Of a stretch of 50,318 nucleotides of DNA, positions 1 to 50,318 are shown piece after piece. This stretch comes from Geosiphon pyriformis uo1. Taxonomy: Eukaryota > Fungi > Glomeromycota. Every line of letters starts with the position of its first letter. Positions within the stretch are counted from its first letter, which is position 1. The translations under genes were made by a program, and so were the position numbers. Location of the stretch: positions 1 to 50,318 of the forward strand of contig JAAOMT010000281.1 in NCBI GenBank assembly GCA_016748015.1, given 5' to 3'. The notes below the pieces were generated by a model, which worked only from the letters and a program-made list of their open reading frames with translations, had not been told where the DNA came from and did no database searches.

Positions 1-565
1 AATATGAACACCATGTTCTTTATGCTGCGGCCATTTACATTATTCAGTCTAGTGTATTAATTTTTGCATAAGAGATATGGGTCCCACGGTTTTAAGGGTG
101 ATGTGAATTTGATTTCCCATTCTGATTGTATTTAGCCATTTTAGGATAGCCGAGTCAAAAAAAAATGAGTGATGAGGATCTGCTTAATATTACGTTAGTC
201 ATGAGGATCCGCGTAATAATATAAAAAATTTCCAGAAAGTACTAAGGTTTCAAAAAATGACGCTTTGTTTTTAATAGTTAAACCCACCCTTGTATTCTTG
301 TTTTTGCATGAAAAAAAAACGCGTAATTTTTGATCTCAAAATCAACAACTTAGAGGCAGTAACATATATAAAGAGGTGTTCCCTGTCTTTAAGCAAAATT
401 TTATCCTATATAGAATTACTCTTAACTTTATTGACGACGAATTACCGGCGTCCACCAACTCACGAACCCAACAGCTATAACTAGTACGGTTAACGACTCA
501 CTACTCATGACTCACGAATTCAAAGAACACTAAAAAAATCCAAGAGAGATTCATTCTCGTATCGA

Positions 566-1068
566 GTCGTACTAATAACCGCAGGAGGTCTCCAAGGTTA
601 AAAGCCTCCAGTTGATAGAACAATCCAGGTAAGGGTGTTGACGTATCTCTTCTAGCTCTAAGTGTTGAGTGAGGGAGGGGGGCATCCTTTACAGGAAAGA
701 ACCCCAACCTTAACCGAAGAAACTCAACCAAGCACGGGGTTTCCAACTTCTTTATATCGCCAAATGTGGTGTTCTCTAACCACTGTGCATGCACTCATTC
801 TGCCGAATGTCTGCTTTCACTTAGGGTTTATGACATGAATTGTTATACCTCTGTGCGTGTACCCATTCTGCCGAATGTCTACTTCCACTTACGGTCAATG
901 ACATGAATTGTTATTTAACCTCTGTGCTTGCCGCATTCCAGCTAAATGTCTGTTTCCACTTATGGTTGATGATGTGCATCATGGGTTAAACTGTTCCTAT
1001 CTACTATCTAGTGAACGGCAAAATCGGCAGGAAAAGAAGACCCTATTGAGCTTGACTCTAGTTTGATA
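566..1068 (+). rRNA. Degenerate, non-functional 28S/LSU rRNA-derived fragments (copy A)
   Basis: Blocks match conserved eukaryotic LSU sequence in native order: 566-635 (GTCGTACT.ATAACCGCAG.AGGTCTCCAAGGT.AA.AGCCTC.AGTTGATAGAACAAT), 716-738 (GAAGAAA.TCAACCAAGC.CGGG), 991-1068 (CTGT.CCTATCTACTATCTAG...AAAGAAGACCCT.TTGAGCTTGACTCTAGTTTGA). Comparison made from recalled LSU sequence. Confidence 0.9.
781..975. repeat. ~2.8 copies of a 68-70 bp tandem repeat inside the LSU-derived sequence
   Basis: cattc(t)gccgaatgtct...cactta.ggt..atgacatgaattgttat recurs with cattc at 796, 864 and 934. The same array is at ~9346-9540. Confidence 0.9.
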
Positions 1069-1083
1069 CCAACAATTGACGGA

Positions 1084-1503
1084 TAACCATTGCTCACCAA
1101 TGATTCGCGAATTCAACATTCGAATGACAATCACCCACCAATAATTCGCCAATTAACCTTCGAATGTAACCACCACCCACCAATAATTCGAAACTCAACA
1201 TTCGAATAACCACCAGCCACCAAAAATGCGCGAATTCAACATTCAAATATAACCAGCACCCACCAGTAACTCGCAATTCAACATTCGAATAACCACCAGC
1301 CACCAATAATTCGCGATTCAACATTCGAATATGACAACCACCCACCAATATTTCACGAATTCAACCTTCGAATATAACTACCAAACACTAATAATTCGGA
1401 ACTCAACATTCGAATAACCACCAGCCACCAAAAATGCGCGAATTCAACATTCAAATATAACCAGCACTCACCAGTAACTCGCAATTCAACATTCGAATAA
1501 CCA
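1084..1503. repeat. Minisatellite, 10 units of ~41 bp, organised as two copies of a 5-unit block
   Basis: Consensus taaccaccacccaccaataattcgcgaattcaacattcgaa. Diagnostic variants of units 2-5 recur in units 7-10. Confidence 0.95.
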
Positions 1504-1612
1504 ATGAATACGGAATAGAAATTCATGAACAATCGATCATCAAATAACTGAATTAAATTTTAGGATTAGGTGGTGAGGAATTGATAATTGTTACTCTGTT
1601 ATTTATGCTTTG

Positions 1613-1724
1613 CAAGAATAAAGAGTGGGAGGGGGGCAGTTTAAGATTTCTTACAAGAATGAAAAGCGGGAGGGGTAGTTTTAGTTTAGGATTTCTTACA
1701 AGAGTGAAGAGCGGGAGGAGGTAG
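1613..1724. repeat. ~2.5 copies of a 41-45 bp G-rich repeat
   Basis: caagaatgaaaagcgggaggggtagt...ttaagatttctta starts at 1613, 1654 and 1699. Also present at ~10022-10134. Confidence 0.85.
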
Positions 1725-2979
1725 CCACATTTGTCAATTATCTTTTCTATATCCATCTAGTCTATATAGAAAAATTGTTCACCGTTGCCAATTCTGATAA
1801 ACTCTTGTTATTTACTGTTTATTGTTTAAGCCTATTGAAATTTAATTCAGAAATTTGAAATGATCGATATAAAATAGTTAAGAAACCTAATGTATAATAA
1901 ACTATTGTAATTAATATAAGTATTTTTAAATGATAATAGTTCGGTAATAACTTTAAGAATTGCTAAAATTAGCTTAAGTCCAAGCAACAATAACTTTATT
2001 TTTCAAACCACCGATCAAATATACTTCCCGAGACCTTTTATATGCAAATTCCGTTTATTTGATGATCTAATATCGGGTTTAATTATTAAAGTTTATGCTT
2101 TGATATGCTTTTCATCATGTAAAACGAGAACCCTCTGCCCTTTGCTATCGAAATGTATTAATTTCATCAACTACGAATGAAAAATTTAGCATTTTCGAAA
2201 AACAATGATGAGTAAATGTACTTGCTAAAAGTCATGTTCAGTCTGGTCATTCAATACATCCTTTATTTATTACTTGGGAGTTATCAAAAGTTTTTGATGC
2301 TCAAGTGAGGACTTTGATATATCTTAGGATATTATTGTCAAAATCGATCACACGCAATAATGCTTGAATCAAATAGACGAGCGTTTTATTGTTAAATAAA
2401 ATCTAATATCTAAATCTTTAAAATTAAGTCTCGTTTCAGTTAATTAAAATTCCACAATATTTCTTTAACAAAAATAATTTTATTTCTAGAATTTTATTTA
2501 TTTATGCGAAAGTGATTTTTTAATGCACAAATTATTTTTGATACTTTCTAAATTTGATGAAAGAAATATATAATTAAAATTTCGGGGGGGGGGGCGTGTA
2601 GGTGTAATAATTCAGAGATTAATATGATTATTAATTCATTTTGGTTTAACGCATTTATTTTTAGCAGAAATTAATAAAAACAAACTTAATATATATTTTT
2701 TATTTGTCTTTTTCATTTCTATACTAAGCTTTTTAGTAAACGATTAAAAGAAACTGTAAGACTCTTGTACTCTTATTTAAACATTAAACTCTATTATATT
2801 CAAAAATTAATATTATTTAAAATCGCTATGTTGTTTTCTTTCTTTAATCACTTTAAGTTGCAAAAGATTGTTTTATTCAAAGTTGTCTAAAGTAGCTTGT
2901 AAATTCGTTTCAATAATAGAGATATAAAAGATTATTAAAGTGAGAGCATTTATAATTTTTCTCTAATGAGCTTTATGTT

Positions 2980-3316
2980 ATAAGACAGGCAAAATTCCGG
3001 TTTCAAATATCTCATACAACCTTGGCACTAAGTATTGCGTTAAAATTATTCAATATTTATTATTGGATTATTTTTCTGAAATAGTTATTTATAATCTCAA
3101 CTAATTGAGAATATTAGAGCTGTGTTAGAGCATAATATAAAGAAAAAAGTAAAAAGAATGGTTGCAAAAAAAAGGGGTATCTTAAGAAATTTTTATTGGT
3201 CAAATCAAAGAAGAATGGGCAAACCTTCTAGAAAGTTGGTTTTTACTTACATTCATGACATGTATGTCCGTATTCAGGCTTGTATAAATGTCAAAGGAGG
3301 CTTTATTTAATATTAA
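2980..3316 (+). mobile_element. Relic of a Tc1-type (DDE_3) transposase C-terminus
   Basis: Frameshifted translation gives LN-IENIRAVLEHNIKKK, EEWA and YIHDMYVRIQACINVKGG, resembling the Tc1 motifs DLNPIENxW, EEW and MPxRxxAxIxAKGG. Confidence 0.65.
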
Positions 3317-3319
3317 TTT

Positions 3320-6300
3320 ATAGCTTTGAAATTAATGAAACATATTCTGGTTTTTGATATAGAATATATGAGATTATTTTTTAAAAAATTAAATTTCAAA
3401 TTTGCAATATATGTATATGTTAGATTTGATAAAGGTTTTCCATCTTTACCAAAATTATATATATATGTATATATACTTAGCATTGAGAAATTTTTAAACT
3501 TTTAAAATTATGCCAAATTTCAAGTTCTAAAAAGTTTTAAGAATTTTAAAGCCTTTTTATCTCAGTTGTTTGAAAATTCTATTTTAACTTAAAATATTAT
3601 CTGAAATTGCTCGCTTGAAAATTACCGGGTTGCCTTAAATTATTTTTACTTAATTTTGTTGGTAATTTTTATATAAAGTATTATAATTTCAGCAGCAAAA
3701 CACCATATTAACAGGTTTAGTGCAGGTAGCTTTTTTTATTACTGCTTCAGTTTTTGTTATTTTCAAGACTTGATTTATATTTTTAATATTAAAATACGAA
3801 TTTGCTTAATAAATCTATTTTTTAATTCTACAACAAATTAGTTTAAGATTTAAGAATCTAAATATTAAGTATTTATTTCAAATTATTGAACTTTTCTAAA
3901 TTAATATTACCATTTTTTGTCGGCTTTTGTTTAATGCTTTTAAATTGGGGTTAAAAAGCAATTAAGGTGTTTTTATTGGTAAAATACTGAATTAAATCAT
4001 CTTTAAATCAGCAAATAAAATAAATACAACTGATTGGTTTTGAAATTATATGTTTGCTGTATTTACTAAATGAAATAGAAATATTTTAAGAGCTTTAGCT
4101 ATTAATAAGTATTTGCTTCAACTGTATTTGCAATTTTGTTAAATTATTTTTACTTGTTAATTTAAGAATCTTGAAATTTAATATTATATAGTTGTTTTTT
4201 TTGTTTTTTTATTTTCTTCTGTTTTTAAGGTTTTTAAATAATAACTAAAACAGTTTTTGTGCTAGTTTTTAGTTGGTAATTAAATGCTCTTATTACAACT
4301 TAAAATAATATGTTCACAAATAGCAAAGAGTACAAATATTATATATATTAAAAAAGTTATCAAAAATTCTTATTAAAAAAAATAAATTATATAAGTAGTT
4401 TTATAAAAATTACAGCTATTGATCTTTATAATAATTTTAAGTTTAAAATAATTTGTATTGTCAACAAAAAATAATACAATTGTTATAATTCTATGTTTCA
4501 ATTTAAATTTTTTGAAATTTAATAACAGATATTTTTCGTTTTAATAGTACTTAAATAGTTAAATGGCTTTTATAGCTTTGAAAAATTTTATTTATATACT
4601 TTTTAAAAAACCAAATTAATAAGAAAATTAATAATTAGATTTAAAATTAGGTTAGTAACTAAATTAATAAAATTTAACTATTGTTAAAGTTTTTGAGGTT
4701 TTGTAAAAATAAATAATTTAAATAAATTAATGTTATTTTGCATTAAATTATTTAAAGCTATTATTACAGATTGAAATAATAAGCTAATACATAACAAAAA
4801 AACAAGTATTGTATAAAAATAACACAATTAAAATATATTCAACAGAAGTAAATTAAATTTGTATCAATTTAATATATAAGTTTAGTTTTATAAACATTTT
4901 ATTTGCTAATTTTGTCAAAGAATTCGAACTAATATAGTTTTATGTTTTAATTTATTTAACAGTACTTTTCAAAAATTAAGATATTTTCTTTACATGTTTA
5001 GATTAAAAGATATAAGAACATAAAGTTACTGATTCTTAAACTATAAATTATTGATCAAATTAATAATTACATCAATAACTAATTCTAAAATAGAGTGGCT
5101 TATATGTATACTTAAATATAATTGAATAATTAATAAAAATAAAAAAATGAATTAATGCACTATAATTTACTTATTAAAAACAACATACCTGTACGCTGCA
5201 ATTATTTTAAAACTGAAGTTAAAAATAATCAACCCAAGTTTGAATTTAAATTACAATTAAACAACCAGTAAATAAAACTGATTAATTTTTTTTAAGCTAA
5301 TAATTCTAAAATATTTTATTATTTGTTTTTAATTGAAAATTAAAGCAAACAATCTGAATGGATTGCAATATATAATTTAACAAAATTGCTGTTTTAAATG
5401 CACAGTTATCAAAATTAATTATTTTAATTCTATCGTTAATTACTTCTATAATATTATCTAATTGTGTAATGCAACTAATGCAAAAATGCAAAAAAAAACT
5501 TCCAAAAATTTGAAGTTGGAAACTAGTTTCTAAAGTAGAATATAAAGTTGTTATTTACAGTATATTGACTTTTTACACAATTTCACAAATATTATCAAGA
5601 ATTTTGTTTAACAAAAAACAAACAAAAACAATATTTTGCCTAAATTAATTTTTTTAAAAACTGTTTTATTTCATATAATGTCCAATATTATTAAAATTAT
5701 CTATCATAATATATGTTTTAAAACATTTATTCAACTAAAAATTGTCTAAAATTTTAAAATTCATACCAAGTTACATTCACAAGTTAAGACAGCTCTAATT
5801 TTACTCTAATCGAATGCAAAAAATTGGTTTCAAAATTACCATTTGTTACAATAATTAAACTAATCAAGCTTAAATAAAAAAATTAATATTAAAAGTCAAA
5901 AATATTGATTTTGAATGTACAAATAATATCACAATTTTTTCCAAAACTAAAGTATGCCATTGAAGCAACAAAAATCACTTAGTCATTTTTTTACTTTTGC
6001 TCAAACTTACCAATTAAATTTTAAAAAAATTTTGGCCAAACCAAACATAAAATCTCAAAGTTTTAGTTTATTTAATTATCTTAATATAATTATTGAAAAT
6101 TTTGTTATAAACTTAAGAATTTAAATTAAACTAGTTTTAATTGCATTAGTATTAGTTAACTTAATAATTATTAATTTATAGTTTGATAAAAATATTGAAA
6201 AAAATATTTTTGTTGATTTTATTTTTAAATAAAAGATGATTTGTTTTAGTAAATTGTATTTATTATAAGTATCTAAACTTCTTAACTATTAAAAAATGCA

Positions 6301-7860
6301 CTTTTTGTGTATTATTTTTTTAATATCTATATTGTTATATAGTTTGAAATAATACATGACTTAATTATAATATTTAGTTACATATGTAAATTGCTACAAA
6401 TTGAGTTATTGATAAAATAAAGGACAAAAATAATTTATATAAATAAAAAGATAATAAGAATAATTTTATTCTAATTTTTGGTTCAAATACATAACAGATA
6501 AACGAGAAATTAAAAACAATGTAAAATTAATTAAATATATGAACAAATCAATAAATATAATTATTTTCAAAAACTCAGTTGCTAATTTTTCTAAAAAAAT
6601 CTGAAAATAGAAAAAACGGTTATGATTTTTAACAAAAAATAATACAGCTGTTATAATTTTAATAATTTAAAAATTTAAAAACAATATCATTTATGTCCAG
6701 CAGTTATTTTTTTAAAAAATATAAAAGCTAGTTTTTTACTTATCAAGTTATTTTTAACAATATACAAATTAAAAAAAAAGTAATTGCAGAAACTTGATTT
6801 CTATCTTCTCTAAAATTTATTGTCTCAAAAGGGATTGTATGAGGGAAGTAAGATGTAAGGTTTAAGATTTTAGATTGGATGTGAAAAAGTAGTTTCCTTC
6901 TGGAAAAAAAATTATAATTAAATTCCCACTAAGTACAAGAAATATTTAAGAAATAAAAAAACCCGAGCAAGGTCCTTATAAAATGCCTATCTCAATCTAT
7001 TTGTTTAAAGATTTTAATTTATAAAAAAATCTCTTTGTCGAAATTAATGAAGTTTCTTGATTTTAGGATCCTGTTTATTATTTTTTTAAAAATTAACAAT
7101 GCAATACTTTACTTTTGATCAAGAGCATGTTATAACTGGAAAGTTATAGGTAAAAAAAAATTCTTTGAATGTGAAAGTTGCCAATTATTTTTTGTTGAAA
7201 ATGATCTTGCAGTATAAAATATTTTAGAATATTTTACACTTCAAGTTTTATTGAAAAATCAAATTTTTTACCAAATTTCTTAGATCTTAATGTTATAGTT
7301 AATTTATTTATTCAGCTATTATATGTTAATAATACAGAGCAATATTTTATTTTAAAAATAAATTGTTGACTTGATTATTGACTGAATTGGTTAAACTTTT
7401 TTAGAAAAATATAATTGACATAGTATAAAATTTGCAAATCTCTTTCTTATTATTCCAAATTTTATTTGTTAAATATAATCAGCTTTAAATTAATAAAACT
7501 ATTTGTAATTTTAAATCTTTGTTGATTGAAATTGATTTATTTTATTGAATAAATTACAAAATTTAATTCAAAGCTCTTTTTTTCTTTTTTTTACTCATTA
7601 GTTCCAAATTTAAATTAAATCAAAGAGTCATTTTTTGATTAACTAATAAATCAAAATCAATTTTATTTGAAAATTTGGTCTTTGATATACAATTTTTAAA
7701 TATTTTTTTAAAAGTATTTATAGAAAATATGCAGATATATTTTAAATTACGTTTTTTATTTGTTAAATTAATCAAGGTATTTATTGATTTTATACAAAAA
7801 ATACTATTTGATTGTGCTTCTATTTGCAGCAGTTACATAATTTCGATCAAATTTTCATAA
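3320..7860. other. Extremely AT-rich, CpG-depleted block, probably decayed repeat/TE sequence
   Basis: Almost no CG dinucleotides, no credible ORF in ~4.5 kb, and an abrupt return to more normal composition near 7860. TE origin is inference. Confidence 0.5.
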
Positions 7861-9130
7861 TAATGTATTCAGAAAGAGCATTCCGGGCTTGTTTAATTAC
7901 CATTTAAGTTCTGGATGATTAAATAGTGGTATGAAGTACGACAACAATCATAGCTTTCAAAAATTCTCAATCGGGCCACGGTAATATTGCAATTCCAGCT
8001 GTGTCAACTTTGGAATCATATGGAATGATATTTTCTTGCGTAAAATATTTTCCATTAAGTCCTTGTCAGAATTGTGTGAAAAACGTTTTTTTATGAAAAG
8101 GAATTTTTTTGATATTTGACTTGTTTCTTATGATGTGTTTTAGTCATTGCAGATTTACATTGAAATGTAAGATTACAATCTATCGCATGTTCAAAAAAAA
8201 TTTCTATACACAGATATGATAACATAGAGCCATCGATTATAAACAAAAATAACGTGGTCGCATAATTTTAGCCGTCACTGTGGAATGATAATGATTAAAT
8301 TTTTATTATTATTTAAATAAGAGCTTCTTTCAATTTTATTAAGTAAATAAATCAATAATTAAATGACGCAATTAACTCAAAAAATTGATAGTCTAGATGT
8401 TTGATAGATGAGCTAATTAAAGAATTTAGTATAGAAAAAGAAGATAAAATTTACGCTTTAAAAAACGGGGGTATTCGTATAACGCAATAAAGGTCTGTTT
8501 CAAAAAAGGAAGGGGGAAACATCTATTGGACTCGAGTAATTTGCCTTAATGTTTGGAGGCGCTTTCGGCTATGAAATATGAACAGCATGTTCTTTATGCT
8601 GTGGCCATTTACATTATTCAGTCTAGTGTATTAATTTTTGCATAAGAGATATGGGTCCCACGGTTTTAAGGGTGATGTGAATTTGATTTCCCATACTGAT
8701 TGTATTTAGCCATTTTAGGATAGCCGAGTCAAAAAAAATGAGTGATGAGGATCTGCTTAATATTACGTTAGTCATGAGGATCCAGAAAGTACTAAGGTTT
8801 CAAAAAATGACGCTTTGTTTTTAATAGTTAACCCCACCCTTGTATTCTTGGATTCTTGTTTTCACGTTTTCGCGTGAAAAACAAACGTATAATTTTGATT
8901 TCAAAATCAACAACTTAGAGGCAGTAACATATATAAAGAGGTGTTCCCTGCCTTCAAGCAAAATTTTATCCTATATAGGATTACTCTTAACTTTATCGAT
9001 GACGAATTACCGGCGTCCACCAACTCACGAACCCAACAGCTATAACCAGTACGACTAACGACTCACTACTCATTACTCACAAATTCAAAGAACACTAAAA
9101 ATATCCAAGAGAGATTCGTTCTCGTCCCCA

Positions 9131-9644
9131 GTCGTACTGATAACCGCAGCAGGTCTCCAAGGTTAAAAGCCTCCAGTTGATAGAACAATCCAGGTAAGGG
9201 TGTTGACGTATCTCTTTTAGCTCTAAGTGTTGTGTAAAGAAGAGGGGCATCCTTTACCAGAAAGAACCCCAACCTTAACCGAAGAAACTCAACCAAGCGC
9301 GGGGTTTCCAACTCCTTTATATCGCCAAAAGTGGTGTTCTCTAACCACTGTACATGCACCCATTCTGCTGAATGTCTGTTTTCACTTACGGTCTATGACA
9401 TGAATTGTTATACCTCTGTGCATGTACCCATTCTGCCGAATGTCTGCTTCCACTTATGGTCAATGACATGAATTGTTATTTAACCTCTGTGCTTGCCGCA
9501 TTCCAGCTAAATGTTTGTTTCCACTTATGGTTATTGATGTGCATCATGGGTTAAACTCTTCCTATCTACTATCTAGTGAATGGACTGAGCTTGGCAAAAT
9601 CGGCGGAAAAAGAAGACCCTAATAAGTTTGACTCTAGTTTGACA
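9131..9644 (+). rRNA. Degenerate, non-functional 28S/LSU rRNA-derived fragments (copy B)
   Basis: 9131-9200 gtcgtactgataaccgcagcaggtctccaagg...; 9281-9303 gaagaaactcaaccaagcgcggg (one mismatch to recalled LSU); ~9556-9644 cctatctactatctag...gcttggcaaaatc...aaagaagaccct...tgactctagtttgaca. Confidence 0.9.
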
Positions 9645-9659
9645 CCAACAATTGACGGA

Positions 9660-9911
9660 TAACCATCACCCACCAATAATTCACGATTCAACATTCGAAT
9701 ATGACTACCACCCACCAATATTTCATGAATTCAACCTTCGAATATAACTACCAAACACCAATAATTCGGAACTCAACATTCGAATAATCACCACCCACTA
9801 AAAATGCGCGAATTCAACATTCAAATATAACCAGCACCCACTAGTAACTCGCAATTCAACATTCGAATAACCACGCTCACCAGCAATTTGCAATTCAACA
9901 TTCGAATAACC
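9660..9911. repeat. Minisatellite, 6 units of ~41 bp (same family as 1084-1503)
   Basis: Six caacattcgaa-type unit ends were counted. Confidence 0.95.
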
Positions 9912-10774
9912 AATGAATACGGAATAGAAATTCATGAACAATCGATCATCAAATAACTGAATTAAATTTTAGGATTAGGTGGTGAGGAATTGATAATTGT
10001 TAGTCTGTTATTTATGCTTTGCAAGAATAAAAAGTGGGAGGGGGGCAGTTTAAGATTTCTTACAAGAATGAAAAGCGGGAGGGGGTAGTTTTAGTTTAAG
10101 ATTTCTTACAAGAGTGAAGAGCGGGAGGAGGTAGCAACATTTGTCAATTATCTTTTCTATATCCATCTAGTCTATATAGAAAAATTGTTCACCCGTTGCC
10201 AATTTTGATTAACTCTTGTTATTTACTGTTTATTGTTTAAGTCTATTGAAATTTAATTCAGAAATTTGAAATGATCGATATAAAATATTTAAGAAACCTA
10301 ATGTATAATAAACTTTAAGAATTGCTAATATTAGCTTAAGTCCAAGCAATAATTACTTTATTTTCAAACCACTGATCAAATATCCTTGAGACCTTTTTTA
10401 GGTAAGTTCGGATTTAGATTTTAAAATTAGGTAATATTGAGCATGCTTAATATATTTTTTTCACCGTGTAAAACGAAAACCCTCTTCCTTTGCTATCAAA
10501 ATATATTAATTTGATCAACACGAAAAAACCCAAATTTTAAATTGAAAACAACTTTTATTGGAATTTGATAATTTTATTTTAATTTGCCTCAAACTAAATC
10601 CACGCTTAAATACTTTTTCAATGAAGGCAAGGCCAAAACAAAACTTTAATTACTTCAATTTTTGAACCTTTTCATTTAAAAATAGCGAAGCCTTATATTT
10701 AGTGAAATAATTAGAACAATTATAAAAAAATTTATTAAAAAAAGGCAATAGACAATATATCTAAATAAATATTT

Positions 10775-12100
10775 CTAGAAAATTAAATTATCGGGATTAA
10801 ATTTAATTTTAGTGTCCTTATTTTTGATAGTAAAAAAAATAGCCATTAAAGAATGATTTATTGTTACCATAGGAGGACATTGCGACATCATTTGTCCTAA
10901 ATAAGGACCAATATGTGATGCGAAAGCTTCTTCAATTGATGCAGCCTCGGTTCTACCATTGCATTCCTAAATATATAAAAAATGGTTAATAACTGTTAAA
11001 GGATTGTTAAGATTAAAAACAAAATTTTGATTCTATAGCAACTTACCCGGCGTTTCAACTTTATCCCGCTTGTGGTTTTGGGGCCTGGGCATAAATAAAT
11101 ATTGAAATTATCCCCATTATTATCGGAAGTAGCACAGCCACAATCTTTTGGCGATATCCAAAGCTCCTGTCCATGGTGTAAATATTGCGCTTTCTTATAA
11201 CTCTTTGGATACTTGGGTATAAAATCATTATAACATGTCACTCTATATATTTTTAGATTCTTAAAGAAATTTAGCTAATGAGCGAATTTGTAGTTTTCGA
11301 ATCGAGGTTTACCATATGTGTAAACTTTAATCTGAGATAATTCACGCGCTTTTACTGTCAAGATTTCGAAAGCTCCAAGTACAGCAAACACTAAAAATTA
11401 ATGTCATTTAGATGAGTCTTGTCAAGAAATTCGATCAAAATATAAATATTTATGTATCACCACCAAGCCCATGTCCAACAAAACTCAAATTATATGCTGG
11501 TGGAATTCCTTTTTGTCTATGATCAATTTGACGCCTTAGTTCAGTTCACCCAAGTTGAAATTTAAGGGAAAAATTTCTATCGATCATCAGATCATTTGTA
11601 CTTTTGTATCGCGTTTGGAGTAGGTAACTTCAAAATCTAACTCTTTGGCACAAATCTGGATCAAGAAAACTGGTTTTTACGTATGCTTGTTATTTTCGCT
11701 AAGGTAGACGATTGAGATTTGAATTTTAAAATAATGAAATTTCGGGGAATTAATCATAAAGTAATGTAAAGTTTATAATGCAAGATGCTAATACCATAAA
11801 ATTCATCAGTCATTTTATAACGTCTTGATCGTTGACCGGATTTAAACAAAATGCTTCACTAGCGAAAAAGTGAATTTTTTCAATTTTTCTATAAACAGAT
11901 TATCCGATCGGAGTAAACCTTTTTTAGAGAATGTGTTGCTTATATGACGTTTTTCGAGTGTTGAACGACACTTTTCTAATAATTCTACTTGAATTTAACT
12001 GTATAGTTGACTTTAATCTAAAGATAAAAAAATAATTCAAGTATAATTAATTTTTATTTTTGAATTTTTTTCCACAATTTCGAAGGTTTTGCTCACATGG
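10775..12100 (-). pseudogene. Class-3 lipase-like pseudogene (GHGLG)
   Basis: Spliced motifs SFVGHGLG, VYTYGKPRF, YRVTCYNDFIP, YLHHGQELWI and SHIGPYLG. In-frame TAG near 11277 and further stops in the 5' exons. The 5' limit is approximate. Confidence 0.85.
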
Positions 12101-13112
12101 TTAATAAAAAACCAAATAGCCAAATCTATAATTTTGATTTTCAACTGTGATATTATAATTAACAAAAAACTAAAATTTTTTTACAATTAATTTCTCTTTA
12201 ATTAAAATTAATATTCTCAAAATCAATTAGCCATTAGCTCTGTTGAATTAATATACTATCTTTATTTTTTAAACGCAAAATTAATTTTTTTTTAGAAATT
12301 AAATTATTTTGTTTGTAATATTAATAATGCTTGATTTAGAAATTATCTAACATCAAAATTTTGAAATTTTATTTTTATTACATTGGAGTTGTTTTAAATA
12401 GTCTTATTACAAAACTTTCAAAAAAAAGTTTGTAAACCTTGAAAATCTTCAGAAATAGGAAACTCTGCAAAAAATTTGCTAACAACAAAACAAATTGAAG
12501 CATCAGGTGATTTTGACATTCAAGTCATAAATTTTTAGATGTTTAGCAACAACATTATAGCAAATTCGGTAATACAACTAGCATTGCCAAGAACTGAGTG
12601 GTAATGTGTCACTCGTACGATTGGTAATTTACTGGAAAGTACCATCAAGTATTCTGCTGACCAAATCTCAAGCGTAGAGGAAAAGATATTTCCGTTTTTT
12701 TAATATTTCAAGGAGAGTGAGAATTGCGTAAACTAAATTTTGAATAAAATTTTAAGCAAATTTGGATAAATTCTTTAGTCATTTCATATCATTCACCTCC
12801 AAAAATTGAATATCCGGTCCCGATAATAGGAAATCTTATCTGAAATTGGACTATTTGTAGTTCCATAATTCTGAATGAATCTATTAAAAAAGCCTAACAA
12901 AAAACATATAATATCTAATTACAAGATATTAATTAAAAACCTTTATATTGAAATGATAGGAAAAATAATTTTCCAATCAAAATACCATATATTCATTGAG
13001 AAATTAGCCTGTCATCAGGAATAAAATACGATGCCATAGCGTGCCAGGCATATCTTTAGTATGTAGCCAAAAAAATTTTAAACCATCAATGAACCATACG
13101 TATTGATAGGTA

Positions 13113-13189
13113 TAGCAGGCACCAAAAGTAACGCCCGATTTACGTGGGTAACAATATAAAAAATCGGGCGCTACTTTTGGTGCCTACTG
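13113..13189. mobile_element. 77 bp Tc1/mariner-type MITE
   Basis: 29 bp terminal inverted repeats (13113-13141 and 13161-13189, 3 mismatches; right arm reads CAGTAGGCACCAAAAGTAGCGCCCGATTT on the minus strand), a 19 bp spacer, and TA on both flanks. Confidence 0.8.
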
Positions 13190-13476
13190 TACATATATTA
13201 CAGAGCAACCTATTTGGTTGGGTTGGTTGAAAAATTCACTTCAAATCGAAAAATCTCAAACTCAATCTTTAGAATGGATTCAAGAAATATTTGCAATGAA
13301 TTTTGATATAATTTTCAAAAGAAATCTGGATTTTCGATCGAGTATTAATAATTTAAAAAAGTAATAGAACACGATAAATAATTACATGTGGTTTGGCAAC
13401 TTAATCTCGGACCCTTAAAGCATCCTAATTATGTGTGAATTTTTGGCTAGAAAAAAAACAAAGAATATAATTTTCG

Positions 13477-14985
13477 TTATGTAGGATAGAAATGTTGACA
13501 ATCTCCAAAAGTCGTGCCAAACCATGGACCGAAATGTGCAGCATTGCTTAATCTATTTTGTCCTGGATCTTTTCCTAGATTACAATCCTAAAAGTTAAAT
13601 TATATTTAAATTTTAGAATCTTACCCATTTTGCATGTGTAAAATAATATTTATCCTGAAAAGGTTTTATTGCAAATTCTTACCATATTCTCACCAAATTT
13701 TTTCTGAGCATTGGGGAAAAAGCCAGGACATTCATAGACTTTATACAAGCCATTCTTATCTTTTTCTCCAGTAATTGAACTACAATCACAATCTTCAATA
13801 CCCGGAATCCAATATTCAGTTTCGGTATGCCAATATTGTATCCCGTCATTAGATATTTTTGGGAATTGGGAGACATAATCATTTCCGTTGGTCACTCTAT
13901 AAATTTTTACACGATTTTTTCTTTTATAAATCATTTCAGCATTTTTACTATTACCAATACGCGGTTGACCGAACGTAATCACTTCAATTGTTAGGCTCGG
14001 CCATTGAAACATTTTAAAACCACCCGCCATTTCAAAAGTAGCCACCGAAAAGGCCATGAGTACAGCATATGCTTGAATAGTTAAGGCAAAAATTATTTTA
14101 TTAGTTGAGAGATATTTAAAATTAACTCGAAATATTTGAAATTTGAATATTATAATTTTTTACCTCCTCCAGTTCCATGCCCAGTAAAAATTAATCTAGC
14201 TTTTTGGCCAGATATTTTTTCACCTAAAGCCATTATTTCCTTGAAGATAGGTATACGATTTTCATCAACAAGAAATTTACTATCTACCGGTCCTCCAGTT
14301 ATAGTTTCCTTTTTATTGAGAAAGTTTTTACGTTTTTCCCACTGAGACCTCGTCATCTCTGAGCCTATAAAGAAAATTTTCAGAATAAATAGAAAATTAA
14401 ATTGTTGAATCCGAAATTGAAACTAACTTTAAAAATACCTCAAAACACATTCCTCTAAAATACGCAATAATAGTCGCTTTTTTTTCATCCAAGAACACTT
14501 CATATGAAATTGAGTGAGAAAATATAAAAAAGCCAGTAGGGTTGGAAATTTTCTTTTCAAAATTGAAGTTTCATTCACAATAATCTATACTCACCATTTG
14601 AACCATTTCGCGGAAAACAATAAGGAATATTTGCTACTCGAGCCATTTCTGCGAAGAAATCAATTAAAGTTACATCAGTGACTAGTATTTTCGAGGGAGC
14701 TGAGTTTTTTAATTTATCAAACCCCCGAGTTGTTCGTTTTAATAGATTTGCTTTATTCCAATATAGGGTAGAATTTAAGGATGAAATACGTATTTTTATA
14801 GGTGAATTATAAGAACTATCTAATGGTAGCTTTGGTATTGAAGTAAAGTTGTAGGAATTTGAAGATTGGGAATAAGAATTTTTCAAAAAATAAACTAAAC
14901 TACGGGAGAACCATATTATTGTGATAATTAAACATGATCTAGGAAACTTTTCATTCAAAAGTTTTTTATAATTTCGAGACAACAT
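13477..14985 (-). CDS. Class-3 lipase-like protein with Ser-to-Gly nucleophile (GHGTG); 5 exons, one doubtful splice donor
   Basis: Exons approx. 14985-14594, ~14497-14455, 14364-14164, 14071-13683, 13587-13477. Motifs IAYFRG, FTGHGTGG, ITFGQPRIGN, RVTNGNDYV, YWHTETEYWI, AHFGPWFG. The expected donor after FRG reads GAATGT rather than GT. Confidence 0.75.
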
Positions 14986-16149
14986 TCTTTCAAAAAAATA
15001 ACCAGGATAAAAAATTATTTTCAAAAAGCTTTCATAAATTTATGATCTTCAGGGGAAAATTATTTTGTGGTTTCAATATAACCTGGCGAGAGATATCTAA
15101 TGCCTGAAACATATGCATCAAATATTTATTTCATTGAAACAAATAAAAATATGTCAACAATTTCGAGCCTTTATACATGTATATAATAGAGAAATATTTG
15201 AATAAGAATCCTTAACAAATTAGGGGAAATGAATTTATTAGACTTTCAAATAAGCAAATAAACGATTAGTACTATGAAATTGACCTTTGAAAGTTTGTGG
15301 CATATTGTATTGGTGAATAATAAGGTAAATTTATTTTTATGACTTCAATTATAATTGATCAAAATAGATTTTTAAACTATGCACATTATATAAAGAACTT
15401 AAAAAAAAAAAGGGTTTGTCATTGGGAAAAATGGCAAAAATTAAAATAATGATGGTAAAAGAAAGAAAACGTTTTATCTATACAATTTAAAATTAGGGAA
15501 AATTTGAATTTCATATTTTAAAACTTTACAAAATATTTATTTGTGACCTTTTTTTGTTTTCAATTATCAAAAATAGAATCTCAAAAAATATTTGAAAATA
15601 GCATTTCATAAAATCTTTTTAAAAAAATCACAATTATCGAACTTAATCCAATATTCTACCATAATTTTTTATTCTTGATCAAGAAATTTTATATCATTAA
15701 TATTTTTGCACAACATGTAAATGATTATTTTTTTTGGAAATTCTTAAAATATTGAATAGTCAAAATAATATAAGATTCATTTATTTTTAATTATCCCACC
15801 CTGAATGAAATTCTATTATCACAAATAAAGTAGTTTTCGATAAATGAATTTCTATATACAGTATATCTTTAAATAAAATTAATAAATTAATAAAATATGC
15901 CAAAAAACATAACACATTTCCCCGTTCTATTTACATTACTAATTTTTTTTTAAAAATATAATAAACTCTTAATTTATATTTTATATTGCTCCTTTCCAAT
16001 ATAATAACCTATAAAGTATTGATAAAACAGCAAAAAAAAAATTTCCGATTCAAAACCTTTCATGAATTTATATAAATCATATAATTTTATAACGAATACA
16101 TTCTCTTCCTTTCTGATTCTAATTAATAATTTACTATAAGGCAGTGTAC

Positions 16150-16620
16150 AATTAATATCATATTTTTAACACTGTTCCAATTCGAAGATATAATATATGA
16201 ATTTGTTGTTTAATTTCCACTGTACCGTTGACTTGAATAGCAAATAGGAAAGCCCCAAAAGATAATATTTCTATCATTTTGATAAGTTAGAAAATTAGGA
16301 CCAAAATCTTTTGTCATATACTAAATATCTTGATATTTGACAAACACTCCCAATGAATCCATTCATATTTAATTTACTCTACCACTAAGATTATTATTAG
16401 GTAAAATATAGATTGAATTCTTAATTATTTTATCAACTTTCTTATTGCCGCTTGTAAAGTCTTTATAACGTTTTTTAAAATATATGAATCGGCATGCACT
16501 ATACTTATTCCATCTATCTCGACACCAATAACACTCATTGAAATCATGATCATATGAACGAGTCGTTCTTTTAATTTCTTGTAAATAAAATTGAATAGGC
16601 TATTATTCGAATAGAATTTT
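16150..16620 (-). pseudogene. Possible heavily decayed GT32 (OCH1/SUR1-like) glycosyltransferase fragment
   Basis: Broken frames give VIGVEID, HIF.KNVIKTL and FGPNFLT in the order expected for GT32 motifs (VGxExD, HPxxxxxI, GPxxLT). No DxD motif was found. Confidence 0.3.
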
Positions 16621-17169
16621 TTAACAAGAGCAAGGTTTTTTTAAAAAGTAAATTTTTTAAAATGGGGAGTTAGTATTCATCTTATTTCTCTGTGTTTCTT
16701 AACAAATCAATTTATTAATCAAAATATGATTCGCTATAAATTATAGTACAAAAAGATGCCAATCAAAGTTTACCTAAAAACGAGTAGTTTAATTTCTTTA
16801 TTAGAACCAATATTAGTCAATTATTTTTTTGCCTTTTTTTAACATTTTGAAAAAAGAGCATAATCATAAATTTACTTAATAAGACTCGAAATGAAATTAA
16901 TATAGGAATCAGAGACATTTAAAAATTTAAACGGGTAATTCTATGTGTAAGAACAAATGATATAATTATTTTTTCGTTATTTTATTTTGCCTAATACTAA
17001 AGGAAAAAATTTTATTAACGATGGCTTTGAATTTCTTGTTTTATTTGCTCTCGGTTTTTCTTTAAACTAACTTTGGATGCTACAAAATCGATATTTAATT
17101 ATTCTATTAAGGTATTTATAAACCAATTAAGTTCTGCTGTTTATCCTTTTTCGAACTAATATCTTGTAT

Positions 17170-17400
17170 TGATATATATACTTTAGTACTCGGATTGAGG
17201 AATGGTGCCTAGTTTACTATGGTGTCTTTAGCAAATGTAGTACGGAATATTGCAAATCGACCAATATCAATTAGAGTCGAAATAATCCTTGCAAATTTTT
17301 TATTACCAATATGTGGTTGACCATACGTGAATACATCAAAATAATGGCGTCCCGGTAATCTAATCACAAATCCCTATTGTGGCAAAAACTGTGTATGTTA
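17170..17400 (-). pseudogene. Class-3 lipase-like fragment
   Basis: Translates to FDVFTYGQPHIGNKKFARII...IFRTTFAKD followed by a stop. The 5' part is missing next to the AT-rich block. Confidence 0.75.
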
Positions 17401-17479
17401 CACAAAAAGTAATAGTTGATTATATTCTAAGCAAATGTGTAAAATTTTTGATTAGCGAGTGGTTCAAATCTATTGAAAA

Positions 17480-19710
17480 CCTTTTGAGCGAACTAAAACT
17501 TGAAATCTAAAATATTTTAGAATATCTTTTAGAATCTTTAGAAAATTATACTCTTTATATGAACTGTAAATTATTAAAAAAATTTAAAAAAGTTTTTAAA
17601 TTAATAAACAATAAAATAATATTCCAATAAGAAATGTAGTATATAAATTTAGAATAAAATATTTATTTGAATAGTATGTATTATTTATACATAATTTTTA
17701 ATATTATATTTTAAACCATATTTTATACTTATGTGATTCAATAAGTAAATTTTATAAGTTATATTCAATTTTATAAACAGATTGTATTTGATTAACAATA
17801 TTCTTACAAAAAACAAATTGAATAAGATAAAACAACATAAATAGTAATATGTTTTAAAGATTTATAAAATAAATACAAAAACATATTATCTATATTTTCT
17901 AAATAAAATTAATTTTAATTTTTAGAATACATTATATAAACTATAATAAATAAATAATTAAAGCTTTAAAAAGAAATTGTTTTTAAGAGATATTATAAAT
18001 ATTATTAAATTAAATATATTATAAATACAATATAAGTATAAATTATTTAACTGCAGTCAAAATAAAAAATTAATAATTCTTTATAATAAAATATAACATA
18101 CAAAAATACAAGATAAAATTACTTAAAAACTATATATTTTTGGTATTTAATTTATTAATAAATGTTTTAATAAAATTAAAAACATAAATTTGATTTAATA
18201 TAAAACCTTATAAACAAAAATTTACATATAAACAAAATGATTTTTAATTTGTAAAGAAATGCTAATAAGCTTGTATTAATTTAAATTTTAAGTTTGGTAG
18301 TACAAAAGCAAAATAAAAATAAAGTTAAAACAAACACAAAAATTAGTTTCAAGAAAGTAAACTTAAATTATTAAAATATGTGTGTATAATTATTAAATTA
18401 ATTTAAAAGCCTATAAATTTTAATATAGCAATAAATACTAATGATTGTTTTTAATATGTTTTTTTGATATTATAATTATCAAATCTTAAAAACAAATATT
18501 ATTAAAGCTAAATTGTTTTAAAAGTATGTATAAAATATTACAAAACTGTTAATAATAATAATATATATAATTTATATTTTATTACTAATCATAATTATTT
18601 AAAAAATTAAACCAACTTAAATATATATTTATTTATATAATCACAATATTTTGCATTTTTAATAAAAAAAATTTAATAAGTCGCTATTTAAAATTGTATT
18701 TGTATAATTTGAAACTCATATTTACAAAAATAATGAATTTTTAAAACATATTTCATATATAAAATTAATTAAAAATAAAAATTTAAAAATAGTATTATTA
18801 CTTCAAAATTTTTCTTAATAACAAATTATATATATTGTTAATTATACTTTTATTTTTCAATCAAAATGTTTGTTTAAAGAAAAATTATTTTTGTTTTAAT
18901 TTTATCAAGTTTTTTATTTTATATTTGAAATAAAACAGCAAAAACAAATTAATTATATTTTTTAATAAAAAATAATAATTGGTATTTATTAAAATAAAAA
19001 AATTTAAATAAAAATATTTAATATTGCTTATAATAATATTGGTAAACAAAAATAAAATTATTATTATTATTGTTATTTAATTTTATTTATCCTTGGTAAT
19101 TTGTAATTATTTATAATTTTTGCATATTTGTTAAACGAAATTTAAAAATATAATTTTTTAAAAACAGTAGCAAATTCCAAATAAACAAAAATATAATTAA
19201 TTTACATCAAATTTACTATAAATTCAAAAAATTACAAAATAAATTATAATATTTAAAAAAATAAATAAACAAAAATAAACTATTTAAAATATTTTAATTA
19301 AGAAAAAATAATGAAAAAAATTTAAATAAGTATGTTTGCTAATTTTAAGTTATATAAATACAAATATTAAAAATACATAAAGCATTATAAAATAAATACT
19401 ATAATTTTTGCATTAAAAATAACAATAATTATTAATGTTATATATTTTTAAATAAAAACATAACATAATTTGTAAAATATTAAATATAATTGTATATAGC
19501 AGTTATTTTCAAATGTTTTATTTAAATTGTTATTTATTAATAGAGATTATTTATTTTATTTTGATAAAAAAATATTGCTATTGTTATTATTATTGTTAAA
19601 ATGAAATTTTTTTTAATTAAAAGTAATAAGTACAGCTTTATTCATGTAATTACATTATTTTGTAAAATATTTTAATTTATTATATTATTATAAAAATAAA
19701 TAATTTAATA
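17480..19710. other. Ultra AT-rich decayed block
   Basis: Very few G or C bases over 2.2 kb, with a sharp boundary to GC-richer sequence at ~19720. Confidence 0.55.
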
Positions 19711-20219
19711 AATAAAATTAACCAATCAAACATAAGCAAGGGATGATTTATCACCAATACACGTGACTAACCTTTTGCGATTGGTGGTGAGGATTCCGCG
19801 GTCATGGTAATATAATAAGGATGACAATACACTAACAAACCCAGGTGGTTAGCCGCATCTTGTAATTTGTATTATTGGGTGAGTTGGCTTTATGAAAGCG
19901 CCACATTTTTGTGGACATAACTAATAAACGTCCAGCGTGGCTACACGTTAACAAAAAAAAAGCTAACAAACCCAGGACGAACTTGGGAAAAAAAAGTAGG
20001 AATGAGGTGTGGGTCGATACCCCCACTTTGCCCTAATCACCTGCGCACCCCCTGCCTATAGTAGGGGGGATTTTTGGGTGCTATCCAGCACTTGAATGTC
20101 TTCCTTCCGGCAGGGAAGAAAGCGTACATCCAAATCCAAAGCTTCCTCGTGCAAAACAGTTCCTCTCTAACGAAAAATTGATCGATTAATGAGCTGACTA
20201 AAAGAAGCAGAAAATAAAA

Positions 20220-21325
20220 ATGGGGAAATCGGCGAAATCATTCCTGGATGCTTTATCTCGATCGGATGTTATTAGTATCCATATACTTGCTAAAGAGAGA
20301 GGGGCTCGTGGATAAGCTGGGTTGTGTACACTATTAGAAAAATAATCAAAAACCAATTAGGTAAATTAAATTTGTTAAATTTGTGGATTTTATATTATTT
20401 CAAACAGGATATATTTACTAATAATTCAGATAAAAAGCGGATTCAAGATTATCTTATTGATATAAGATGTGTTGAAGATGCGTAAATATTTTTTAGTTTG
20501 TTTTTCTATGATTTTATTTTTAATAAAGCCTACTTAAAAAAATTTTCAAATAGAAACGCCTGGATTAATTGTTTTAATGGGAAAATGTGAATCAGAACGA
20601 ACAATCGATATGTTTATTTTAGGTTCATGTGCTAAAACTCCTGGAACACTGTTTTTATATTAAGTCTTAATTTTATATTAAATTATGTATTTTTTTAGTG
20701 GTGAGAATCATTCGGATCCTCAAACAGGTCGTATAGGAAAGTCATGTGACTACTTATATCGGGTAGGTTAGATTGAGTTATGTAAACTGGCATTCATAAC
20801 CTAATTTTAATTGGAAATTTTATATAGAAATCATGTTATGAAATCGGGTTTGGAGAAAATACTGGTCCTAAACATAAAGACCATTATGAGAAAGCTGAAA
20901 CGGATTTTATTGATTTAATGAAGGTTGCAAAATCTCTGCACATCCAATTCAAGATGCTTCTAATTGAGAAAAGCATTGAAAATCCTTTACCTAAAAGTAT
21001 TCAAGAGTCATTGGCATTCATTATGATACATTATTGGCATGAAAATCAGATTTTATCTTCTGTTACGAGTGAACGGTGACCTCTATTGTATTTATGAATG
21101 GGCATCGGAAGATCTTCCCGCCAAGGATGCCGATGTTGAAGTGATCCTTCTCTGTAAAAGATTTTTAATTCACAGAGTAATGTATTTATAAATTTTTATT
21201 TGATCTGTTTCACAAAGTTTTAATATTTATGAAGGATTTAACTGTATCATTTAGACAATGTTGGACGAATTTCAAATGCTTTGTTAAAAAAAGCAAAGCT
21301 TTTTAGAGACGAAATGACGAAGTAG
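20220..21325 (+). pseudogene. Multi-exon pseudogene, putative PD-(D/E)xK restriction-endonuclease-fold protein of the kind found in Crinkler-like/TE-linked fungal families
   Basis: Several GT-AG introns. Motif series GENH...GKSCDYLYR-KSCYEIGFGENTG...D...L.K. In-frame stops at 20313, 20343 and 20358 plus frameshifts. The fold assignment is inference. Confidence 0.45.
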
Positions 21326-22479
21326 CATTCTCAATCAATGGTGCAACTGGAACATTTACGAACTCTTTCAAAAAAGCAAAGAGATCTGTGATGATTTTTT
21401 AGAATAGAAATTAAGCGTCTTGTTTTTTATTGTATACCAATGAAGAATTCGATTTAATTTCATCTACGGAAATTTGTTACGACTTTTACTTCCTTTAAAT
21501 GACCAAGTTTGACAATCGAAGGCACGTTCTTGTGGTCAGGTCTTGTGACGATGGCAGGTCAGGTCTTATAGCGATGGCTTGCCTTTGTGTGGTTATAATA
21601 TGCTCTGGCGTTGTCAATAAAATGGCTTTATTGCAATCTCAAAGGAACATCTATGCTAGTGATCGTTGTGATTTTGGCTTTATGAGCCAACATTTTGGGG
21701 GCATGTAAAACCTTGTGCAGATTGATGTTGTCAATAAAATGGTTGCATTGTGATTTTAAGGTCCTGGTTTTTACGTATTATAAGAATATTGGGAAAAAAT
21801 ACCCAAAAAAACAAAATTTTAAACCAATCTTTATAATTTTCTAAATTCCAGTTAATTTTAAAGTAAGATTCTGAAAAATTGCATAATAAATTTTAATCAT
21901 TAAAATAATATGTGAAAATAAATATATTTTAACAAAATAAATTTAAATTTCAGATTGTTAATTACTTTTAATTTTGTTGACATAAAAAAACTTTAAGAAT
22001 ATATAAGTTTGTACTTATTAAAAATTTAATGACAAATTTCAAATTTTATATATGTTGTTATAAAGTAAAATATTACATTAATAAATAACAATAAAAAATA
22101 AATATTATATGATAAAAAATAAATTCAACCTAAAAAATTAAAATAAATTCTATATATAATTAGATATTTAATAAAACTAAAAATTTAAAATTTAATTATA
22201 ATATTATTTTCTCTAAAAAATTAAAATAATTTTATTTAAAAAATATTTGGACTTTTTATTTTAAAATTTAATATTTTTAGTTAATATATAAATAATAATA
22301 TAATAAAAGAAGTCCTAAAATTAAGTACAGTCAAACCTGAAATAATCCATACTCTTGGTGGATACAAATTGCTATGGGTTATTACAGGTTTAAGTATATA
22401 TAGTATACATATAATAAAAATAGATATAATATTATTAAAAAATAAGTTTATTTGCATATTCTTATAAGAATCTTTAAAT

Positions 22480-24167
22480 AGCTCATGCAATATTTGTTTT
22501 TGTTCATCTTGTATTCTCTTATAAAGTATATGTTTAACATGAGCAAGCTTACTAATTGCATCATAAAATTTCTTGCTATTTTCAAGCTTCATAAACTGTT
22601 CAAAATTGGTAATAGCAGTTAGTACATCCTTAATATTCATTACTTTCTGTACTTCTTATTTTTCATCAGAGCTATTATGCTTTGTTTCACGATTTGTTAC
22701 AATATAATTTGCAATCTCATCATCATCCAGATGTTCCAAAGTAATTGTATCATTTTTCTCAGATAAATTTACCAACTCTTCAATTGATAAGTATGTACAA
22801 TTTGGCTGTATACAATTGAACTCTTTGTAGCAATCCTTAATCTTTTCTAATACTATCTCTTGATTATAATTAGCTATTATTTCAAAGTTTGTAGTTTTAT
22901 TCTGAAAGTTGTTATTTGTATTAATCAGAAGAATGCCAACTTTGTGCCAGCAATGAGCGATTGTTTCATTTGAAACATTCTCCCATGCCCTATAAATTAG
23001 ATGTATTGCTTGAAGTTGGTTGATTATATAAATATTATTGGCACCATCATCAAAAAAATCCAATACATGGCAAAAAAAATAGTGACAGTAATGTGCCTTA
23101 AAACAATTCCAGCATCCATAAGCTAAATATGTGCTGTCAAGTTAGGTGCAAACCATTTTACATGAATATTTGTAATAGATCTCATATCATAGTTGTGACC
23201 AGCAAAATTGTCTACTAACAATAATATGTTTCGGTTTTTTTTATGCAGCTAATAGTTCCAATCAACAAGCCACTGTCGAAAATATCACCAGTCATCTAAG
23301 CATGAGTGTTTGAATAATACTGGAAACCAAGTTGCTCTCCTGTTTTTTTTTGGAAACAGCGTGGACGTTTAGCATAACCAATAATAAGTAATGGCAAACA
23401 CTTAGTTCTATTAGTATTAGTTGTAAAGGCAAGTATTAGTCGCACTTTTGATTGTTTGGTGCCATAACATGGTATTGTAGCAAGACCTCGATTTGGTAAT
23501 ATGGCATAAAATAGTGTAGTTTCATCCATGTTGAAAAAATTGCGTAACCTCTAATCAGCAAGAAGTGTTATTACATGCACTCACTCATTTTCAATATGTT
23601 CAACATTGACTGATAATGCATCACCATGAAAGCAAAGTGAACACAATCCAACACAGTCTTTAAAGCTCTCAAGTCAGCTATTAGATAGTTTTTGGTGCTT
23701 ATTTTCTGGAATATCCAATTGATCATAGAACTTTATACCAGCAGCTTGAACTACATTTCTAGTAAGTGTCATTCCACACGATTCTGCCTCTTGAACAAAA
23801 TAATAAGTGCTTTATCAAAGTCAGAATTACATATTGTGCATATACATTTGCTAGTCAAGTCATGCATTGTATTTGCTTGTGCACAAAGATTTGGTTCATC
23901 TTTGACCCAAGCTGAAACTAGAGGCTGTTTCATGTATGAAAAACCATTTTCCTTAAAGTGTCTTGCAGTTTTTGATTGGTTTTTATCATTTGCATGATAC
24001 CAATCAAGCATCATAAGCTTATTATGAAGTGTAGCATTCTCACGACTTTGCAGAACACAGGCTGAAGAGATAGCATGTTTTTTGCTATTAGACATGATAG
24101 AATCAAAAGACAAAGGAAAAGTATGATTAGGATGGGACTGATCCAAAAATCTGACTTGATTACTCAC
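22480..24167 (-). pseudogene. CENP-B/pogo DDE_1 transposase pseudogene
   Basis: Motifs FHGDA, FNMDETTLFY, KxRL, IIGYAKRPRCF, A*MT, LLVDNFAGH and AWENVSNETIAHCW, with many stops and frameshifts. Confidence 0.9.
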
Positions 24168-24293
24168 ACAATTGATAATAATTTAAAACTTGGAACAATT
24201 CGAAACTCTGATTTGATTACTCACACAATTGATGATAATTTAAAACTTGGGACAATTCAAAACTCCGACTTGATTACTTACACAATTAATGAT
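24135..24293. repeat. ~2.8 copies of a 57 bp tandem repeat in the transposon 5' region
   Basis: ggaacaattcgaaactctgatttgattactcacacaattgatgataatttaaaactt-type units start at 24135, 24192 and 24249. Confidence 0.9.
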
Positions 24294-27200
24294 CATTCTG
24301 TTGAATAAGTGATGTTACATTATCATATAGCATTTTTAGTCATGGAAATATTGGTTTGCTTTACTGCAATTTTACCAGAATTAGCAGAATTTAAACTAAA
24401 TATAGCATCTGAGATAATCCATACTAACAGTAAAAAGTTATGGGTTATTGGGTATCACAGGTATTGGTTATAAACATAGGAATTCTTTAACTACCAAATT
24501 GGTAGATTTAAAATGCTATGGCTTATCACAGGTTATGGGTTATCTTTAGTATGGATTATTTCAGGTTTGACTATAATTAAAATTTATTATAAGTGATTTG
24601 ACTTTTTTTTGTAATGATTAAAACTTTAAGAATATTTAATTACATCATATTTAAAATTTTTATCTAAAATTTTAAAGTTGATTTTTTAGAAGTTTTATAT
24701 ATTTTTATAATTTTAACAAGTTATCTATGTTGTTTAAATTATTTTATGTAACAAAATTTTATTAATAAACAAAACTTTTTTAATGATCTAACTTTTTATA
24801 AAGAGATCTTCAATACTTTTAAAGTTAATTGTTTATAATAATATTAAATGAAATAAAATAGAGTTGAAAAATAGGATTAATTTTTTTTGGTCTTTAAAAT
24901 ATCTGACACAAATTCTTTACTGCATTCTGCAATTAGGTAAGAATAAGATTCAATTTTCTATTAATTTAAAAAACTGTGGAAAAAATCCAAAATTTTTTCC
25001 AAAGAACATTATTGGCAAAAAGATCAAACTAAGCCTTGGATTTCTAACCTAATGACATTATTTTTCAGTACCATTAAGTATAAGTGAAAAAAATGAAACT
25101 CTTGTTTTGTGCTAAATGATCAAGCAAATATAAAACTTTATGCGAAGAATAAATCACTCGTGAATTTTATATATGAAAAAAATAAACCCGTTATTGAAGG
25201 TCGTCAACAATTTTAGAATTGTTGATATACCTCAAATAAATTTAAGATTAAAGAATGATACAACTTTTTATGCATATCTATACTAAGTAAAAAAAAGCAT
25301 GTCTATAATTTATTATTCAATTTAAACGCATCTAGAACTAAAATTTGTAAAGAAAAAACTTACAAAAAAAGGAATTCAGCCTGTTAGTACAGAGAATTGC
25401 TTTTCATCATTAATTTTCACTTTAAAAAATTTGATTTTACAAAAGTAAAAAGTAGTCATTAAAGGTAATAACATATATAGGAACTATAATATTTTCAAAA
25501 TTTTGTAACAATTTTAAATCTTTTATTTCTTGGTTGATAACTAAATTTTTTATTTGATATTAGTGAATTTTTCTAAATAGTAAAGCTATTTATTTATCTA
25601 TGTTTTTTTTATATGTACATCATCTAGAAAACTTCAATAAAATCTGAGTGATTGAACAACAAGATGTATTTATGTGGATTGTTGAATAAAATTAATGATT
25701 AGAAAAAACTCTTTTTATAAAGTATTTTCTAGAAATCTTATTTAAAATACAAAATTATTATTTTTTGAATTGTAACTAATCTGTTATTAATAAGAAATGA
25801 TTCAAACTTTAAAGTGCTATTTCTATTCAATTAATAATAAATATTAATCTAGTTTTTTTTTCCAAGTATTTAAAAGTAGCAGTGTTTTTCTCTTTTTTGG
25901 AAACATAATATTTTTAGATTTTGATAATACATAAATATTTACACAAAAGTATAGAAATTCATGTTTAAAAATAAAAATAACATATTTAAATTATGTATTT
26001 AATTACAACCTTTTTTTTTTGAAGAAAATTAGTGTATTAATAAAATATATTTTATTCACTACTATAATTTCTAGTTGAATATTGATTTTAATATATGTTG
26101 TTCAAACTTAAAAGACTAAAAAATTGATTTTTAATAATACGTAAGTAATCAAAGGTGAATTTATTGATCAGGCTAGCACAGTGATTATGAACTTAATCAC
26201 AGATCAGTTAAAATGCCGTAAAAGTAAAACACAATTGATTAATTAATTACTTGTACAATTTATAAGCAATAAGAGTTTTATGATTAAAATCATCCAATAT
26301 TTTTTCTATAATACACGAAACCACTTAAACTATACATATTGATGAAAGAATAAATGTTTCTATTAATTTATATATCTATTTTTAGCTGTTCTAACTTTTT
26401 TCCGACCAACAATTTGATTACGTTATTGAATCATGTTATTATAAACATTAAAAATGATTAGAAAACTTCTTACTTTAAAATTTTGTTATAATTTCTATGC
26501 AGTATCCTTCCAAAAAATAGTAAGGTTGAGTATTATTTTCATAAACTTATAATATTATTAAATTTCTTTGGGAAATTTTCTTTGTTGGTTTAATATTAAC
26601 TGACAAGAAATATATTAGATATTTGATTTCATCGCAAAAAATAAAAGTATGTTAACAATTATACACTTATATATTAAGCGCAAATATTTTACCGGGCAAA
26701 ACTAAAAGCTTAAAGTATAAAAATTAAAATAGTTAAGGCACATACTCTGTTTAAAATTAAAAATCTCTTTAAAAACAAATATTTTCAATATTAAACACAA
26801 TCTCAACCAATATGTTGAATTCTTAATTGTATTGCAAATAAACTTAAAGAGAATATCGATGTTTTTTAGAAAGTTATTTGAACTTCGCATTACATATAAT
26901 TTTTTAAACTTTTTTTTTTCTAAAGAAAGATTATAAGTTGAAGAGATTCAAATAAAATTGATAAACTTTAAATAAGAATCTTGAACAAATTAGGGAAATT
27001 GAAGAATGTATAAATTTATTAAATTTTAAAAAGGGTAATAAGATCACTATCTTAGATCATAAGAATTAGATGTTGTGAAAATATCAATTTTATCATTCTT
27101 ATTATTATTTTGATTTCAAGATTTTAACAATAGAAGCTTAAAATGACAAATTGAAATCTTAGAATCAAGATAAATAGTAGCCCAATCTATACATGGAGCT

Positions 27201-28731
27201 TTAGGTTTGTTGATTATAGAAATAAAATTTAGCTGGTTTTTTTTAGCTATTCTCTATACGTAATTCTTTATTAGCATCCGATAGACCAGAATGGCTCCAC
27301 AAGTTAGCTCTTTTATATTCTAGTGATTTGACAAATATATGCAAAATGGCAATATGTTCACAATCAAAATTTCTGCTTCATCAGAACTCAAGCTTTCTTT
27401 GCCTTACTTATAAATTAACTGCATAACTGACATTTCTATTCAGAATTTTCACCAAATGTCGAGATAACAAATGGAGATAAGCAAATGACAATGAAGATAT
27501 GTGCCGTTGACATTTTTATAATGGAGAAAATCCAACCCTTATCTAACAAGATCTTTTATTGTTGTATTTCCAAAGTTTGTCACAGATTTTAGCAATAAGA
27601 GAGCAGAAAAATAAGTCAATAAGTAAAATTATCAATATTTGTCTAGCACACTGTGATTAGTTTGATCTAATATTGTAAGGATGACTATCAGCAATTGTAT
27701 TATCTCATGAATTTCTCTTCTAATACTAGAATGACAAATTTTTATGTAGAAATATATCTAAAATTAGATTTTCTTTATTTACATGGCTCAGAGGAAAAAG
27801 TGATTTAAGCAACAATTATTCTATTATGGTTCTTAAAGCAATAATTTAAAAAATCAAAATAAATATATATGAAAGAATAAGCTGTTAGCATTTTAAGAGT
27901 AAAGATGTTTCTTTTCGATCAAGAGAAATTTATCAGTATAAATATATCTATTGAGGAAAATAAAAAACAGGAATTTGTTTTGGTCAAACAAATTTTAAAG
28001 CAAATTCAAAAGAAATTCATAAGTCACTTCAAAATTCTAGGCAATATAGTGGGTTTGGTAAAGACGATGATGATATTATTTCCTTCTTTTATCCAAGTCA
28101 CTAGAAAATGCTATAACAAAATAGGTCAATAACAATGGTATCAGACGCTTCACCAAATAATAATTAAAACATCTGTATTGTTTTCCATATGTATAAACAT
28201 ATATTCCAGGATATCACTGATAATTACTGTATGGGCGAAAATCATTGAAACAAAAATGACACATAAACTAATTACATTTTAATTTTTGTATTTATTTTCC
28301 AATTATTAATATGCATCATCAATTATTAGTCGGTACTTAATTCAAAGATACATGAAATCAGAATTTATAAATTACATAAATATTAAATTTAGAATTCTGA
28401 AAGCTGAGATAAATGCTCCGGAAAAGTTTTTGAGAACATGAAAAAAGATTGAAAACATAATAGCAAAATACATTTCTCTAATTCATCAGCTAGCTGCGAC
28501 TTTTATTAATCAAAAATTGTGTTTTGGCACAATATGATAACAGACCCTCAATATCTTTGAATGATCTATTATTTGATAATGAATCGGTATCTTCATCCCA
28601 AATTGTATTTTACTACCTCCCTTGTGATTGGAACTCAAACTAGCGAAATAAGAATTTGAATCAACTGAATTATTTTAATACTAAATTAAGATCTGATAAA
28701 TATTTTATTCTGATTTACAAAATATTTATAG

Positions 28732-29270
28732 CACCTTCAATATTAAAGCCACTCGATTTGTCAATAATTTTAGCTATACTACCACCTCATGTATTTGCTT
28801 TTAATTTATATGCAGATGGCTACCAGAATTATCAATGCAATGTTAGCAAAGTGCAGGGCCAGGCTGAAACCTGGGATCTAGGTATAAAAAAAATTGATTT
28901 CTTTAGAGATTTTCAAAGATTAAATCAAAAATAGGTTTGCTATTTAACATGTTTAGTTAGTCTACAGGCTTTTTGTTTAATAATTTTTTGGACAAAATAC
29001 TGGTGTTAAAAAAATAAAGTTGGCGACCATTTTTTCCAAATTATAGGTTTTCCATATAAACCAAAAAAATGTTGTTCTTTGGAGATACAAAATTTAATTG
29101 ATTTTTTTTCACATTTTTAGCTTTCTGGAATCGATGGAGGTATAGCAAAATGAAAGAGCAGTGCACTGAATAATATGTCAAGTGTTGTTACAAATATTGT
29201 TATTAAAATGACATTTCCTTATGGCCCTGAAAATATTGTTTGCTTTATAACTCAAATGACAGCTAATCAG
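28732..29270 (+). pseudogene. DUF3455-family pseudogene, 3'-truncated
   Basis: Exons give LYADGYQNYQCN...WDL, VGDHFF, and GGIAK*KS...SSVVT...YGPENIVCFITQ. TGA at 29151 sits at the expected conserved Trp. Confidence 0.7.
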
Positions 29271-29344
29271 GTTTGTTGAGTTGTTAATTTCATTGTAAGT
29301 CTGGAGGAAAATCACTTATGTGTTGAAATACATTAGCTTTGCAG

Positions 29345-30662
29345 AAGGATAATTCTTTCACGGTATTTTTTTCCGGTACTTTAGGAGCTCGGTCAGGATG
29401 AGCAATTAATTTCTTTATTTTGAGGATTTGCAGCTGAGATATCGAAAACGATGGCAATACCACAAACCCTTTTATTTATTCACCCATGGCTTCATCAACA
29501 AAGGCTCATGTGAGTGAACAATATACTTTTTTTGTGTGTCAATCCACAAAATTCTTATGCCATTATAGATGGAAAATTAAACTTGGTAAGAATCCGGCAC
29601 AAACCCATAAAGCTATGTTGATTAAGCGACTCAAGCCTATTATGGAGAAAAGATTGCAAAAAGAAAAAGAACAAGGAAAAAATTATGAACTACCGGTAAC
29701 AGCCTCAATTTCATTTTTATATACAAGTTATTTAAGTAAAAGGCAGCTTTCGAGATTTCTTTCACTTTTTAAGGTTGATTTGATTCGAATGACAAGGTAA
29801 ATGTAGACTATTCCTTCATAGCAGAACAATTGCTTCTTTCAATTTTGTCAGCGATCGATTCATTAAGCATTAATGCACTCAATGTTCTATATGGTAAGTT
29901 TTATTTCCATCAAGGTTCAAATTACGTTGATTGAGCCTTTATGGAAATTCTTGTTTTTTTTTTAAAAGACTTGGCAGCTCGAAAAGATTACCTTGACGGA
30001 TTATTAGAAGAGCAAAACAAGATTACAAAAGAATCAGACTTTGATGGGGAACTTACCCTCAAACTTGATAGTTTCATCAAAGAATCAATGCGACATCGAG
30101 GAGATATTCGTAAGCATTCTAGATATGTTTGTGAACCTATCTTACCTTGTTTCAAGAAGTTGATTACTAACTCTTTTCCGAAAAAATCAGTCGCTTTCCC
30201 ACACATGAACGTTGGCCCACAAATGACATTTTCAAATGGTTATCAAATACCACATAGTATCAGAACATTCAAGTATAACAGGCATTTTCCTTTTTCGCAA
30301 AAATTTCTTTTTTTTAACAACCCGATATTTCTTTTAAATTCCAAGGTCGAACAGTTTTTCTCTATCTACCATCAATTAATGCCGATAAAGATTTTCAAGG
30401 GTCAAATGGGCTAGAATTCAATGGTTACCTTTACCTTAATCAAAATAATCCAACAACCCGTGTCAGTCGAGAATTTTTGTAGTTTGGTCTTGGCAGACAT
30501 GCATGTCCAGGTAGATTTTTTGATATAATTCAAACAAAGACATTAACATCAATTATTATTCGAAAATATAATATCAGTACAAAAAGTAAACGACCTAATC
30601 AATCCATTGTCGAAGGATTTGCCTTCGTGCCAAATGAAAGTTTAACTTTTAAAAAGAGATAG
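29345..30662 (+). pseudogene. Cytochrome P450 pseudogene, 5'-truncated
   Basis: K-helix ExxR (KLDSFIKESMR), FSNGYQIP and heme motif FGLGRHACPGRFF. In-frame TAG at 30480 directly before the heme motif, other disruptions, and no N-terminal exons. Confidence 0.9.
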
Positions 30663-31135
30663 AAAATATCTATAGCTATTCTAAATAAAACTAAAGATAA
30701 GAATAACGCCAAATCAACTTTTATATAATTACCTCCTAAGTTTATGGTAAAACCTTAATCTAAAGACTAGCCGTAAGACAACTATTATATGTTGAAATGC
30801 TTTTTGAACAAGTCATCGTTTGGTTTGAACGGGTGGCTTGGGTAAACTTTAGACTAATCACTCACGACCAAATCAAAACAACTTACCTGCGGTATTGATT
30901 AACTTGTAGGCATATTGATTGATTGATTGATTGCACAACGACTTAAATTATATAAATGGCTCTTTTCCAATTTTTAATTCAGTGGCCCTGCTCACTTTGC
31001 CTTCCAACGCGTAACCACACTCTCTTATCAACAAAAATTTGTGGTAAGCATAGTTATGCTATTTTGTAAATATCTTGTTTAGTTAATAAATCCTGCAGTT
31101 ATCAACTTAATCAAAAAAAAAGATCGCTGCAAAAA

Positions 31136-31612
31136 ATGTCAACCACTACAAATACAGAACACGACGCGAAAAATGACCAGAAACGAAGAACATACTCATT
31201 TGTAGAACTTATTGCATATCGTTATTCACCCCTGATCAACAAAATTGAATGCAAGTTTCGACCTGAAGCTCTCTATATGAATTTATTAGTGAAAGAACAA
31301 AAAATTGTCGATATCAAAATGCAATTCTTTGTTACGCCACCCAATGAGCATGTCGAATCTCCTACGAATACTAATTCTGATAATTTGTTGGCCGTGATGG
31401 CTATGTTGAAGGCTCATATTCGGTGGAAGAATGTCTTGCAAAATCGCTGTGAAACCGAGTTGAAAGCAAATACCGAGAAAGAAAAAAAGATTTTTGCGAA
31501 TCCCTTTGAGTGTAAAAGCGTCGCATGGTTTGTGGATCATATGCAGGAGAAGGGAAAACATTCCGAGGATTGTGTTGCCATGATGCTGCCTGTGAAAAGT
31601 AGATATCATTAG
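31136..31612 (+). CDS. Hypothetical 158 aa protein (orphan, no family recognised)
   Basis: Locally GC-richer open frame, start context aaaaATGt, TATATAAA at ~30949 and a candidate 5'UTR intron (gtaagc...ctgcag, ~31044-31098). Confidence 0.55.
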   Translation: MSTTTNTEHDAKNDQKRRTYSFVELIAYRYSPLINKIECKFRPEALYMNLLVKEQKIVDIKMQFFVTPPNEHVESPTNTNSDNLLAVMAMLKAHIRWKNVLQNRCETELKANTEKEKKIFANPFECKSVAWFVDHMQEKGKHSEDCVAMMLPVKSRYH

Positions 31613-32650
31613 GATGCTAATAAATGGAAAGCCGAGAATGTTATCTTCAATTTAAGTTTGAATTAGGCTGGTTGTTGGTCAAAAGGAATCACAATATCAA
31701 GGGACGGGTACACGAGTAGATCATTTAAGAAGATTTAATGTGTTATTCTCTACAAATGAAATCGTTCTTTGCTATATATCGCTCCATCCGTCCTGCTTTC
31801 GTTTTCCTTCCATTTTAATAAATAATTGCAATTATTCAAACGTCTGATACACTGTCAGAAGTAACATCTTAACGCTTTAAAATTCTTGGTGGTTTTCTTT
31901 AGGGTTGCTTTGAATCAATGATCTTTTAATCTCTAGACTTTGATTAAGTTGGATAAGGTTTTTTTTATTTTGAAATCCCTCTAAAATGAGGTACAGATCC
32001 AATATGAGAAAAGTGAGTCATAAATTCTGAAAGTTGAGGAACAAATAATTCTGCCTCTTTGTTAAATACAATCCACGAAATTACTAGAACTTTGACTAAT
32101 AATAGCAAATTTTCATGTTCATATATGCTTTATTTAAGTGTTAACTTCTCTTGGACCTTCTCAAACTCTACTAGAGCGGCCTACAGCTTGGAATCTTGAT
32201 AACATGGAAATTGAAATTTTCAAAATACTAATAAATACAATACATGTTATATACAAAATTAATCAAAAAATACTTTTTGCAAACCAATTAAACAAGCTAT
32301 TTAAAAAGATATAATTTGCTACAAGAATTTCAAGGCCTAAATAATTCAATATATTCTAAAATGCTTGAGTTAACGATTGCCACATTCAAGAATATACATT
32401 AATAGTATTTAAAATAGTGTCTGAAAACATCACAGTAAATTTTTCACGTTTTCTTAGTCATCACCGAACCACAAAAGATTTAAATATCAAAGAAAAAGTC
32501 AAATTTTCAGGCTAAAATATGATTTAATTTAATTTAATTTAGGTGTATATCCCAAAGATTTTCATACATCTACATGTATGAAACCTTATTATCTAAATAT
32601 TGAACTCGATCTTCGTTTAAATATGGTTAAAAATCAAGAGATACCAATCG

Positions 32651-34077
32651 ATGGCTAAAGCTCTTAATCTGTTCGCATTTTTCTTTTTGCTCTTTTATCC
32701 TTGCATGAAATTCGGCGCACAAATATCAGGAAGGCAAGGTTTATTTGAATTAAATTTAAGACGTCAACAGAGTCACAAAACCTGGCATCTATATCATAAT
32801 GCTCGAAAACTACAAGTAAGGAATTAACTATATCTTTAAAAAAATAGTTTTTTTTTGACATCAAATTTTTCAAATTAGGCGAAATTGGGACAGAAGTCGA
32901 TTTTTAAAAAATTTCTGAATAGAACAACTCTTCGAGCTCTTAATCCTCGGTCATTCGGTGAGGACGGTTTGCAACGAATACCACCAAAAACTCTTTTAGA
33001 AAGTACAGAACAACTTGATTTGATGGGAATTTACGCAAGAATTGCAAATCTAGGTTATTGTTTAGATAACAATGACATAGGGAAAGTCGTGTCTGATAAT
33101 CAAGTCAAAGGTATACATATAATGTAAGGTCTATCAAAAATCACCTTTTCATTTTGAAATTTACAATATTTTCGATTCTTTGTTTAGCTTATGCTTTTCT
33201 AGTAGATGAAGAAATCATGGTTTTTTTCAAAAGCCCAGAGCTTAGTATCGAAGCATGGCAACAAAGAAAAAACACTATGGTAGATTATCGTCCCGAATTT
33301 GCTACAAACTCTCCGATGAAGGTGGATCAAGTTTGGTATAAGAATACGTTAATATTCAAAAATAAAATTTTTGAAAAAATTCATAGTCTGATACGCAAAG
33401 GAAATTTGGATAAAAATGAAATTCTTGTATCTTTTACAGGACATGGAATCGGTGGAGGTGAGAGAAAGAGAGGAGTTATTATCTTCAATGAGGAGAATTT
33501 TCGGAATTTCATAGAATTTTTTGAAAACTCTTGCAAAATTTTAGCATATGCAGTTTTGACAGCTTTGGAATTCGCAAAAGAAGTAATAATTGGAACTAAG
33601 CTCCATATCGATATGTTTATTTTTACTTTTGGGCAACCAAGAATCGGTAATGGAGGGTTCTCGAGTTTCGTTAATGATGTCGTAGCAATGTGCCGAATCA
33701 CACATACCAATGATCGAGTTCCCCAATTCCCTTTGGTGGATGATAAAGGGGAAAAATATTGTCATCACGATCAAGAAGCTTGGATTACTCATGATTGTAA
33801 TTGTCTAGAAACCAGCACTACCACAGAATATGTTGTTTATGAGTGTCCTGGATATAAATCCGAATGGGGCGATATTAGAGAGCATCCTGTAAGTCTCAAT
33901 GTTACAAGAGGTTTTAAAGCAATTTTAATTCTCTCAATTTCTGAACTCTTTCTTTTCAACAAGGATTGCAACTTGAAACAAGAAGGATCGGAAGAAGATG
34001 CTATTCGTGCACATTATGGACCATATTTTGGCACAACCATGGGAGACTGCAAATCAATGTGGCAACGATGGTGGTGA
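32651..34077 (+). CDS. Secreted class-3 lipase-like protein with Ser-to-Gly nucleophile (GHGIG), 5 exons, 374 aa
   Basis: Exons 32651-32815, 32879-33110, 33188-33457, 33545-33888, 33964-34077 join in frame (1125 nt) with GT-AG introns. Signal-peptide-like MAKALNLFAFFFLLFY. Motifs FTGHGIGG, FTFGQPRIGN, RITHTNDRVP, AHYGPYFG. Confidence 0.9.
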
Positions 34078-34452
34078 ACCAGAATTAGAGCCAACACTTT
34101 TGAGGAGATTTGGATTGATGAAGAAGCAAATAACTCTTTTTTCTTTAAAAAATTGAATTGGATTTTTATATTGTTTCTTTCTTTCAAAAGAATTCCGCAT
34201 TGAATACCTAAGTTTATAAATTTATATTTCCCTATTTATGAAAGAAATAGTTGATTAGAAGACTAGATTTAAAAAATATTGTTTCGCAGGTAATCTCTTG
34301 TTTTGGGGTGTTTTAATTTTTCTTATTAAATGTAATATGTTCTTTCATTTCAGAAAATTTTTATTGAACAATTGCATAATTAGATGTTAAGCATAATATT
34401 TTTTCTGTTTCACAGGATTTCAATAGAATAAACCAGAGAATTTGACTTGTTG

Positions 34453-34570
34453 TTTGAAAACAAATGAATAACTGTTGACAATTTACTTTTAACCACGATT
34501 TAGATTTGAAATCAAATGAATATGCTGTTAACAATTTACTTTTAACCACCGATTTAGATTTGAAATCAAA
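34453..34570. repeat. Two copies of a ~52-54 bp tandem repeat
   Basis: atgaata.ctgtt.acaatttacttttaaccac(c)gatttagatttgaaatcaa occurs twice. Confidence 0.85.
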
Positions 34571-37500
34571 GTATTCAAATGCTGTGTAAAGCCAAAAAAA
34601 GTCTTTTCTAAAAAAAAATATCATAAATAAATTCATTTGTTCTTACATCTAATTATACAAAATAGCAAATGAGATTCCTATGCTGGAAAACAATTATAAA
34701 AGTAATTATAGCATATATAAATAGACTTCAAATTTAAACAACTGGGATAAGCATTTTCCGATATAAACAATCAATAACATGTTTTTAATAAGTCAATGGA
34801 GATTTATGTTTAAAAATGCTTTTTTTGAAAATCTAAAATACCTAGTTTGCCCTCTTTAAAAAAAAATTCTGGTTTCAAATTAGGCTAGGGGGTTAGATAA
34901 GAAGTTAAAATTATTATAGAAAAAGTTTATAAACCGTGTTATCAATAACTTTTTCATAAAAATGGTTAGATTTCTGAATTAAATCTTTCCTTTCTATTTT
35001 TCCTTGTCATCCTTTAAGTGTTCAATATTTGATATTTAAAACAATGGAAACACAAAATTCCCGATAGTAACGATAAAAGTTTATCAAAATAAAATTATTT
35101 CAAATAAATAAATAAATAATTTTTTTGATTACTTTTGAATATTTTATTCTTTTATTCAAAAGTGTTTCTCTGAATGTATTGAAATTTTAAAATTTTTTAT
35201 GCTTTATGTTTTTCCAATTTTTGCTAAAGTTGTTTTGTATTTGGGAATAAAAACAAAATAATTTGTAATATTATCTATGTATATATTATCTATTTTTTTT
35301 TGTGTTAGATTCTTTTGCAACAATCAACACATTTTTCACTTTATTTCTGGTTTTATGCCGAATCATATATATTTTTTAAAATTGAACGTAAAAATTTTTT
35401 AATTCAACTTTTTTTGTCTTGAAACTTAAATAATACCTGGATAGAAAAAAAATTATAAATGGAAATGATAAAATTTTATTTCAAATACAAGAAAATTATA
35501 TTTATTCATTGAATTTTTTGTAGATTGAGGGTAAAATTAGGTTTAAAAAAATCAATATTGAGTTTAAAAAACTCGTTTTTATCAAAAAAAATTCTTGTTT
35601 CATCTTTTATTGCACCATTTTTTCAATGCCAGTTTATGAGTTAAAGTTTCCAATTCATGAAATTGCTTTTTTTATCATATTCCTAAAGCAGAAAAACTTG
35701 AAAGAAAACTTTGAGACAAAAAGAAATTTCTAGAAATTAATTGTAAGTTATTATTTATTATTAAAATTGTTTAGACAAATTTAGATTAAGATCTCACTAA
35801 AAATATCAGATTACGAGATATTAATATAAAATTTTCTAAATCTCACAGAAACGGATAAGTCTTTACAAACTGTCGAGATAGGCTATTAAAAGAATGTTGT
35901 CAGCTGATCGGACCATTTTCTTAACAAGGTGTTAAAGGCAAACAACGCCATACAACTGGTCAGAAATGAAAGCTTAAATTCATCTAGAATTCTGGCTGTT
36001 TCTAATCTGGAACACTGGAAGTTTGTGAATGCGTCACATAAAGCTTTTGGGTAATTTATATTAAAAATTTTGTAATGGTAACAGTAATCACTAAATATGG
36101 AATGTTGCACAAAAAATCGGCTGGTCAATGATAGTTGGTTGGCTGGTTGGTTGGTCACGTCAAGGGAGCCAAAGAAAAACTGTAAAAGTTGCTCGGTATA
36201 TCAAGGAAGAGAAATAGCAGGAAAATAAGAATCTCACTGTTATTGTTGACAAAAATAACTTCAGTCAACCACAAGGGATGATTCTATGTGACGCATGGCT
36301 GCTGTTAAACATAAACCAAGTGTAACAAATAAGATTAACATTCATTAAGTTTGGAAATGAGGACTTTTCAAGTAGAACAGAGATTCTTGCCCACATGGAT
36401 AATGATTAAAAAACATCCAAGGCTCGTGCAAGCTTTGGATTTGGTTTGTAATCCTCTTCTGAAAGTTTATCAAGTATATATAAGAAATTTTCAGTGTAAC
36501 TCGAATTATTTTACATCATGTTGTAACCCAATAAAATGATCGAAAATTTAAATCTTAGAAAAGAGCAAGCATCTTGTGTATAAATTATTAAAATATCTAA
36601 ACATACCGTCCAATGCGATGACGATAAAGAAACTTGTGAAAATTTAAATATGAAATAGATTGTACCACGCCGCTAATGTAGGGTTTTCCTAGTAATCTTA
36701 AAATTTGTTTGTTTAGAATATTTTCGTCACGAATAAACAGATCCGATTCCTGGAAGGTAAAAATCAACAAATTTTATAGTATTTGTGAGGTGAATTATTT
36801 TGATAAACATACAGCCAGAGCAGAATAAAAAGCATTCATGGCTGTATTGTAATTGAAATTATGCGTTAATTCAGTCATGTTAAGTGTGATGCCTGACTTC
36901 AAAAGAGAAGTTTTGATATTGAACTTTGCTGGCAGTTCATAATAAATGAAAAGGTAAGTAAGTAGATTTCTCAGCAATTTAGTTGATAGGATAACCACCA
37001 GATTTAGAATATTTTATATTAATAATAAATCTCCGTGGGGAAATCAAGCTTTTATTATGTTTATGAAAGAGTAAAAGGGAGAAAGGATAGAAGCCTGATG
37101 AAACTTAAAAATATCTAATAACTCTGGTGTCATCATTGATATATTTAATTTTCGATTAAGAAATCACGTAGTTTGAAAAGCTAGTGATAAGAGTTTCTCA
37201 AATTTAAGCTGAAAAAGTATATTTCAAATGTCAACAATATTCAATTCGCATAAAATTTTAAGAAACCATTAGTATTTAGAAATCAAATTTTATATTTTAG
37301 AATTTTTTTACTTGCAACAAAACTCATTTAAAATGATTAAATTCTTCAGAACTAATTAGTTAATTTTTATTTTTGTTAAAAAAAAAAAATTTTGAATTAT
37401 TTTATTTTGAAATTTAAATTTTTTTTTCAAATTAAATATTTATAAAAGTTTATTTTTATAATAATAATAAAATTTGTAGTTGTAATTGTAAAATATCGTT

Positions 37501-39667
37501 AAATAATTGAATTAATGTTAGAGGAATGATATCATAGGCGAAGTGTGTTTTGATGATAAATAACCTTGTCGAAAATAATCATTATTTAAAACAATTGATT
37601 TGATTAAGCATAAAATTTTTTAAAATCTGAATTATTCAAAATTGGTATACTTTGAATATAAGAAATTTAGAGCATCGATAATGTTCATCTGTCACAACAA
37701 TTACCAAAATTCAGAACGTTTTGCATAAATCACGGCCCAGATTATATTACGCATACTGATACCACTTTACAGGTTCTTCATCTGATTTTCCCACTCCTCC
37801 CTAAAATTGATACATTATACCTAGACGGTATTGCACCTCGACAAGACCTTGTTCGGCAGCAGTTCGACACCACTTTACTTTCATTATTAAATGTGTACGC
37901 TGAATGAGTTATCAGTTTCTTTCAAAAAATTTTGATCATTCAGTTACTTTTAAAGACGAAAAAGCTTGAGAAATACTGGAATCAAGGTTCGATCTTTACA
38001 ATTAGGCCAAGTTATTTATTTGGGAAATTTCATTTATTCAATTATATTGAAGCGAAAATGGTTTCAATATTCAAAAGAAATTATGTTTAGCATTGATGTT
38101 TTCTAACCAGCTACTTTTGTAAAGCTAAACATGTAAATCATTAAACCGATGAGAAGGCAATCCCTTAAAGGTTTCTGGGCAAATTTCGCTTGCAACTTGG
38201 GAAATTTAATCGCCAGATTGGCATTTGCTACATGATTTTGAAATGGAGAATGACCGCTGGAAATTTCCAAAAGCAAAGACACCTGATGAATAAATATCGG
38301 AAGCTGTCGTGTACCTATAAGTTCCTTCTATTAAGAGAATTGGGTCAATATATGTTATCACCCCGAGAATATTTTTGGTCTATGATAATTCATGGTCGTT
38401 CAATTTTGAAAGTTCAGATCGCTTTTCATTTTTGATCAGTATATTTTTAGGGTACTTAAATCATAAAAATAGGCTTCCATTATATATTTGATTAAAATGA
38501 TTTCAATTTTTTTTACTTTTAAAGAAAAAAATAAAAACTCACTAGGTCTCTCTGTGAAATGTATTTCTTTCATGTAAATATGTTAAGACGTCAACTATAT
38601 TTTTAGCCAGGTCAATTTTTTATTAGTTCCAAGCAAATCAAATTGATCTTTCAAGTGTTTTTCAAAGTGTCCTTCCATTAGCATATTACCTTACAAGAAT
38701 ATTATCTTCATTAGTGGCTATAAGAAATCAAAAGTTTAATATAATTTTAATTTAAATAGCGTGTAAAAAGAATACTCGTTTCAAACCTCGGAATAGGTCA
38801 AAAAATTGCGTGACATATGAATTTTCTTTATCACCCAATTTGCACTTTTAAAATTTATTTTAAAAATTTAGGTTAGCTTCGTCAGTTCATAAAGATTAAA
38901 AAGATTTTTTATACGTATTACCTGAGGTTTAAAAATACTTAATTCTTGCTGTATGAAAAAGTCGTTGTGATACCATTTGATGTCTAAATATTACGTGAAA
39001 CTTCACTATTGCTTCCATTTGTAGTAATAGTAGCCGAGGCCAAATTAATTGATATTTATGAATATATCTAATTCTAAATTCCACTATTGTTGTTGATTCA
39101 TTTAAAAAATCCTCTAAACTGCTTTTCTAAATTATTTTTTTGGATTGGCCACATATGAATAGTAAAAAAAATGTTCTGGGTCAACAAATTGTTCATTTTT
39201 GATGATTCACTGCATATATTGTTTTTACCAATCAGACTACAGTGAAACTTGTAAGACGTTAGACGAATTATCTGGTTCAAAAATAATAATCAAAAAAAAT
39301 ATATTTTTAGATGTATTAAAGATTTTCGAATCATTGACAATTTTTTTCACACAAGGATAAGTGAGATCATTTATACAAATTATTGATATAAAAATTTTGC
39401 TATCAGTATGATGACAAATAAATTTGTAAATTAAAGCTGAACTGAAAAATATTGTTAAAAATGTTTTCAATATTAAAATATCTAATTGAAGTATGCTATT
39501 ATGAGACCCACACTCCATGGCCTATATTGTAAAGAATCTAATACTTGATTGATATCCGGATATCAAGTTGAAATCTATTACTAACTGTATTTCCCAAACT
39601 AAAACTATACATGTAATTAAAAAAAATCCTCCCCACCACCACCTCTCAATTTTTTAAAATCTTATTG

Positions 39668-40218
39668 CTAGTTTTGCTCATCTTCAAGTTCACGATTTTC
39701 TTGGGCCAAAGCGCAACAAGGTACAATACCATGATAAATTGCATCTTCAACTAGACTTCCTCTAATATTTTTCTGTGTACGAATCTCACCACGATTAAGG
39801 GTACCGAGTACGCAAGAAAGACCAAAACAACAGTACATTAGACCACAGTAAATTGCTGTATGTTTTACTTTTGATTCGGGATCGTTGGTAATTTTGGCCC
39901 TATTTTCACCGTAGACAAGACATGGAAGACACCAACTTTTGACGGCTATTTAATTTTTAGGAATAGTTATAGAAAATAAAAATAATAATTCAATCAATGA
40001 TTTGAACATTTATTTAAATAATATTACGTAAAAGATTTCAATTTAAAAATAAAATACGTACCCAATTCAGGAAGAGCGAAACAATCAAAAATAGGATTTT
40101 TCCATTCACGTGGTTCTCCTTCAAATGCTACATGTTCTTTATGACCTCCGGGAGCATTCATTTGAGAGCCCATTTGTGGAGCAGGGGCATATTCTTGGTG
40201 TTGTTGTTGTTGTTGCAT

Positions 40219-40270
<52 letters not shown>

Positions 40271-40275
40271 GACAT
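39668..40275 (-). CDS. PLAC8-family Cys-rich protein with N-terminal polyQ, 2 exons, 163 aa
   Basis: Exons 40275-40062 and 39945-39668 (492 nt). Motifs WKNPIFDCF, WCLPCLVYGEN, RGEIR...IRGS...D and PCCALAQENRE. Confidence 0.92.
40201..40269 (-). repeat. Coding (CAA)17-ATG-(CAA)5 microsatellite (polyQ)
   Basis: Pure ttg repeats on the + strand. Confidence 0.95.
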
Positions 40276-41267
40276 TTTTCTGTAAATTTAGATTTTGAGA
40301 ATGAAAAAAGATGCGTTTTATATTTATAATTGAAATTTATTTTTCAATATTTTTTTTTATTCGTTTCTAAAAACCTAGAGAAAAAGTTCTCCCAACCCAT
40401 TTGCTTCTTTCCTTTTATATAAAAAAAACCTTGAAGAATTTGTGCTTTAACAAAGTCCTTTTTCATCAATGCAGGGAGAAACTTTACCAAGATTTCTTTT
40501 ACAAAAAAAACTGTGTTACGGTAACTCAATCTAAATACAATTTAAATTATGTGTTCAACAATTTGCACACCAATACATTGTCGAAGGAGTTATCTATCCA
40601 TAAAATTATATTGAATGCCTTAACTTTTGAGCGCAGTGAGAAAAACGGAAAATCAAAATTTTAAATCATATATTTGATGCATACTACAATTAACACCTGT
40701 GCAGACTTTGCATATGCTCTAGAGGGGTGCAGAATTGGGTAATAGTGAAAATCATGAACCATTTTTTGAAAATTAATTAAGAACTCCGAGTGTGAAAAAA
40801 TTTTAAATTATTATTAGAAAACCATCGCCCTCATTAACAATAAAAAATTTTAAAGTTAACCGCCTTTGCTTTAAATCGCGTTTCAATGAATGAAAAAATC
40901 AAATTTTTTGAGAAGGTTTTTTTTTTAATCAAATTTCTAGCGTAACTCTCAACTATCATAACCCGTTGACAACAAGTCGAACTTCATATTTCCAATCACA
41001 AAAATTTGTGAAATAATTGTCGGAAATATTTTTCAAATTCGTGTATCGTTTCAAATTATATGAGCTGAATACAAATTAAGAGTTCGGTGAAAATGTTTTT
41101 TTCAACATCATTTGTTCTTTGAAAATTTTTTCTTTGTAGTAATATTTCACAAATTAAAGTATTGACATTTTATGTTAACCGGAGTAAAGGTGACCTTGAT
41201 ACAAATTGTTTTAACTTGCATCCTTCCAAAAATATTTGTCAAGAAAGTCTATCATCCCTTATTTAGT

Positions 41268-41270
<3 letters not shown>

Positions 41271-41302
<32 letters not shown>

Positions 41303-41324
41303 GCCTGTCTGCCTGTCTGTCTGT
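41271..41324. repeat. (GTCT)n microsatellite with two GCCT variants
   Basis: Direct reading of the sequence. Confidence 0.9.
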
Positions 41325-42100
41325 CGTAACTTGAATAAAGTTTGTAACAAGAAAAACCTGTTCCGAACCAATATAAATATTTCTTTAGTCGTTGTTATTA
41401 TCTGGAGCTTATCTCTATTCGTTTCGCATATTAAAAATATTCAAAGTTAAGCAGCAATAATAATATTTAGCATGTGCTCTATTAAAAAATCAAAATTACT
41501 TCAAATGCTCTTTAAGTGTGATAGTTTTGGTAAGGGAAATTTTAATTTTTCAAGTATTGTTTAAAAGAAAAAACAATCAATACTATTTTGCATTTCTAAT
41601 AGATTTTTCTTTGAAATTCTTCCGAATTGAAACGTACTTTAATATTCTCAGTTTCAGGTGAAAAAAAATATTGAACCAATATATTAAAGTTATTTACAAA
41701 GCTTTTTTTGCTCTTCATACCTATAAAAAAAAAAAAAATAGTACTATTTTTCTAAAAGGAATAACTTTTAAATCAATTTCAAAAGATAAGAAATCATTCT
41801 TTTATTCATTCAATAATTGATTGAGTCACATTTGAATTATGCATTTTCATGCAAGTTATTGTATAAAATGAATTCTAGTATAGAAATCCTAGAATTCTCT
41901 TGGAAAAAATAATTTTATTGAAAACAAGATTTTTCAGGTATTTTCAAAATGATGAATTGTAATAAACAAAAAAAAAGTTTTTCAAAAAGTTTTAAATCTT
42001 TTATAGCATTTATCATCGTTTTTGAAGATCAAAATATTTCAAAACCTGAAATTTTTGAGTAACAGGTTTAGACATCAAGCATATGATATTTTAAATCAAG

Positions 42101-42104
<4 letters not shown>

Positions 42105-42140
<36 letters not shown>
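42105..42140. repeat. (ATT)12 microsatellite
   Basis: Direct reading of the sequence. Confidence 0.9.
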
Positions 42141-42953
42141 GCTAAACTTCTCATGCTTAAATTAAAATTATAGATGCATCCTAAATTCTATTTTAAAATT
42201 TTATGATAAAACAACAGGTGCTTGAGAAGTAATTATTTATATAACATGAGTTTTAAGGAAAAAAAAAAGGTATAATATTTGTTGGTTTTCAATAAAAAAT
42301 CCCATTAAATTGTAATTGAAAAGTGGCAACGAAATATAAAAAGAAATTTTCCCATGATCAAAAAAACTTAAAAATACATATTTTTGGGGAAAATGGGATT
42401 ACAACTCTAATAAAATAACACCTCAAGTGAGAGCCTTTTGATTTAACCGATTCTTTGATTCTCATCCCTATAAATTGTCATCTGATCAAACATGGAATTC
42501 TTTTTTACCCTATCATAATATATCCTGATTTGTTAGATATGATCATTGATAAAAACTTTTTCATAAAAAATATATATATAAATTCTGTACTTGATCATAG
42601 ACACTTTACAAGTTGTGCTTCCACAAAGAAAAGTAGTTATCACATAAACCCTTCTTCATCTACATTCATTTTCCCCAGAAATGGTAATAATTATGATAAT
42701 CATATATTATTATCATACTGATCTCTAGACTAACTCAAATATCCTCGAGTTAAAACATTCGAATCTCGTTTTACTTGAAACAAAATAGTGAAAAAGTAAA
42801 TAATCGAATTAAAAGAACAAATGGTCAAAGTACTTTTTTTGGAAACTACAGATCAAATGATCATGATAAAAGATAATTTGAAATTCGATGTGTTTTTTAT
42901 TTCTATAATAAAATTTTAAATCGATTTCCAAACCATTTTGAAGATATTAAAAA

Positions 42954-44684
42954 ATGTCAACAGAACTCGATCCTTCACAAAGAATCATACGACCATTAAC
43001 TCCTTTAGAAAGATTTTACACAATTCGTCAATCCTTAGACTATTATCACAATATTCTTTCTATGGTCACATACAATCATCCTTTGCTCGCATCGATCCCT
43101 TCCTCAGCCTTAATTGAGACACTAACTCCAATATTAACGGAAACGATCACCCATCTAATTAACAGCCTTCCTTCACTTTCAATCGCAATCACTGATATTA
43201 AATCAGATGAACCGAAATTCGTACATGTTCCAGAAATTAATTTAAATCAGATTATAAGATTCGTATGGTGTCAAGAAAAACAAGATGTTGAGCAAGTTTT
43301 TGAAGATGAACATGATTTGGTTTTTGACCAAGAGGATACCAGAAAGGTATTGTGGCGATGTGTTGTTTTATTATGGAGGTCGAATGGTGAGATGGAAAAT
43401 TTTTCAAATTCGGCCAGCGAAATTCAAACTTCAACCACCGATCAATCGAGCCAAATTGGAATTCTTTTTTGTTACCATCATTCAATAGGCGATGGTCAAT
43501 CCTCATTCGTGTTTCATTCGGAATTATCTTCTCTTCTAAACACCAATTTCTCTAATTTCTCAATTAAATTACAATCAAAATCTCAATCACCTCAAAAAAC
43601 TCTTTCAAAAATTAATACTAATTTCCAACAAATAGCACCACCATTAGAGCACTTTATCAATCTCCGTCCACCGTTCCTCAAATTAATCCGCCTTATTACA
43701 CCTTTATTTCTTATTCCAGAACCTATTAAGAATGTGTTTCTACCTGATTATTGGGGTGGGGATATTCATGCGATGGATGTCAAAAAAGGATTAAAGACCA
43801 AAGTTATAATTATTAAAGTTGAGGAAGAAGTTTTGAATGAGATTTATGAAAAAGCAAAACAGAATGAAACGACGGTGCATGCAGTAATGAATACCGCTAT
43901 GGTTTTCGGAATATATAAACATCTCTTACCCAAGAAAGTGGAAGATAATTCGAAATCTAATGTATCAAACAAAAAAAAAATGATTCGAACATCATCACCC
44001 ATCTCGTTTCGAAAACAATCCTCACCACCAATTCCAGTCACAAATATGGGTAACTACATTAGCGAAGTCGTCGTCGATATACCATTCACCAAAATCCAAA
44101 CAAAAGGCAAAAAGGCAGATAATCTTTTTTGGAATATGGCACGTGATTGGAAAAAACAGTGCCTTCAACAGGTTGAAGGGACCAAATATAAGATTTGGTT
44201 TTTGAAATTACTTGGAAAAAAATTTGGAAAGTGGGAAAAATGGGTAAAAGAGAGAAAGCATGAGAAAAGAGGAATGGGACGAGATGCTAGTGGTCAGATT
44301 TCAAATTTGGGAAGGTGGATTCCGAGATCTGACGAAGAAAGTAAGAAGGATATCGATAAAAATAGTCAAATGAGAGAGGATAATTGGAAGATTATGGATA
44401 TAATTTTTTCGCAATCAGCTAATGTAGGTTTCTTTTTTCTATTTCATATTTTTTTTATCTGAACTGTTATAATTCTTGCTCAAATCACAATAAGTTTCCT
44501 TACAAATCTTTCAAAGGTTATCGGAGGTGCGATTCAAATTAATGCGGCTACATATAAAGATACCTTATCTTTGGCTTTAACTTATCAAGAAGGCGCCATA
44601 GATTCGAGTAAAGTGGAATTGTTTTCTAATGCATTCTTGGATGCTTTGAGAGAAATCGCGCAGAAAGGGAATATTAATATTTGA
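42954..44684 (+). CDS. Alcohol O-acetyltransferase (AATase, Atf/Sli1-like) CoA-dependent acyltransferase, 2 exons, 545 aa
   Basis: Exon 1 is 42954-44423, the intron (gtaggt...aag) is 44424-44516, exon 2 is 44517-44684. N-terminal RPLTPLERF, catalytic HHSIGDG (HxxxD), and ISNLG and FSQSA motifs. Confidence 0.88.
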
Positions 44685-47000
44685 TGAATAGTGTTTAGCT
44701 ACTTGTTTAATGGATAGTACCTTTTCAAAATAAAGATTACATTAATTAAACTACTTTAAACAAATACGAACATATTTCAATTACCATTATATACTGGTGC
44801 AAACCTAAAATAAAAACAAAACCAGTTGGCATTTCAAGTTTTGTTTTAAAAAAGTAACCAAGGCATGATTTAAAAACTGGAATAGTCAGGTATTAACTGT
44901 ATGTGGCTTATTCAAGAGGATATCCTTTTTACTCTTTCGGAATTCTTTTTTTTTTTTTTTTCAATAGCTTCATATAAACATCAATGATCGGAATAAAATA
45001 TCCTTTTTAAACAATGCTATTCTCGCATGATTGGATTTTAAAGATGAGGACAGGTATTTGTTATTGGTTTCAAAGAGAGGTATAAAAGCCTAGATTCACT
45101 ATTTGAGATAAATTCAGCAAAAATTGATGTTGAATGGGAATGCGATAAATAGAATTGATAAAAGTCACTTGAACCAAAACAAATTATTATTTTTAAAATG
45201 TGTTTATTCATCTCAATCATGAATGAACCTTTTAAAAAAGGTAAATGGCGGTACTAAACCTGATTTGATACTTGATGATTTTTGAAAATCATTGAAGATA
45301 CATAAAATTTACAGAGTTTTATGTATGAATGTATGTATGTATGTATATATGTATAGGACATTTATTTTTTTTCTGAGCATGGATTATTTTAAACTGAAAA
45401 AACTAGTTTTTGTCGACCATAATGAAATACTAGTAAAATTGGGATTTTTTGATGTTTACTTTGAACCTGGGGGGTATATATCAATAATTAATTAATTGAT
45501 TTGATTGATTAATTTAAAACAAAGAATTTTGATCATCATATGGAATTCATTTACGTTCATTCTCTTTTGACCTTTGTTATGTGTGTTAATTTAAAGAAAG
45601 AATATTAAGAGTTTTTTCATATTTTCAAATTTTGTTTTTTTATAGTGAAATAGTGAAATAAATTAAAAAGATTTCCAATTAAAGGTGTCAGGAGTTTTCA
45701 AATGTAACTTTAAAAATACATGAAACGAAACTAAACTCAACACTGAAAAAAATCTTGAAAATTTTTAAAACATCTTTTTATTAACTTCAAATATTTCTGA
45801 AAAAAAAAATTTAGATTATACATAATCAATGAAATATATATTTATAATATTTTATCATAGTTTTTTATTTTTTTTTTTTCAAAAAATATATTTGATAATA
45901 AGAAAAATACTTTTATTCGATCGTTTCGAGAAATTCGTCACTATTACGAAAATTTCCAAATTCATTATCATACATAAATGTATTAGCTCTTATCGTGTCT
46001 GTGTGTGTGTGTGTATGTGTTTTTTTTTGTTAAACGGAATAAAGAAAATCATTTAGACTTTATTGGAATTTCCATCTAACCTTAAACGATTTTTATCCAA
46101 ATCATCATTAAAGCGATACAGCTTGAAATTTTATCACACCTAAGTGAGAGTATATTACATGAAATATTTCAGCATCATCTTTTTTTCATATTAAAGTGAT
46201 TTTACATATCCAAAATATTTTTTATCTCAAAATTATAGGAGTAAAATTTTAAAGATGATTGATTGATTCAAATGAAAATTTAAAGATAAAAATTAATGGT
46301 AAAGATTATTGAATCCAATTTTCAAAAAAAATAATGATTAATATTTAGGGAAAAACTTTATTTTTTTGTCGCAATTTGATTCTTGTTTTATATCTATTTA
46401 GGTGTAAATTTAAAAAAAAACTTTATGATTTTAAAATAAAAATTTAAGGTGGGATTAATTCTTTCTTTTCAAATTTTTGAAAATAGTTTGCAAGGCATGT
46501 TATTGGTGTCAACCCTAAAGTTTTCAATCATCATCCTAAAACTCTTATCATTCACCGTTTTTCAATACACAGCATCTCTGAGTGATACACGAGTGAATCG
46601 AAGACATCTCTTTTAAAAGGTTTATTTTGTACTGTCTTCAAGTAAACCAAGTTTGCTTCACGCTTCGAATAAAGACCAAGGATCTAATTATTGAGGAATT
46701 CCAATGAGCTATACTAATAAGCCCATTTTTTCTTTATTTAAACAAATTGCTTTACACTTTAATTATCATCAAATCAATCCACAATCAAAGATAATTGTAT
46801 TTTATCTATATCAATCCTAATTACTACAAAAATATTATTATTAAATTTTTAATTAATTATTCATATTTTTGAGTGAGAAAATTATAAAATTACTGATATT
46901 TGAAAATCATTTTATAAAGTATTCAGATAAATCTTTGTAATATTTATCTATCTTATTTCTATTTGTGTCATTACATACATGACTGAATCGTGTCGCAATA

Positions 47001-47353
47001 TTATGCCTCATCACCAAATTCACGATTTTCTTGAATTAAGGCGCAGCAATGACAGCAGCAATGAATACACGCGTCCCCCATCAATCCTCCCTATGAAATA
47101 ATGGATTAGAATAAATTAAAATGAAAGAGTCCTTTTTAAAAACCATCAAAATTTTTCAAATTCTTACTTCAATCATCCTCTTCTGACGAATATTACTACG
47201 TGTCATCGTTCCAAGACAACAACTCAATCCCACTGCTAATACCACCCAGTAAATTATACAGTGTGTAGTTGTGTCGGTGGTACCCTCTAATTTTGCTTTT
47301 GTGTCGCCCTGTTTAAAGATGAAAAAGGGACGAAAAATATTTAAATTTTGAAA

Positions 47354-47384
<31 letters not shown>

Positions 47385-47932
47385 TCACGAAAAAGATTTC
47401 TTCACTCACATAAGTAATACATGGACAGCAGCATGATTTGAAACCTGAAAAAGGATTTTTTAATATCAATAAAATAAATTTCAATTCATTAGACCTTCCC
47501 TGAAAAATCGTTTCAACTCGAGCTCGAACTCAAAACCTAGATTTTTAACTTACAAAGCCCAGGAACTGAAAAACAATCCAATAAACCGTGTTTCCAATCG
47601 TTAGCTCCATTATCATGACCTCTTTGTCCTTGTGAAGATGGTTGTGATATTCCAGCATTTTGATTGGTGACAGGTGGTTGCATTTGAGGTTGAACTGAAT
47701 ACCCCATTGGTGGTTGTCCTTGGGTTTGCGCATGTCCTTGATATTGTGGATAACCTGGAGGCGGATAAAGACCTTCACCAGTATTACTTTCTTGATATGC
47801 GTCATGACCAATGTGTGGATTTTGTGGAGGTTGTCCATAAGTTGGTGGGGCTGATTGATGTGGAACTAATGGTGGTGACTCATATGGAACTAATGGTGGT
47901 GAGGCGTATTTTTCTCCCATTTCATTTGACAT
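47001..47932 (-). CDS. PLAC8-family Cys-rich protein with long P/Q/Y/G-rich N-terminus, 4 exons, 214 aa
   Basis: Exons 47932-47554, 47444-47410, 47308-47168, 47090-47001 (645 nt). Motifs WKHGLLDCF, CFKSCCCPCITYG, RSNIRQ and CCCHCCALIQENRE. Confidence 0.92.
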
Positions 47933-49973
47933 GATTACTTTTTTTGATACGTTATGGGATATTGTGGTTTTCTTTTTAAAATTAAAAAGATTTGTTTTAT
48001 ATATATGTGTAATGAAAGATCGTTCCTTTTAAAAAAGTTTAATTTGAAACTCTTAATTTCCCGTATTTATGTAAATTTGTCACAGGATAAAAAAATTAAA
48101 TTTAAGTTAATAATAATAATAACAACATTGAATATACACTTGTACCCCCAAATGGTGCGCATAACAAAGCAAAGATTACTGGCGAAAAAACAATAGGCAC
48201 ATGGGGTTTTGATCTAATTTAATAAATACAATTCAATTAAAACATAAATGTAAATTTTTTTGCCAAGAAATGATCCCGGTTTTTACTTGTAATACTTGGT
48301 GATACCCTCTAACCGGGTAAGACTTAGATTAGCTTTTGTGTTTGTGTTTGTGTTTGTTTTGTGTGACAATTGTAGCAAGTTTAAACTTTAATGAAAAACG
48401 ACTTTGATTCGTCGTCAATTATAATTGGTTAAAAAAGCAAAAAATTTCGAAAATCTAATTTATTTTTAAACATCACCTCAAAACGAAACTTGAGAAATAT
48501 TTTCCTATCAATCAAGAAAGGAAAAAGCTGCTTCTTACATTTGTAATATATTATAGCGTTATGAAATTTGATATTTATTATAAAGATTTTTTTGTTAATA
48601 AATAAAATCGAAGCTAAATTTTCTAGAGGTAACGGATCCATGATTTTTATAATGTCACAACCAAATAAGATTATTAATCAGGGAAATTTATGAAAGAAGG
48701 AAATATTCAAAATCCTTTATTAAAATACCGATAAAACAATCGTTATATTGGATTGAAATAATATCAAACCAACTGTTGTTGAAAAAAGCAAGTCCTTATA
48801 TGGAAATTGGATGAGGAAGCAGTAAATGTCGGTGATTCTTTTGATTGAATTGGTTTATTGTATAAAAATAGCAGAGGAGCCCCAATATTTGAAAATATCA
48901 ACAATTTAGATTTCAAGCTATAATGTATCCATTGTTTTTAATCACAAATGAAAATACTAAATTAATAAAATCATCATAGGCCAACTTCAAAGCCTTTCGA
49001 GAAAATTTATAATCAAAAACAGAAGCAGCAACTAAAATTCCGATTCTTGAACTTTCTTCAAAGACATGCAAAAAACAGGTGCGAGATTTGAGTCCATAAA
49101 AAATTATTGATTAGATCAAATAAAAATTTTATTCGCCGATGGAATTCTTTTCAAAGTATTGAAGGATACTTGACTGCTTTTGAAGACTCATATCCTACTT
49201 AAATATTGTCGTGGACTCCTCCCACTGAAAATTTCTTCAATGCTTGATTATAAGCGTGAATCTTGATAGAATTCCATTCATTAGTGTTAAGATCCCTTCT
49301 GTTTTCGGTGAATTAAGTCAATTTTTTTTATTTTGTATCATGTCGTCTGGGAACATTAGATTACTATCAGCCAAATTTCTAATTTTTCGTGTTTCCAAGA
49401 GCCCATTTTAATAGAATTCAAGGCTTTAGACCCACGAATCATGTTCTAGTTGGGTCATACCACTTCATAACTCTCTGGCACTTCTTTTGCCAAAATAATC
49501 TGTTGATAAGATAAATACTCAATAGTTTCCAATGAATTTTTAATTGCGAATTGCAACACTAATGATGAGACTCTGTGAATTTTACTCAAAATTCAAGCTA
49601 GTTTTTTCTTTTGGTTGCTTTATTAAAGTTTTCCATCATCTTTTCTCACTACAATTCTCAAAAAGAGTAGTCAAATTTAGAAACAGAGATATAAGTACAT
49701 TTGTAAAAAAATAATAACTTTTTTGTAGGAATTGCTAAGATGTTGCAAGTAAATTTTTTTTTGATATATTAATCTTTATGCTATTGAAAGTTTTTAAATA
49801 TTTTACATATAATCTAATTTATTCAATGAGCATCTCTTTTGAAAACCCAGATACAGTGTGGGATAAAACTTTTTGGGATTAATTAAAAGGCTCTTTATCA
49901 GCGCTCTACCTTTGTTTCTAAAGAGACAAAAAACTGTTTCATCAGCAAAAAATAGTCGGATTTCAATCGTCGT

Positions 49974-50318
49974 TCAAATGTTGATGAACCCATTATACGC
50001 GCTTTTTTTATGTAAATTCGTAAGCACCATAGGAGGACATTGCGACATCATTTGTCCTAAATAAGGACCAAGATGTGATGTGAAAGCTTCTTCAATTGAT
50101 GCAGCCTCGGTTCTACCATTGAATTCGTAAATATATAAGAAATGGTTAATAACTGTTAAAGGATTGTTAAGATTAAAAACAAAATTTTGATTCTATAGCA
50201 ACTTACCCGGCGTTTCAACTTTATCCCGCTCGTGGTTTTGGGGCCTGGGCATAAATAAATGTTGAAATTATCCCCATTATTATCGAAAGTAGCACAGCCA
50301 CAATCTTTTGGCGATATC
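49974..50318 (-). pseudogene. 3' end of another class-3 lipase-like copy (gene continues beyond the window), probably non-functional
   Basis: 50026-50318 matches 10866-11158 without gaps (8 differences in 293 bp). The last-intron acceptor AG is changed to AC at 50127. Confidence 0.8.

Follow-up and report, generated by a model that had tools for sequence, protein, structure and literature searches.

The window analyzed here, the whole 50,318-nt stretch of contig JAAOMT010000281.1 of Geosiphon pyriformis uo1, contains two copies of a dispersed repeat family in which a rearranged fragment of 28S rRNA gene sequence is embedded. We consider it probable that the family arose through a single capture of 28S rDNA, its rearrangement, and its DNA-level amplification within large repeats, and that the core of these repeats is a pol II-type spliced non-coding unit.

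Rearranged 28S sequence in the repeat core

The original prediction described three LSU rRNA-like blocks in native order, preceded by a TATA-like catatataaa near position 363 and followed by a 41-bp array and a G-rich repeat. The block order was confirmed by matches to positions 1967 to 2070, 2449 to 2471, and 2563 to 2663 of the host LSU rRNA gene, which served as reference (genome G000, contig C633, 698261 to 701929, minus strand; Rfam RF02543, 3335 bits). The TATA-like box was likewise found, at 363 to 373, as were a 41.5-nt array and a 45-nt repeat after the rRNA core. Alignment to the host LSU moves the start of the third block, formerly placed at 971, to near 990. The second copy, predicted at 9131 to 10134, is real but longer than that, with window positions 1 to 2187 matching 8575 to 10539. 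The features of both copies and their repeated flanks are as follows.

1 to 2204, + strand: copy A, core unit; ∼2 kb, 35 to 39% GC; left edge truncated by the contig start; homologous to 8575 to 10539; common to all family members compared
363 to 373, + strand: TATA-like box catatataaag; ATATAA core in 27 of 27 aligned copies
534 to 635, + strand: 28S block 1; 84.6% identical over 104 nt to host LSU 1967 to 2070
716 to 739, + strand: 28S block 2; ∼21 of 24 positions matching host LSU 2449 to 2471, read by eye; inside the inferred intron
777 to 985, + strand: tandem array of three 68-nt units; the final unit is degenerate and merges into 28S block 3
990 to 1066, + strand: 28S block 3, matching host LSU 2563 to 2663; 990 to 1015 (26 nt) and 1017 to 1066 (50 nt), 92% each
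1095 to 1503, + strand: array of ∼41.5-nt, ACCACCCACCAATAATTCGCGAATTCAACATTCGAATAT-like units; Tandem Repeats Finder periods 83/125/208, 78 to 92% matches
1613 to 1724, + strand: 45-nt G-rich repeat, 2.5 units (Tandem Repeats Finder)
2188 to 3093, + strand: variant B type right flank of copy A, repeated in many copies; >12 places match, ending at window 3093
5911 to 8574, + strand: variant A/C type left repeated flank of copy B; colinear with C771, C707, C563, C357, and other contigs
8503 to 8520, + strand: PPT-like purine tract in the left flank of copy B
8575 to 10539, + strand: copy B, core; window 1 to 2187 matches at 89 to 98%
8928 to 8938, + strand: copy B TATA box
9099 to 9200, + strand: copy B block 1
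9194 to 9576, + strand: copy B inferred intron
9281 to 9303, + strand: copy B block 2
9342 to 9531, + strand: copy B 68-nt array
9555 to 9644, + strand: copy B block 3
9659 to 9912, + strand: copy B 41/43-nt array
10022 to 10134, + strand: copy B 46-nt repeat
10540 to 12585, + strand: variant A type right flank of copy B; ∼17 places match

The family consensus is 87.5%, 87.5% (21 of 24 positions), and 93.7% (over 95 nt) identical to the host LSU in blocks 1, 2, and 3, respectively, with values of 87.5 to 89% for block 1. Block 3 of copy A is split by a ∼24-nt deletion. Identity of block 2 to the host LSU is 95.7% over 23 nt in copy B and 89 to 96% over 23 to 27 nt in copy B together with three further copies. 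Genome G000 (128.3 Mb, 792 contigs) holds at least three dispersed LSU loci; the published G. pyriformis assembly has 795 scaffolds that total 129 Mb, with a GC content of 29% (PMC9453076, Table 1), and few, dispersed rDNA copies are described for this lineage, in Rhizophagus (PMC6123716). The Rfam search (RF02543) suggested along with the original prediction reported no rRNA in the window, either at the gathering score or at E ≤ 10, because the 28S pieces are short; the only hits (mir-8356, HCV_J7880, and snR67) lie far below thresholds and are chance matches.

The rRNA between the blocks had been described as deleted or replaced, which holds for the first spacer, a deletion, but not for the spacer preceding block 3, which appears to be a diverged and amplified 28S piece. 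The 60 nt preceding block 3 align to LSU ∼2506 to 2555, with 1 of 1000 shuffles aligning as well. Tandem Repeats Finder reports 2.7 copies of the 68-nt unit at 777 to 966, and the units are 63 to 91% alike. The canonical unit is barely similar to LSU (p ∼0.09), and the inter-block pieces gave no significant similarity when compared with the whole LSU (z of 1.5 and 0.5), only the position-restricted test of the last array unit being significant. Judged from these alignments, the 68-nt array derives from the same 28S stretch, part of which was amplified and has diverged. Decay before amplification was uneven, with blocks that are 87 to 94% LSU-like beside an array that is barely LSU-like, a pattern not really explained by the origin that we propose.

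The 31-mer spanning the junction between 28S and non-28S sequence occurs with ≤3 mismatches in at least 44 places in genome G000, versus 0 for a reversed control, and BLAST of the family against the genome gave 59 matches from 100 candidate places. The arrangement is therefore not confined to the two occurrences originally noted, the BLASTN copy-number check does away with a family of only two copies genome-wide, and the proposal of a dispersed multi-copy family with rDNA-derived sequence is supported. We place family size at a minimum of 44 copies and probably at 60 to 100. A metagenome scan for the junction returned 0 matches. All of the ∼45 loci examined against the host rDNA match only the same three intervals, with identical block edges. 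These common edges and the common junction point to a single capture and rearrangement before amplification, and comparison with the host gene shows, at the level of sequence, that the 28S part of the core descends from one captured, rearranged rDNA fragment.

Across 27 cores, pairwise identity averages 0.894 (range, 0.77 to 0.98), and conservation is flat along the core. The original reading of the blocks as kept under constraint while spacers were replaced is not reflected in these 27 copies, in which mean pairwise identity is 0.87/0.94/0.90 in the blocks versus 0.89/0.91/0.91 in the non-rRNA parts; nothing shows selection on the rRNA-like parts. The ∼530 nt of the core at 534 to 1066 go back to a single ancient copy of 28S rDNA corresponding to host LSU ∼1967 to 2663. 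Before the family expanded, this fragment lost ∼320 nt (LSU ∼2127 to 2448, which we take to be an expansion segment), a ∼68-nt piece near LSU 2490 to 2555 multiplied in tandem, and the fragment diverged from the LSU gene by ∼6 to 12%.

Repeat context and mode of spread

The 1.2-kb rRNA-containing arrangement is the inner module of a GC-richer ∼2-kb core, which in turn sits within AT-rich, ORF-free repeat blocks of 6 to 14 kb. Colinearity extends over ∼14.5 kb among contigs C778, C635, C646, C656, and C665. The blocks contain sub-repeat arrays of 68, 41, 45, and ∼138 nt, no ORFs ≥100 aa were found inside them, and their ends lie in low-complexity AT-rich DNA without a base-exact position. No LTRs, TIRs, or poly-A tail were found in the core or the repeat blocks. 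Self-comparison of 22 to 23 kb around three copies (C778, C635, and C646) gave no distant direct repeats ≥120 nt and no distant inverted repeats, and the window contains no inverted repeats ≥60 nt. A tRNA-complementary PBS was not found after the right end of the core, no TSD was identified at the aligned right ends, and the contig ends examined bear no telomere arrays indicative of a subtelomeric location. In the variant A right flank, at least six places share an end at query position 513, corresponding to window position 12585.

This evidence speaks against several element types. Copies A and B are not an LTR pair, as past 2187/10539 they continue into repeated flanks of different type and no distant direct repeats ≥120 nt were found around the three self-compared copies. 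An LTR retrotransposon derivative (LARD/TRIM, Cassandra-like) would have the PPT-like tract at 8503 to 8520 as its only hallmark, with no LTR pair and no PBS, and a TIR DNA transposon or MITE is not supported, with no inverted repeats found in the window (≥60 nt) or at a distance in the three self-compared regions and no ORF ≥100 aa in the blocks. Apparent element ends at window positions 1 and 8575 proved to be an assembly effect, the contig start coinciding in family position with two 20-N gaps.

Among the 44 junction matches, 17 are on 8 contigs holding 2 to 3 copies each, and some closest relatives share one contig (C563, 96.3%; C525, 95.4%). The closest pairs of copies (98%) are on different contigs and could be allelic or haplotig copies. 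All genomic copies listed by BLAST retain the inferred intron, none of the matches skipping 383 nt. We infer a DNA-level mode of spread, in which the blocks would have multiplied through local and segmental duplication and through recombination between large repeats, without an RNA intermediate.

It is possible, though in our judgment unlikely, that a non-autonomous transposable element (Helitron-like, of another type without end repeats, or LARD-like) instead makes up the core, or else the larger block. Such an element would have captured the 28S piece as cargo or filler and would spread by transposition, and the transcript would be element read-out. Dozens of dispersed copies at 77% to 98% identity would fit such an element, as would the occurrence of the core in at least two multi-copy contexts (switch points near window 8575/8651 and 10519 to 10535), a sharp left edge in C778 versus C656, the shared right end at 12585, the purine tract resembling a PPT, and the precedent of TEs with rDNA-derived modules (PMC10946416, Table 2). 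However, no LTR pair, TIR, PBS, or poly-A was found, and ∼100 kb of copies yielded no coding partner. The contexts are few and themselves multi-copy, in contrast to a large number of unique insertion sites, several contigs hold more than one copy, and the termini, being AT-rich, are not definable to the base and hence yield no TSD evidence. The SINE28/SINE3 analogy drawn in the original prediction rests on 28S-derived sequence in a dispersed multi-copy family, but a SINE-like retroposon is hardly credible when the 28S part begins ∼530 nt inside the core and not at the 5′ end, the promoter is of TATA type and upstream, and every copy keeps the intron. Moreover, the core measures ∼2 kb (SINEs, <∼700 nt) and always lies inside larger shared flanks within the 6- to 14-kb blocks, and its shared right end has no LINE-like tail, poly-A, or simple repeat, the homology running on into two alternative repeated flanks. 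Long AT-rich non-coding blocks, sub-repeat arrays, and a promoter-like box are reminiscent of intergenic spacers, and the few, dispersed rDNA copies of the lineage could also suit scattered relics of whole decayed rDNA units, whether from an old tandem array or from intergenic spacer. We regard this origin as highly improbable, as comparison with the LSU, ∼1.1 kb upstream (including the 18S 3′ end), and 1.5 kb downstream gave no other match to 18S, ITS, 5.8S, LSU, or the 1.1- to 1.5-kb flanks in ∼45 copies and five 14- to 23-kb regions, and the blocks present are still 87 to 94% gene-like, so that other conserved rRNA parts should show. A whole decayed rDNA unit or orphon was rejected on the same grounds, LSU 1967 to 2663 being the only part represented in the copies.

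Candidate transcription and splicing of the core

Two runs bear on expression, the DNA run X1 and one public run, X2, whose library type is not on record and for which the tool listing reads “DNA?”. Depth in X2 was taken from one copy region, with reads of copies ≥95% alike pooled, and its contigs give neither RNA ends nor strand. Coverage in X2 is confined to ∼395 to 2010 and begins in the bin directly after that of the TATA box, rising from 0 in 198 to 394 to 3723 in 395 to 591. Overall, depth is ∼0 to 6 over 1 to 394, 391 to 11652 over 395 to 1970 (5484 to 11652 in 986 to 1576 and 391 in 1774 to 1970), 7.7 in 1971 to 2167, and 0 over 2168 to 5900; one X2 contig covers 1840 to 2010. This drop in depth is not due to copy number, because the DNA copy number of 77 to 394 equals that of 395 to 2000. 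A joint 626->1010 (cut +2) with GT..AG ends is present in X2 at depth 1092, versus 0 for the same joint in X1. The inferred intron is itself covered in X2 at depth 51 to 304, and an 85-nt array-length variant, 1081->1167, is also present in that run. The span from 395 to 2010 and the GT-AG joint missing from the DNA run therefore lead us to read the core as a spliced non-coding transcription unit, with the following parts.

395 to 628, + strand: inferred exon 1; start at bin resolution; ends within 28S block 1
629 to 1011, + strand: inferred intron, 383 nt; CAG/GTAAGG ... CTATCTAG/TG; X2 joint 628/1012
1012 to 2010, + strand: inferred exon 2; 3′ end approximate, from X2 depth

Both splice sites are 28S-derived, with the donor CAG/GTAAGG (extended consensus) in block 1 and the acceptor in block 3; the GT is retained in 27 of 27 copies and the acceptor AG in 25 of 27. 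Such a pol II-type non-coding unit would comprise the TATA box at 363 to 373, a start near 395, the two exons and the intron at 629 to 1011, and an end near 2010. Splicing would remove block 2 and the 68-nt array, and the mature RNA would join LSU-like 1967 to 2062 to LSU-like 2585 to 2663 (presumably near domains IV/V), with the 41-nt and G-rich arrays downstream.

Among spliced models built from 15 copies, no ATG-initiated ORF ≥30 aa recurs, and Pfam searches of the ORFs at 501 to 794 (−), 9066 to 9359 (−), 1094 to 1348 (−), 8840 to 9058 (+), and 10996 to 11241 (−) returned nothing. Most copies have an open minus-strand ORF of ∼100 aa; its diversity by codon position (0.106/0.095/0.117) carries no coding signature, with no excess third-position change in either this or the plus-strand ORF, and we rejected a coding reading. 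The RNA structure of the exons is unremarkable (z of −0.5 and −1.6). The TATA box, defined covered span, GT-AG joint, and absence of a recurrent ORF are together what would be expected of a pol II-type spliced lncRNA, on the reading of a run whose library type is not on record. From this one public run we infer that the core is a transcribed, spliced non-coding RNA unit; the X2 span and joint lend weight to the ncRNA source offered as an alternative in the original prediction, and the family is most likely a neutral, repeat-borne lncRNA.

X2 might itself be DNA, from a low-input or enriched library or from another isolate, in which case the 383-nt joint would reflect a deletion in some genomic copies, and the family would be an old, silent repeat that contains rDNA. 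We think this distinctly unlikely: the tool's guess of “DNA?”, the fact that no run is on record as RNA, the depth over the intron, and the array-length variant, a DNA-type difference between copies, would all agree with it, but 198 to 394 and 2168 to 3093 have zero depth though they are repeated as much as the covered part, coverage begins ∼25 to 30 nt past a conserved TATA box, and a GT..AG joint with this donor is missing from X1 and from all genomic copies listed by BLAST. At the other extreme, the copies might be abundantly expressed functional lncRNA genes whose mature RNA displays LSU 1967 to 2062 and 2585 to 2663, so that it could guide or titrate as a decoy those factors that recognize these rRNA segments (modification guides, ribosomal proteins, or rDNA-targeting nucleases and mobile elements) or be a small-RNA source acting on rDNA. 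We consider this very doubtful; if true, such a role would be of consequence in this lineage, where rDNA copies are very few, dispersed, and heterogeneous.

Relation to known rRNA-derived repeats

Animals and plants are known to have repeats with rRNA-gene modules, which include 5S-headed SINEs, Cassandra, SINE28, and Pokey (PMC10946416). SINE28, a 28S-derived SINE of mammals (Longo et al. 2015, PMC4994717, cited from Table 2 of PMC10946416), resembles the Geosiphon family in being a dispersed repeat family bearing a 28S rDNA fragment. SINE28 is short and LINE-mobilized, whereas the Geosiphon 28S sequence is the inner module of a 2-kb unit in 6- to 14-kb repeats, with an upstream TATA box, a retained intron, and no tail. 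The Cassandra and Ajax TRIMs and the 5S-derived SINEs (PMC10946416) likewise have an rRNA-gene module in the repeat's transcription biology, but theirs is a 5S internal pol III promoter accompanied by LTRs or LINE tails, while in Geosiphon the module is 28S and would give splice sites instead of a promoter, and LTRs were not found. The internal tandem repeats of a multi-copy element have a parallel in the IGS-derived repeats of Pokey/mPok of Daphnia (PMC10946416), a piggyBac element with TIRs and an rDNA-targeting transposase, neither of which was seen here. Like rDNA orphons, the family represents a non-functional, decayed LSU part outside rDNA loci; orphons are normally single or low copy and evenly decayed, whereas this fragment was amplified along with unrelated sequence, to at least 44 copies, and is apparently spliced into a pol II-type RNA. 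Non-coding transcripts from repeats are also represented among fungal repeat- or transposon-derived lncRNAs, e.g., in Blumeria (PMC10648671), but exon ends and both splice sites taken from rRNA gene sequence, as in Geosiphon, are not described in the portions of the literature searched.

The 2024 review table of rRNA-module repeats lists no fungal case (PMC10946416), and the Geosiphon family would be one, with 28S sequence as neither promoter nor retroposon head. If the RNA is without function, this would be an ordinary though well-characterized repeat in a 64%-repeat genome. In this fungal group, the family sequences can be a source of contamination when reads are filtered by rRNA, when rDNA copies are counted, and when LSU serves as a marker. 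With 28S sequence furnishing the exon ends and the two splice sites of a multi-copy non-coding RNA, the family would illustrate how a dead rRNA fragment can become gene structure.

Origin of the 28S-derived blocks

The host's own rDNA, whose LSU genes were located by searching the full assembly with Rfam model RF02543, served as the reference for 28S comparison. This search placed a complete gene on contig C633 (3335 bits), one complete and one broken copy on C659, and a partial copy on C751. The host LSU loci (L031-L038; C633, two places on C659, and C751) are few, lie on different contigs and are unlike each other, matching one and the same 100-nt block of the repeat at 92, 91, 88 and 87%; on C659, one copy is split into pieces, and parts of these loci read as N. 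The rDNA of Rhizophagus, a relative, is non-tandem and heterogeneous (PMC6123716), and the published Geosiphon pyriformis assembly comprises 129 Mb in 795 scaffolds with 29% GC and 64% repeats (PMC9453076, Table 1).

In copy A (window 1-2204), BLAST against the host LSU bore out the original prediction of 28S-like blocks in native order, and Tandem Repeats Finder recovered the minisatellites said to follow them. The predicted second occurrence (copy B) is real and longer than proposed, with window 1-2187 homologous to 8575-10539. An Rfam search of the window reported no rRNA because the rRNA-like pieces are short.

Features of copies A and B (window coordinates; blocks in native LSU order and orientation)
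534-635: block 1, copy A; LSU 1967-2070, 84.6% over 104 nt (BLAST)
716-739: block 2, copy A; 21 of 24 positions matching, read by eye
777-966: 68-nt array (Tandem Repeats Finder); counterpart in copy B
990-1015 and 1017-1066: block 3, copy A; LSU 2563-2663, 92% each, ~24 nt deleted between the two parts (BLAST)
1095-1503: array of 41.5-nt units (Tandem Repeats Finder); counterpart in copy B
1613-1724: 45-nt G-rich repeat (Tandem Repeats Finder); counterpart in copy B
9099-9200: block 1, copy B; same LSU interval as in copy A, 84.6%
9281-9303: block 2, copy B; LSU 2449-2471, 95.7%
9555-9644: block 3, copy B; same LSU interval as in copy A, 75%, 11-nt deletion

A search of the assembly (128.3 Mb, 792 contigs) with window 330-1100 returned 59 BLAST matches out of 100 candidate places. 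A 31-mer that covers the junction between block 3 and the non-rDNA sequence following it was found at 44 places when up to 3 mismatches were allowed; its reversed control was found at none. The count of 44 leaves out copies of higher divergence, among them those on C778, C635, C646, C656 and C665. The predicted dispersed, rDNA-derived family is thus present, and the alternative that only two copies exist genome-wide does not hold. Each of ~45 copies fetched matches host rDNA at three identical intervals only, with identical edges, so 28S capture, deletion and rearrangement took place once and preceded amplification. Copies diverge from one another by 2-23%, and against the LSU the family consensus reaches 87.5%, 87.5% and 93.7% identity in blocks 1, 2 and 3. 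The idea that the blocks were kept under constraint found no support in 27 aligned cores, where mean pairwise identity was 0.87, 0.94 and 0.90 in the blocks versus 0.89, 0.91 and 0.91 in the adjoining non-rRNA parts.

The original prediction also held that the sequence between blocks had been deleted or replaced. The 380 nt of LSU following block 1, which presumably contain an expansion segment, are indeed mostly absent from the family. One 16-mer, GCTCTAAGTGTTGGGT, is left in the correct position, matching LSU 2111-2126 at 15/16, and is not significant when scored against the whole LSU. Units of the 68-nt array are 63-91% alike among themselves, and its degenerate last unit, the 60 nt immediately before block 3, aligns to LSU ~2506-2555, directly preceding block 3's LSU match (1 of 1000 shuffles equal); the canonical unit alone showed no significant match to the LSU (p ~0.09). 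We read this array as an amplified, fast-diverging part of the same 28S fragment rather than as foreign DNA.

Repeat context and neighboring sequences

Homology among copies extends far past window 500-1730, and the 28S-carrying module is part of a larger repeat and not a free-standing element. The core, common to all copies from ~8575 to 10535, has 35-40% GC versus 16-26% around it and carries alternative flanks on either side, each repeated in turn. Its left edge seemed to fall at window 1/8575, but this comes from the assembly: the contig begins at that point, and two other copies are interrupted at the same family position by gaps of 20 N (L040 7274-7293 and L011 620-639). A purine tract (window 8503-8520) lies 55 nt before this repeated assembly break.

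Alternative flanks of the core (window coordinates)
5911-8574 (left) and 10540-12585 (right): variant A; ~10-17 copies, common right end at 12585
2188-3093 (right): variant B; part of a ~14.5-kb block

The ~14.5-kb variant B block is colinear among C778, C635, C646, C656 and C665 at 75-90%. Within the variant A and B repeat blocks we found no ORF of at least 100 aa, no distant direct or inverted repeats and no further rDNA-like sequence; their ends fall in low-complexity AT-rich DNA and are not positioned exactly.

Several other sequences lie at or near these boundaries. Toward the left end of the variant B block (C778:72900-74800, inside L050/L042) is an AT-rich tandem array of ~138-nt (129-138) units whose number varies among copies. 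Just past the block's right end are minus-strand ORFs of 673 and 157 aa (C778:89100-91600, L054), the former with an FVDD motif that looks reverse transcriptase-like by eye. The C681 copy (L046, C681:71900-78000) is truncated on the left, and the stretch adjoining that edge (raw 3186-3451) shares 90% identity over 267 nt with L031 1-265, which lies 1.2-1.5 kb downstream of the C633 LSU; given the integrase-like ORFs beside it, the same retrotransposon seems to adjoin an rDNA copy. On the window's contig, a ~90-nt repeat at 13106-13196, matching many contigs on both strands and its own reverse, resembles a small palindromic element of MITE type. Class 3 lipase (PF01764) ORFs occur at 13650-15024 (-) and 33154-34077 (+), and paralogous DNA on C722, C606, C673 and C771 (72-75% identity) indicates a dispersed lipase gene family adjoining the repeat. 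An intact 502-aa ORF at 42954-44462 (+) weakly matches alcohol acetyltransferase (PF07247); its exact product is absent from the public gene collection.

Probable transcription and splicing of the core

Three public sequencing runs from one sample (X1, X2 and X3), none recorded as RNA, were compared over window 1-5900. X1 covers the whole interval, as expected of DNA, and X2 coverage is limited to ~395-2010. X2 depth is 6 in bin 1-197, 0 in 198-394 and 3723 in 395-591, peaks at 11652 in 1183-1379, and falls to 391 in 1774-1970, 7.7 in 1971-2167 and 0 across 2168-5900. DNA copy number cannot explain this pattern, because window 77-394 and 2188-3093 show the same degree of genomic repetition as the stretch that X2 covers. 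X2 also contains a joint from 626 to 1010, with an equally good fit 2 nt rightward; in that position it takes out 629-1011 (383 nt), and the ends are GT..AG (donor CAG|GTAAGG, acceptor CTATCTAG|TG). X2 has this joint at a depth of 1092, X1 at 0, and none of the BLAST matches listed is a genomic copy without the stretch. Some X2 depth remains over the intron (51-304), as expected for unspliced RNA.

We infer that X2 is probably RNA-derived and the core a spliced transcription unit, in keeping with the predicted role as an ncRNA source. Both splice sites would themselves be 28S-derived: the donor corresponds to ...TAGGTAAGGG of the LSU itself (~2060) and the acceptor to its ...CTATCTACTATCTAG (~2584). 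A TATA box (window 363-373) lies ~25-30 nt upstream of the bin in which coverage begins and is kept in 27/27 copies, as is the donor GT, with the acceptor AG kept in 25/27; conservation of these elements is no higher than that of the core in general. On one X3 contig the 28 nt of window 440-467 stand as three tandem units separated by short spacers, which suggests that exon 1 of some copy contains a mini-repeat of variable length.

Local ORFs had no Pfam match, a minus-strand ORF open in most copies lacks a third-position excess, and no ATG-initiated ORF of at least 30 aa is common to the spliced models of 15 copies. Folded separately, the exons showed no unusual stability (z -1.6 and -0.5).

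Mode of spread and classification

Copies are clustered, with 17 of the 44 junction matches on 8 contigs that hold 2-3 copies each, and the window's contig has three copies in one orientation inside 55 kb. The closest relative of a copy is sometimes on its own contig and sometimes, at up to 98.2% identity, on a different one. Spread by DNA-level duplication of large segments is most likely, and a transposon without terminal repeats is possible. The family displays the defining features of neither a SINE, an LTR derivative nor a TIR transposon, and the SINE-like reading in the original prediction does not hold, the shared right end having no poly-A or other tail.

A 293-nt repeat (97% identity) occurs at window 10866-11158 and 50026-50318 and at C441:129049-129341. 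C441 repeats the core, 2188-3626 and 50026-50318 of the window's contig at 92-98% in partly changed order, and could be either a haplotig or the product of a large duplication of recent date.

A 2024 review of relations between rDNA and transposable elements gives rDNA-derived modules for 5S-headed SINEs, the Cassandra and Ajax TRIMs, SINE28 and Pokey, with no fungal case in its Table 2 (PMC10946416). The Geosiphon family is most suitably grouped with unclassified dispersed repeats or duplicons, and its rDNA-derived module appears to be exonised.
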